Below are positions 1-64,000 of a DNA stretch of 64,000 bases, piece after piece. The stretch is from Lentisphaeria bacterium (GTDB lineage: Bacteria > Verrucomicrobiota > Lentisphaeria > Victivallales > Victivallaceae). How positions within the stretch are numbered: position 1 is the stretch's first letter; every line of letters starts with the position of its first letter. The position numbers and the translations under genes were made by a program. The stretch lies in contig CP091727.1 of the NCBI GenBank assembly GCA_022009855.1, positions 3,006,145-3,070,144 of the forward strand. Direction: 5' to 3'. The notes beneath the pieces are model-generated. The model was not told the origin of the DNA. It did no database searches and was given only the letters and a program-made list of their open reading frames with translations.

Positions 1-16
1 ACACTCCGATGATAGA

Positions 17-318
17 GTATCCCCGCCCACGCTTAGCACGGCGCTACAGAATATACCCATACCGAAGTGCGCCGCAACAATATGCGACACACCACGACAG
101 GCGTTATTCTGTAAGACGCTATCTCATTGAAGTGCTAATTCGGGCGAGGAAACGTCAAATCGTCAGTTGTTTTATGAACTCTTAGTCTATGCCATTCAAA
201 TTCCTTTAGTTATCCAATAACGGAAATGTACTACAGAAATTTGAAAAAGCAAGCGCCTTTTCCGATTTACGTTTATTCTCCTGATAGCGTCTGCAATACT
301 AATCGTAGACGGGGATAC
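17..318 (-). ncRNA. Candidate structured RNA or ssDNA element (long imperfect hairpins)
   Basis: Nested stems 20-28/142-150, 33-39/132-138, 45-53/105-113, 67-76/83-92; alternative 15-bp stem 17-31/304-318; C-A mismatches on + are G-U pairs on -. Confidence 0.55.
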
Positions 319-343
319 GCAATAACTTTTCTGATGTATGTCT

Positions 344-481
344 TTACACTTGATAACATCCCCCAATAGTCGCATTGGGATATTGCATCTCCGCAATTTG
401 TCTCGCCCGTGCCATGTAATCTGCTTCAATGATGACTTCAAAAACTGTGGTTCTGGTCTGAACAACAACTTTATATTTCAT
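344..481 (-). CDS. Small hypothetical protein (45 aa, MKYKVVVQTRTTVFEVIIEAD...)
   Basis: Strong SD AAGGAGGT just upstream of ATG at 481; co-oriented with element genes. Confidence 0.65.
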   Translation of the reverse strand: MKYKVVVQTRTTVFEVIIEADYMARARQIAEMQYPNATIGGCYQV

Positions 482-596
482 GCTATACCTCCTTGAGTTG
501 CCGTCTACAGATAATCTACATTTGGGAAAATTCAAGTCTGATTTTGAAGATAAATTATTAATAAATAATGATATACACAATAATCAAGCGGGATAA

Positions 597-677
597 TCCG
601 GGGTATTCTGGGAGCGATCACGATTTCGCCAATAAAAATATCACGAAAACTGTTGATCACGCCCAGAATCGCCCGGA
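597..677 (-). repeat. 81-nt imperfect hairpin (single-strand-origin-like)
   Basis: TCCGGG/CCCGGA, ATTCTGGG/CCCAGAAT, GATCA/TGATC, TTTCG/CGAAA; no U-tract. Confidence 0.6.
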
Positions 678-683
678 ATGGCT

Positions 684-1100
684 CTATTGAGAGGAAAAAA
701 TGAAATCGATGATTTCTTGTTGTTTGGCGGCATATTCTACCGCTTCGGCATCGGAATCAGCCATCGTCTCTTGATATTGATAATATTCGTGTTCTCGACC
801 GATCATCTCCGCAATGGAACGAGGAACAATACAATATTGAGTCGGATCGTCGAGCTTGTCGGTGAATGAATTGATGCGCCTTTCTGCTTCTTCTTTTGTA
901 TCAAACGCAAAAAACTTCAACACTCCAGCTTCGACAAAAAGCGCAAAATATTCTTTCCCATCTGGAAAATTGATATGGAAATCTGAGCTTGCATTATAAA
1001 TTACACGTTCAAACTGTTCATTATATCCAGTATCCAATAAACCTTGTAGAGCATAGCCAAGTTCTTCAAGCAAGGTTTCCATAGTCGCAGCATTCTCCAT
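684..1100 (-). CDS. Hypothetical acidic protein (~138 aa)
   Basis: ORF beginning MENAATME, starting immediately after the upstream HTH gene stop. Confidence 0.7.
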   Translation of the reverse strand: MENAATMETLLEELGYALQGLLDTGYNEQFERVIYNASSDFHINFPDGKEYFALFVEAGVLKFFAFDTKEEAERRINSFTDKLDDPTQYCIVPRSIAEMIGREHEYYQYQETMADSDAEAVEYAAKQQEIIDFIFSSQ

Positions 1101-1101
1101 A

Positions 1102-1266
1102 TCACTTGCCCTCCAAGAGTTTTTCAATAATTGATTCCTCGTAATATACTTTTTTTCCCAACCTGATTTGCGGTAAATTCCAACGGCGAAGGGTTGGAGA
1201 GGATACCCCCAAGCGTTTTGCGGCTTCAGCAGCACTCAATAAATAACCATTCACATTTTTTAACAT
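1102..1266 (-). CDS. Excisionase-like (MerR-type/HTH_17) DNA-binding protein
   Basis: LLSAAEAAKRLGVSSPTLRRW...IRLGKKVYY pattern. Confidence 0.8.
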   Translation of the reverse strand: MLKNVNGYLLSAAEAAKRLGVSSPTLRRWNLPQIRLGKKVYYEESIIEKLLEGK

Positions 1267-1343
1267 ATTTTTCTCCTCACTGGCATTCATTCGCCATCAT
1301 ATAAGAAAAAATATAAAAAAATGTGTATATTGAGTATAATTAT

Positions 1344-1361
1344 TGTAACCCTCGGGTTACA
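1344..1361. promoter_or_regulatory. Palindromic operator-like site TGTAACCC-TC-GGGTTACA
   Basis: Perfect 8-bp arms upstream of the xis-like gene. Confidence 0.45.
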
Positions 1362-1429
1362 GTTTTTGGGAATGGAACTTTTCCACAATAAATTTTTTAT
1401 GATCCGCTTCCTTGGTCGTTGGCTCTTGC

Positions 1430-1488
1430 AGAAAAAATTATAGAGTTCAAGGAAAAATGTTGAGAGCATTTTCCCCTGAAACTCTATA
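1430..1488 (-). terminator. Probable intrinsic terminator after the polymerase-like gene
   Basis: Stem TATAGAGTT/AACTCTATA extended by G-U pairs on the - strand, followed by a U-tract on -. Confidence 0.5.
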
Positions 1489-1549
1489 TATTATAATAGA
1501 TTTTCCATAGGTTGAGGCTTGATCTGGGTGAAATTATGTTCAGATAATT

Positions 1550-1569
1550 GTGTCGCCAATTGGCGACAC
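1550..1569. repeat. Perfect 20-bp palindrome GTGTCGCCAATTGGCGACAC
   Basis: Read directly; 11 bp after the polymerase-like gene stop. Confidence 0.9.
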
Positions 1570-1580
1570 TTCTTGTTGAA

Positions 1581-2969
1581 TCATTTCGCCTCTACCACAC
1601 AATCGAATCCCATATAATGACGATATGTCGTTTGCATAACCTCTGCGGTTCGATTTTGAGCATGGCGTGGCACAATCACAGAATCATGGACGGGAAGCGC
1701 CGGAATACCTTCCTGAGCCAATACAGAGAGGATGTGGAGCATCATTTCTCCGTCCAAACGTTGCAAATACACGCCGCAATCGCTTCCGAAAAATCTGCGG
1801 ATTACTCGATGACGTTCCATGAGTTCAGCAATGAGCTTATGCCAGTTCGGTTGATATTCATGGATGCAGTCCAAAAGTTTTAAGTCTCTTGGAGAAAGAA
1901 GAACCTTGCGCTTGAGTGTATAAACTGTATCAGACATTGATCTGACGGTATAACCGACACTCTTGGCGTTGAGTAATCGTAGCATGAGCGTTTTATATAG
2001 CGGTCTCAACTCTGCTGATAATCCAGAATAGGGGTCTTCTTTAATTTGGATACCCATGATGGCATATAGCATCGAAACGTGCAATCCCTTGAAATCCAAT
2101 TCAACAGTTGCTTCATCATTAATTGTTATTGTTTTTCTCTGTTCTTGTGGAAGTCCTTGCCATCCTATTCCTCTTTGGGGAATAGAGTATAAACGTCCTC
2201 CACATAAAAAAACTACTTCTCGAAAATATTGCTGATATTCCAGGATATAGATTATCATTTGTCCCTAGTAATGGGTATGATTTATTATTATTTATATTGG
2301 GTATATCATTAGGATTATTATATATATGATATGAATTAATAAGTTTATGTTCATTTTTATTAATATATTTAAATGTATTAGATTTATAGAGTTCATTAAT
2401 AGGAATAATTTTTTCGGAAAAAAATCGGGAAATTTTATTTTCGGAAAAATCAATTTCGTTTCCTTGGCTATCATGAAGGATAACTGGCTTTATCGTTCTG
2501 AGAGCACGGAAATCAGATGGTTTCAACGTTCGGAAATGATATTGTAAAATCTTCGTTGCCCAATATCGACTGGTCTGACCGCATTGTTCATTGTGATCAA
2601 AATGTCCCATATGTTCACGAATATACCCAGAGTCCCTTAAGAAATTCAAAATGAGCAAAAGGTTCTCTTGGATAGCTTGCGCTTTGAAATCGCCGTTTCT
2701 CCATTGAGGAATGAATTGGAGCGTGGAATTGCAACACAGTTTTCCTGCAAAAATGCCTTTCCGACGTTGGCAATAATCATGAAGAGATATTCCACTGCTT
2801 GCTCATAAGTTTTTACCTGCGCCTTTGGATTGATCGGCAAGTTCGGAAGCATGTTTTCAATCATTTTCTCGACTTCTAGATTGTTAATCGTTAAATCCAG
2901 ATCAAAGCGGTTGGAGTCATCGAACCAGCAAAAATATTCAAAGCGGTCATTATATAAGAGTGTCATCAT
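1581..2969 (-). CDS. Family-A DNA polymerase / T7-RNAP-fold polymerase-like protein (~462 aa; two compensating homopolymer frameshifts)
   Basis: ORFs 2646-3077, 2119-2658 and 1581-2258 join at A-runs (~2658, ~2210); motifs GGRLY, VELDFKGLH (A), R-x3-K (B), LQRLD, LPVHDS (C); SD GGAGG. Confidence 0.75.
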
Positions 2970-3135
2970 GTACCTCCGTTTTGGCAAGAATACTGGCTTT
3001 CGCCACTTGATGAACGTGTTTTGCAATTTCCCTTTGGAGAGGGCGTGATACTTCTGAGGACAAATCCAAGAGCTCATCGATTTTATCGGATGGGCTCATT
3101 GCAATCAAGCGTTTTGCAAAATCAGTTGTTGTCAT
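2950..3135 (-). CDS. Small hypothetical protein (61 aa, MTTTDFAKRL...)
   Basis: SD GGAGGAGG upstream; overlaps the polymerase start, suggesting coupling. Confidence 0.65.
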   Translation of the reverse strand: MTTTDFAKRLIAMSPSDKIDELLDLSSEVSRPLQREIAKHVHQVAKASILAKTEVHDDTLI

Positions 3136-3303
3136 GATAATCCTCCTCCATGGCATGAAAGCAGTCCATGCAGCATACGTTGCTGACTTCTTCCTCAATT
3201 AGATTAACTCGATAAGCGACATTTTCATTTTTTGTGATGGTGCGAAGACAGATCGCACAAAATTCTTCATTTTTCATTCTATTTTACTCCTTGGATTTTA
3301 TAA

Positions 3304-3608
3304 CTATATTTTATTATTAATGAAATTAAATAACTCTCTCTCGTCAATACGAATGGCTCTTTTGCCGATCCTATGGTATTGTAACTTTCCCTCGGCATGA
3401 TATATGTCCAACATACGAATTGATACTCCAAGTAAAGCTGCAAACTCCTTTTTACGAATAAGATGCGGTTTGTCGGTTTCCGTATTGGCTTTTTGATAGA
3501 TTCTAAAATGATGGTCGCTTCTTCTTGGGGAATGGCTCCGGTTAGAATTGCACCGGAACACATTTGATTGACTGCTTGAATTGTTTTAGCTGATATTTTT
3601 GATTTCAT
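3304..3608 (-). CDS. Excisionase-like HTH protein (one frameshift)
   Basis: LIRKKEFAALLGVSIRMLDIY...GKLQYHRIGKRAIRID; N-terminus in the adjacent frame; SD AAGGAG. Confidence 0.78.
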
Positions 3609-3677
3609 AAATCACTCCTTATTTTTAGAATTTGAAATAATATAAGTCGTTAATATATGGTATTCAAAAACTTAAAA

Positions 3678-3720
3678 GAAAAGTGCGCATCTTTCAAAAC
3701 ACGAAAAATGCGCACTTTTC
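3678..3720. promoter_or_regulatory. Tandem operator-like sites GAAAA(G/A)TGCGCA(TC/CT)TTTC, 25-bp period
   Basis: Two near-palindromic 18-mers that are also inverted repeats of each other (13 bp perfect). Confidence 0.55.
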
Positions 3721-3752
3721 AAAAGATCCAAGGCTTTTTTAATATCTTGGGA

Positions 3753-4328
3753 CTACTGAATAAATTGATTATAGATTAGGACGAGTGGCTTGTGCAAGAT
3801 AAGTGCTTTCGTAATTTTTAAAGTTCTTTCTCCGTATTTTTTCAGCCCAGCCGCTACCATCTGAGCTTGAGTATACTGTATGGCTTGGCGGTTGGCTTCC
3901 CGATCTTTCATATGCTGACGCATCAATTCCAGCCGTTTGTTCCGATATATCTCTCCGTACTTAATCGCATTCTCTTGTAATTGCTGAAATCTTGTTTTGT
4001 TGGCTCTAAGATTATTATATTGTTTTTGCGCTAATGGAAATATTTGATCTTTACGCTTGATAACCTGTCGAAAACGTTTATACCCGGATAGAAAACGTTC
4101 TCGCTCCATTACAATATCTTGTTGACTCGGGATCGATTCGATAATTTCAATCAACTTTTTGCGTTGTGTTGCTGTTAGTTCTTCTCCTGACGTTTTTTTT
4201 AGCAAATTCAGAATTTTTTCTCGGGATTGATCGAAATCATGGCAGCAGGTTTCTACAAAAATCAAAAAAGAATGGATTTGACTGAATTCTTCTATCGCTT
4301 TTTGATTTGCAGATTTCCATTCACTCAT
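3753..4328 (-). CDS. Hypothetical helical/coiled-coil protein (191 aa)
   Basis: Intact ORF overlapping the integrase stop. Confidence 0.7.
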   Translation of the reverse strand: MSEWKSANQKAIEEFSQIHSFLIFVETCCHDFDQSREKILNLLKKTSGEELTATQRKKLIEIIESIPSQQDIVMERERFLSGYKRFRQVIKRKDQIFPLAQKQYNNLRANKTRFQQLQENAIKYGEIYRNKRLELMRQHMKDREANRQAIQYTQAQMVAAGLKKYGERTLKITKALILHKPLVLIYNQFIQ

Positions 4329-6097
4329 TGGCTGTTCCTTCCTCTATGCGATTAGTTGCGATTTGTTGTCTGATATTTTCCAACTCTTGGTCTGATAATG
4401 TATGGCATTTTCTGATTGTTCGAATTAAACCGAAACGTTCTAAATATCGCCTGATGTAAGTGTCGGAAAGACGATAAATCGCTGCAATTTGACGGTTTGA
4501 ATAGTGATTGATCAAATTAGAAAGAGCCTCCTTTGTAGGACGCAATTCTCTGAGCTCTGGTGATGGCATTGATTCTTCAATGGGAAGTTCGATGACTGAC
4601 GGTGGTGTTTCTGGCTCTGCAGGACTAAATAAGGGTGGTTCCCCCATCTCTATATATTCCTGAACTCTTTTCAACTTTTGCAAAACGGGAAGTTCTGCTT
4701 GGTTGATAAATGCATTCAACTCTTGCCGAAGCGATTCGATTGATTCTGAAATGGGGGAATCATTTCCCATGACAGTGACATAACCAGATTGCATGATCCC
4801 ATCCATCAATGCCCGACTTTGCTGAATATGAGATTGACTACTCTCAACTCGGAAATAATGTTTGGAGAGAGTATCGGCACTATCTCCCGATATTTCTTTT
4901 AATTGTGTAAAACTGATACCCTTTTCAATTAATCGAGAAAAACAGGCACCCCGCAAAGAATGAAATCCGACAAGGTTTACTCGGCGATCCGAGTCGTTAT
5001 AACGCTGGCGCTGAGTGGTTTCATAACCACAAAATTGAAAAACCTTGATGACATCATCCCCTAGAGGACAACGTGTACTGGGAGTTAAATAGCGGACTGC
5101 TATATGGGGCAGAATATAATCTTCTGCATTGTTATTTTTGCTCCTGCCATTGACGGGCTATGGCAAGATAACCACCCAATGCCGGACAAATTGCAATTTT
5201 AACTTGGATGCGTTGTCTAAGAGTCTTACGAGGCATAAAGACAAAAAAAGGACGATTGTTTTCAATTTGGATATGACTCCAGCGCATGGTACAGCAGTCG
5301 CCCCAGCGAGCTCCTGTAAAAGTGCCAATGGCGAACATCACCCGCATTTCATCCCAGTCCCGTATTCGAATTCTTGAGAATTGGCGTAAAACATGTAAGC
5401 TGTCGGAAAATGTGAATTGAGCTCGAGGCGTATTGACTACATTTCGGACATCTGGCAATTGCTTCCATATATTGTTCGTGATGTGCAAAATATTTGCTTG
5501 AATCAGTTTTTCAGTGATGTGGATGAGCGCCTTACGTTTTTGCTGCATCGTCGAATCTGCGTAATGCAGAGATTGCAGATGTTGCCAGTAACGGAGTGGG
5601 GCTTCTTCTGGTATGTCATCATAAAATTCAAGAGTGGGATATTGCTCATGAAGCCACTGAAGACAAGCTTGCATCCAGCGAATATTATTACGGGCGGTCG
5701 ATGTAGAGGGCGGGTTGGGATTGCTTGTAAGTAAGCGGCAATAAGAAGGAATAACTTCCAGTAAACTAAGAGGCGGCATTGTACGTTGGCGTTCTAAGGC
5801 AAGTTGCTCTGCTTCTGCCTGACGAGCCAATTCTTCTTGGGCACGTAATATGATGGCTTGCGCCCGAGTTTCTCTTTGCAGAATCCGCTCTTTTGCCGCA
5901 GCAAGAACTGCCGGGGTAATGTCGGACTCGGCGGTAATATTGAATTTGTTACCAGAATCATCCTGCTTCTGCAGGACAGAAGTTTTCCTTTTTCCATCCG
6001 GTAAAGTCAATTGGAAAAAATATTTTCCGGTTTTACGCTCTTTGTAAACATAACCTTCCTGACGGATAAGTCTGGCATTCGGGCTGACTCTTGGCAT
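4321..6097 (-). CDS. Tyrosine recombinase/integrase (~590 aa, one frameshift ~5135) with C-terminal HTH-like extension
   Basis: TGARWGD (R-I), PRKT (K), GFHSLR (H-x-x-R), TLSKHY (Y); SAM-like core-binding region; adjacent to att. Confidence 0.9.
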
Positions 6098-6162
6098 AAA
6101 AATTCCCTTGTTTCCGATTACTTCTCGTCATTTCCTTTAAGATAGCTTATAATGTTCCTTTT

Positions 6163-6200
6163 TACAAGTTTAATACAAGTAAAACGATATTTTAAACGAT
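6163..6200. repeat. Candidate integrase arm-type sites (TACAAGT x2, 11-bp period; AAACGAT x2)
   Basis: Short direct repeats between the integrase start and the att core. Confidence 0.4.
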
Positions 6201-6218
6201 TTTGAGCTTAAACATATC

Positions 6219-6265
6219 GACTGGGGGTCAAAAGGTCGAGAGTTCAAATCTCTCTATCCCGACCA
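6219..6265 (+). other. attR: 3' half of tRNA-Pro(GGG), from anticodon loop to CCA
   Basis: GACTGGGGGTCAAAAGGTCGAGAGTTCAAATCTCTCTATCCCGACCA has a T-arm and CCA but no 5' acceptor strand or D-arm. Confidence 0.88.
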
Positions 6266-6282
6266 TTTTTTTGCCGAAATTC

Positions 6283-6320
6283 CGGGAATCTGAGCTCAAA
6301 CTCGGGTTCCCGTTCTTTTT
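6283..6320 (+). terminator. Intrinsic terminator of the original tRNA-Pro
   Basis: CGGGAATCTGAG-loop-CTCGGGTTCCCG followed by TTCTTTTT. Confidence 0.75.
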
Positions 6321-6572
6321 GTCCACTGTTGCCGATTCTCTCCCAAAGTGGCCGATTCGAGGCGAAAATGCCACATTTCTGCCACATTTTTGCCTCTTCT
6401 CCGTTTTGAGCTATAAATCATAGTTGCTTTTGAGGTTGAATAGAGGGTAGTTGAAAGATAACGTCCGGAAAATTGCGCACATTTTTGAGAGAGGGCACTT
6501 GAAAAGGGCCTGTTTTCTGATTGATTATAGTGACCAAACTCTAACCAAAGAAAGGAAAACAGGCCAAGGAAA

Positions 6573-6780
6573 ATGTAGCGCAAGAAAACGAAAAGGCAAT
6601 CTCCGGAGCGATTAAAATTGACGAAAAGAGATTCGGACGCATCTCGACGGATTGGTTCGGCAGTCGGTCGAGGATACGTTGAATGCGCTTCTGAATGCGG
6701 AAGCCGACGCGATCTGCCAGGCTTCGAGGTATCAGCGCAGTCCGGATCGGCAGGATACACGGGCCGGAAGCTATAGATAA
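6573..6780 (+). pseudogene. IS256-family transposase N-terminal remnant
   Basis: Translates as ...VRQSVEDTLNALLNAEADAICQASRYQRSPDRQDTRAGSY; remainder absent. Confidence 0.75.
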
Positions 6781-6828
6781 GAAACAAAAATACTTGTAGA
6801 ATCTCTTTGTACGTACTATATTGCCCGT

Positions 6829-7864
6829 ATGGAACTTCGAGATGCAAGAAAAATCAATTCAAAAGAATTGTATGATCGTCGAAAGCTGGCGGTTTTGCTG
6901 TTCGAAAAAGGGCTGAAGCGCTATGAGATCGTTCCGCTTGTCGGAGTGAGCGCCTATACAGTCAGCCAATGGATTAAGGCTTGGAAAAAGGAGGCCAAGC
7001 CGCATTGAAGGTCGGCAATAAAGGGCGACCGCGGGGGCTTTACCGAAAATTGCTTCCACATGAAGAACGGGAAATTCGCGCGTGCAATCACGGATTGTTG
7101 TCCAGATCAGCTGAAATAGCCATTTGCACGCTGGACTCGACAAGCGGTGCAAACTCTGATCAAACAGAAATATTCTGTGGATTTGAGCTTGCAGGCGGTC
7201 AGCAATTACTTGAATATGCGGGGCTTTTCCCCGCAAAAGCCGACTCGACGGGCGTATGAACGCAATGATCAGCAAGTTCGCATCTGGTTGGAAAAAGAGT
7301 ATCCGGCTATTGCAGCTCGCGCCCGACAGGAAAAAGCGGAAATTCACTGGGGAGATGAAACCGGATTGCGCAGCGACGATGTTAAAGGGAGAAGCTATGC
7401 GCCGAAAGGGAAAACTCCGGTGCAATATGTGAAAGCTGCTCCCGAAAAAATTGAATATGATCAGCACCGTCACGAATCGCGGATTGATGCGTTTTATGTT
7501 TTACCGTGAAACTATGACCGCACAATTATTGATTCAATTCTTGAAACGGCTGATTCGCTCTTCTCAGAAGAAGATCTTTCTGATTTTGGATAACTTTACG
7601 TGTTCATCACAGCAAACTTCTGCAGGAGTGGCTGACGGAAAACAAGGCTTTTATTGAAATCTTTTATCTGCCAAGCTACAGTCCAGATCTGAATCCTGAC
7701 GAATTACTGAACCGGGATTTGAAAGCGGCCCTTTCCAAAACTCCTGCGGCAAAACGGGATGGAGAGCTTGAGAAACATGCAAAATCCCATATGCGAAGCA
7801 TTCAAAAACACCCAGAGAAGATCAAAGCTTTTTTCACAAGGAGTCTGTCAGATACGCCAGCTGA
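6829..7864 (+). mobile_element. IS630-family transposase (several frameshifts)
   Basis: N-terminal HTH, GFSPQKP, WGDETG, LILDN, LPSYSPDLNPDE motifs. Confidence 0.88.
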
Positions 7865-7940
7865 ACCACAAGGATTAAAGCGTGGGAACAATATGAAAAA
7901 TGATGGTATAAGAAAACTGCTCCCTTTTGAAAAAGAGCTC

Positions 7941-7969
7941 TTGACAATGTCGTTGGAATATGGTATAAT
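7941..7969 (+). promoter_or_regulatory. Sigma-70 promoter
   Basis: TTGACA-17 bp-TATAAT with extended -10 TG. Confidence 0.8.
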
Positions 7970-8007
7970 TATATAGTATAACCAAAAATTACAGGAAAGA
8001 ATTCTGG

Positions 8008-9075
8008 ATGAACAACAGCATACTGGACTATGAACCCCTCTATGAAAAGCTGCGGAAAAAGCTGCTGGAACAAATAGAGGAGGAACATCTGACTTCTCTG
8101 CCGAATGAAAAGGAACTGATGTCCCGCTATCATGTCTCTCGCAACACATTGCGCAGGGCGATTCTGGAATTGACAGAGGCGAAAATACTGCGTCCGGTTC
8201 AGGGAATCGGAACACTGGTAAACCCGGTTTCGGATCTGAAGGAGGACAGTCAGATTCTGCTGATTTATGATGTTGCAATGCCGGTATATCAGCAGGAAAT
8301 TTTCCGAGAGCTGCTGTTCCGGCTCGGACAAAGCAGACTGCGGACCAGTGTACTGATGGTGGACAAGGAAAATGTCGATGCCGACATTCTGAAATCCCAT
8401 CTGAAAGAGTGCGATGCGGTAATCGTTGATATGTACTGCAGTTTTTCTCCGATAATCCGCGAGCAGGTGGCACAGTGCGGTAAAAAGCGGATCTGTCTGC
8501 GATGGGATGCAACCCGTTTTCAGTTTCCGTCAGTAGAAACAGATCTGGCGGAAGGGGTTTATTTGCTGACGAAGCATCTGCTGGATCTCGGTCACCGAAA
8601 ATTTTTCCTGATGCTCAATTCAAATGATTCAAGGAGAATGCCCGGATTTTTGCGGGCTTTAGAAGAATACAAGCTTGATTCTTCTGCATACCACATTCTT
8701 CCACGGGACTGGAAAAAATCTGCCAGGGAACGGAAGTATGATATGGCATATGCTCGCGAAATGCTGGCAGTTCGTACAAATGAAACCGCGATTCTCTGTA
8801 ACAATGACTGTCTTGCTCTTTGCGCGGAAGAACTTCTTCTTGCCAATGAGATCCGGATTCCGGAAGATGTTTTCAGTCGTCGGATTCGACAACATTGCCG
8901 ATTCCGTAGATTTCCCGGTCCCGCTGACAACCTGTTCCGGAAAAATGGAGGAGCTGATCCGGGAGGCGATCGCCTATCTGTTTTCCAACAGAAAACCCAA
9001 TGAAATGTTTTATAAGAAAATTATGCCGGAACTGGTGATTCGTCAATCCACCGGTCCGGTAAAACAACCAAATGA
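8008..9075 (+). CDS. GntR-HTH + LacI-type sensor domain regulator (AraR-like; frameshifted)
   Basis: [31 protein letters not shown]...LTT...[10 protein letters not shown]-terminus in a second frame. Confidence 0.85.
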
Positions 9076-9089
9076 AGGAGGGTGTGAAC

Positions 9090-9763
9090 ATGTTTCGTTT
9101 CAAAGGGAGAAAATTTACTTTGATAGAACTTCTTGTCATTGTCGCGATTATTGCAATCCTTATGGCTGTTCTTCTTCCGTCTCTTCAGAAGGCAAGGGCT
9201 TCCGGGTTGAAGGCAAATTGCATTTCCAATTTGAAGCAGTGGAGTCTGGCATTTGCCTCGTATGCGGGGGATAACAACGATATGGTTCCCTGGAAAAACT
9301 ATGACTGCAACAACCGGGGACGGCATATACTGGATCTTACCTTCAAGTATTTGATAAAATCAAACCTCTCAATTTTTGATTACAATAAAAAGAAGTTCAA
9401 AAACTACTCTGCCCGGCACCTCCACTCATGGCCGATGGCTGGATCTCTCGCAGTCTTTACGGCGTTAATTACGCGGTTTCCGGAAATATGTGGGCCAATG
9501 AATCAAAACCAATGAAAAAGTATTTTTCCGCCTACAAATCGCCGTCACAGGTTTTTCTTGAGGCGGACAATGCCAGGCAGCTGTATATTTCAGCGCCGAC
9601 GGAAGTTGCCCCGCAGACAATCGCTCCGATGAGCAAGACCTTCCATTATCTTCATGGCGGAACGGCAAATCTGCTGTTTTTAGACGGGCATACGGGATTC
9701 TGCCGTCCGCCGGTCAACAAATGGAGCCTGATCCAGAACGGGTATGCGTTTTATGTAGAATAA
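9090..9763 (+). CDS. Prepilin-type N-terminal / H-X9-DG protein (DUF1559-like) #1
   Basis: [16 protein letters not shown]...[20 protein letters not shown]; one frameshift. Confidence 0.88.
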
Positions 9764-9781
9764 AAAAATCGGAGAAAATCA

Positions 9782-12700
9782 ATGTTAAAATCCTCAATTT
9801 CCCTGATATTGCTCTTCTCATTCGGAGCGTTTGCCGGCAATGTCCAGTTCCCGGACGCGGACCAGATTGATCCGCTGATCCGCTATCAGAAGAACAGCAA
9901 GCTGGAAGTGGCTCCGGATGGAACGTTGCGAGTCAATGGAAAAATTCACTATTTTCTTTCTGCGCAGATTTCGATGGCTCATCCCTGGGCGAACACCCTG
10001 AAAGTTCCGGGTGTACCTGAGGCTCTTGGATGGCTGTACAACAAGTACCCGGACTATGATTCTCTTCAACGGGTCGGATTTGACTTTATCGGGACCTCTG
10101 TCCCGCCGTATTTTCTAAAGGAATACAGTAAAACGGTCAACATTGACCAGCTGAAAGATACACCGGTTGTCCGTGCGGAACAGAAACAGCTCTGGCAGAG
10201 CGGTCTTCCGGTTTATATCGACATTACCTGTTTTGAATGGGTGAGAGGGTGTCTTGCTTACGGCTGGATGGGGTGCAAGCAGAGCGATATTCCGGAAGAA
10301 GCGCGCAACACCCGTTACAAAACACCTTTCAACCGTTGGGCACCATACAGCTTCATGCATCCCGCCGGACGGGAAATCTATCGGAAAATGTGGACCGAAA
10401 CGGTTCGGTTCGCCAAGAAACACGGCACAAAAAATCCTCGCATACGAACTCTTCAATGAGGCGGGTTACAACGATCCATCCGACTACAATCGGAAACTGT
10501 TTGCCGGGTATCTGAAACAGAAATATAAAAATCCGGAAGAGATGAACCGTCTCTGGAAAAGCTCGTATGCGTCGTTCGAGGCTGCGTCTCGATTCAAGGA
10601 TCAGAAGGAGAATCTCGGACTGTTCGTCGAATGGGGAAAGTTCATGGAGGAGTGCGCAGTCGATCTCTGCGCGTTCGGACAGGCGGAAATCCGCAAGATT
10701 GATCCGAATGCTTATGTGACCAATCAGATTAACGGCGGAGGCATGTATCGGACCATTTCCGTCAACAATTTCAACATGTACCGGATGTCGAAAGTGCTGA
10801 ATGCGGTCGTCTATCCAACCGGAGGAGCCAATACACAGCCTGCAGGTTTGCACAGGGAACCGGTCCGGACTTTGGATGCACCCGATTTCGTCGGTCAGGA
10901 CTCTCTTGTCACATACGCATATTACAAAGTTCTTGCAGAAGGGAAACCGCTGTTCAACGATGAAAACTACGGAACGGGACGTTCGCTTTTCAATGCGGTT
11001 TGGCAGGATGCGATCCATCACTCCAGCGCCACTAATTTCTGGGCGTGGGGATCCGGGGTCGGACGGTTGAAGCCACATGAACGTAATATCAAAGGCATGC
11101 AGGATTCCGCGAAAAAGTTCGGCTGGGAACTGCTGAATCCGTTTGCGTTTGCTCCTGAACGTCTGACTGAATTTGCTCAGGCGAAAAAAGAGATCGCGAA
11201 ATTCGGAGAGTTCTTCCTGCCGCGAGACAGAGGAATCAAAACGGAAACAGCGGTTCTTCTTTCTTATCCGACTTCGCGTCGGACAGGGTTCCGGTCCGAT
11301 CTGCCCGACACGCATCTGATGCCGCTTTATACCAATGCTTTGATTTTCTCACATCATCCAACCGATGTGATTGCGGAAGAACATCTGGCGGAGGGACGCG
11401 CCGACCGCTACAAAGTCATCGTCGCCGCGGGAGTCAGCAACACCATGCCGGGAACGGTGAAGCATCTGATGGAGTTTGTCCAACGGGGCGGCGTTCTGAT
11501 TCTCGGACGCACCTTCCCCGGAATGGATGAATACGACAATCCCAATCCGGAATGGGAATCCTATCCCGGCTGGAAGATCCGTGCCACGGAAGTTCCAGCC
11601 GCCGGATATGCCGCATTCGAGACCCGTTTCCGGGCGGCGTTCTGCCCGGAGACCTGAAAGGCCGTCTCTCCCTCACCCCCCTCCTTCGAAGGGAAGTGGG
11701 AAGAGATCGGAAAGTGCGCCGGACGCGGGGCCCTTTTCCGCAGAGCCTTCGGAAAAGGATGGGTCTACCTCATTCTGCCCGAACTGCGCATATATCCGCT
11801 GGCGGCGCTGCTCGGCGGTATTCTTGAACGGCATCAAGTTCGCCCGCCGCTTGTCATTGCAAACGCGAATGGAACCGAACTGCCTCCGAACATTGAACTG
11901 CATGTTTCGAAACTCAATGGGAAACACGCCGCATTTCTGTTCAACTACGACTCGTATCCGAAACTGATTACGCTGAAACCGGAACGGAAGAGCGCCGCAT
12001 TCGATCTGATTTTCCGTAAGAAACTGCCGGAAACAAAACATGGATTTCTCTATCTTCTTCCGGCGCAGAGTCGTGGAATCGTCGCTTTCGGAGAAGAATC
12101 GCTCTACAAGGAGTTTGGACCGTTTACGCCGATTTCCGAAGATGGGCTTCTGGCGGAAAAACGCCTGGAGGAAGAGAAACAGGAACAGAAACGCAGAGCG
12201 GTCAAAACGCAGTATTCTCCCGATCCTCTGCGGACACGGACAATTGATCTGCGTCCGTTCTGCAACCGCGAATACGTGGACAACAAAGCTGGCGACGGAG
12301 TCGGCGGCTGGTCCGACGAAGGACGCTCGATGAGCCTGGAACATGTTCCCTTCTATCCCGAAGTGCTGGACGGAGTCCCATGTGATTTCATCCGTCCGGA
12401 TATGAACGAATACAAAACCTGCATTGTACTGCAATCCACCCGCGGAACGAATGCCGCACTTCCGGAGGCGGTCCGCGGAATTCCGGTTCATGCAAAGGTG
12501 AAGAATCTCTATTTCTTCCATACGACCGTCTGGGCGGAAAAGAACAAACAAGTTCTGACCTACCGGATTCACTATGCCGACGGAAAATCGCTCGACCTCC
12601 CGGTCCGTGTGGGGAAAGAGATCGGCGACTGGTATCTGGCGTCAACCCCCGTCGAACAGAAGAAGCGGATTGCCTGGCGCAACAGTAATGGGCATGGATT

Positions 12701-13351
12701 CTTTCTCTGGCAGTGGAAAAATCCCCGTCCCGAAACGGAAATCCTCTCTCTCGACATCCTCTCCGCAAACGGTTCGACCGTTCCGATCGTGCTGGGAATC
12801 ACGATGGAGGAAGCCGGCTCTTCTCCGCTGATACCAATCTCCAGCGCGGAAGAATTCGACACATTCTTCATCCCGGAAATGCATTATCAGAAAACAATGC
12901 GCCATAAAATTCTGCTGGAACCCACGGACGGTCACGGTTTGCGCATCCGCACTAAAGATTCCAACAGCGGATTTATCAGCCGCCGTAACTTCGGAAAAGG
13001 AAGCGTTTCTCTGGAACTGCTGAACGAGTCACAGAATCCCCGGATCACTCTTCATCTTCTGCAACGTGCAAAAGAATATTTTTTCTCTCTCTCAACTTCA
13101 AGGCCCGGAAAGGATTTCTTGCGGAAATCCGCAACGGAAAGGAAGTTGTCCGGAAAGAGTTCGGAGTTCCTGGCGTCAAGACAGGAACTCCCTATCTGCT
13201 GACCGGAACTTATACCGGAAAGAGTGTTCAGTTCAAACTCAATGGAACGCTGCTTGCGGAACTTCCGGCACCCTCCGGAGCGCGGGGCAGGATCACCTTG
13301 CACCAGAACTGGTGGAATGCGGTCTGCATCAGCAAGCTCGGATTCGAATAA
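9782..13351 (+). CDS. Large secreted glycoside hydrolase (GH42/beta-galactosidase-like) with accessory domains; several frameshifts, 3' end approximate
   Basis: Signal peptide; YELFNE acid/base motif; YLKQKYKNPEEMNRLWKSSYASF; trimerisation-like domain; GDGVGGWSDEG module. Confidence 0.7.
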
Positions 13352-13373
13352 AACAGAGGAACTCCGGAGATAA

Positions 13374-13411
13374 GGGGCTGTTGCAAAACCTCATGGTTTT
13401 ACAACAGTTCC
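13374..13411. repeat. REP-like palindrome copy 1 (GGGGCTGTTGCAAAACC...GGTTTTACAACAGTTCC)
   Basis: Hairpin; related copy at 18869-18916. Confidence 0.6.
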
Positions 13412-13510
13412 GCAATTCCACTTTTCTTTCCCGGCAGAAGAACATGCCGTCAACGTATTTCCAGCAAAAAAAAGCGGCAGGAAAATCTGCCGCGCCATCC
13501 CCTTTTCTTG

Positions 13511-13542
13511 TTTTACTTCTTTTCACGGGGAAAAGAAGTAAA
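13511..13542 (-). terminator. Hairpin immediately 3' of tRNA-Ser
   Basis: TTTACTTCTTTTC/GAAAAGAAGTAAA 13-bp stem. Confidence 0.6.
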
Positions 13543-13630
13543 TGGCGGAGAGAGTGGGATTCGAACCCACGTAGAGTTGCCCCTAACCACATTTCCAATG
13601 TGGCGCCTTCGACCACTCGACCATCTCTCC
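13543..13630 (-). tRNA. tRNA-Ser(GGA)
   Basis: GGAGAGATGGTCGAGTGG...CCACA-TTGGAAA-TGTGG, long variable arm, GTTCGAATCC, CCA end; 88 nt. Confidence 0.97.
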
Positions 13631-13683
13631 GAATGATTTTCTAAATATAGTCCCTGATTTGCGAAAATCAAGCGCCGATCACG

Positions 13684-14305
13684 CTAATTTTCGTTTTTAT
13701 CGGCATCGGTGTGCCAGAAAAGTTCCCGGTAGCGGATGAAATACCCCAGACCGGAAAGCACCGTCACCAGCACGATTCCGCAGAGATACGCGATCCAGAC
13801 GTACCAGAGCCGTATGCCGAACCACTTCGCGCTGTGCAGGTCAAACTCCCATACCCAAGACGCTCCCGCGATCGCCAGCATTACCATCTGAAGCGCCGTC
13901 TTCAGCTTCCCCCACCGGTCCGCCGAAATCACCACCTGCTTTTTTTGCCGCCAGCGTCCGCAGGCCCGTCACCATGAATTCCCGACAGAGCACCGCCACC
14001 GCGATCCACGCGGGCATCAGCCGGTACTCCACCGCGATCAGCATCGTCGCCGTTACGAAGATCTTGTCCGCCAGCGGATCCATCAGCGCGCCGAAATCGG
14101 TGATCTGATTCCAGCGCCTCGCCAGATGCCCGTCCAGCAGGTCGGTCGTCCCCGCCAGAATCGCCAGAATGTACGCCCCCAGTCGCAGCGGAAAGACGCA
14201 GCTCTCCGCAAGATAGTAGTGGTTCGCCAATGTCGCCAGCACCACGAAAATCATCACCATGATAATGCGGCTGACGGTCAGGATATTCGGCAGATTTTTA
14301 CGCAT
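13684..14305 (-). CDS. pgsA: CDP-diacylglycerol--glycerol-3-phosphate 3-phosphatidyltransferase (one frameshift)
   Basis: NLPNILTVSRI; TDLLDGHLARR...FGALMDPLADK; REFMVTGLR; GKLKT. Confidence 0.9.
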
Positions 14306-15675
14306 GTGTTGTTCCCTTTGTGTGTATGCGGACCGGTTCCGCAATGAGATCGTACCCTTTCGCGCCGATCACTCTGACCCGGCAGAACTCTCCTTCGTGG
14401 AGTCGTTTCGGTTCCGGAATGATGATGACGTTGTCGATTTCCGGCGCATCCATCGGGCCGCGCGCGATCGCCACGCGGTCGTCGATCTCGTCGATCAACA
14501 CCCGGAACTCTTTTCCTTCCAGATTCCTGTTTGCCCGCTTCATCCGTGAGAGCTGCTGTTTCATCAGTTTCGTCGAACGTGCCTCGGCAAGCTCTGCCGG
14601 AATCTGGTCCGGCAATTTTGCCGCCGGTGTCCCCGGCTCCGGTGAGTAGGGGAATACGCCGCACCGTTCAAAACGGAATTTCCGGGCGAATGCCAGCAGC
14701 TCTTCGAACTCCTCTTCGCTCTCCCCGGGAATCCGGTGATGAAGGTGGTCCGCAGCGTCAGGCCGGGAATCCGCCGCCGCAGCGTCGAAAGCAGCGTTTC
14801 GATCTCCTCCCTGGTCACGTGGCGGTTCATCGCCCGCAGGATCCGGTCGGAGATGTGCTGGAGCGGAATGTCGAGATAGGGCAGCACCTTCGTATCCTGC
14901 CGCGCCAGAAAATCGATCAGCCCTTCCGTGTAGTGAGCCGGATGCGTGTAGAGCAGCCGGATGACGAAATCCCCTTCGAGCGTTCAGCTCCTCCAGCAGA
15001 AGCTGGAGATTTTCCCCCGCTTCGGGGCGATCCATGCCGAAAGCGGTGATGTCCTGCGCGATCACCAGCAGTTCGCGCACTCCGTTGCCGATCAGAGCCT
15101 TCGCCTCCGCCGTCACCGAGGCGATGGAACGGCTGCGCAACGATCCCCGGATTCCCGGAATGCTGCAATAGGTGCAGCGGTTGTTGCAGCCGTCGGCAAT
15201 TTTGAGGTAGGCCAGATGCGGCAGGGTAAGCTGAAGTCGCGGCGTAGTTTCGTCGTAGAGATAGCAGGGCGAACCGGCGGGCGCCGGGGCGTCGCCGCCG
15301 TCGAGCAGTTCGGCGAGTTTCGCCGTCTGATTGACTCCTGTCCAGAGGTCAACTTCTGGAAATTTCTTCTTTACATCGCCCGCTTTGTCCCACTCCGTGA
15401 GGCAGCCGGAAACCACCAGACGGCGGCCTTCGGCGGCACGTTCCATTCAATCGCTTCGCGGATTGCCGCAAACGCCTCTTCCCGTGCGGCAGGTAGGAAG
15501 GCGCAGGTGTTGATCACATACAGATCCGCTTCTTCCGGATCGAACGTCAGCGTGCGGCCGGAACTGAGCAGTGTTCCTGCAATCACCTCCGTGTCGACGA
15601 GATTTTTGGAGCAGCCGAGGCTGACCAGGAAGAGTGCCGACGGTGCGGCGGGTTGTTTTTTCTGCGCGATTCCAT
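14298..15675 (-). CDS. rimO: Ribosomal protein S12 methylthiotransferase (frameshifted)
   Basis: SLGCSKNLVD, INTCAF, AYLKIADGCNNRCTYC, DAPEID, TRAM domain. Confidence 0.92.
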
Positions 15676-15682
15676 AGATAGT

Positions 15683-16523
15683 TCACTCCTGTCTGATATG
15701 GCTCCAGACATATTCGGCCGCCTTCCGGTCGGGTGCGACCACCACCGGTGCTTTCAGCCGCCAGCGCGCCGACCCGGGCGTGAGATTGAAATTCCCGCCG
15801 GAAACGACCTCCAGCCCCAGTTCCCGACCGTCGGCGAAACAGCTGGTGAACCCCGCCGCCCGGACAATCGGCAGGCCGCCCGCGAGATCCCACAGCTTGC
15901 AGCTCTGCACGTAGGCGAGGATTCTTCCTTTCAACAGCGCGTAGTAACAGCCGACGCAGGTGCTCCAGGCGAACACCTGGTTGGGCAGATCGAACCGCCA
16001 CAACTTTGCGCCCTGCTGCGGAATGCAGATGTGTCCGGCCGGTGATAGCTCCATGCGCCGTGGCTGGAATGGTGTCACTTCCGGGTTGCCGCTTTGAAGA
16101 GCGCGGGCCGAGAACAGGGTGCCGCGGCAGGTGATGAGCGCCTCGTCATCGACCGGCATGTAGATTGCGCCTTCGGTGAGCACACCCTTCTCCATTCTGC
16201 CGATGGAGATGCCCCAGAGCGGCACATGGGCGGAGTAGGGGGCGGTACCGTCAATTGGATCGACCACATGGCAGATGCCGCGCAACGCCTCGTCGAGGTA
16301 CTCCTCCGTTCTGGTGCCGACGCTCTCTTCGCCGATCATGAAGCTGCCTGCCGCGGGGCGGTCGAATGCTTCGGCGAATCTTTGTTCAATCGCACGGTCG
16401 GCATTGGTTACGACTGTCTGATCCGCTTTGAGTTCAACCTGCGGCGCGGACCAGGAGGCGAGGGCGAGCGCACCGGCTTCCCTTCAATAAACTTAAAATG
16501 TTGTCGATTTTCCAGTTGCGCAT
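15683..16523 (-). CDS. Inositol monophosphatase family protein (frameshifted)
   Basis: IGEES, VVDPIDGT, KLWDLAGG motifs. Confidence 0.85.
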
Positions 16524-16701
16524 GATTTTCCGGAGCCGCCGTATCGAATTCTTCGAAAAGTATGATTTTATACAATAGATTATTATTTCATTTTTACAAA
16601 TCGGAAGCTTGCTTTTTTGCGAGGATATTATATTTTTAAGAGAAGTATTTTTCTGCCGGCCCTGTAAATGCCGGCGTTTTTCAATCGCGGAGAAAATTCC
16701 C

Positions 16702-18652
16702 ATGCTGAAATTATCCAAACTGTTCGGTGACCATGCGGTGCTTCAGCGCAACCGTACGATTGTGGTCTGGGGGTGGTGTGATCCCTTTACTTCTGTGAGC
16801 GGAACCCTGGGTACGGCGACCGCCGCCGCCCGTTCCGGCGGAGACGGGCGTTTCACGCTTCGTTTTCCGGCGCTTCCGGCGGGCGGTCCGCTGAAGCTGA
16901 CGGTGGAGGCGAAAAGCACCGGAGAAACAGTCTCCTCCTCGGATCTGCTGATCGGCGAGGTGTGGGTGGCGAGCGGGCAGTCCAACATGCAGTTCTGTGC
17001 AGGGGAACTCACGTCGCGGATCGAGACGATCCGACGGGAGACTTCGCCTTCGATGCCGCTGCGGATGTTCACCGTGCCGCGGACCGCGCAGATCGCTCCG
17101 CCGCTGGATGCCGAAGGCGAATGGCAGCTTCATCTGCCGGAGAATGTTGACTCCTGGTCGGCGGTGGGATTGTTTTTCGGGCGCAGGCTGCACCGGGAAC
17201 TCAACGTGCCGGTGGGGGTGATCGCCTCCAGCTGGGGCGGTACGATCGCCGAGGCGTGGACCAGCCGGGAGATGCTGATGCGCAATCCGGACTTCGCCGC
17301 CGATGTGGCCCGGTATGAATTAAATGTGAGTCGCCCCGAATACTGGGATTCCCTTTCCGAGGAGGATTTGAGGCTGACTGAAGTCGGGGAGGCCGCGATT
17401 ATGCGGCGGTTGCGACAGCTGCTGCCGCCACTCTCGGAGCGGGGCGTGACGGAGCGATGGTTCGCCCCGGAATACGATGATTCCGACTGGGAGCGGGCGA
17501 AACTGCCCCGTTCCTGGACGGAGCTGCGGATCAATTTCAACGGAATCGTCTGGTTCCGCCGCGAGGTGGAGATCCCGGCAGAATGGGCCGGGCGTGATCT
17601 GAACTTGTCGATCGGCGGAGTGGACAAGCACGATGTGACCTGGTTCGACGGCGTGGAGGTCGGGCGGACCGGTGAGGGGGTGGAGACCGAGTGGTGGAAT
17701 CTGCCGCGCACCTACCGGATTCCCGGGGAACGGGTGCGGGCCGGCCGGCGCATCATCGCTGTGCGGGACTACTCCTTCCTCTACGACGGCGGCATGATCG
17801 GCCCGGCGGAGCAGATGCATCTCGTCCCGGCGGACGGCGAAGGGAAAGCGATTCCGCTTGCCGGCGAATGGAGCTATGCGGTTGAATCGAATATCGGCTG
17901 GATGAAGGACCGGGTCAACTCCATGGGAACCGGGAATCCGAACTCGTATGGGATGCTGTTCGACAACATGATTCGGCCGCTGATTCCGCTGGCGATGCGC
18001 GGCGTGATCTGGTATCAGGGGAGTCCAACGAGCGGGCGCCGCAGCTGTACCGGAAGCTGATGGAGGAGCTGATCGCCGACTGGCGTTTCCGCTGGGGGCA
18101 GGGGGATTTCCCTTCCTGCAGGTGATTCTGGCGGGATTCCGCAATCCGGAGCTTTATCAGGCGAGGGCGTTGTGGCCGCAGATCCGTGAAGCGCAGGCTC
18201 TCGCGGCCGCGGCGAGCGGGAATCTGACCGCTTCCGCCATCGATCTCGGGGAGGCCTCGGACATTCATCCGCATCGGAAGCAGGAGGTCGGCGAACGGTT
18301 GGCGCTGGCGGCGTTGGAGCAGGCGTACAGTCGGCCGGTGGTCGGTTCCGGGCCGGTGTTCCGCGAGATGAAGCTGGAGGAGGGGGCGATCCGGCTCTGC
18401 TTCGACCACTGCGGCGCGGGATTGACGGCGCACGGACGGGAACTGGTTGGATTCTGGATCGCCGATCACTCCCGGGTGTTTTATCCGGCGACGGCGGTGA
18501 TCAGCGAAAACACCGTGCTGGTCTCTTCACCGGAGGTTTCCGCGCCGGTGGCGGTCCGCTATGCGTGGGCGGACAACCCGGAGGAGGCCAATCTCTACAA
18601 CAGCGCGGGACTGCCCGCAAGCTCCTTCCGGACCGACACCTGGGAGGTGTGA
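16702..18652 (+). CDS. Sialate O-acetylesterase family protein (frameshifted)
   Basis: GEVWVASGQSNM, WGGT, GVIWYQG, DIHP, VAVRYAW. Confidence 0.9.
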
Positions 18653-18751
18653 ACGCCCGGGCAGGGAGATTTGCGCCGGAGTTCTTGACTTTGGCGCGGG
18701 CGGAGCTATGTTAAAAGAGAGGATCCTGTAACAGCAAGGAGGGCGAATACG

Positions 18752-18849
18752 ATGAGCAAGAGTCACGACGTCAAGAAGGAGACCAAAAGGCGCCGGCCAA
18801 GACCCTGAAGGAGAAGCGCGCGGAAAAGCGTGCCAAACGCGGCGAGTGA
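18752..18849 (+). CDS. Small basic protein, ~32 aa (MSKSHDVKKETKKAPAKTLKEKRAEKRAKRGE after restoring one A)
   Basis: SD AAGGAGG, upstream TTGACT..TATGTT, downstream hairpin; too short for the ORF track. Confidence 0.6.
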
Positions 18850-18868
18850 CGCATCGCCCGAAAAAAAG

Positions 18869-18916
18869 AAAAGGGGCTGTCGCATACCGTATGTGGTTTT
18901 GCAACAGCCCTTTTTT
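18869..18916. terminator. Bidirectional terminator / REP-like palindrome copy 2
   Basis: AAAAGGGGCTGTCGC...GCAACAGCCCTTTT between convergent genes. Confidence 0.7.
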
Positions 18917-18933
18917 GCTTCCCTCCCGGGAAA

Positions 18934-19894
18934 TCATTTCATCGTCAGAACCACTTTGCCGATGTTTTCGCAGCGGCGGAGTACGCCGTGCGCCTCGTTC
19001 ACCTGCTGAATCGGGAATACCGCGTGGATGTTGGTGACCAGCTTCCCGGCGGTGAAGAGCGGCCACAGTTCCCGCTGCAGTGCACGCAGGATGTTGCTTT
19101 TCTCCTCCGGGGTGCGGCTGCGCAGCGTGCTGCCGATGAGCCGGATGCGTTTCCGCCAGACCGTTTCGAGGTTGATGGTGGTTTCCGCGCCGCCCATCGT
19201 GGCGATCATGATCCAGCGGCCGCCGAAGACCATGTTGCGGAAGCATTCGCCCATCAGTTTGCCGCCGATGCAGTCGAGCGCGACGGTCGGCGGATGCGCT
19301 TCGATCACCGGGCGGACATCCTCCTTGCGGTAGTCGAGCACGTAGTCCGCGCCGAGGCGGCGGACGAATTCCGCCTTTTCCGGCGAATCGATCGTGGTGA
19401 TGACCTCCGCCCCCCATCTGCTTGGCGAACTGAATCGCCGCCAGGCCGACACCGCTGGCCCCCGCCTGCATGTAGAAGACGTCGCCCGGCTTCATGCCGC
19501 CGGCCTCCTGCTTCAGATTGAGGTAGACCGTACACCACACCTCCGGCAGCGAGGCCGCCTCGATCATCGAGAGCCCCTCCGGAATCGGAATGACCATTCC
19601 CGCCGGAACCGTGACCTTCTGCGAATAGCCGCCGCCGCCGAGCAGGGCGCACACCTTGTCTCCGGGCTTGACCGCCGCGTCGGCCGGGGCTTCGAGCACC
19701 ACGCCGGAGACTTCGAGACCGCACCACTGCGGCCAGTCCGGCGGCGACGCGTAGCAGCCGTCCTTCTGCATCAGGTCGGCGCGGTTGACCGCCGCCGCGT
19801 GGACGTCGATCAGCACTTCGCCCTCTTTGCGGACCGGATCCGGCACCTCGCTCCAGACGAAGTTCTGTTTGTCGTCAAAAATCATTGCATACAT
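18934..19894 (-). CDS. NAD(P)H-quinone oxidoreductase (PIG3/Qor-type MDR; one frameshift)
   Basis: AVNRADLMQ, GLEVSG, AGASGVG, GSTLRSR, GKVVL. Confidence 0.9.
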
Positions 19895-19898
19895 GGGC

Positions 19899-20912
19899 TT
19901 ACCTCCATTGTGTGTATCCGGCTGCCGCCAGAGTGATTTCGTGTACCAGATAGTCGTGATCGTAACTGTAGGTGCTCTTGCCTTCGCCGCGGATCACTCT
20001 CGCCAGTTCTTTGAACTGCTCGACATACCGGTCGGTCTGCGGCGGGAAGCGGAGCGTGTGCTCGCCCGCCGGGAAACTCCCGGAGTTCTCACCGAGCGAG
20101 AGCGAAAGTTCCACCGGACGGCCGTCGAACCGCTCCAGGGGACTGAATTCGATCACCCCCCTGCTTCCGGCGATCCGCATCCGGCGCTGACACCCCGGGG
20201 CTCTGCTGCTGGAGCGCAGCGTCACCGACGCGTGCGGATACTCCAGCACCGCCATGCAGCTGTTCCGGGTGGTTTCCGGGCAGCCGGGGGCGGATTTCAG
20301 GAAGGGAGTCACCTGTTCCGGCCGCCCCATCGCGGCGACGACGAAGTCGATCAGGTGGCACCCGAGGTTGTACATGATTCCGCCCCGGAATTTGCCGATG
20401 TACTCCTGGTACTCATCGCCGCCGTAGTTATGGTTCATGTCGGCTTCGATTTCGAACACCTCGCCGATCAGCTTCTCCCGTACCGCGGCGATGCAGAACT
20501 GAAACGCCGGATTGCCGCGGAACATGAACCCCATCTGGAACGGCAGATTCCGTTCACGGCAGCCGTCGAGCAGTTTGCGGTAGAGGGCAAGGTCCTCTCC
20601 CGCCGGTTTGTCCATGTGCATGGCCAAGTTGTGCTCCATGCAGCGGAGCGCGGTCGGTACGAGTTCGTTGTTCGGCACCTCCACCGTGACCGCCTGCAGA
20701 CCGGGATAGTTCAGCACCTCCTCTTCGGTCATCCACTTCAATCCTTCGTAGGGCTGAAGGTTTTTCCCGGAAAATTTCGGCGTGGTCGAGGTGGCGTTGT
20801 CGTCGACGACGCCGACGATTTCAAACAGTTCCGGCAGCCGGCGCAGTGCGGTGATCTTGCCGGAGGCGTGTTCGTGACAGACGCCGATCTGAGCGATTTT
20901 GATCTTTTCCAT
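19899..20912 (-). CDS. Gfo/Idh/MocA family oxidoreductase
   Basis: IAQIGVCHEHA, HMDKP, GGIMYNLGCH. Confidence 0.9.
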   Translation of the reverse strand: MEKIKIAQIGVCHEHASGKITALRRLPELFEIVGVVDDNATSTTPKFSGKNLQPYEGLKWMTEEEVLNYPGLQAVTVEVPNNELVPTALRCMEHNLAMHMDKPAGEDLALYRKLLDGCRERNLPFQMGFMFRGNPAFQFCIAAVREKLIGEVFEIEADMNHNYGGDEYQEYIGKFRGGIMYNLGCHLIDFVVAAMGRPEQVTPFLKSAPGCPETTRNSCMAVLEYPHASVTLRSSSRAPGCQRRMRIAGSRGVIEFSPLERFDGRPVELSLSLGENSGSFPAGEHTLRFPPQTDRYVEQFKELARVIRGEGKSTYSYDHDYLVHEITLAAAGYTQWR

Positions 20913-20926
20913 CGGGGAAACCTCCG

Positions 20927-21958
20927 TTATTTCTTCCATTCGGTGTAGCCGGAAACGGCGAGAACCGTCTTCTGGACCAGGTGCTCGTGCTCCAGCGTGT
21001 AGGGGTTCTGCTTCTCTCCCCGGAGATAGGCTGCGAAATCCTCCAGCTGGTCGATGTAGCGGTCGCGCATCGGGCCGAAGGTGAGCATGTGCTCGCCCGC
21101 GGCGAAGGATTCATTCCCCTCCTTGAGGAAGAATCGCGCCGAGAGCGGCGTGTCGTTGAACTTCGGGTAGGCGACGTAGCCCTGTTCGAGCGGGCAGAGT
21201 TCGAAGGTCGCGTTGGTGCCGCTGACGAAGAGGCGGCGGGAACGCTGGCCGTCCGCCTGCTGCAGCGCGGTCTGGATCGTGGCGATCGTCTTCGGATAGA
21301 GCAATACCGCGTGGCCGTTGTCGTTGAGGCCGTCCGCATCGAGCTGCTGCTGGAAGGAGACGATCCGGTCCGGCGCGCCGAGCATCGAGATGAGGATGTC
21401 GACCAGGTGCGAGCCGAAGTCGAAGATGCCGCCGCCCCGGTAGGTGGAGAGCCACTGGCGGAACGGCTGACTGTCCCGTCCCCGGCTCATCGAGGTGTAG
21501 ACTTCGAAGATCTGCCCGAACCACCCTTTGCGGGCGGCATCGATGCAGAACTGGATCGCCGGATTGCCGCGGAACATGTAGGCCATCTGCAGAATGACGT
21601 GATTTTTCCGGCAGAGGTCGAGCAGTTTGTCGAACTCCTCGAGGTTCTCGCCGCCGGGTTTATCCATGTGCATGTGGATGCCGCGTTCGGCGCAGCGCAT
21701 GGCGGTCGGCACAAGTTCGGTCATCTCGGTCTCCACCGCGACGGCGTCGAGGCCGGGATAATTGAGAATTTCTTCCTGCGACATCCAGCGCAGCCCCTCG
21801 TAGCAGGCGCGTTTTCCGAAGGTTTCCCGGTCGACGGGGGATTCGGCGCAGACGCCGACGATTTCGAACTCCTCCGGCATGGTGCGCATCGTCGCCATCT
21901 TGCCTTCGGCGTGCTCGTGGCGGACGCCGATCTGAGCGATTCGGATTCTTTTTTTCAT
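20927..21958 (-). CDS. Gfo/Idh/MocA family oxidoreductase (tandem paralog)
   Basis: IAQIGVRHEHA, HMDKP, GGGIFDFGSH. Confidence 0.9.
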   Translation of the reverse strand: MKKRIRIAQIGVRHEHAEGKMATMRTMPEEFEIVGVCAESPVDRETFGKRACYEGLRWMSQEEILNYPGLDAVAVETEMTELVPTAMRCAERGIHMHMDKPGGENLEEFDKLLDLCRKNHVILQMAYMFRGNPAIQFCIDAARKGWFGQIFEVYTSMSRGRDSQPFRQWLSTYRGGGIFDFGSHLVDILISMLGAPDRIVSFQQQLDADGLNDNGHAVLLYPKTIATIQTALQQADGQRSRRLFVSGTNATFELCPLEQGYVAYPKFNDTPLSARFFLKEGNESFAAGEHMLTFGPMRDRYIDQLEDFAAYLRGEKQNPYTLEHEHLVQKTVLAVSGYTEWKK

Positions 21959-21989
21959 CAGTAACTTCCCTGAAACTTAATGCAACACG

Positions 21990-22988
21990 TTACGCCAGAG
22001 TCGTCCAGTCGAAGACGATTCCCATCGGCGGATTCTTCTCTTCCGCGAGCATCCGGTAGATTTCGTGCGCCTTCTGCGGGGAGACGATCTCCGAAATGAT
22101 CGGACTGGCCTTGATCTTGCCGTTGGCGACCAGTTTCAGAAAGGCGCGGTAATCATCCTGCTCGGTCCAGTGGTACGGGGCGGATTCCAGCTTTGCCCGG
22201 CTGCGGGTGTGCGCGCCGAAGAGCTGGACGCCGCGCCCGTGCACGTATTTGTAGAAGTCGATCGGCACGTCGGAAACCCGGGTGCAGCCGAGCAGGGCAA
22301 TCCGCCCCTCCCAGGCGACGTACTCCAGCGCCTGCTGGAGCGCGGCGGCGCTGCCGGTGACTTCGACGATCGCCCGGACCCCTTCGCCGCCGGTGATCTC
22401 GCGGATCTGGTCGAGGTAGTCCTTGTCGCCGGGGTTGAGCGCGTAGTCCGCGCCGAGCTTCATCGCCAGCGCGCGCCGTTCGGGCGAGAAGTCGGAGACG
22501 ATCATCGGCACCGCACCGCAGAGCAGGGCAACCTGCAGCGCGAACACGCCGAGAATGCCCTGACCGGCGACCATGGCGCTTTCGCCGATTTCGAGATGGA
22601 GCTTGCGCACGCCGTTGAAGGAGAACGAGGCGATGTGGGCGAATGCGGCGTCGAGCATGCTCACCTTCTCCGGAATGCGGACCAGATTCTCATCTTTGAC
22701 CGAATAGAGCTGGTGTCCCGCCCAGTTGACCACCACCCGGTCGCCGACTTTGACTTTGCTGACCGCGTCGCCGACCTGAACCACTTCCCCCGCGCCGCAG
22801 TAGCCCGTCATGTAGGGGAAGGTGGGGTGGGCGTTCGGCATATCCATCGACCAGGCGCGTTCGGTGCCCGCGCTGACCACGGTGTAGAAGTTACGGATCA
22901 GCACCTGATCCGGCTTGAGTTCTGGAGTTTCCGTCTCCTTGAGCGTCGCGTTGCTGACCGACTCCATGATGATCTGATAGTTCTTCAT
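21990..22988 (-). CDS. MDR-family (zinc-binding dehydrogenase-like) oxidoreductase
   Basis: VSAGTE, GYCGAG, GQGILG, VEVTG. Confidence 0.88.
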   Translation of the reverse strand: MKNYQIIMESVSNATLKETETPELKPDQVLIRNFYTVVSAGTERAWSMDMPNAHPTFPYMTGYCGAGEVVQVGDAVSKVKVGDRVVVNWAGHQLYSVKDENLVRIPEKVSMLDAAFAHIASFSFNGVRKLHLEIGESAMVAGQGILGVFALQVALLCGAVPMIVSDFSPERRALAMKLGADYALNPGDKDYLDQIREITGGEGVRAIVEVTGSAAALQQALEYVAWEGRIALLGCTRVSDVPIDFYKYVHGRGVQLFGAHTRSRAKLESAPYHWTEQDDYRAFLKLVANGKIKASPIISEIVSPQKAHEIYRMLAEEKNPPMGIVFDWTTLA

Positions 22989-23006
22989 CGCATGTTCTCC
23001 TGGGTG

Positions 23007-24398
23007 GAGCCAATTTCAAAAAGATTGGCTTTTTCTTGTAAATAACTCTTTTTCTCATGTGCCAAGCCCATCTTGACACATCCAGTACGACTTTTTTCAA
23101 AAAAGCCGTAAAAATCGATTTTTTTGTGAGAACCTCCTTTCCCGTTGCCACAGGAGTTGCATTTTTTCAATTTTTAATCGGACTTAAATCAATCTATTCA
23201 AGCATGTTGAACAGTTGCTTCACCGTAATGGCGATTACGCCGAACATCAGATGACACAGGACTTTCCAATGCCCTTTCACCCTGACATGACGTGCGCCAT
23301 AGTTGTCTTTCAAATCCGAATTTACCCGCTCAACCGTTGAACGCTCCCGATAACGAATCTTTCGGGCAGGAGGCAATTCAACCGTTCCTCCCCGCCGTGG
23401 ATTGGGATCAATAACCGGAATATGTCCCATCTTTTTCGAAACAGCCTTGATTTCTTCCGCGTCATAGGCGCAATCCGCTAAATCATACAGAATTTTTGCT
23501 CGTGCCGAAGACATCTGTATCAAAGGGATTGCCGCTTGACTGTCGTGCAATGAGGCTGAACTTAAAATCGCAGCTAGTGGAACTTCCCCGTCCCCAACCG
23601 CAAGATGGAGTTTGTAGCCGCACCAATAGGACGTTTTACCTTTGCTGTCGCGTTTACCGCCCCAGTCGCAACCTTGCGGGAGATCGGCAAGATTCTCCGG
23701 TAGTGTTTGATGCACTTGCAATTCAAGCCGCCGGGTTTTGATCTCTGCGATTTCCTGTTTGGACAACGCCGCTTTCTCCGCTATACTTTTTCGCCCGCGT
23801 TTCTTCTTGAGCTTGAGCTTCGGCTTGTTTTTTGCGGCAAGCTTTTTCGCGACCGATGATTGCGGTTGAATCAAGGCTTGCGTGTCCCACCAATTTGTCG
23901 GTATAATTTTCCCGAACAACTGCCGCATGGATTGCATTGCAGACTTTCTCCCGGGAAAAATTCCGAACGCTCTTGAAAATGTCGCTTCGGAGGGGACTTC
24001 TCCTCGATATTCCCAACCGCAAAGCCTGCGTAAACTCGGATTTGTTTTCAAATTTTCAATCAACCCCTTCGTCGTCGGAAAGTCATAGACCGCTTTCAAG
24101 AAAAATGCCCGAAGCATTTTCTCCCGGTCTTTCATCGGCCGTCCCAATCCCGCTCCAGCGTAGCGTGCTGGTGATGAATCGTGACGGCTTAATCATTTCA
24201 ACAATTCGCAAAAACTCCTTCATTTTTGCGGTTAATTCGCACAATTCTTCTTCCAGCAGTGGAAAAAGATATGTTTCCATTGTAAAGTAAAGCTTCGGCA
24301 GATCGTTCATTTTTCCTCCAGGTTTGCTACCCCTAAGTTAAAATGAACCTTCTGCCTCTTTTTCATCCCCCAAAATTAAAAACTTTTGAAATTACCTC
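23007..24398 (-). mobile_element. IS5/IS1182-like (DDE_Tnp_1-type) insertion sequence, 1392 bp
   Basis: Terminal IRs GAGCCAATTTCAAAA / GAGGTAATTTCAAAA; 5-bp TSD GGGTG at 23002-23006 and 24399-24403. Confidence 0.9.
23194..24310 (-). CDS. DDE transposase (frameshifted)
   Basis: LRRLCGW..PSEATFSRAF, LDSTAI, GYKLHL, HDS, DCAYDA, RSTVERVNS. Confidence 0.88.
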
Positions 24399-24412
24399 GG
24401 GTGGATTGGTTT

Positions 24413-25157
24413 TCAAGGCTGGAGCAGCAGCCGGCCGCCGTCGATCACGTGGGAGGAACCGGTGATGAAGGCCGCCTTGTCCGAGCAGAGATAGAGGATG
24501 AAATCGACCAGTTCGATCGGTTCCGCCGCCCGGCCGAGCAGGGTTTTCATGTTTGCCATGCCGGGGCGGGTCAGCACCGGTCCCGGGATTACGCAGCAGG
24601 CACGGACGTTGTACGGAGCGCCCAGGATCGCCAGCGATTTGGTCATTCCCTTCATGGCGCTCTTCTCCGCCGAGTAGTCGAGCGAGGGGCCGTTGCCGCC
24701 CTGTTCACCGGTCACGGAGCCGAAGTTGATGATGACGCCGCGGCGGCGCTCCATCATGCCGCCGAGAATGGCGCGGCAGCAGTAGATGGCGCCGCGCAGA
24801 TTGACGTCGAGCCCCCAGTCGATCACTTCGATCGGGAGTTTTTCAAAGCTGGCGTAGTTGTTGCAGCAGCGCCCGGACATGCCGCCGGCACAGTTGAGCA
24901 GAATGTCCACCGACCCGAAGGTCTCGACCGCCTTCTTCTCCGCCTGTTCCACTTCGGGATACTTGCGGATGTCCACCACCAGCGGCAGGACGTTGCCGCC
25001 TGCGGCGCGGATTCCCTCCGCCGCCTTTTCCAGCGCCGCCTGATTGACGTCGCACAGCACGACGTTTGCGCCCGCTTCCGCCAGCTTCTGCCCGGAGAGC
25101 AGGCCCATGCCGGGAGGCGCCTCCGGTGATGAATGCGGTTCTTCCTGTGAATTCCAT
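24413..25157 (-). CDS. SDR family oxidoreductase (one frameshift)
   Basis: AFITGGASG, DILLNCAG, YSAEK, ITGSSHVIDGG. Confidence 0.9.
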
Positions 25158-25360
25158 ATTTCGATCTCCTTCGCGTTGCCGTTCGCGCCGCCGCCTCTCG
25201 CGGCGGTATGTTTTCTGCCCTGGAATATAGTATATTCGGTTTTCAGCTCCGGAACAACCGCCCTTTTGACTTCTTTCTGAAAAAAATTGCGCAAACAGCG
25301 ATTTGTTTTCACAAAAATCGTGTTATATTGTAAATGAATCATAAAAAAGGAAAATACGGT

Positions 25361-26323
25361 ATGAAAATTCAGGAAATCGCCCGGCTGGCGGGGGTTTCGA
25401 CCGCCACAGTCTCCCGGGTGTTCAGTCACCATCCGAGCATCCGGCCGGAGGTGAGGGAGCATGTGTTCGCCGTCGCCCGCCAGTACGGATACCACCCGCG
25501 CCTCTCGACCCGGCAGCGGAATGTGGTGATCATCACGCCGTACAATTCGGTCTATCCGGTGCAGAGCTGTGTGGATATGATTCTGATGGCGCTGACGCAG
25601 GAGCTGCCGAAACGGGGGTTCCGGCTGGAGATTCTGCCGGTCAACAACCGCGAACGGCTCGACAGCATCCAGTTCTGCGCGGCGGTGGCGATCGGGGGCG
25701 GAACCGGCGGAGTTCGCCGACTGGGGGGCGCGGTTCCCGGTGCCGCTGGTCATCGTGGACCGCGAGGGGAGAGCGGCGCCTCCGACATTCATTTCGTTCA
25801 TTCGGATGAGGAGCAGGGGATGCGGATTGCGGTGGATCACCTGTTCCGCAGCGGCTGCCGCCGGATCGGCTGCATCGTCCACGGCTCCCCCGGCACCGGC
25901 AACACCGACCGGCGCTGCGCGGCAATCCGCCGGGCGCTGGAGGAGCGGAGTCTCCCCGCCGGGGATTCCCTGCTCCTCTGTTCCGGACCGGGGTCGGAAA
26001 CCTATGTCGAGCTGATCGGCAAGCTGCTTCGGCAGGGGGTGGACGCCCTCTTCTGCCCGGGCGGAAATGCCGGAATCGTCTCGCTCTACGCCTTCTCGCT
26101 CTACAACCGCCGGGTGCCGGACGACATCTCGCTGATCGCGTCGGAACAGACCTTTTTCTCGCGTTACGCGGTGCCGCCGCAGACCACCATCACCCCGGAT
26201 TATCCGGCGATGGCGTCGGCGACAGTCGATATTATCGAAGCACGGCTCGACGGACAGATGGCGCCGCCGTCGGTGGTGCTTCCCTACAGTCTGCTTTCGC
26301 GCGAAAGCGTTGCCGTCCGCTGA
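25361..26323 (+). CDS. LacI family transcriptional regulator
   Basis: IQEIARLAGVSTATVSRV; VPDDISL; divergent from the oxidoreductase operon. Confidence 0.9.
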   Translation: MKIQEIARLAGVSTATVSRVFSHHPSIRPEVREHVFAVARQYGYHPRLSTRQRNVVIITPYNSVYPVQSCVDMILMALTQELPKRGFRLEILPVNNRERLDSIQFCAAVAIGGGTGGVRRLGGAVPGAAGHRGPRGESGASDIHFVHSDEEQGMRIAVDHLFRSGCRRIGCIVHGSPGTGNTDRRCAAIRRALEERSLPAGDSLLLCSGPGSETYVELIGKLLRQGVDALFCPGGNAGIVSLYAFSLYNRRVPDDISLIASEQTFFSRYAVPPQTTITPDYPAMASATVDIIEARLDGQMAPPSVVLPYSLLSRESVAVR

Positions 26324-26333
26324 AAACAGCGCT

Positions 26334-27623
26334 TCAGAGCGGCCTGACAATCCAGCCGCCCGACGGCAGCGCCGCCTGTTCGCCCGCTCCCGGAGCGGAG
26401 AACTTCGTTTCCGCAGGGGCATCGCTCAAATTGACCGCGACGAGAAGCGTCTCCTCTGACGTGCGGCGGAGGTAGGAGAGCACCTGTTTCGGGGTGCTGT
26501 TGTCGACTTTGACCACTTCGCCGCTCTGCAGGGCGTGGCTGCCGCGGCGCAGTTCGACCAGTTTGCGGATCAGCCGCATCCGGCCTTCGCCCGCCGGAGT
26601 GAGACCGCGCGCCCAGTCCACCACCAGATTTTTTCCGGTGAAGCGGTTGCTGAAGAGCGAGTGCCGTCTGCCGTCGGCCACCTCCTGCCCGTTGTAGAGG
26701 AAGGGTACGCCGTTCATGGTGAAGAGCACGGCGAGCGCGGCATCGACCATGGCGTTCCTGCCGTTCCGTTCCGGACGGGCGTCGTAGTTGTCGCTGGCGA
26801 TGTCGTGGTTGTCGAAACAGCGCAGGAAGCAAAGTCCCGGTTCACGGTAGAGCGGGTGTTCCTCCCACATCGTCCAGAACTCTTCGGCGGTTTTCTCCCC
26901 TTTCAGAATGTCGTTGAGGAGAAAACTGAAGGCGAAGGAGTAGTTGGCGTCGAATGCGGACTTCTGGTCCGCGGTCGGGGCACTTTCGCTTTCCGCCAGC
27001 AGGAGGGGGGTGGCTTTCCAGCGCTCCATGCGGCGGCGACCCTCCTCCCAGAAGTCGAGCGGAACCGCACCGCTCACGTCGCAGCGGTAGCCGTCGACGT
27101 CGAATTCGCGGAGGAAGTACTCCATATTGCTCCAGAGGTACTCCCGAAGCTCCGGATTGTCGAAGTTCAGCTGCGGAAAGTGCCATCTGCCGTTGACCGG
27201 ATTGCCGTTTTCATCGCGTTTCACGAAATCCGGATGCTCTTCCAGACAGCGTGCGGCGGGGCCGCAGTGAAAATAGACCAGGTCGAGCAGCACCAGGAGT
27301 TTCAACTTGTGGGCGGTGCTGACGAAACTGCGCAGATCCTCATCGGCGCCGTACTCCGGATCGACGGCGAAGTAGTCGCTGATCCGGTAAGGATTTTTCG
27401 GATTCTCCATGCCGGACTGCCGCTGACGTTCGCTCCAGAACTCCCGCCGTTCATCCCCGTCGGCCAGCACGACCGGGCAGAGGTAGACCACGTCGACGCC
27501 GAGAGAGGCGATGTGCGGCAGCAGCTGTTCCGCCGCGGCCAACGTGCCGTCAAGCGTGAAGCTGCGCAGAAAAATTTGATAGACAACACTTCCCTTTGAC
27601 AGTCGATTTTTTTGCCCATCCAT
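26334..27623 (-). CDS. GH13 alpha-amylase family glycoside hydrolase
   Basis: DLVYFH, VDGYRCDV, LLAE, FDNHD, PFLYNGQE. Confidence 0.9.
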   Translation of the reverse strand: MDGQKNRLSKGSVVYQIFLRSFTLDGTLAAAEQLLPHIASLGVDVVYLCPVVLADGDERREFWSERQRQSGMENPKNPYRISDYFAVDPEYGADEDLRSFVSTAHKLKLLVLLDLVYFHCGPAARCLEEHPDFVKRDENGNPVNGRWHFPQLNFDNPELREYLWSNMEYFLREFDVDGYRCDVSGAVPLDFWEEGRRRMERWKATPLLLAESESAPTADQKSAFDANYSFAFSFLLNDILKGEKTAEEFWTMWEEHPLYREPGLCFLRCFDNHDIASDNYDARPERNGRNAMVDAALAVLFTMNGVPFLYNGQEVADGRRHSLFSNRFTGKNLVVDWARGLTPAGEGRMRLIRKLVELRRGSHALQSGEVVKVDNSTPKQVLSYLRRTSEETLLVAVNLSDAPAETKFSAPGAGEQAALPSGGWIVRPL

Positions 27624-27725
27624 GAAAACTTCTCCTTGTATTGAGCTTGATCTGCCTTATATTATACTGGAATTCACTGTTTCCGGCAATGGCCGGAGTG
27701 ACGATTTTTTAACCGATGTGATGAA

Positions 27726-28582
27726 ATGACCGATTGGGAAAACCGGGCGAGAACCATTCCGAATCCCGAGAACTATTTCCGGGGGCGCTCCATCTCCGTC
27801 GGATTCCGGCTGCCGGGGGAGCATCCTGCTCTATTTTCACGACTATCCGCATGAGAAGACCATTATCAGCACCCGTTATATGCTGATTCTGCCGACGGTG
27901 CCGCTGGAGTATCAGGTGGCGGGGTCCCCGGTCCCGCTGGCACCGGGGAGGCGCTGCTGGTGCACCCTTTTCTGCAGCGGAGCGTGCCGGAGCGGAGTCG
28001 CCGCTGTGACCGGCTGATCGTCTCCCTTTGAGGCGGAGGGGGATGAGGATTACTTGCCGCCCGATCCGGTGATGCAGCTGACGGAAACCGCTTCGCTCCA
28101 TGTCAGCCACCTGGTCGACCGCTACCTTGCCGAAGATACGCTGGGGGCGCTCTTTGAACTGGTCCTTCTGCTGCGGGGAGCTGGGGCGCTCTCCGGCCGG
28201 CCGGAAACTGCCGTCGCTCTCGCCGCCGGTGAGCCGGGTGCTCCACCGGATCAATCAGGAGCCGGTCCAGCCGGTTTCCATCAAGGAGCTGGCGGACTTC
28301 TCCGGACTCTCCGCCAGCCATCTGCGCTGGCTTTTCCGGCAGGAGATGGGGATCTCCCTCGGCGAATATCTCACGAAACAGCGGCTCACCGGGGCGCGGC
28401 GACTGCTGGAGGAGAGTTCCCTGCCGGTCGGGGAGATCGCACGGCGGTGCGGATACGGTTCGATCTACGCCTTCAGCCGCTTCTTCCGCCGGGAGGCGGG
28501 GATGTCGCCCCGCGCCTACCGGCTCTCGGAACGGCGGAGCCGCCGTTCCGCTTCCGGTTCGGAGGCAAGCCGGCTCCAGTAG
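27726..28582 (+). CDS. AraC family regulator (frameshifted)
   Basis: SIKELADFSGLSASHLRWLF...EIARRCGYGSIYAFSRFFRREAGMSP. Confidence 0.82.
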
Positions 28583-29544
28583 CTTTCGGCGTGTTCCCGG
28601 ATCGCGAAGTCGAGAAACTCCCGGAATTCATTCCAGGTGGCGAGATAGGAGATCTTCGCTCGCACCGGGCCAGGGAAGCCGCGTCCCCGGAAGTAGTCAT
28701 GCAGTACTTTGCGTGCCATACACATCGCGCTCGTTTCGCCGTAGAGCTCGACCATTCCGGCGATGTGCCGCTCCACCAGAATTCGCCACTCTTCGAGTGT
28801 CGGCGGCGTGTAGGCCTCCGCTTCGGCAATTTCGCGGAAGAGCCACGGATTGCCCATCGCGCCGCGCGCGAGCATCACCGCGTCACAGCCGGTTTCGCGC
28901 CGGATCTCCCGGTATTTTTCCAGCGACGTCACGCCGCCGTTGGCGATGATCTGCAATTCCGGCAGCGCCTCGCGCACCGTCCGGATGATGTCGAAGGCGA
29001 CCGGTCCGGCGTAGAACGCCTCCCGGATTCTGCCGTGGATGGTGACCGCCCGCGCTCCCAGCGCCGCGAGGCCGCGGACCAGTTCGAGCGTCGGCGCCGG
29101 ATCGTCGAGGGTGACGATCCGGATCTTCGCCGTGACCGGGTGGCGCGACCGTTCGGCGAGGATCCGGAAACAGGCGAGCGCCTGCTCCCGGTGGCGGCCG
29201 AGTTCCGCTCCGGCGCCCTTCTTCACCACCTTCGGCACCGGACAGCCGAGGTTGAAATCCAGCAGCGAGAAGTCATACTCATTGAGCACATCCACCGCCT
29301 TCTTCAGAAATTCATGGTCGGCGCCCACCAGCTGGACGCCGAGAAACTCCTCCTCCTCTCCGCGCAGAAGCATCCCTTCGGAACGTTTTCGGGCGTAGGC
29401 GAGCGAGGCGGCGTCCACCATTTCGGTGAAGGCAAAGCGGCAGCCGCACTCCCGCGCCGCGCGGCGGTAGGGCAAATCGGTGTAGCCGGAGAGCGGCGCG
29501 AGAATCAACGCATCCGGCGGGTAAGGGGCGGAAATGTGGCTCAT
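28516..29544 (-). CDS. tRNA-dihydrouridine synthase (DusB-like)
   Basis: LAPLSGYTDLPYR, FNLGCP, IHGR, ANGGV, ARGAMGNPWLF. Confidence 0.9.
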   Translation of the reverse strand: MSHISAPYPPDALILAPLSGYTDLPYRRAARECGCRFAFTEMVDAASLAYARKRSEGMLLRGEEEEFLGVQLVGADHEFLKKAVDVLNEYDFSLLDFNLGCPVPKVVKKGAGAELGRHREQALACFRILAERSRHPVTAKIRIVTLDDPAPTLELVRGLAALGARAVTIHGRIREAFYAGPVAFDIIRTVREALPELQIIANGGVTSLEKYREIRRETGCDAVMLARGAMGNPWLFREIAEAEAYTPPTLEEWRILVERHIAGMVELYGETSAMCMARKVLHDYFRGRGFPGPVRAKISYLATWNEFREFLDFAIREHAESYWSRLASEPEAERRLRRSESR

Positions 29545-30283
29545 TGGTTGCGTTCCATCTCGCGCTGGAGCCGTCGGAGCGCCTGATTCTGGATCTGGCG
29601 CACCCGTTCGTTGGTGCAGTGGAGCATCGCTCCGACCTCATCGAGGGTGCGGACCGGTTCGCCATCCAGCCCGAACCGATACTGAATCACCTTCCGTTCC
29701 CGCTCGGAGAGGGTGCCGAGCAGCGCGAGCAGTTGTTCGATATCCTCCAGCCGGACCATCTCCTGATCCGGAGCGGGCGAGGCGTCGTCGGTGACAAAGT
29801 TGATGAACTCCCCCCCCTCCGGATCGGCGTCCGACACCGGCGCGTTGAGCGACTGGACGTCGGCGGTACTGTTCCGCCGGAGCCGGGTCACGGTCAGCAG
29901 CGGCAGATTCGCCTTGCGCGCCACCTCTTCATCGGTGGGGTCGCGCTCGAGCGATTCGGTCAGGGATTTCACCGCCCGCCGGATCTTGCGCAGATTCATC
30001 TGGGTACCGATCGGCACCCGGATCGTCCGGGTCTGCTCGGCGAGCGCCTGGCGGATCGCCTGTTTGATCCACCACGCGCTGTAGGTGCTGAAGCGCGCCC
30101 CCTTCGCCGGATCGTACCGGCGGGCGGCGGTCATCAGTCCACGGTTGCCCTCCGAGACCAGATCGTCCCACGAGAGTCCGCGGCCGATAAAGTCGTTGGC
30201 GATCTTCAGCACCAGCCGCAGATTCTCCTCAATGAGGGCGTTGACCTCCGCCTCACTGCGCGGTTTGTTTTTTCCTGTTCCAT
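29541..30283 (-). CDS. Sigma-70 family factor (RpoD/RpoS-like regions 2-4; frameshift near N-terminus)
   Basis: NLRLV, DLVSEGNRGL, FSTYSAWWIKQAI, RTIRVP, TLDEVG...ERVRQI. Confidence 0.9.
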
Positions 30284-30326
30284 TCGGGGTACCCTCTCCT
30301 CTGCCGCCGAACGGGGGAAACTCCGG

Positions 30327-33297
30327 TCAGATCTGATCGAGCGTCCCCTTGTACTCGCGAAGCAGTGCTTCGAGCGGAATCTCTTCCGTCCCGCGGCTGC
30401 CGCGGAGCACGAGCTTTTCTTCCGGAATCACCTTGCCGACCTCGGCGAATACGACACCGGAAAGCATCTTTTCAAATTCCTGCTTCTTCTCCGGAGAAAC
30501 GGTGGCCACGAACCGGCTGTTCGACTCCCGAGAATAGCACTTCCAGTTCGGAGCAGTTTTCCGCCGGAATCGCCCCGAGATCGATCTCAAGCCCGAGCCG
30601 GCCCGCCATCGCCACCCGGGCAAAGGCAACGCCCAGCCCGCCGAGCGCCGGCGTGGTCAGCGAGTGCACCAGCTCCGCGTCGGTCGCGTTCGAAACCGCC
30701 CGGTAGGTCGCCAGGGCGCGTTCAGCATCCACCTTCGGCACGTTGTTGCCGGTCGCGCCGAGCATCGCGAAGTATTCGCTGCCGCCCAGCTCCGGACGGG
30801 TCATGCCGATCACGTAGACCAGATCGCCCGCCTTCTTCGCATCCGGTGTTACCGCCTTGGTCACATCGTCCATCTTCGAAATCACGCTGAAGAGCAGCGA
30901 CGGCGGAATCGAAATTTTGCGCCCGCCACGGGTGCTGTCGTTCTTCATCGAGTCCTTGCCCGAAATGCAGGGCACCATGAACTTCTTCGTGTAATCGGCC
31001 AGCGCCTGGTTGGCGCGGACCAGCTGCGCGAGCTTGTATTCGCCGTCGGGAGTTTTCTCGCTCTGCACCGGATCCGGCCAGCAGAAGTTGTCCAGCCCGG
31101 CGGTCCGGTCGATCTTTCCGCCGACCGCCACCACCCGCCGGATGCCCAGGTCGATGCAGCTCGCCGTCATATGATAGGTGTCGATGTCGCTGTAGCGCGG
31201 CAGAATCGCCGACGAGAGGATCACCCCTTCGCGGCTCAGCGGTTCCACCATCGTCACCGTGGCGTCGCCCGCCACGTCGCGGCACTTGCCAATGAACGGC
31301 TTGACTACGCTCAGCCCTTTGACTTCGTGGTCGTACTGGCGCGCCTTGTATTCATCCGAACAGATGTTCAGTCGCCCCATCATCGCGACGAGATCTTCGC
31401 CCGCCTTGCGCGAGGAGAGATCCGGTTCAGGGAAGCGCGGCGCCTTCCAGCGGGCGCGCAGCGAAAGCCGCGGCAGGCCGCCGTGCATGAATTCGATGTC
31501 GAGCAGCGCGACCGTGCGCCCGTTGTACTGGATGTGGAACTTGCCGTCGTCGGTAAATTCGCCGAGCACCGAAACTTCGACGTCGCGCTCCTTCGCCAGC
31601 TGCCGGAATTCGTCGATCTTCTCCGGCGGCACCGCGAAACTCATCCGCTCCTGCGCTTCGGAGACGAGGATCTCCCACGGCTGCAGACCGGCATACTTGA
31701 CCGGCGCCAGCGCCAGATCCATCCGGCAGCCGTTGCAGAGCTCCGCCATCTCGCCGACGCTCGAGGAGAGCCCTCCCGCGCCGTTGTCGGTGATGAAGCG
31801 GTAGAGGCCGCGCTCACGTGCCTCGTGGATGAAGTCACCGAGCTTCTTCTGAGTGATCGGGTCGCCGATCTGCACCGCCTGCACCGGGCTGTCCTTGTGC
31901 AGCTCTTCACTGGAGAAGGTCGCACCGTGAATGCCGTCCTTGCCGATCCGGCCGCCGCCCATGACGATCAGGTCGCCCGGCTTGATCGATTTGGTCGCGC
32001 CGCGGACGCCGTGGACCATCTTCGGCAGCGTACCGACCGTGCCGCAGTAGACCAGCGGCTTGCCGATGTAGCGCTCGTCGAAGTACTCCCAGCCGTTCCC
32101 GTAGGGGATGCCGGACTGGTTGCCGCCGTCGATCACCCCTTTGTGGACGCCGTCGCGCAGCCGCCGCGGATGGAGCAGCCCTTCCGGCACATCCTTCTCA
32201 TCGGTGAACGGCGAACCGAGGCAGTAGCCCCAGACGTTGATCAGGAGGTCGGCTCCCTGGCCGGTGCCGAGCGGGTCGCGGTTGACGCCGACGATGCCGG
32301 TCATCGCGCCGCCGTAGGGATCGAGCGCCGACGGGCTGTTGTGGGTCTCGACCTTGTAGACCAGGTCGATCTTGTCGTTGAAGTCGATCACGCCGGCGTT
32401 GTCGCTGAAGACCGAGACCAGCCAGTCCACCTTGTCGGCGATTTCGCGGGTGCTCTTCTGAATGAAGGTCTTGTAGCAGGAGACGATCTCCTGCTTTTCG
32501 CCGTTTTCGAGATTTTCGTAGTCGATCTTCGCGCTGAAAATCTTATGTTTGCAGTGTTCGCTCCAGGTCTGAGCGAGCACTTCGAGCTCGACGTCGGTCG
32601 GATTGTGCCTGAGGCCGTATTTCTCACGATTCTTCGCCTGACGGAAATAGCTTTGAATCGCCTTCATCTCCTCCAGCGACAGCGCGAGAATTCCCTTGCG
32701 GCTGATCTCCAGAAGCTGATCGTCGGGAACCTCCAGATTGTATTCGCGAACTTCGCCGCCCTGACGGCCGTTGACCATCGGCAGGTTGAGCGGAATTCCA
32801 TTCGCCGCCTCTTCGCCGGAGAGCACCAGCACCGACTGGATCAGCTCGTTGGCAAGCAGTTTTGACCCGATGGTCTCGGCCTGTTCGCGGGTCAGCTTCG
32901 GCCCGTAGAGGAGATATTCGGTCGAGCTGAAGATGTGCTCGTCCTCCCGGAGTTTCCGGCCGAGGATGTCGCCGACCGCCGCCCGGGCGCTGCGCCCGAC
33001 GTTGTCGGTGACGCCGGGTTTGAAGCCGACGGCCACGAGGTAGTCACACTCCGGGAGCGGCTCGAAGTTGTTCGATTTCGCAGCACCGACCCGCCACCCC
33101 TGCAGTACGGGGTTGTACAGCAGGGAAGCGACTCGGCGCGCCTCCTCTCCGGAGAGCGAGGCGCTCACGGTGTAGACGTCGCGGCTCCACACCTTTTCGA
33201 CCGGGAAGCCGAAGAATTTTGCAATCTGTTTTCTTACGCCTTCGCCGCGCGCGTCACTCCACTGCGGAAGCGGCGAAATTTCGATCCGATAATTCAT
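30327..33297 (-). CDS. purL: Phosphoribosylformylglycinamidine synthase subunit with N-terminal PurS-like region (frameshift near C-terminus)
   Basis: QTWSEHCKHK, KVETHNSPS, GKDGIHGATFSS, DNGAGG, SEAQERM, ISGKDS. Confidence 0.93.
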
Positions 33298-33346
33298 TGC
33301 CAAAAACCTTTCCACATGAACTCACGAGAGATAGCTTCCCCATAAT

Positions 33347-34561
33347 TTACACCCGAACCGGACCGGATACAAACGGCGATCTTTGAATATCGGGAAAAAC
33401 GGCGCAGGCTACGGGGTGGTTTGTCGAAGTTCGACGACCGTCCGGTAAAGGGTCTCCCGTTCCCGGGAGCTCTTTTTCCGCCGCGGGATTTTCCGCATCA
33501 TGCCAGAATTTCGTCGCCTCCTGCTGGAGTTTCCACGCCGTTTCCGGGCGGCCGAGCCGCCATTCCAGCAGCGCGCGGGTGGTGGTTACGGAAGCGCGCA
33601 GTGCGGGCGAAGCCTCCCGGGGCAGCGAGGCGACGGCGCGGCGGAGCAGCTGCTGCGCCGCGCGCAGGGCCGCCGGATCCTCCGGCCGGCGGTTGAGCAG
33701 AAGATAGCTCATCAGATTGTCCGCATCCGGATCGCCGTTGACCGCTTTGCTGTAGCGTTCGGCGATTTCTGCGGCGCGGGAGCCGAGCTCAGGGTGGCGT
33801 CCGGCCAGATCCAGTGCCGAAAAGTAGAGCCGCACCAGCCGGGGCCTCTTCTCGATCTGCGAGAGGATCAGCTGCCACGCCTCGCCGGCGCGCCCGCTGT
33901 TCTCCAGCGCGAATGTGCGCAGCCGCAGCGCTGCGGCATTGCCGGGATCGCTCTTTAAAATCGCCGCGGTTACCTGTTTCATCCGACGGTCGTTGTTCGC
34001 CCGCAGCAGCGTCTGGAGTTCATCGAGCTGCGGAGAAATCCGACGCTGGAGCGCCGCATCGAACTGTTTCGTGCGCCACGCCTCCAGCATTTCACCGAGA
34101 TCGACCGCTTCCCCGTTCCAGAGAATTTTGCCGTCGGGGTCGATGACGAACGCCATGGGATAGAGCAGGCTGCCGTTCATGTACTGCGCCGTGAGTTTCC
34201 GCTTTTCGTCGATGCCGAACGGCAGGGAGAAATCGGGAAATGCAGCGAGCAGCTGTGCGGCATCCGCTTCGCGGTCCGGCGTCACCAACGCGAAGCGGAC
34301 GCTCCCGGCATAGGTACGCCGAAGACGGTTGAGCAGGGTGAGCGTTTCCGGCGCGTTCGCCGAGCGGGTCAGCAGAAAGACAACCGCCTTGAGTTCGTCG
34401 GTCTTCAGTTCCTCTTTCGCCGGCGGCAGTACCGCCAGCGGAACGCCCCGGATCCATTTGACGGCGAGTTCCTCGGCCGGATCGCCCGGGCGCAACGCAT
34501 ACAGCGGCGACGCCGAAAGTGTGAACAGCAGAGAGAGCAGTGTCGGAAGAGATCGTTTCAT
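33347..34561 (-). CDS. Secreted redoxin-like fold + TPR-like protein
   Basis: Signal peptide MKRSLPTLL; PMAFVIDPDGKILWNG; helical repeats; no CxxC seen. Confidence 0.6.
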   Translation of the reverse strand: MKRSLPTLLSLLFTLSASPLYALRPGDPAEELAVKWIRGVPLAVLPPAKEELKTDELKAVVFLLTRSANAPETLTLLNRLRRTYAGSVRFALVTPDREADAAQLLAAFPDFSLPFGIDEKRKLTAQYMNGSLLYPMAFVIDPDGKILWNGEAVDLGEMLEAWRTKQFDAALQRRISPQLDELQTLLRANNDRRMKQVTAAILKSDPGNAAALRLRTFALENSGRAGEAWQLILSQIEKRPRLVRLYFSALDLAGRHPELGSRAAEIAERYSKAVNGDPDADNLMSYLLLNRRPEDPAALRAAQQLLRRAVASLPREASPALRASVTTTRALLEWRLGRPETAWKLQQEATKFWHDAENPAAEKELPGTGDPLPDGRRTSTNHPVACAVFPDIQRSPFVSGPVRV

Positions 34562-37500
34562 TTTTTCCTCGTTGGCCCCGGGGGCCGGTTCAGATTTCCT
34601 CTTGCGGAAAAGGATGTAGATGGCCGGAATGACGTACAGCGAAAGAATCGTCGAACTGATCAGACCGCCGACTACCGCGATGCCGCAGCTGGAGCGGCTC
34701 TCGGAACCGATTCCGGTGCCGAACGCCATCGGCGCGATGCCGAGCACCGCCGCGATGCTGGTCATCAGGATCGGGCGGAACTTGTTCTTCACCGCCGTTC
34801 GCATGGCGGTCGGGCCATCCAGACCGGCCGCGCGCTGAATCGCGAGATCGTCCATGATGAGGATGGCGTTGTTGACGACGATGCCGATCAGCATCACGAA
34901 TCCGAGCAGTCCGAAGATCGAGAGCGGAATTCCCGCCAGATAGAGCGCAAACTCCATACCGATCAGCGCCAGCGGCACCGTGAACAGGATGAGCAGCGGG
35001 CGCGTCCAGGACTCCATCGTCGCCGCGATCAGCAGGTAGGTCAGCACGACCGCGAAGAGAATCGCCTGTTCGAAATCGGCGAACGCTTCGTTCATCGTGG
35101 TCACCATGCCGCCGAAGCGGAGGCGGCAGCCGGCGGGCAGCTGAGGCGCGACCAGTGTTTCGGTGGTGTTCACCAGATCCTGCAAGCCGACGCCGGGCGC
35201 GGGGTTGGCGAACACTTTCGCCACCCGGCTGCGGTCGGTGCGGTTGATCTGAATCGGAATCGAAGAGGGGCTGAGTTCCGAGATCGCATCCAGCGCCAGC
35301 GGTTTCCCCTCCTTCGAGGCGAAGGAGAGCGCCGGAAGCTGTTCATACCCCTCCTTCTCATCGAGCTTGACCCGGATGTCGAAGGAGCGTGCGCCGACCT
35401 TGTAGCTCCCTCCCTTCAGTCCTTCGACTGATCCGCGCAGCAGCGAGCCGATGGTGGAGGAGGGCTGTTCGAGGTTCTGGAGCACCGCGCGGCGGGGGTG
35501 ATCCGGATTTCCGGCTTGCCGAGCCGGACGCTGGTGTCGACATCGCGCGCACTGCCGCCGGCACGCAGACGGTTGGCGCTGTCCGTCGCGATCTTTTCGA
35601 TGGTCTCGAGTTTATCTCCGGAAATTTCCAGCTCCATCGAGGCCGCGGAGCCCCCCACCAGCGAGGGGATGTTCACCGTTACAATACAGTTTGTAAGTTG
35701 ACTGAGCTCCTGCCGGAAAAGATCCCGCATCCGGTCGAGCGATTCCGCCCGTTCCGTCTTCGGCTTGCATACCACGGTGATTTCGGCGAGGTAGACCCCC
35801 TCGGTGGCCTGCCCGACCGTGCCCTGAACCTTGCCGATCACGGTGGCGGTCCGCAGGACGTTCGGCAGCTGTCGGATCCGTTTCTCCACCTGGAGCGTCC
35901 GTCTCAGCGTGCTTTCCAGACTGTAGTCGGTGGGATATTCAAGCTTGATGATGAACTCCGCCTGATCGTCTTCCGGAACGAAGGTCATGCCGACCCGGGG
36001 GGGCGATGTAGAGCAGGGCGAAGAGGAAAAGCGCCAGCGCAGCGAGCACGGTGAGAAGGCCGTGGCGGCAGACCGCGTCCAGCGACCGCCCGAACCATCC
36101 GGCGACGGCGCTGTAGCCCCGGTTCCAGATTCGGGCGAAGAGGTTGTTTTGTTCCGCTTCCGCCGTCTCCCTCCGCAGAAGCTGCGCGGCGAGAATCGGC
36201 GTGAGCGTGAAACTCACAAAAAGGGAAACCAGCGTCGCAATCGTCATGGTTACCGCAAAGGGAATCAGAAAACGGCCGACCAGCGAGCTCATCGCCGCGA
36301 TCGGGCCGAACACCACCACGTTGGTCATCGCCGAGGCGAAAACCGGAAGCGCCACTTCCGCGGTGCCGCGGTCGGCGGCCTGCTTCGGATCATCCCCTCT
36401 GCGAGGCGGCGGGCGATGCTCTCGATGACGACGATCGAATTGGTCACCAGCGTACCGACCGAGGTCCCCAGCGCCAGCAGCGTGAACATGTTGAAGGTGA
36501 AGCCGCACAGCTCCATCGCCCAGAAGGAGACGACGATCGAGACCGGCATCGAGATCACGACAATGAAGGTCGAACGCACCTCATGCAGGAAGGCGAAGAG
36601 AATCAGCGCGGTCAGCACGACGCCGATGAAGATGCTGCTCCAGGCGTCGTCCACCGAGGCGCGGATGAATGCGCCGGAGTCGCGCACCCACTCAAGCTTC
36701 ATTCCGCCGGGGAGCCGGTGGCTGCTGTCCAGCTCCCGGACCTCGGCGCGGACCGCGTCGATCACCCGGACCGCGTTGGCGTCGCCCTTCTTGACGATCT
36801 TGAGTACGACGCCGGGGCGGCCGTCGAAGAAGGCGAGCGAGCGCTTCTCCTCGGATTCCATTGTGATCTTCGCCACGTCGCGCAGATAGATGCGCCGTTT
36901 CTGGAAGGTGCCGATTTCCAGTGCACCGAGATCCTCGAAGTTCCGGAACTCCGAGTCGTAGGTGACATTCACCTCCTGCACCCCCTGCCGGATGCGTCCG
37001 ACCGGCACCTTGACGTTGCCTTCAGAGAGTTTTTTGAGCACCTGCACGACGTTGAGTCCGCAGGCGGAAAGTTTCCGTTTATCGAGGGTGATCCGCAGTT
37101 CGAGCGGTTCGCCTCCGGCGATCTGCACTTCGGCAACGCCGGAGATGGTCGAGAGTCGGTCGGAAAGCTCCTCGTCGGCGTAGTCATAGATCGTATCGAT
37201 CGGCAGATCGCCGGTGAGCATCAGCGTCACGACCGGAGTGGCGTTCGGGTCGAACTTCAGAATTTCCGGCGCTTCGGCGGCGGCGGGCAGATCGTTGCGG
37301 ATCTTGTCGATCCGCTCGCGGACATCCATCGCGGCGATGTCCACCGACTGCCCCAGCCGGAACTCCAGCAGGATCTGGCAGACGTTCTCCATGCAGGTGG
37401 TCTTCATCGTCTTGAGACCGTCGATGGTACCGACGGCGTCTTCGATCCGTTTGGCGACGTCGACTTCAATCTCGGCCGGGCTGGCGCCCGGATAGACCGT

Positions 37501-37644
37501 GGTGATTGTGACGTAGGGAATCTCCACGTCGGGGAAGGCGTCCAGCCCCAGTTGGCGGTAGCTGGTCAGGCCGAACAGCACGAGCATGATGATGAAACAG
37601 CTCATGGCGACAGGCCGTGTGACGGAGGCGTGACTTAAAAACAT
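34558..37644 (-). CDS. RND efflux transporter permease (AcrB-like; frameshifted)
   Basis: YPGASPAEIE, NSIVVIE, GIVVNNAIL, RPILMT, VVGGL. Confidence 0.9.
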
Positions 37645-37657
37645 AACCCGCCTCCCG

Positions 37658-38851
37658 TCATTTCGCCGGAGCATCGGGCCGCGGAAGCACCTCGACCGTC
37701 TCGCCCGGTTCCAGGAAGGTCTGCCCCTCGATGATGACCGGCTGCTCCTTGAGCACTTCCGGGTCGCGGAGCATGGTCCAGCTGCCGTCGACGATTCCGG
37801 TCTTCACGGTGATCTCCTCGGCTTTCCGCTCCGGGGTGACCACGAAGACCGCCTTGCGGTTGCCGGCACGGGTGAGCACCGCTTCGTTGGGGATTCCCCT
37901 GCCTTCGACACGGCGGAGAATGAGGTCGATGTCGTAGAGCTGACCGCTGACGAACTCCAGACTTTTCGGAACCGCGATCTTGACCGTGAAGGTGCGTGAC
38001 AGCGGATCGACCGCAGGGCTGCGGAACGTAACCGGCAATTCCGCAAGCTCTTTCCCCGAGGTGGAAAAGATTTTCGCCGTGGTCTTGCCGGGAATGACCC
38101 GGCTGTAGTAGTTCGAACTGATCATGGTGACCAGTTGAAGGCGGTCCGGATTCTCGATCTTGAGGATGACTGTGCCGTCCTTCACATATTCATCCCGGTC
38201 CTTGTCGGTGAGGGTGATGACGCCGGCAAACGGTGCTCGGATGATCGAATCGGAGAGGCTTTTTTCCGCGATTTCGAGGTGGGCTTTCTCCTGTTCGACC
38301 CGGGCGGCGGCATAGCCGGCCTGTGCTTCGGCTTTGGCGATTTCCGCATCGGCCTGGTCGAAGGAGAGTTTTGCGCGTTCGTAAGCGTCCTGCGAGACCG
38401 CCTGAGAGCTCTTCAGCCGTTCGGCGCGGTCGAAGTCCACCTTCGCCTTGTCCCGCACGGTCCGGGCCAGATTGAGGTTGATCCGGGCGATGTGGAGTTC
38501 CGCCTCGGCGACCTCGACGTTCTGCTTCTGGCTCTTGACGTTGTTCTCGAGGTTGATCCGGTCCACCTGGAACAGCAGATCGCCCTTCTTCACCCGGTCG
38601 CCTTCTCCGACCGGAATCAGATCGAGATTGCCGCTGGTCCGGCTGGAGATTTCCGCGGACTCCTGGGATTCCACGTTGGCCTGCACCCGGATTTTCTGGA
38701 TGAATTCCATCTGTTTCGGCTGCATGGTAACCACTTTGACCGCCGGGCCGTCTTCAGCCGTTCGGCCGGTGTCATTCCGGTCGCACCCGGCCGGCAGAAG
38801 CGTGGCGCAGCAGGCCGCCGCGGCGAAAAGCATGCGAGAAAAACGGTACAT
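37658..38851 (-). CDS. RND periplasmic adaptor subunit
   Basis: Lipoprotein-like signal; EGDRVKKGDLL; IRAPFAG; VDPLSRT. Confidence 0.9.
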   Translation of the reverse strand: MYRFSRMLFAAAACCATLLPAGCDRNDTGRTAEDGPAVKVVTMQPKQMEFIQKIRVQANVESQESAEISSRTSGNLDLIPVGEGDRVKKGDLLFQVDRINLENNVKSQKQNVEVAEAELHIARINLNLARTVRDKAKVDFDRAERLKSSQAVSQDAYERAKLSFDQADAEIAKAEAQAGYAAARVEQEKAHLEIAEKSLSDSIIRAPFAGVITLTDKDRDEYVKDGTVILKIENPDRLQLVTMISSNYYSRVIPGKTTAKIFSTSGKELAELPVTFRSPAVDPLSRTFTVKIAVPKSLEFVSGQLYDIDLILRRVEGRGIPNEAVLTRAGNRKAVFVVTPERKAEEITVKTGIVDGSWTMLRDPEVLKEQPVIIEGQTFLEPGETVEVLPRPDAPAK

Positions 38852-39127
38852 CACATCTCCTCCTGATTGATCTCTTCGGAACTCCTCTTCTGTAGAGTAA
38901 ACCATCTCCGGAAAAAGTCAAGCCGGAAACCGGCCTCCCTCTGACTTTTCCCTTGAATTTTCCCCGGCGGAACCGCCTGCCCGCCACTCCTGCCGCTCCC
39001 ATGGGAGAGCGGGGGAGGAAAAGCGGTCATTTTTCCCTTTTCCCATTGGAAAAACGGACCGGGAAAGTCTATAGTATGAAACAGACTTGAATTCATGCGA
39101 ATCTTTTAACTTTCAGAGACATCATCC

Positions 39128-40220
39128 ATGCTGTATCTTCTCTCCTTGCTGAGCGGGGACTTCGGTCCGTTTCGCCTGTTCGACTACGTTACGTTCCGCG
39201 CCGGGGGCGCCGCGCTTACCGCATTTCTGCTGGTCGTGCTCCTCGGAGGATTCACCGCGCGGCAGCTGCGGCGGCTCAACGCGCAGGCCGCCAGCCGCCT
39301 CGAAGGGCTCGTCCCGCCGGAATTCATCGACAAGGAGAAGAACCGTACCCCCCTGTATGGGCGGAATCCTGCTGATCGGCGCGATTCTGGTCACCGCGCT
39401 GCTCTGGAACGTCATGACCAATCCCATCTCCATTACGCTGGTGGTCGCCACCGCCGCCTTCAGTCTGATCGGTTTTGTCGACGACTTCATGAAGGTGGTT
39501 TACAAGCGGCGCGACGGCATTCCGGGCCGGGCCAAGCTCGCCGGACAGTTCCTCGTCGCCGGACTCGCCGTATGGAGTCTGAGCCGCATCCCCGAGCTTC
39601 AGACGCTGATGCGGCAGCTGATGGTGCCGTTCCTCAAGGAGCCGGTCTACACCGGGTTCTGGACTCTGCCCTTCGCCGTCGTCGTGATCGTCGGGGCCTC
39701 CAACGCCGTCAATCTGACCGACGGCAAGGACGGGCTGGCCACCGGCTGCACGATCTTCTGCACGCTCACCTACGCGGCGTTCGCCTACCTCATGGGCCAC
39801 CGGATCTTCGCCGGCCACCTCAACATTCCCTACATCATGGGCGCGGAGGAAGCGATGGTTTTCGCCGCCTCCGTCTGCGGGGCGTGCATCGGCTTCCTCT
39901 GGCACAACTGCCATCCCGCCTCGATGTTTATGGGGGACACCGGCAGCCTCGCCCTCGGCGGCGCGGTTGGCATGCTCGCGGTGATCGTCCGGCAGGAACT
40001 GCTGCTCATTCTGGTCGGCGGCGTCTATGTGATGGAAGCGGTTTCGGTCATCCTTCAGGTCGCCTCCTTCCGGCTGACCGGGAAGCGGATCTTCCTCTGC
40101 GCTCCGATTCACCATCACTTCGAACGCAAAGGGTGGACTGAGACGCAGATCGTCGTCCGGTTCTGGATCCTCGCCGGCGTCTTCTCCCTGATGGCGCTCG
40201 CCACGCTGAAATTGCGTTGA
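39128..40220 (+). CDS. mraY: Phospho-N-acetylmuramoyl-pentapeptide transferase (one frameshift)
   Basis: MGGIL, GFVDD, SNAVNLTDG, FMGDTGSLALG, APIHHHFE. Confidence 0.95.
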
Positions 40221-40326
40221 CGCGGGGGAATTCCCGCCGGTCCGCTTGAAAACAGGTCGACCATCGTGTATCTTATTGCGAAACATGGATGGAAACCCTG
40301 AGGCGGAGGAGGAGCTTGTCGGCGCA

Positions 40327-41776
40327 ATGCAGACGATTCAGGAACGGATCAAGATACATGACCGTCACCAGTTTGAGATTAAACATGTTTATCCGCTGAG
40401 CTCGCAGAACGGGCGGGCGCTGCGTTATACGGTGGAGCTTTATCTCTTCATTCCGCAGAGTCTGGACATCAATCCGGAGAGCCGCCGCAAGGGAGGAGTT
40501 CTACCGCGATCTTCAGTCGCGGATCCGCTGGCAGACTCCCGTCTGCCTTCTGGAGTCGCTTCTGTGCTCCGAAGAATCGATTCTTGCCCGCCTCCGGGCG
40601 CGGATGAGCGAGCTGGGACGGCGCCCGGATGATCCGAAGGTGCAGGAGCGGTTTGTCGATACGCTCAAACTTTGCTGTTCGATCGTCAAGAGCGCATTGC
40701 GCGACGAGATTGAATTCTGCTGTGATTCCTGCCTTACGGGCGAACGGATCGACCGGCTGGAAAACAATACGCAGGAGCTGCTGAGCCGGTTCCGTGGGTT
40801 GCGTCCGTTGCTTCAGGTTCCCCATCTTGATCCGCGCTATGCCGAGATTTACGACTTCGGCGATGAGTACATCAGTCTGGTGGCGGAGTACTATTTCGCC
40901 TCGCTGGCGGAGTCCCTCTCCGACACCGGGGAGATCTCCCGGAAATTGCGCAAGGCGGTGCTCCGGCTGGCCGCAGGTGAGGCGCACTACCGTCGGAAGC
41001 GCGGATTTTCTTCGGTCATCTCCGAAAGCGATTCCAATGAGGCTGCCATCTACCGGATGCGGGTTCTCAAGAAGATCATGGGCAGCATTCTCTATCTGCG
41101 CACCAGCCGGAGCGCGGACGGCCGGTTTGCCGAGGAGCTGCTGACTTCGCTCTCCGCGGGAGTGGCGATGTTTCTGGCGCTGATGCTTTCGCTGCTCGGG
41201 CGGCACCTTGTCGCCGATGTCACCGCCTGGTTCGTGGCGATCGCGGTGATCTGCTACATCGTCCGCGATCGGATCAAAGACAGCTGTCGGTTCCGGTTCG
41301 TCGGCTGGGCGCGGAGGTTCTTCTTCGATTACAGCACCCGGATCAGCGATGCGCACGGTCGCCGGGTCGGCACGAGCAAGGAGCTGTTCAGCTTCATCCG
41401 GGAGTCGGCATTGCCGCCGGAGGTCGCGAAACTGCGGGCGAGAAGCCTGGTTGTGGAGCTGGCCAACGCTCCGGGGGAGAACATCGCCTATTACAAGAAG
41501 AAGATCGTGCTGCGCGCCGCCTCCAGTCCGTCTGGTGAGGAGTACAACGGCGTCGTGGATATTGTCCGGATGAGCATCCGGCATCTGCTCGACCGGATGG
41601 ATGACCCGATACGGTCGCTGCTGCTGCCGCAATCCGGGGGAGTCCGCCGGGTGAACGGGCACTGCGTCTACCACCTGAATCTGGTTCTCCGCTATGCTGC
41701 GGAAGGAAATCCGGAGGAGTATCGCAAATTCCGGCTGATCCTCGACCAGAACGGCATCGTTCGGATCGAGCAGTGA
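40327..41776 (+). CDS. Conserved hypothetical protein with two TM helices (frameshifted)
   Basis: HDRHQFEIK N-terminus; long ORF with host-like composition. Confidence 0.7.
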
Positions 41777-41879
41777 TTTTGCCGGAAGAAATCGCCGAAA
41801 AAATCCTTCACCACCCTTGTTTTCTTTTCAAAAGAGTTTACATTGACTTAACCCCCCTCGGGGGTCAGGAGGTAAATTC

Positions 41880-42470
41880 ATGCTTTGCGACAATTGTAAA
41901 AAGAACGAAGCGACGATTCATATCAAAGAGGTGCACGACGGCAAGGTGGTGGCCTCCAACCTCTGTGCGGACTGCGCACGGGAGAAGGAGGAGAAGGGCG
42001 AACTCGGTTCGCTCGGATTCAACCTGGCGGAAGTGCTGTTCAATCTTGGGAAACTGACTGAATCGGTGCAGGCGGCGCAGGAGGATCCGACGCCGGAGCC
42101 CGCCGCTGATTCCGGGCCGGTTTGTCCCGGCTGCGGCTGGAATCTGGAACGGGTCCGGGAGTCCGGCGGCCGGCTTGGCTGTCCGGATTGCTACCGGACA
42201 TTTGCGCCGATGATCGCCGATGCGCTCACCCGGGTGCAGCGTGGACCGGTCCACCTCGGTAAGCGCCCGCAGTCAGCGGGACCGGGAAATCGGGCTGCGC
42301 TGCAGTTCGAAATCGACAAGCTGCGCCGGGAGCTCGACGGACACGTTCAGCGTGAGGAGTACGAGGAGGCGGCGGTCTGCCGGGATCGGATCGCCCAGTT
42401 GAAAGCGGAACTGGAAGCGCGGCCGGAGCCGTCCGGAACCGGCAGAGAGGAGGGAGGCGGCGATGAATGA
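41880..42470 (+). CDS. mcsA: Protein-arginine kinase activator
   Basis: CxxC zinc motifs, GRLGCPDCY, UVR domain EEYEEAAVCRD. Confidence 0.92.
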   Translation: MLCDNCKKNEATIHIKEVHDGKVVASNLCADCAREKEEKGELGSLGFNLAEVLFNLGKLTESVQAAQEDPTPEPAADSGPVCPGCGWNLERVRESGGRLGCPDCYRTFAPMIADALTRVQRGPVHLGKRPQSAGPGNRAALQFEIDKLRRELDGHVQREEYEEAAVCRDRIAQLKAELEARPEPSGTGREEGGGDE

Positions 42471-43537
42471 TTCGATCGATCAACTGCTCCGCAGTCCGGT
42501 CAGCTTTCTTGCCGATTCCGGGCCGGAGGAGGATATTGCGCTGAGCAGTCGCATCCGGCTGGCGCGCAATCTGGCGGGGCGGCCGTTTCCCGCGGCGGCC
42601 TCTCTGGAGTCGCGGCAGGAGGTGTGCGAACTGGTCTCGCAGGCGGCGGCCGGGTCCGGCGTCCTGGGGTGTCCGGATTGCTACCGCTTCGATCCGGCGG
42701 AGATGTCGCCGCTCGACCGGGAGATCCTCTTCGAGCGGCGGCTTGCCAGCCGCGACTTTCTCGAGCGGGATGGCGGCACCCGGCTGCTGGTTCGCTCCGA
42801 CGAATCCAGTTCGATCATGATCAACGAGGAGGATCAGCTGCGGATTCAGACGCTGCGCCCGGGGTTCCAGCTTGACGAGGTGTGGCGGGTGATCAATGAG
42901 CTGGATGATGAGTTGAGTTCCAAGCTGGACTACGCGTTTGACGACAAGCTTGGTTACCTCACCAGCTGCCCGACCAACGTAGGGACCGGAATGCGTGCGT
43001 CGGTGATGCTGCATCTGCCGGGGCTGGTGCTGTCCGGCCAGATCGGGCCGACGATTCAGGGAGTGTCCAAGCTCAATCTGGCGGTGCGCGGCATCTTCGG
43101 CGAGGGGACTGACAATCGCGGCAACCTCTTTCAGGTTTCCAACCAGTCAACGCTCGGCGAGAGCGAGACGCAGATCATCGAACGGCTCAATACGGTGATC
43201 AGCCAGCTGATCGCCCAGGAGAAGATCGCCCGTCAGCAGCTGATTCTGCGTGACCGGTTTGCGCTGCTCGATCATGTGGGGCGTTCCCTACGGAATTCTC
43301 CGGCACGCGTACCGGATCACCACGGAAGAGGCGCTCAATTCGCTCTCCGGTCTCCGGATCGGCGTCGATCTCGGAATGTTCAATACGGTGGACATCAAGC
43401 TGGTGAACGAGCTGTTTCTCGCGATCAATCCGGCCCACCTGCAGAAGCGGGCCGGCAAGGAGCTTTCCGCGCCGGAACGGGACATCTGCCGCGCGGCGCT
43501 CTGCCGGGACAAGCTCAAAGGAATCTCCGCCGTCTGA
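42463..43537 (+). CDS. mcsB: Protein arginine kinase (one frameshift)
   Basis: SSRIRLARN, INEEDQLRIQ, YLTSCPTNVGTGMRASVMLHLP, FQVSNQSTLG. Confidence 0.93.
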
Positions 43538-43570
43538 CGGCCGGGAAATTCAAACGCTCCGACTCCTCTT

Positions 43571-44282
43571 TCAGCGGGAGCCGGAGCGGCTGTCTTGCGG
43601 AAAGTTCCAATTGCGGATCACTGCTTTTTCTTTGCTTCTTCGGCGGCTTTTTTTCGCTTTGGCGTCGGCAGTTTGCTTATCTTTGCGGGTCTTGTTGATG
43701 AGCTGCTTGAGCGCGCCCCGGTTGGAGGCGTAGGGGTAGCGCTTCTGGGCGCTGAGGAGGATGTTCAACCGTTTGTTGAGATTCTTTTCCTTTTTCGCCC
43801 GGTTCATTGCTCCGGTGACAGCGACCGCCTGCTGTGTGGTAATCATCTTGTCCAGCGCGGCCATATTGGAGGCTTTCGGATATTTTTTTTCTGGCGTTCA
43901 GCAGCATGTTGATCCGGTTGTCCAGATTCTTGTTCCGGCGGGCCTGGTTCATCACGTTGGTCACGGAGCGCGCCTGCTGATCGGCGATTTTCTTCTCTTT
44001 GGCCAGCTGCTCCTGACGGGCTTTCCAAAGTTTTTGCTGTTCCGCCTGAAGAGTGTGAAGTTTCTCCAGTTCCTCCTTCAGGAGTTCGCGGTCTTCCGCA
44101 GAGAGCTCCTCTTCGGTCAGACGGCAGCTGCCGTCGCGATGGACGATTTCGATGCCGCGCCAGGTGATGTCGATCACTTCGACGTCGCGATAACCGCCGA
44201 GTCTTTCATATCTCGCCGCAAACAATGAGCTGCTGAACAAGATCAGCACTGCGGCAACACCGGAAATGCTTCTGTATCTCAT
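43571..44282 (-). CDS. Secreted coiled-coil hypothetical protein (frameshifted; internal repeat NKNLD/N.R.N.LL)
   Basis: Signal peptide; two similar helical segments. Confidence 0.6.
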
Positions 44283-44413
44283 GGTGTTTCCCTGAACTGG
44301 AAATGATTTGTCTGTCGTTACGTTCTTATTAATATACGTTTCAAGAGGCTTTTTTGCAAGAGCTTCACCGGAAGTTGCCTGTCGTTTTGTCGGACAGAGA
44401 ATTGAATCTTTGT

Positions 44414-44496
44414 TGAACTTTAAAGTTCATTCATTTAAAAAAAGTTCATTTTTCTTTCTGAATTCTCTTGACATTGCCGGGTAAATCTGGTATAAT
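44414..44496 (+). promoter_or_regulatory. 16-bp palindrome TGAACTTTAAAGTTCA (44414-44429) and sigma-70 promoter (44468-44496)
   Basis: TTGACA-17-TATAAT with TG extension; additional half-sites AAAGTTCA and TGAACTTT nearby. Confidence 0.75.
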
Positions 44497-44539
44497 TAAG
44501 AGAGATGAACGGTGAACTTTTCAGCTGATGGAAGGAATC

Positions 44540-45627
44540 ATGGCGGATTATTCGATACGTGACATTGCGCGAATGGCCGGCGTGTCGGTGGGGACTGTGA
44601 GTCGGATCCTGAACAATGCCGACAACGTCAGCGATGAGATCCGCCGGCGGACGCTCGACGTGATCCGGCAGGTGAACTACCGGGCCGGTCGGCGCGGCCG
44701 GCGGCGGGAACATCTGCCGGAGCGTGTCCCGGCTGGAACAGGTCGCAGAATCCGGACGATTGCGATGCTTTCGCCGGGCATGTCTTCCGCGTGGAAGGGG
44801 AACGAGTTGTGGACCACGTTCCTTTCCGGCATTGAACGTGCCTGGGGGGAGCGCGGCGCCCGTCTCGCCATCTACATGGCGGATATGGAGCCGGAGGAGA
44901 TCGTGTGGGAGATTTCCGCCGGGGCCGACGGTGTGCTCATCAAGACCAATCAGGAGATGCCTTCCTACGTTGATGAACTGATTTCCCGGCTTCCCTGCGT
45001 GGGATTCGGGGCGATTCCAACCGGTGGAGCATATCCGCAGGTGGTGCTGGACAATCACGCCGGCGGCGCGATTGCCACCCGGGAACTTCTTCAGATGGGG
45101 CACCGCCGGATCGCCTTTCTGAATCATGAGGCGCTCAACAGCATTTTCATCGCCCGCTCCAACGGATATATGGAAGTGATGAAGAGCGCCGGGCTGTTTC
45201 ACGGAGAATATCTTCTGGAACTTCAACTCTCCGAATACCACAGCGTTACTTCTCCGGAGGCGGCGCCGCCGGATCTTTCCGGTGCTCTCGACCGGCTTCT
45301 GGCATTGCCCGAACCGCCGACCGCGGTGGTGGTGGTCAATGACTGGGGGGCGTTCGGACTGCTGCGCGCCTGCCGGGCGAGGGAGTCCGGGTGCCGGAAG
45401 ATCTCAGCATCATCGGGATGGATGACTCCGGCAGTTTCCCGACATTGCTGACACCCACTCTCAGTTCGATTGCCATGCCGTTCGATCGGGTGGCCTATTT
45501 TGCGTCGTGCACGCTCTGCGATCTGATGGACGGGGTCGGGGCACACCAGCGCAACGTGAATTCGATCGTGCAGATTGCCGGGGAGTTGAAGAAACGCGGC
45601 TCGATCTCTCCCCGTCTTGAACCGTGA
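44540..45627 (+). CDS. LacI family regulator (one frameshift)
   Basis: SIRDIARMAGVSVGTVSRILN; PEDLSIIGMDD..PTLSSI. Confidence 0.9.
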
Positions 45628-46109
45628 TGGATGATCTCTCTCTGCGCGTCAGAGCGGAAGAACAAAGAAAAAAGCAGATGTCATGTTGAAACAACGGACC
45701 GAAGATATGTCAAAATGGAGGTGGACATGAGAAGAAGATTGTTTACTTTAATAGAACTTTTAGTAGTTATTGCGATCATCGCCATTTTGGCCGCGATGCT
45801 GCTGCCGGCGTTGAACCGGGCGCGGGAGTCGGCGCGGCAGGCCAATTGCCTGAGCAACATGAAGCAGATCGGGGTCATTGACCAGAGCTATGCGCAGGAT
45901 AACAATGATTATCTGACTCCGGCGATCTATATACGGGATGGAGAAGAAAGTATTGTTAAAACCTGGTATCGCAACAACTATCTCCCGGTCGGGAACTTCA
46001 AGATCGTGCGTTGTCCCTCCACACAGCAGTTCGAAATTCGAGGTGCCGGCCAGAGCTGGACTGCGATCAACGGAGATGGTATGATAAATAGCTGACGTTC
46101 GCGGTTTCT

Positions 46110-46320
46110 GCTTGCGGCGTGTAATTTATGGCGATTAACTTACACGTATGGAAGCGGACAGGTTGCAGACTGAATATTTATTTGAGGCGCCTCCGAGAAG
46201 AGGATGACCCCGGAAAGGAGATTAGTCAGATCTGCAAACCAGAGCGCCACCGTAGAGAGCGATGTTAATTCGACTACTCTGTATAGGAGGATGGTGAGGC
46301 CGTGACAGCAGTTCCGCTTC
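46110..46320 (+). ncRNA. Predicted IS110 bridge RNA
   Basis: Stems 46118-24/46140-46, 46151-58/46313-20, 46161-73/46226-40; loop segments match target and donor. Confidence 0.7.
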
Positions 46321-46349
46321 GATTCGTGAAAAACGAATGGAGGCTGACG

Positions 46350-47368
46350 ATGATGACAAGTTTTGTGGGAGTGGATTTGCACCGGAACAACTTCACGTAT
46401 TGTATCCGGGAAAACGGCGAGGAGAAGAAAATCGGCAAGTGCGAAATCAGTGAGTTGAAAGGTTTTGCTTCACTGCTCGGAAAGGATACTGCCATGGCGG
46501 TGGAAGCGACCGGCAACACATTTATGTTTTGCCGGTTCCTGAAAGCTCATGTGGGACGGCTCGTCGTAGTAAATCCCTCACAGTTCAAAGTGATCAGCAC
46601 GTCCACGAAAAAGACGGACAAGCATGACGCGAAAATATTGGCGGAGTTTCTGGAAAAGGATATGCTTCCGGAGGTAAGAATGAAAGACGATTTACAAGCG
46701 AAGATTTCAAGTTTGACGCAGACCAGGGAAAAGCTGGTTCAGTTGCGTACCGTCTTGAAAAACAAAGTCAATAATCTGCTGGCTGCCAATTTCATCGTTT
46801 TGAAGCGGGAGGAGTTGTCCACGGAGACCGGGCTTCGGAAAGCTTTGAGCTTTCACTTTGACCCAATCACCGATACGGAACTGTTCGTGGTCGTCGAACA
46901 AATTCGCAGCTTGAATCAAAGCATTGAAAAATTGGATAAGACGATTGAGGATCATGGCAGTAAGATGGACGGCTTCAAGAATCTGAAATCCATTAAAGGA
47001 ATCGGTTCGAAAGGGGCGGCAACTCTGCTCTCGACAATCGGCAATATCCATGACTTCCGTTCTTCGAAACAGCTTGCGGCTTATATCGGAATCGTCCCGA
47101 GAGTAAGTAATTCAAATGATACGGTCTGTCATGGACGAATCACGAAGAACGGCAGCAAAATTGCACGAACCACATTGGTTCAATGTGCGCTGATCGCAAA
47201 ACGATACAGCCCGTATCTCCATGCCTTTCATGAATCGGTTAAAAGTCGGCGGGGTGGAGCGAAAGCCAATATCGCCTTGGCTCGCAAATTCCTCGATATC
47301 GTGTATCGAACATTAAAAAACAACTGGATGTTTGAGGATTTTACTCAATTCAAACTCGTAAAAATTGA
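46350..47368 (+). CDS. IS110 DEDD recombinase (3' end approximate; ORF track reads through into the pilin remnant)
   Basis: VGVDLH, VEATG, KTDKHDA, SIKGIG, GIVPRVSNS, GRITKNG, ALARK; SD GGAGG. Confidence 0.92.
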
Positions 47369-47833
47369 GTTTTTCCCGGCATCGAAGTGGAATTTTATCA
47401 TAGGAGAATATTATGGACAGACACTGCTGCCGAATCTTTTCGTGCATCCCAATGCCGATTCCTCTAAAATGGAAAAATATGTGACGGACTACAACCTTAT
47501 GGAGATGCCTTTTCCCGAAAGTTACGCGGTTCCGTTCGCCCAGCAGGACTTTTTCAATTGCGGAATACTATTGTCTTGACTCTGGATGGGGCGCAGACAA
47601 GGGGAAGGTGGTCGCCTGGCACGGTATTATGGAAGCTCATGGAACAGACGCGTTTTTGGCATTGAATACCGAATCGCAGGGAAATCATATGGCGCGTTAC
47701 AAATCGGTCCTCTTCGTTGGCGGAAATGCCTCCAAGGTTGCGCTGGTTCCCGAGCGGAGGATGATCAACAAAAAAAGAGTTCTGGGGAACGAAAGGCGAT
47801 ATTTGATTTTAATCGGATACGGATGAGGTTTTT

Positions 47834-50520
47834 ATGAAAGCAAACTGGACAATTTTCATGACGATGGGGCTCTGTGCCGCGGTGTCCGCAACGCAGATCG
47901 GGAATCCGGAGAAGTATACCTTCCGCGCTTCGGACAACGGCAGTGATGTGAAGGCGTTTGTCCCCGCGGTGGGAAAGGATCAGGTCCTCACCTGCAACTT
48001 CACTGATCAGTCGGACGCGGACAACTACATGTTTGTCGACTTCGGTAGTTTCCCGCTCGCCGAATACCTGCCGGGCGGCTATCTCGAGGTCGATTCCGAG
48101 ATCGATAACCCGATTCTGCGCATGAGCCTCTGCGTGGCCGATCCGGCGCGCTTCTGGCCGACCCGGGTGGTGCTCAACGGCGAAATGCCGCTCAAGGCCG
48201 GGCGCAGTAAGGTCCGTTTCTACCTGGATGAACTGCCCGACAAGGCGAAGGACAATCCGAAATATCACCTCTTTCTCTTCCTGCACGACATGGGCGGAAA
48301 ATCCCGGGGAAGGCGACGCTCCGCGTGTTCAACACCCGGTTTGTGAAGAGCGCTCCGGGGTGGGAAAAGGAGAAGAGCGACGCCTACCGCGCGCAGTACA
48401 ACTGGCGGAAGTTCCCGGAACTCGGGAAATATTACCGCGGCAAATACGACCGGCTCGTCCCCGCCGCGGCGGTGACCGGCAATCCTTTTGTCGAAACCAT
48501 TTCGCTCAACGGTGAGTTCGACAAGAGCTTCGTCGGAGATCTGACCTGGAATTATGGACGGCTGCTCAACGATACCCCCCGCCCGCCCCGGTTCGCCTCT
48601 GGCGAGGGCGAAAAAGGTGCAGGTCCCGGAGCCGGAAACCCCTGATCAGCCCGGCGGCCACTACTGGTACAAACGCGATTTCGATCTGCGGAAACCGGCT
48701 TCCGGCCGGGTCTATCTGCAGATCGAAGATCTGGCGGATACGGCGGAACTTTATATCAACGGCGAACGGGCCGGCACGCTCACCTGCGCCCGGCGCCGCA
48801 ATGACTGGATCCTCACCAACAGCTCCCGGCAGACGCACCTCTGGGGAAACCAGCGCGTGAGATGATGAAGTTTCAGCACTTTGAACGGTGCGGCATCGCG
48901 TTTCCTTTCGACGAAAAGGCGATTCCCGACGAGGATGTGCTGCTGCTGCCGATCCTGACCGGGAAATATCCGTGGAACTACGTCTACGACATCACCGATC
49001 TGGTGAAGGCGGGACGCAACACTCTGGCGGTCCGTCTCTACAACAATCCGGTGCGCGGCTACTGGATCTTCCGCAACGGAGAGGCGCGCCATCACAAGGG
49101 CGTGGCCGGAATTTTCGGCGACGTCAACCTCTATGTGGAACCGGCCTCGGCGTTTCTCGCCCTGAATCCGGTCGCCGCCGGGAAGGTGGCTGAAGACGGT
49201 ACCGTGGTGCGGACCATCTCCGGCAAGGTGCGGCCCGGCACGGCGGCGGTCTCCGCGGACGGGCACGGCCTCCGTGGAGACGCGCTTCCGGACAGCGAGG
49301 GAAATTTCTCCATTCCGCTGACGCTGCCGGCGAATTTCGACCGCTACCGCTTCTCGGTGAACGCGAAGGACAAAGAGGGGCGGGTGTTTGACGCGCAGAA
49401 TGTCGAATTCAACGGTTCGGTGATCGAGTTCCGCAACGACAAGCTGTTCGTCAACGGCGATCCCTTCCTGATCCGCGGTGTCAACGGCGACCTCGGCATC
49501 GAGTGGGAGAACGACCGGACCCAGACCCGCCGCCGCTGGCTGAACCGTCTGACGTTCTTCAAGAACCTCGGCTTCAACGCTCTCCGTCTGGAGGGATGCA
49601 CGGCCGAACAGATCGACGATGCCCTGCAGGCCGGAATCATGGTCGTGCCGGTCTACGCCTCCGGCTCCTGCAACACCACCGAGGTGGCGCTGGGGAATCT
49701 GGACAAGCCGGATTTCCAGTTCATCACCGATCCGCACGAGGAGATGGCGCGTCAGCTGAATCACTGCCCGAACATCCTCTTCTGGAACTCCGGCAACGAG
49801 AACCATCCCACTGCCGGTTACAATGACAAGGTGCTGATGGATCGCTATCTTGCCGTTGCCCGCGAACGGCTGCGCGGCGCCGACCCCGACCGGCGTCCGG
49901 TTACCTACGCCAATCTGGACACCTTCGGCAACTTCTGGTTCTTCACCGCCGGGCAGGATGTGCTCGGGTACAACAGCTACCAGTTCATTCCGGAATTCAA
50001 GACGCTTGCCGCCAACATCTACCAGCGCACGAAAATGCCGATCGTCTTCTGCGAGTGGGGATTTACGGAAAATCAGACCAAGGGAACCCGCTACCGCAAC
50101 GAGAATGTGGAAAAGTGGGAACGAGAGATGCGGGAGAAACTCTCCCTGATGCGGCAGTGCCCCGGCGTGGTCGGCGGTTTCCTTTTTCCGCACCACGGCG
50201 AACTTGAAGATGTCCGCGGCCGCGAGTTTCTGCAGGAGATCATGGCGCCGTTCAAGCTCACCCGCGAGAACGATTCAATCAAGTTTGAAAATCAGGACGT
50301 CGCGCCGTTGCGCAAGGTGAGTCTGCTGCTGGTCTCGCCCGACAACGTCATCAGCTCCGAGTGGGCCGATGAGCTCAAACCGGGCCGTTCGCTGCGGGTC
50401 GCCTTCCCGACGGATGCGAAGAAGAACGACGCTCTGCGGCTGGAGATCCGCTTCGAGACGCATCGCGGGCTGAACCACAGTTACACCAAAATGGTGAACC
50501 GGATTCCGGGCAACCGATAA
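47834..50520 (+). CDS. Secreted GH2-like glycoside hydrolase (frameshifted)
   Basis: Signal peptide; WYKRDF, YDITDLVKAGRNTLAVRL, IRGVN, FWNSGNE, FCEWG. Confidence 0.8.
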
Positions 50521-50536
50521 GAGAAAGGGTAAATCA

Positions 50537-51262
50537 ATGAAACAGTTCTGTATTCTGCTGGCGTTTTGCGCCGTCGTCGGCGCGGCGGCCGGGGAGTTCT
50601 ACCGGCTCGACCTGAACAAACTTGAACCCGGCACCGTGCTGGTGCAAACCGACGCCGCGGGAAGATGCGTGCACTCCGCCCGACCTGGGGCATGTGGCCG
50701 CGCACGCCGGATTCGGTCGGCGCGAAGGTAATCGAGCGCGACGGCGCAAAAAGTGCTGGAAATTGAAAAGGGATTTCAGGTCAATGCCGGCGAATGGAAT
50801 GCCGGTGTGAGCGATGCTCAGCAGAGCGTCGCCTACTGCCGTGTCACGTTTCTGCTGCCGGAACTCTCCGGCAAGGGGCTGGCGGGCACGCTCCGGCTGC
50901 AGCAGGTCAACAACTGTACCGCTGCGTTCATCGGCTTCGAACCGAAAGGGGAGATGTTCGATGTGCTGGTCAGCAACGGAGACGGCAACGGCAAGGTGGT
51001 CTGGCAGAAGATCGGCCGGGTCGAACCGAACAAATGGTTCACCGTCGACATTAAAATGGATTTCAACGGCAAAACCTGCGACGTCGCGCTCGACGGCGGC
51101 GAATGGCAGACCGGAAAGAAGTTCCGTCACGCGTCGAGCTGGGAGGGCACGATGTGGGCGCGGGGATTGAACGTGCGCGACTACCGCTATGACATCGAAG
51201 CAGGCAAGAGCCCGGTACTGGTGCGTGATATCGTCTTCAGCTCCGACCCGATCGGCAGATAG
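50537..51262 (+). CDS. Secreted beta-sandwich (lectin/CBM-like) protein (frameshifted)
   Basis: Signal peptide; Trp-rich beta-strand pattern (VEPNKWFTVDIKMDF). Confidence 0.55.
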
Positions 51263-51276
51263 GAGGTGAGGTTTCG

Positions 51277-53305
51277 ATGAATCCGAATTCCGGTTCGCTC
51301 CGCCGTTTTCTGGAGGAGAGCCCGTTTCCGGACTATCTGGAACGGTGCTGGAACGGGCGGTATTATCTGAATTTTCCGGTGGAATCCGGAAAATCCACCT
51401 ACGATCCCGGCGGCGTGTGCGCTCATGTGCTCTACTATCTGGTCTACACCGGGGTGCTCGGAATCTCCCGGGTGCCGCGCGGAAGAGCGGCGCAGCTGGC
51501 GGAATGGCTCGCTACGCAGGTGCGCGAGGACGGCTACTGCCTGACGGAAGATGGATTCACCGATCACCCCGCCTACGCCTCCACGCTCGGAGATGCCCTG
51601 GGAGCCGCTCTCTTTCATGCCGGGGAAAATCGGGCTTGCTGGCGAGGCGAAGGCGCGTGTCCTCGCCGCGCTGACCCGGCTGGCGGAGCGCCATCCCCGG
51701 ATTCGTTTTCCGGAGGGCGCGCAGGGCAAGACTCAGCAACTCCGCTTCGAGCTGCGCATCTACTACTGGATGATGCTCTTTTCCGCCGATCCGGTCTGGA
51801 AGGAGCGGTTCGAACTGGCGCTGGAACGCGGCATTCACCGCTACACCCATCCGGCCGCGGTGGACGGTCCGCTGCTTCAGCCGAGCCTGAATCCGGACTG
51901 GACCTGGAACTACGTCTGCACCGGCGGCCTGACTGACCAGCACGCGACCAACACCCATACGCCCGCATATTACTGCACCGAGCCGAACGGATTCATGTTC
52001 ATCTATCTGCACGCGCTCAAAAACAAAGTGTTCGAGCGGCGTGCCGACCTCGACTGGCTCTGCCGGAACTACATCGCCGGTCTGCTCCGCAATCTGGGCC
52101 GGGTGGGAAATCTCGCGAGCGATCTCGACGGTTACGGCATCCACCGCGCCTGGTTCGGACCGGCGCTGGTGGAAGGGATTCCGCTCGAATCGGCGGCGCT
52201 GGCCGACGAGCTGGCTCTGCCGGAGCTGGCAGCTTACTGCCGCTGGTATGCCGACCGGTACATGGAATTCGTCAAGCGGCGTCCGACCTATGCGGAAAGC
52301 GGTCTGCCGGAGGCGCAGCCCTACGGGCATAAGATCGGCATCGAGGCGCAGTTTTCGCAGCTGGCGGGGGCGCGTTTCTACGGTTCGATCGCGCGGGCGC
52401 TGGCGGAGTTCGGCGAGGTGGATGCGATTGCCCCGGTGGAACCTCCTCCGTACGGTTCGTTCGCCTGGGAGGCGGGCTGGCTCCGGGTCAGCACGCCGGA
52501 GTACGAAACCTCGTTCGCCGGACACACCTGTCTGCGGAACATTCCGGTGGTGCCCTGTTACGGCGATCCGAACCTCGGCACCCTGATCGGCGGAGCGCCG
52601 CTGGCGACGCTCTACTCCGGAAAGGAGCTGATGTATGCGGCGAGTTTTCCGGCCGCTTCGCTGTGGCACATCGAGGCGGAGGATCACAACGGCCGCCGAT
52701 TCTTGAGCTGTTCGACTTCGCCGGAGGACGACACGTCGATGACGGTCCGGCGCGCTCCGGACGGCGCGGTGCTCGATTCGACCTCGTTCGACCCCTACGA
52801 ACCGCCCTGCAATCTCTTCCTGGAGAAGGGGGATTTCTCGAGATGAACTGGCAGCGGCGGGAACGGGCAAACCGGTTCTGCTTCTATGTGCACAACCGTT
52901 ATTTCGCGGATCATCTGGAGTTGGACTTCGGCATGAAAGGAATGGCGGGCCACTACTGGGATAAAATCTCCTTCGTGCTGCCGCTGCCGGATGAAACGGC
53001 GGAGTACCGGGATTCCTCCGGAGCCTTTCTGCCGCTCGCCGGACTGGATCGTCTGCCGGAAGCGCTCCGCTGGCGGTGCGGCGGCCGCGTCTGTCTCATC
53101 GACCGGATGGAACTGCAGGGTGCGGGGGAGGGGGCATGCTTCTCCGTGGCGGTGCGGAATCTCCCCCGCCGCCCCGGGGATGCCCGGCGGCGTGAACAGT
53201 TTTTCGCCGCACTCGACCAGCCAGGTGCGGTTTGAAATCGTTCCGTCGACTCAGGACCGGATCTGGCGGCTCCGCTGCCGCCTCTCCTTTCTGCCGGCGG
53301 AGTGA
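51277..53305 (+). CDS. Hypothetical protein in a CAZyme operon (frameshifted; may be two genes split near 52843)
   Basis: SD AGGAGG; overlapping ORFs 51277-, 51551-, 52663-, 52991-. Confidence 0.55.
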
Positions 53306-53413
53306 TTTTCTTCTCCTGCGGCCCCGGTTTGTGCCGCGAAATGTAAAAAAGACGCCGGACGTGTCGTCGTATTGAGAAGCCTTCTCGACAGCACCCCGGC
53401 GGCAGTTTAATGC

Positions 53414-53461
53414 GAAACCCTGTGCGGCATCTCTGCCGGAGCCGCACGGGGTTTCCTTTTT
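53414..53461 (+). terminator. Intrinsic terminator
   Basis: GAAACCCTGTGCGGC / GCCGCACGGGGTTTC followed by a T-tract. Confidence 0.75.
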
Positions 53462-53560
53462 CTCTTGTGGCGGGTGCTGAGAAATCCGGGCGTCTTCCCG
53501 ACCGTGTCCGAAGAAAAAATCATCTGGTGAAAAGTGACAAATATTTAGATTTTTTTACCG

Positions 53561-53589
53561 TTGACTTTCGGGGCCTTTCATGGTATACT
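53561..53589 (+). promoter_or_regulatory. Sigma-70 promoter for the pilin #3 operon
   Basis: TTGACT-17-TATACT with TG extension. Confidence 0.7.
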
Positions 53590-53649
53590 ATTCCCATAAG
53601 AATTCCCGGAGGCACAGCGGGAATACAACCTCAACTGCGGAGTTGCAAG

Positions 53650-54428
<779 letters not shown>

Positions 54429-54436
54429 GCTTGATC

Positions 54437-57400
54437 ATGAAACATTCTGTACTCGCATTCTGTCTCGCCTGTCTGGCGGGATTTGCCGCCGCATCGGAAA
54501 ACTGGTGGCAGTATTCTCCCGACCGGGGATTTCGTTTTGAATCGCTTCCGGCGCAGATCGTCCTGTATGAACCGGGGTGGAACGCTCTGTATGCAAAGAA
54601 GTTGAATCAGCAGAATCTCCTCTCCGGTGCCGTCACCCCCGGGAAGGAGGGGGTGCTTCACTGTGAAATGCGTTTTCAGTCGCCGGAGCCGAGAAAGGTT
54701 CAGGAACTTGCGCTGGAATTTCAACTGCCGGCAAAAACGCCCTTTTTGCTGCTGGACAAACTCAAAGTCGATCTGCCGCGCAGCCTGAACGAGCAGAAAT
54801 GGATCATTTTGGGCGGCTGGAAGGCGAAGTCTTTGACCATTCCGCTGGCGAGCGGGGCGTCGCTGATTCTGCGGGGCGATCTCGACGTCTGGTGTCAGGA
54901 CAACCGTCGGTTCGGCGGTTCCCGGTTTCTGCTGCGGCTGCGTTTTTCCCCGAAGGCGGGGATGCTGGAGGCCGCGTCGCTGAAGTTTGAGGTGGAACGA
55001 AAGGGAGTCGTCTCTCTCCCGCAGGATCTTGCCGGGGTGATGAACCGGGGGGCTGCGCGACGAGGTCGCCGGCGACGGGCAGGGCGGCTGGACCGATCAG
55101 GGACCGGAAAACGACCTGCGCCAGCTTCCCGCAGGGCTGCTGCGCTTCGGCGAGGCCTCATTCCGGATCGTCGATGAAGAAATCAACCGCGGGAAGGCGG
55201 CGATCGTGCTCGGGCGGAATGTTTCCGGAGCCTGTGAGTTCCCGCTTCAGGGCCGGGGGGAACTGGCTCTACTTCCTGCACGCGAGCGCCTGGGGGCGAG
55301 GAATGCTGAAATCGGCGAGATCGACGTCACCTTTGCCGACGGTTCCGGACAGACGTTCCCCGTCATTCAGAACCGCGACATCGGCAACTGGTGGATGCCC
55401 TCCCATTTCAAAAACGCAACCAATGTGTGGAGCGTGGAAAATCCTCAGTGTTATGTCGGCCTCTATCTGAGTCAGTTCCCGTTGAAGCGAAATGATCCGG
55501 TACGCATTCGCCTGCGTTCCGGTGCCGGCGCCTGCTGGATGATTCCGGCCATATCGCTTGAAACGCCCGTATTCCGGTCGAACAGTTTGACAAAACCGTC
55601 TATCTTGTGCCGGGGGAGAGAGTGGGCAACGCTGGATTTTCCGGTGACTGTCCAGAAGGGATCTGTACTGGATTTCTCCGATCAGCTCGATGCCCCGGCT
55701 GGAAAGTACGGTCCGGTGAGGATCTCTCCCGAAGGTCATTTCGTCTTTGCGCAGGCCCCGGAGCGGCGCATTCGCTTTTTCGGCGTCAACCTCAGCTACG
55801 GCGCAAACTTTCCCTCCCGGGCCAACGCGGAAAAGCTGGCGGAGCGTCTGGCCGCGGTCGGGTACAATGTCGTCCGCTTCCACCATCAGGACGGCGGGCT
55901 GACCGGCTCCGGTGACGAAATGTTCAACCGGGAGAATCTCGACCGGCTCGACTATTTCATCGCAGCTTTGAAAAAACGGGGCATCTATTTCATGACCGAT
56001 CTGTATGTTTCCCGGGTGCGCCCCTGTTATGCGCCGCTGGCGGGGGCGTTTCCCGTGAAACACTATTCGCCCGCGCTCTTCAAGGCGCTGATTCCGATTC
56101 TGCCGGAGGCGATGGAGGATTGAAGCTCTTCTGCCGCCGCTGGCTCCTTCATGAGAACCCGTACACCGGGATGGTCTGGGGGAGGGATCCGGCTCTGTTT
56201 CAGGTCTCGCTGGTCAACGAGGGGAATCTCGATTTCTTCTGGAACACCACGGCGGAAACGGAGCGGCTGTACCGGGAAAAAATTTTTCCGCTGGATGGCG
56301 GAGCGATTTCCAGCGGAATCCGCGACGGTTTCCCGCTCGGAACCCCGTTTCCTGCAGTTTCTGAATGAGCTGCAGCGCAACGCTCTTCTGGAGCAGAAAC
56401 GTTTTCTGCGCGAGGAGCTGAAGGTGGAGGTGCTCTGTACCGGAATCAACATGGAGAGTTCTCCGGCACTGACGGCCCAGCGGAATCTGCTCGACGTAGT
56501 CGACGACCATCTCTATTTTGATCATCCGAGCTTCCCGGTATCCAACTGGAAACTGCCGGCCAGTTACCGTCAGTATTCGGCGATCCGTCGAAAGGGAAAT
56601 AATTTTCCGGCCGCGCTGTTCTCCTCCCGCATCTACGGCAAACCTTTCACGGTGAGCGAATTCAATTATTGCGCTCCCAACCGGTTTCGCTGTGAGTCCG
56701 GGGCGCTTCTGGGGGCATATGCCGCTCTGCAGGACTACGATGCGCTGATCCGTTTCGACTGGGCCAGCAGCGAGCAGACGGCGCTGCAGCCCGCTCCGCT
56801 GTCCGCCTTTGCCGCCGCCAACGACCCGCTGGCGCAGTTTTCCGACCGCCTTGCCATGCTGCTCTTTCGGCGCGGCGATGTTCGTCCGGCCCGTGAGAAA
56901 GTGGTTTGCGAGATTCCCGATGCGTCCGAATGGAAGACCGCTGCGGCAAAATATCCGCAATCCTTCCGGGAACTCGGTTTCATCGCACAGGTCGGCAGCC
57001 GGGCGGGGGGAGCCGACCCGGCTGATGCAACGGAGTCTCCGTGGTGCGGCGAACGGCCGCTGAGCAATGCCGCGGTGGAGACGCTTCGCCGCAGATTCCG
57101 CTTTGACAACATTGCGCAGAGTGCGTCCGGAGAACTGTATCTGGATGCTGCAAAAGGGGTTTTGAAAATATCCGCGCCCCGGACGGCTGCGATCACCCTG
57201 CCGGGCGGTTCAGAAGTTTCCGGAGTGCTCGCGGTTCGCGGGGCGGACGTTCCCCAGACGATAGCACTCTCGTCTCTGGATGGCAAGCTCCTTGCCGAAA
57301 GCGGCAGAATTCTGCTGCTTCACCTGACTGATACGCTGAACTTTCAGGCGAAATTCAGCGATGCCAACCGGAACACATTGTACAAATGGGGAAGTTCACG

Positions 57401-57611
57401 GCTGCTTGTGCGGCGAGGATGGGCGGAGGTGTCGTTCCTGCATCGGGATGCGGGGGAGATGGAGGTGTTCGCCCTGCATGCCGACGGTTCGGTGGCGCGG
57501 CAGCTTCCCCGGCGCGTGGAAAATGGGCGGCTGTTTTTCACCGTTGATACGGCGCTGGACGACAAAGGTGTGCTTGCCTATCGGATTTCCCGTCGGGAAT
57601 CGAATCGATGA
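54437..57611 (+). CDS. Large secreted GH5-like glycoside hydrolase with accessory modules (frameshifted)
   Basis: Signal peptide; LDAPAGKYG, RFFGVN, GYNVVRFHH, HENPYTG, LVNE, HLYFDHP, VSEFN. Confidence 0.75.
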
Positions 57612-57698
57612 AATCCGCGGTCCATGTCGGAATCAGGTTGATTTTTCCTGGAAAAGCTCTATATTAATTTGATAAAAGAGGCAAAAATTTGATATAAA

Positions 57699-58685
57699 GT
57701 GCCGATTCCGGCTGGAGAATTGCCGGAGAACCTTCAACTCCATTGCCGGGAGTTTCTTCGGAACACGGGGCCCGGTCCGGAGTCAAAAACGGCTGGAAAC
57801 TATCTGTCGCAGAAATCGAAGATGCAGTTGTCTTCTCTCAAAAGTCTGGCGTTCATTCCCAACAACGAACTTCCACCTCTGCCGTTTTATGTGATCGACG
57901 TGGGCTTCAAGGAGCTGCAGGCCGGTGAACGGGATGCCGGAAACGGCGCGTTCAAGGATTTCATCGAGCTGATCTGGTGCGTGGAGGGGTGCGGAGAGAT
58001 CCGGCTGTTCGAGCACTCCTTCCCCATTGCGCCCAACGATGTCTTCTACTATCTGCCGGGGGAGGATCACGAGCTCAGGGCGATCAGCGCCGGCTGGTCG
58101 ATGTACTGGATCTGCTTTCGCGGGACGCTGGCTGAAAGTGTGTTTCTCTCCTATCGCTACGCACGTTGTCAGCACGCTTCTGAGGAGTGCCCGGTTGCTC
58201 TTTTTACCGATATTTCGAACTGCATTTCGTCGCCGGAACCGGTGCAGCAGGGGCTTGCCTGCGGGTATCTCATGCAGATTCTGGCAAAGATGAACTCCTG
58301 GAAAACCCGTCAGCGTCATCCGGATCGGAAGATCGACCGGATTCTCGGTTTTGTCGCGCACAACCTCTCCAATCCGGCGCTCGACATCGAGCTGGTGGCG
58401 GATACGATGGAAATTCCCAAATCAACGTTGCAGAAGATATTTGAAAGCAAAGTCTCCTGCTCTCTCGGCACCTACATCCGGAATGAACGGTTTCAGAAAG
58501 CGTTGGTCCTGCTGAAAAACACGGATCTGCCCGTCAGCAGGATCGCCGCCGAGGTCGGTTACCGGGAACTTGCCTCCTTTTCCCGCCTGATCCGGCGCGG
58601 CACCGGGATGTCGCCTCTGCAGTTCCGTTCCGCCAGAGGATTGAACGCCACCCCTCCCGGAACGCGGCGAAACCGGGCGGAGTGA
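57699..58685 (+). CDS. AraC family regulator (start may be 57822)
   Basis: Cupin-like N-terminus; IAAEVGYRELASFSRLIRRGTGMSP. Confidence 0.9.
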   Translation: MPIPAGELPENLQLHCREFLRNTGPGPESKTAGNYLSQKSKMQLSSLKSLAFIPNNELPPLPFYVIDVGFKELQAGERDAGNGAFKDFIELIWCVEGCGEIRLFEHSFPIAPNDVFYYLPGEDHELRAISAGWSMYWICFRGTLAESVFLSYRYARCQHASEECPVALFTDISNCISSPEPVQQGLACGYLMQILAKMNSWKTRQRHPDRKIDRILGFVAHNLSNPALDIELVADTMEIPKSTLQKIFESKVSCSLGTYIRNERFQKALVLLKNTDLPVSRIAAEVGYRELASFSRLIRRGTGMSPLQFRSARGLNATPPGTRRNRAE

Positions 58686-58708
58686 TTTTTGCCCCGGCGG
58701 CGGGGCGC

Positions 58709-60765
58709 TCAGGCGCCCGGCAGTTCGCGGGTCAGCACCTCCAGCGGCGGAATGGTGTACGTTCTGCCTCCGATCCGGCACTGCTGCGGCTCGGTGAGGA
58801 AGTTGACGAAACACTGCAGAATCCGCCCGTCTGCGGCGCGCCAGCCTGACGAGGCGATCGACGGGAAGTTCTCCTGCCGGTTCCGGTAGTGAAGCGTGTA
58901 ACTGCCGCACTCGACCGGGCAGGGGAACTCGATCAACTCCCCGTGAAGCAGAAATTCCCGGTGACGCCGGCGGGCCGCGTTCAGGTTGCGGATCAGCACC
59001 GGGAGCGGCTCCTGCGGCGGCGCAGGATGGTTCCAGTCCGAAGCGGCTCCCCAGTCGATCTCGCCGCTGTCGCGCAGCATGACGCTGAGCATCTCGCCGG
59101 AACAGAAGGCGCGGGCCAGCCGGAACTGCAGATTGTCCGGCGATTTGACGCAGTCGATCTTCTGTTCCGCGCCGCACTGGTTGCCGAAGAAGTTGTTCGC
59201 ATAACGGTGGAACACGTACTGGAAACCCGGCACCGGCTGCCCGTAGTTGATGCCGAAGACGTCCCGCAAATCGTTGAAGGGGAGGGCGGCGACGTAGGGC
59301 CCCGCCGCGGCGCATTCGGCGCCGAGAAGCATCCGGCTCCCCGCGGCGTGGATCGTGTTGTTGAGCTCATCGAGAAACTCCCGCATGGCTTCGGTCTGCC
59401 ACGCTCCCGGCACCGGCGGATGGTGATGATCCTTCCGATAACAGAGGAAGGAGGCGCCGCCGAGATTCTGATCGAGAATCTGGAAGTAATCGACCCCCTC
59501 CTGCGCCAGAATCCGCACCTGTTCTTTGAAAATCTCCCGGCTTTTCCTCTCTGCGATGCAGAAGGTCTCGCTCTCCCGGATCATGTCGCAGATCGTGGCA
59601 CGGCTCTCCCCTTTCGGACCGCGCGCCATGCAGGATTCCAGCTGTCGCGTCTCGTACTCCGCGCGCCCCGAATAATCGTTGATGCGGCTCTGCATCGTGA
59701 AGGAGGTGCCGGAACCGTAGACGCCGAGGAGATGCCCCGCCCCGTGCAGGAGGTCGCGCAGTTTCCGGAAGGATTCCGCCCCGCCGACCGGCGGCCAGTA
59801 GAAAGGCGGGTGCCAGGGGCCGTGCTGCTCCCAGCGCATCAGCAGCGCCATCACTTTGCTGGCGAACGCCTCGGCCAGCTCCTGCAGCCGGGGGAAGGCG
59901 TTTTCATACGGGAGAAACCGGTTGGGTTCCGGCGTGATGGTGCCGGTCCCCGGACTGGATAGATCACTGTGACCGGAGACTCCTCCAGCCACTCCGGCAG
60001 GGGGAAGCGCCGGTTCATCGCCGGGTCGCGTTTCACCACGTTCTGCCGGTAGAAATCGCAGGCGGCCTGCCAGCCGGGCGGAACGGGCTGCAGAAGGAGA
60101 TCGAAGGGCAGTTCACAGCAGCCGGAGCGGAGGAGTCCGCCGCACATTGTCTCGATCCTCAGCCCGAGGCGATCGTCGGCTTCGGGGGCGAACTCCAGCG
60201 CCTTGGTGGTGTGGCGGGGATCATCCGCGACGAAGCAGACGCCGCCTTCGTTCCGCCAGGCGGCGAGAAACTGCATCTGACAGAGCCCGGGATAGTAGCC
60301 GATGCCGAGGTTGTCGGGGGAATTCGATGTGCTGTACTTTGCGGTTGCGTTTCTCCCGTTCGCTGACGATCACCCCTTCGCTGAAGGGATAGAAGAGTTC
60401 GTGATTGAGCGGGATTGCGATATGAGGCGCTTCGATGAAATCGGGCAGAAGGTCGGCCGGAATTCCGGAGAGCGCCGGGCGGAACCGGAAGGAGCCGTCC
60501 TCGCCGTTGCGGATTTTGAGAGTGAACAGCAGTCCCGGCACGGGCGGCACTCCGACCAGCGCGCCTCGCCCGCCTCGAAGCGGAACGAGGAAAAGCAGGT
60601 GTCATCAAGTTCGAGGTAGTCCCCGTTTTGCCGCAGAAAGCGGAGCGAAAAGGCCCGTTCTGCCGGAGCGAGCAGCGAAAGATTGCGGTGTTCCAGCGCG
60701 AGAACGGCGCCGTTTTTTCCCGGAGAGGACCAGCCGGCTCTCTCCGTTGTTCCAATGGATCTCAT
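58709..60765 (-). CDS. Putative glycoside hydrolase (DUF6259-like TIM barrel; frameshifted)
   Basis: WEQHGPWHPP, GVDYFQILDQNLGG, HHHPP, GAEC; family assignment from memory of the motif pattern. Confidence 0.6.
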
Positions 60766-60797
60766 TCATAAGAAACCACTTTGCTGTTGATGTTTTT

Positions 60798-62972
60798 TCA
60801 TTTTCGCCTCCTCGGCTGAGTCGACGAAGGCGAAGGGGTTCCTCCGCCCGGAAGCTGGAAGGTGTTGTCTTCGAAACGGATGTCGGCGATTCTGCTCAGC
60901 GAGACGGCGGGGCCGTGTGGCGCGTTGCGGCGGATGCGGTTGCCGATGATCTGCACGTCGGCGCAGTTCCATAGGGTGAGCGCCGGTTTCCCGGAAGTTT
61001 CCATCTCGTTGCCTTCGAGGCGGAGGTGGTGGATCGAGCTCGCCTCCATGTTCCCCTCCGCATACGGGGGGATGCAGCGGACATAGATTGCGCTCCCGCC
61101 GGTGTTGCGGAACCGGCAGTTCCGGACCACGCTGTTTCGGGCGCTGAAGTAGAGTTCCCAGGGGCAGAGTGCGGTGATCGACACGCCGGGACCGGTGATC
61201 GTGTCGAAGGTGGAATCCTCCACCCGCACACCGGGCGCCGTCAACTGTACACCGAGCCCCCGGACGTTGCGGTAGGTGCAGTTGACGATCGCGGAACCGC
61301 TGAAACAGCCGCCGAGCGGCTGGACGCGGTCCGGTCGGAGGACCTTCTTCTGCAGATACATGGTTTTCTGTTCGCGTTTCTGGTCCTCGGTGAGCGTCGG
61401 CTGGCGGAGCGTCTCTCTTGTGGCGATGCCGGGCGGGAGCGGCGTGGCGTATTCCGGGTGGCCGTTGCGGCGGACAATCCGCCGGACCGCCTTCACTTTG
61501 CCGGTGTTTCCGTCGAGAATCAGTACGCCGGAGGTGTTGCTCATGGTCCGCTCCGGCAGAGTGCGCAGGCCGTCCGGGGTGACGGCGGTGAGTGCGACGG
61601 TTGAGGCGGCGAGATTGATTCCGTCATCCTCCATCGATGAGAAGGTGCAGTGCTCCAGGTACGGACCGACCTTGCCGATGGCGGCGAACATCAACCCGTC
61701 GCCGTCGGTGGAGATGAGGCGCGCGGTTCCCGGCTCCGGTTCGACGCGGCAGTTTTGCAGGATCGGCGCGTAGCTCAGCAGATGCCAGGTCCAGGAGGGA
61801 GAGCTGTGAACGGTGATCGCGTCGAAATGGTCGAACTTCGACAAGATTGAACTGATCGCATTGGCGCACCGGGAGTCGTACCGGCCGGTGATGACCACCG
61901 GATTGCCGGGAGCGAGGCTGGTGCGCGCAGTTCCCGCGTGAAAACTGCCGAGTTCGACGCGGAACTTCCGCCCGCCGAGCGGTTCGACTTTGCCGAGCGG
62001 GAAGGTGCCGGGCAGATAGGTCCGCGTCTCAGGCGACAGCGGCGTGAGGCGGCGGGAGGGGGCCTCGAGCAGGTTCGGGGCAAGCGGCGAGGGGAAGCCT
62101 TCGTCGATCTCCACCTCGAGCCGGGTCCGCTCCGCATTGGCGGCAACGATGCGCCCCTGCGTGAAGGGGGGCGTTTCGTAATCCAGCGTCAGGTTGCGGA
62201 GCGTCGTATGGTATCCCCCGAGAATCCGGATGCCGCAGAGGGCGGGATTCGTGAAGAGTAGCCGGGTCTGCCCCGCTTCACCCTCCAGCGTCAGGTGTTC
62301 GGGCGAGAGCAGCCGCAGGTGGGCCTGATTCAGTGTGTCGGCGTTCCAGGAGGAGAACCCGCCGGAGATGCGGTTCCGCCAGGCGCGGCGTTCCGGCGGG
62401 CGGCTCTCCGGTTCAATCCGGTAGGTCCCGGCGGGGAAGAGGAGCCGCACCGGGGATTTTGCGGCGGCGGCGGCTTCCAGCGCCCGGCGGATGGCCGGTC
62501 CGTCGTCGGTTCTGCCGTCGCCTCGGGCGCCGAACTCCCGGACGGAGAAACTTCGAATCTTCGGTGCATGTTTCATCTCCTGAAGCAATTTCTCCTCTTC
62601 CGCGAAATATCCGGAAAGCATCTCCAGCTCCTCGTGAGCGCTCCAGGCGAAAAGCAGCGACTCCGCGGTTCCGGATTTGAGCCGCTCTGCGATGTATGCG
62701 GCCAGAGAATCGAGGATTTCCATTCGCTTTGCGACGGCGGTAAAACGGGGGGAGCCGGCGGCTTTCAGAAGAGAGAGAGCAGACGGAGCCGTTCCGGCTT
62801 TTCCGCCAGTGCCGCTTTCCAGACAGCTTCGGTCTCCTGCCGGAATTCCGCTTGCGGGAACGAGGCCAGACACTCCGGCGTGAAGTAGCCGGTCGAAGAA
62901 AAAGGACGGTTTGTCCGCCGCGCACAGCGCCAGCGGAATTGCCGCCAGCAGGGAAAGTTTAAATCGCATCAA
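60798..62972 (-). CDS. Secreted right-handed beta-helix CAZyme (GH110/pectin-lyase-like)
   Basis: [38 protein letters not shown]. Confidence 0.8.
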
Positions 62973-63708
62973 TCAGAACTCCTTTGATGAAAACCTTGTT
63001 GCGATAGGAATAGACGTTTTTCAGTTCCTTTCTCCCGGCGGGGTGGACACTGCCGTCCGCATGCAGTGTATTCAGCCGCCCGAGGTGGAGCAGATTCGGG
63101 GAGTAGTTGGTGGAGTTCCGGGGACCGGCGGTGGACTGAGCTCCTTCGGTGTCATCGTTTTTTCTGCTCTCCGTCATCAGGTAGATGCGAAAGTTGGGCG
63201 AGCGCCCGTTGACGCCGGCCAGACGGCGTTCCTGCTGCGGAACCTTCGGCAGAGAAAAGATGAAGTAGGCGGAGGAATCGGAAAGATCGACTCCCTCCTG
63301 CACGCGGATGGAATCCAGATCCTCATAGGAGATGTTGACTCCGTATGCTTCGGTGAAGTCGCCTTCTCCGGCCGCCGCGGAGGGACAGCGGAGCGGGGAT
63401 TTCTTCAGACGCTGCCGCGCCTCGTCCTGATTCCCCAGATACTGCGTGTAGAGGTGGGTGTACCAGATGTCGGTTCCGTAGAACCAGCGGTAGAAGATGT
63501 AGTCCCGGTTGTCCCCCGCGTACATGGCGAACCAGAGACCGTTCTGCTTGAGGTTGGCGGAGCAGGTGATGGTTTTCGCCTTTTCCCGCGCCTGTGTGAG
63601 CGCCGGCAACAGCATGGAGGCCAGGATGGCAATGATTGCAATAACGATCAAAAGTTCGATAAGAGTAAAATCATTTCGAAATTTCTTTTCCCACGGCTTC
63701 TTCTGCAT
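62959..63708 (-). CDS. Prepilin-type / H-X9-DG protein #4
   Basis: [20 protein letters not shown]...[27 protein letters not shown]. Confidence 0.92.
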
Positions 63709-63763
63709 TTTCCTTCCTCCTTTGTGGATTTTGTCGGCGAAAATACAATATTATTTTATATTA

Positions 63764-63791
63764 ATTATATTCATTTCCTGCCGTTTGTCAA
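63764..63791 (-). promoter_or_regulatory. Sigma-70 promoter for the pilin #4 operon
   Basis: TTGACA-16-TATAAT on the - strand. Confidence 0.6.
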
Positions 63792-63864
63792 GTGGAAAAG
63801 GAAATTTTTCTGAAAAATTTTGGGGAAACAAAGAGAAGAAAGCGTGATACCTCCTGGCGTGAAT

Positions 63865-64000
63865 TCAGGGGCGGGAGGCGAACTGCGGCAGTTTCGCCGC
63901 TTCCAGGAAGAGCAGCAGCGTCGGCGTGTAGTTCACTCCGTCACCGACTGGAGCGCCGGTGAAGGGATCGAGCTCCTGCTGGAAGGTCGATTCCGGATGT
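63865..64000 (-). CDS. C-terminus of a gene entering from the right (possibly a GH63/MGH1-like hydrolase)
   Basis: HPESTFQQELDPFTGAPVGDGVNYTPTLLLFLEAAK...stop. Confidence 0.5.
   Translation of the reverse strand, partial: HPESTFQQELDPFTGAPVGDGVNYTPTLLLFLEAAKLPQFASRP

Follow-up and report, generated by a model that had tools for sequence, protein, structure and literature searches.

How does an IS110-type element come to sit precisely on a GGAGA motif inside a prepilin-like gene, and does its long left end carry an RNA that would lead it there? The element lies in a 64,000-nt window of a Lentisphaeria bacterium (contig CP091727.1), the whole stretch of DNA that was analysed, to which all positions refer. 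The original prediction, made from the letters alone, had proposed an IS110 element whose left end encodes a bridge RNA matching its own target and donor. This proposal was supported by protein domains, precise insertion, covariation in the fold, covariation between guide and target and complementarity to the donor. We put the probability at about 0.85 that this is an IS110 element at a Shine-Dalgarno-like GGAGA and that its left-end RNA is a bridge RNA, as predicted, with loops pairing the target and the joined ends.

A precise insertion at a GGAGA core

A sequence check located every string named in the original prediction: GGAGA at 46072–76 and 47403–07, TGGTATGAT, the repeats and the four loop strings. 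The element interrupts a prepilin-like gene, the 3′ part of which restarts at 47408 (Table 1), and in an uninterrupted orthologue from a same-genus genome (G002) the frame is continuous across the site. The predicted empty site, ATCAAC-GGAGA-ATATTATG, was recovered exactly in that genome, where it reads ...GCGATCAACGGAGAATATTATGGACAG, and contigs from 2 public RNA runs join 46071 directly to 47403, leaving out 1,331 bases; the joint has 5 ambiguous letters. The empty site has a single GGAGA; in the 9 full copies of this genome the motif flanks the element on either side, with a one-base variant at one end in two of them (L005 and L009). The copies, the empty site and the RNA-run contigs all indicated precise insertion without target duplication.

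The 9 full copies and 1 split copy in this genome shared the common pattern ...GGAGA-TGGTATGATAAA ... TTTATCATA-GGAGA..., and within GGAGA the placement of the element boundary is free by up to 5 nt. From the sequence we infer a crossover within this core; junction variants place it between the first G and the following A/G. The core AG named in the original prediction is tentative. At the right end, the ribosome-binding motif is reformed before the next ATG, with AGGAG rebuilt.

Table 1. Features of the inserted element and its predicted left-end RNA (window coordinates).
Feature	Position	Strand	Basis
Host gene, 5′ part, with prepilin-type N-terminal methylation motif and DUF1559	45631..46071	+	Pfam PF07963, PF07596
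Left copy of the common GGAGA, Shine-Dalgarno-like target core	46072..46076	+	Ends of the copies, RNA-run contigs
Inserted element, 1,331 bp	46077..47407	+	Empty site in G002; RNA-run contigs; 9 full near-identical copies in the genome
TG-extended −10 TGGTATGAT, predicted promoter of the left-end RNA	46077..46085	+	Consensus scan, 9/12 matches with TG
Left subterminal inverted repeat TATGATAAA	46080..46088	+	Sequence; kept in relatives
5′ hairpin, stem CGTGTAA / TTACACG, loop including TTTATGGCGATTAAC	46118..46146	+	Minimum free energy fold; kept in close relatives
Closing stem, 5′ strand AAGCGGA, pairing with 46313–46319	46152..46158	+	RNAalifold: 7 pairs, 3 changed on both sides
Target-binding stem-loop (predicted)	46163..46237	+	Conserved helices 1 and 2 in relatives
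Target stem-loop parts: outer stem; 5′ side; inner hairpin; 3′ side	46163–73 / 46226–37; 46174–83; 46184–211; 46212–25	+	
Target loop, 5′ side ATATTTATTT, overlapping the proposed right-target guide at 46173–79	46174..46183	+	Sequence
Target loop, 3′ side GGAAAGGAGATTAG, same sense as left target and core	46212..46225	+	Junction consensus; covariation
Donor-binding stem-loop (predicted)	46248..46296	+	Conserved helices 3 and 4 in relatives
Donor stem-loop parts: outer stem CACCGT / ATGGTG; inner stem; one-sided 10-nt bulge	46248–53 / 46291–96; 46254–61 / 46271–80; 46281–90	+	
ACCGT, complement of ATGGT at 46076–80 (donor right side), one G-T wobble	46249..46253	+	Cross-clade co-change
Donor bulge GTATAGGAGG; ATAGGAG in the same sense as right-end terminus and core	46281..46290	+	Alignment; sequence
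Closing stem, 3′ strand TCCGCTT	46313..46319	+	RNAalifold
DEDD transposase gene	46350..47367	+	Pfam
Right subterminal inverted repeat TTTATCATA	47394..47402	+	Sequence
Right GGAGA, then right target ATATTATG	47403..47415	+	Sequence, copies, empty site in G002

An IS110-family transposase

The transposase carried DEDD_Tnp_IS110 (PF01548, E = 5.3e-18) followed by Transposase_20 (PF02371, E = 5.7e-23), both above the gathering scores, supporting the assignment of the element as an IS110-family insertion sequence. It matched the IS621 recombinase (PDB 8wt6) at E = 5e-13, mostly over the C-terminal domain, and the alignment placed the Ser of ...PRVSNS... opposite that of ...RRYESGS in IS621. Alignment with the IS5075 transposase spanned residues 4–282 at 27% identity. 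In a tree with only 7 reference rows, long branches and unresolved deep forks, the transposases of the clade formed one branch (SH-aLRT 95), apart from IS5075+IS5708+ISShdy1, ISAtu7, ISBth13 and ISEc21. The A run at 47359 is one letter short in the gene copy at 46350, which carries its frame out of the element and on to 47579. The extra A was present in all 4 RNA-run contigs and in 7 of the 9 copies, 6 of which end ...FKLVKN-stop; one copy (L002) is also without a T at 47365.

A conserved fold in the left end

The left end measures ~273 nt and the canonical right end past the stop codon ~40 nt. The predicted left-end RNA, ~230 nt in length, would span 46092–46320, upstream of the transposase. 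The minimum free energy of the left end was −91.9 kcal/mol compared with −74.3 ± 4.7 for 200 shuffles (z = −3.7). The 5′ hairpin and two looped stems proposed earlier folded as described and were backed by compensatory changes in relatives. Among 11 relatives, 96.2% of cells were paired and 11 of 29 pairs had a compensatory change, a level reached by 0/500 shuffles, and slid controls were 34–41% paired. When distant relatives were included (38 rows), 91.9% remained paired compared with 30–42% in slid controls, and compensatory change was found in 27 of the 29 pairs. Rfam 15 returned no bridge-RNA family match in 45800–47700, with two chance-level hits only.

Transcription of this RNA would start from the TG-extended −10 at the left terminus. 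Because the −10 lies wholly within the left end, a joined right end would supply only the −35 (TGGAAT, 47388–93, with a 17-nt spacer). The original prediction had described an extended −10 within the circle junction; the −10 itself was recovered by the consensus scan, while the junction is deduced from the two ends. The joint between right and left ends was not among the contigs of 4 RNA runs, an observation made on contigs only that carries no weight either way.

Predicted donor guides match the joined ends

The circle junction inferred from the two ends would read TTTATCATA-GGAGA-TGGTATGATAAA. ATAGGAG in the donor bulge (46283–89) matched TTTATCATAGGAG at 47394–406, and its proposed role as the guide for the left side of the donor agreed with its conservation: it was unchanged in 35 of 38 aligned rows, the 3 exceptions being a cut, a truncated and a spurious hit. 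ATGGT, at the start of the left end, finds its complement in the 5′ strand of the loop-2 stem, where ACCGT had been assigned to the right side of the donor. This pairing was borne out across relatives, with 130 of 140 positions paired and 0/5,000 shuffles as high. Donor and RNA changed together across clades, as ATGGT/ACCRU, GAATG/CAUUC, GCATG/CAUGC and GTATG/CGUGC. One further locus (L011), with the right end CATGGGAGG and an unchanged donor loop, was rejected as a covariation case and classed as a 5′-truncated relic.

The predicted target guide covaries with the left target

On its 3′ side, the target loop reads in the same sense as the left target and core, so that pairing of this stretch with the bottom strand is predicted. 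The stretch contains AAAGGAGA, the consensus of 11 left junctions in this genome; AAAGGAG (46214–20), the left-target guide of the original prediction, corresponds to the target consensus (A)AAGGAG at these junctions. Guide-target covariation, which the original prediction had named as the check, was found across 28 related elements, in which the guide changes with the target. At position −1 before GGAG, guide and target matched in 27 of 28 elements. All 28 matched at position −2, including all 7 with a non-A guide, and 21 of 25 matched at position −3, including 8 of 12 with a non-A guide; at position −4 the match fell to 5/24. With positions −3 and −2 pooled, 49 of 53 matched, whereas shuffles averaged 26.1 and reached at most 37 (0/10,000 as high), a significance that is overstated, as are those of the other shuffle tests, because the related sequences are not independent. 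Three multi-copy families gave guide and target as UACAGGAG and TACAGGAG (10 copies), CAAAGGAG and AAAGGAG (9 copies), and UUAAGGAG and TAAGGAG (6 copies). Natural variation upstream of AGGAG was confined to two or three positions. AGGAG was invariant in both loops across the clade, so the reprogrammability of those positions remains conjecture.

Insertion upstream of start codons

Judged from the junctions, the element targets the Shine-Dalgarno sequences of host genes, a point absent from the original prediction. Nearly every readable junction, in this genome and in related elements, lies 4–11 nt upstream of an ATG, with the element co-oriented with the gene. An ATG at this distance followed 10 of 10 own right junctions compared with 256 of 1,286 (19.9%) unoccupied AAGGAGA sites. 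The same was found at 9/9 junctions of relatives, 19/19 in other genomes of the genus (2 ambiguous), 15/15, 10/10 and 8/9 in three distant families, and 6/6 in a fourth.

It is quite possible, at somewhat less than even odds, that only a short AGGAG-type motif is recognised, and that the bias toward gene starts comes from later selection against intragenic insertions together with AT-rich, meltable flanks. The low frequency of a nearby ATG at unoccupied sites compared with occupied ones is in line with this account, as is the A+T content of the spacers, which was 80% at occupied sites, 64% at ATG-linked sites and 54% at all sites. The gene holding the sole intragenic copy, the element at 46077..47407, likewise has numerous family paralogues (the genome has 218 first-look candidates). 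At 8 of 10 own sites, T stands directly before ATG, compared with 13.8% among 1,661 gene starts (p = 4.5e-6). Such a bias exceeds A+T content in specificity, but in the other genomes of the genus it held for only 6 of 19 sites. Recognition of a short motif followed by selection is compatible with RNA guidance of the left target half, and competes with the bridge RNA reading for the right half only.

Counting against the bridge RNA reading, the ATG-adjacent excess could stem from the loss of gene-breaking insertions and not from recognition.

The right half of the target

For the right target half, the original prediction had proposed AATATTT (46173–79) as the guide. This role found no support: with the best ungapped pairing between the 5′ side of loop 1 and the right flanks as the measure, best runs averaged 5.4 over the 10 occupied sites, compared with 5.35 over 256 AAGGAGA+ATG sites that are unoccupied (P = 0.50). 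Since the 5′ side of the target loop pairs with right flanks no better than background, only half of a canonical target loop is demonstrated. The full earlier model, in which loop 1 has two working guides, AAUAUUU for the top strand right of the core and AAAGGAG for the left half, is unlikely. AAUAUUU does pair with GAATATT in the copy at 46077..47407, with one G-U, and the corresponding position in distant relatives has CAU and a U-rich run, suited to pairing with an A-rich spacer and ATG. However, the other 9 own sites showed neither a conserved right flank nor an excess of pairing, and the distance from GGAG to ATG varied from 5 to 9 nt across own sites. A further argument against the full model is that CAU and AAU may be structural, since AUG and AUU on the target loop's 3′ side can serve as their pairing partners.

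Screening k-mers of the right flanks for matches to the RNA (454 tests) returned TTATG at 5 of 10 flanks compared with a 3.7% background, in the same sense as 46126–30 in the loop of the 5′ hairpin, and GATTA and AGATT at 3 of 10 flanks compared with 0.8%, in the same sense as 46219–24 just past GGAG in loop 1. TTATG recurred at 2 of 4 extra sites taken from RNA-run contigs; of the 19 sites in the genus's other genomes, just 2 had it. All three survived Bonferroni correction narrowly and were not relied on as flank signals.

A very improbable alternative is that the AGGAG stretches are protein-binding repeats or translation signals, with the transposase itself reading the target and the left end acting as a regulatory 5′ UTR of transposase synthesis: AGGAG is present in both loops, at both ends and in the transposase ribosome-binding site (GGAGG, 46340–44), which a hairpin at 46321–45 can sequester, and loop 1 lacks target pairing above background on its 5′ side, but the loop-1 positions just upstream of AGGAG covary with the left target against an unchanging donor loop, stem pairing is kept by the compensatory changes given above, and the transposase is a homologue of the IS621 recombinase, known to be RNA-guided (PMC11208160).

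Comparison with known IS110-family systems

The bridge RNA reading was compared with published accounts of three systems. The element resembles IS621 and ISCro4 (PDB 8wt6, 9t56) as described in PMC11208160 in its recombinase with DEDD and Tnp domains and absence of target duplication, in a non-coding RNA in a long left end upstream of the gene, in the order of 5′ hairpin, target loop and donor loop with guides overlapping a common core, and in a left-end −10 and right-end −35 joined in the circle, the last of which is a prediction here. It differs from IS621 in that the protein similarity is distant, the donor loop is a one-sided 10-nt bulge with the second guide buried in a helix, the subterminal repeats are 9 bp compared with 2–3 bp there (10 bp in a distant clade related to the present element), and the natural target is a Shine-Dalgarno sequence compared with REP-type repeats (PMC11208160). 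Guide order differs as well: in IS621, each loop's 5′ side base-pairs to the bottom strand, its 3′ side to the top strand (PMC11208160), whereas the bottom-strand, same-sense guides were found here on the 3′ side of both loops.

This order is that of the IS1111 seekRNAs, in which the complement of the top strand comes first; in the IS110-type ISEc21, the order is reversed (PMC11187229). The original prediction was correct in combining a left-end RNA with IS1111-like subterminal repeats, and the 5′/3′ order of the guides adds a further IS1111 trait, the reverse of IS621. The order was seen in full in the donor loop, and in the target loop for the 3′ (bottom-strand) guide only. In the account of ISEc11, ISKpn4, ISPa11 and IS4321/IS5075, the IS1111 group shares with the present element subterminal repeats (7–17 bp in that group), a top-strand complement located 5′ of the bottom-strand match in the RNA and a transposase of ~340 aa (PMC11187229). 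In contrast, that group encodes its RNA in a long right end downstream of the transposase (PMC11187229), compared with upstream in a long left end here, and the transposase tree did not place the clade inside the IS5075 group.

IS900 of Mycobacterium avium subsp. paratuberculosis, also of the IS110 family, has the published motif CATGNNNNNNTCTCCTT, the reverse complement of AAGGAGA-N6-CATG, and thus the same ribosome-binding site and start codon, a comparison made by the published motif alone (PMC8141618). Its ORF hed lies on the strand opposite the transposase, without its own ribosome-binding site and start codon (PMC8141618), a layout which suggests that IS900 is antisense to its target gene. 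The element here runs in the direction of the gene and lacks any long antisense ORF, the longest being 114 aa.

Discussion

In the proposed mechanism, the left-end RNA would bind the transposase and act as a bridge, one loop pairing with the target and the other with the joined ends of an element that exits as a circle; recombination would then cross over inside GGAG. Because this RNA spells both a ribosome-binding site and the joined ends, we predict RNA-steered landing just upstream of gene starts. A guide equal to the ribosome-binding consensus would direct the element between Shine-Dalgarno sequence and start codon, always in gene orientation. The right end restores AGGAG at the original spacing, so that the downstream gene keeps a ribosome-binding site and would receive read-through transcription.

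The kind of system is known; its layout is a variant, with an IS110-like position of the RNA and IS1111-like guide order and repeats. Members of the clade were found in Lentisphaeria, Spirochaetia, Syntrophales, other MAGs and one alphaproteobacterial plasmid. We tentatively suggest that this widespread clade represents a third architecture of RNA-guided IS110 elements, having an upstream RNA, IS1111 guide order with long repeats and a Shine-Dalgarno guide, which colonises translation starts genome-wide while rebuilding the ribosome-binding site, and which may link the IS110 and IS1111 layouts.

Bridge and seek RNAs are under development as programmable recombinases, so natural variants reveal which parts of the design can change. 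The clade indicates that the recombination site can take the inverse polarity with respect to the genes for the RNA and the transposase, that a donor guide can hide within a helix, and that ~7 nt (NNAGGAG) on one side may suffice for natural targeting. It also offers an explanation at the RNA level for a long-known habit of the IS110 family, insertion between ribosome-binding site and start codon, as documented for IS900 (PMC8141618). Because the host gene retains a ribosome-binding site, a mobile element of this kind can spread with little harm.

Insertion at Shine-Dalgarno sequences

The bases preceding the shared GGAGA at the eleven left junctions of the host genome were A (10/11), A (10/11) and A (8/11), and an ATG followed 5–9 nt past GGAG at all ten readable right junctions, with the element always oriented like this downstream ATG. 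For comparison, only 256 of 1,286 unoccupied AAGGAGA sites in the same genome (19.9%) had an ATG 4–11 nt downstream. The ATG was likewise present downstream of 9/9 relatives from Lentisphaeria and Victivallales MAGs, and at 19/19 junctions, with 2 ambiguous, in other genomes of the genus (20 loci inspected, one lacking an anchor). The rule also held in four further genomes whose elements were merely 32–37% identical in protein: a Spirochaetia genome (15/15), Oceanispirochaeta (10/10), Syntrophales (8/9) and Marispirochaeta (6/6). The window's own site, the intragenic AACGGAGAATATTATG, is a mere look-alike of a ribosome-binding site and start codon, and thus an exception that fits the rule. Because the right end terminates in ATAGGAG, each insertion restores AGGAG at its original distance from the ATG.

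At the left end (46072–46095), the host's original Shine-Dalgarno (SD) sequence now faces a four-codon mini-ORF (GGAGATGGT-ATG ATA AAT AGC TGA), so that the joined element ends themselves resemble a ribosome-binding site and start codon. In the distant family on the Spirochaetia chromosome OY776510.1 (L075, L078–L091), the left flank of many targets is (C)TTTTTATAGGAG, identical to the right-end terminus of the element itself, and is often preceded by a terminator-like hairpin; either these sites are nearer to the donor than to UUUAGGAG, the target guide, or the element's right end imitates a typical upstream sequence.

Empty site, transposase and copies

In G002, a genome from the same genus, the uninterrupted orthologous gene reads ...GCGATCAACGGAGAATATTATGGACAG..., exactly the empty site deduced in the original prediction, and in two public gut metatranscriptome runs contigs contained the same joint, from 46071 to 47403, with 1,331 bases skipped and 5 ambiguous letters. 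The empty site and these joints together define a 1,331-bp element inserted without duplication at the GGAGA common to target and donor. The flanking ORF contains DUF1559 as well as a prepilin N-methylation motif; the gene that is interrupted is one of a very large family of prepilin-type DUF1559 paralogues, with 218 first-look candidates in the host genome and hundreds across the genus.

The transposase contained DEDD_Tnp_IS110 (5.3e-18) and Transposase_20 (5.7e-23) domains and matched the IS621 recombinase structure 8wt6 (E = 5e-13), chiefly in the C-terminal domain, with the Ser of ...PRVSNS... aligned to the Ser of IS621 ...RRYESGS.... The host genome, a single 5.08-Mb contig, harbored nine full copies including that of the window, one copy split by another IS, one 5′-truncated copy at 96%, and fragments; all junctions had the form ...GGAGA-TGGTATGATAAA ... 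TTTATCATA-GGAGA.... The nine copies differed internally at only 9 places, 8 indels of 1–2 bases, mostly within short single-base runs, and 1 substitution. An extra A in the run at 47359, making six A in place of five within 47355–47368, was found in 7/9 genomic copies and in all four metatranscriptome-run contigs, and closed the transposase frame (...FKLVKN-stop) in six of the seven copies having it; L002 carried the extra A but also lacked one T at 47365. The window's copy, like L005, has five A, and without the sixth its transposase stop is lost and the ORF seems to leave the element and run into the host gene to 47579, reflecting either a true frameshift or an assembly error in the homopolymer. 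The split copy (L013 1680–1710 and L010 1–1510; G000:C1:3588374-3590015) is interrupted in its donor loop by a second IS of ~1.63 kb that contains a fragment of a DDE_Tnp_1 transposase (PF01609, 1.7e-10); the 12-bp direct repeat ATTCGACTACTC flanks this insert on both sides.

Conserved structure of the left-end RNA

The left end (46090–46350) folded at −91.9 kcal/mol compared to −74.3 ± 4.7 for shuffled sequences (z = −3.7), and an alignment of 11 relatives resolved four structural elements. In these relatives, a hand-specified 29-pair structure had 96.2% of cells paired, with changes on both sides in 11/29 pairs, whereas 0/500 shuffles scored as high and slid controls reached 34–41%. A covariance model derived from these aligned relatives matched over its full length, upstream of the transposase, in 34/39 sources searched, including the distant clade, and found no match at the loci of IS5075, IS5708, ISEc21, ISShdy1, ISBth13 and ISAtu7. 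In the 38-row model alignment, which was fitted to the covariance model and is therefore biased in its favor, 91.9% of cells were paired and 27/29 pairs showed compensatory change (slid controls, 30–42%). A relative with 49.7% protein identity on the conjugative alphaproteobacterial Tardibacter plasmid NZ_CP018225.1 (L107, 520–1741) had the same upstream RNA (35.4 bits), with target guide GUGAAGGAGC and donor bulge GGAUAGGAGU.

In the interval from the RNA to the transposase start, a hairpin (ATTCGT / ACGAAT) is lengthened by CTTC, which pairs with GGAG in the ribosome-binding site of the transposase itself. Since the RNA's closing stem uses this CTTC too, the two folds may be in competition, and the hairpin could act as a translational switch.

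Features of the element and its left-end RNA in window coordinates
Feature	Position	Sequence	Basis
Interrupted ORF	45631-46095
5′ hairpin	46118-46		alignment + RNAalifold
5′ hairpin loop	46125-46139	TTTATGGCGATTAAC
TTATG and GATTA in 5′ hairpin loop	46126-37
Closing stem	46152-58 with 46313-19		alignment + RNAalifold
Target stem-loop (loop 1)	46163-237		alignment + RNAalifold
Loop 1, 5′ side	46173-79	AATATTT
Loop 1, 3′ side	46212-25	GGAAAGGAGATTAG
Left-target guide	46214-20	AAAGGAG
GATTA in loop 1	46220-24
Donor stem-loop (loop 2)	46248-96		alignment + RNAalifold
Donor outer stem, 5′ strand	46248-53	CACCGT
Donor guide in outer stem	46249-53	ACCGT
Donor bulge (one-sided, 10 nt)	46281-90	GTATAGGAGG
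Donor guide in bulge	46283-89	ATAGGAG
Hairpin before transposase	46321-46349
Transposase ORF	46350-47361

Predicted guides compared with target and donor

The 3′ side of the target loop contains AAAGGAGA, a same-sense copy of the target consensus, which would pair with the bottom strand. We compared guide and site in 28 related elements having a readable left junction, leaving out L096 and L029 (model latched onto the donor loop), L076 (internal deletion), L033 (same family as L030), one spurious minus-strand match and five loci whose available DNA contains no junction. Guide equaled site in 27/28 cases at position −1, in 28/28 at −2, including all 7 non-A guides, in 21/25 at −3, with 8/12 non-A guides, and in 5/24 at −4. 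Positions −3 and −2 combined matched in 49/53 cases; shuffles averaged 26.1, peaked at 37 and in 0/10,000 runs reached the observed value, a generous figure because related sequences are not independent. The same relation was seen in multi-copy families within single genomes. AAAGGAG, proposed originally as the left-target guide, is supported.

Both proposed donor guides were supported as well. ATAGGAG equals the right-end terminus and was constant in the donor bulge of 35/38 aligned rows, the other three being one cut, one truncated and one spurious match. The donor outer stem has a 5′ strand complementary to ATGGT, the first bases of the left end past GGAG, and this complement, which includes ACCGT, shifted along with the donor between clades (GAATG/CAUUC, GCATG/CAUGC, GTATG/CGUGC); 130/140 positions paired compared to a shuffled mean of 107.7, with 0/5,000 shuffles reaching this value, although the 3′ strand of the stem repeats the donor sequence, which makes RNA-stem covariation inseparable from donor matching here. 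The fourth guide, AATATTT, proposed for the right target, was not supported: it pairs with the right flank of the window's copy, but right flanks elsewhere were unrelated, and best pairing runs averaged 5.4 where the element sits and 5.35 across 256 comparable sites without it (P = 0.50).

Crossover point and right-flank signal

The left junction of the L005 copy is AGAGA and its right junction GGAGA, placing the first G left of the crossover. The fifth position was A at every left junction, and G, C or T besides A at right junctions (non-A in L009, many junctions in other genomes of the genus and loose ends of metatranscriptome contigs), which puts it right of the crossover. In L019, whose own loop-1 guide is UAAGGGGA, the left junction is GGAGA but the right one GGGGA, indicating that the third position derives from the target. 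From these junction sequences, the crossover would thus fall around G2–A3; a dinucleotide core GA or AG (CT on the other strand, as proposed originally) is possible if a mismatched core is tolerated.

Past GGAG, A+T content was 80% at occupied sites compared to 64% at ATG-linked sites. In the host genome, T directly preceded the ATG at 8/10 sites versus 13.8% of 1,661 SD-plus-ATG-plus-ORF sites (p = 4.5e-6), and ATT-ATG occurred at 4/10 versus 1.3%; ATTATG was also found at 2/4 further sites from loose ends of metatranscriptome-run contigs, and T before ATG at only 6/19 sites in other genomes of the genus. Two enriched words, TTATG and GATTA, appear in the same sense inside the 5′ hairpin loop, and GATTA additionally just past GGAG in loop 1. 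In the distant clade the corresponding stretch is AAUGA, and sites favor AATG (9/15 and 8/10). This signal may represent a second determinant close to the start codon, loosely spaced and at variable distance from GGAG. The 5′ hairpin loop shares TTATGG with 4/10 of the element's own target right flanks, 11/12 letters with the L008 flank and TATGGCG with that of L019, reflecting either chance or a third recognition element.

Relation to known systems

According to Siddiquee et al. (PMC11187229), IS1111-family seekRNAs have a guide order opposite to that of IS621, and the IS110-type ISEc21 has an IS621-like order. In the present element the bottom-strand guides occupy the 3′ side in each of the two loops and the top-strand donor guide occupies the 5′ side, which is the IS1111 order. 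Its 9-bp subterminal repeats are also IS1111-like (7–17 bp in IS1111 and 2–3 bp in the IS110 group, according to PMC11208160), whereas the RNA upstream of the transposase and the long left end follow the IS110-group layout. Protein comparisons have not settled the assignment to either group: the transposase matched ISEc21 with E = 0.14 and was about 27% identical to IS5075 and IS4321 over residues 4–282, and in a quick 36-row tree the SD-targeting clade formed one branch (SH-aLRT 95), with long reference branches and deep forks left open.

For IS900 of the IS110 family, PMC8141618 gives the target motif CATGNNNNNNTCTCCTT and an ORF antisense to the transposase that is without an RBS and start codon of its own. 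The motif is the reverse complement of AAGGAGA-N6-CATG, indicating that insertion between ribosome-binding site and start codon is a known habit; from this published description, IS900 would lie antisense to its target gene, whereas the present clade lies in the sense orientation. A literature search for IS110, Shine-Dalgarno and insertion site found the term only for a riboswitch, and the text searched (figures and bioRxiv supplements lay outside its scope) described no bridge or seek RNA programmed with an SD sequence; Durrant's Extended Data Fig. 10c or a 2026 bridge-RNA diversity preprint (10.64898/2026.10.21.760802) may already show such layouts.

Taken together, the finding is real, and the original prediction was essentially right, with three of its four guides supported. 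Function as a programmable recombinase is predicted. RNA-guided IS110-family elements aimed at ribosome-binding sites form a broad, coherent clade to which this element belongs, and the clade mixes an IS110-type RNA position with IS1111-type guide order and repeats.
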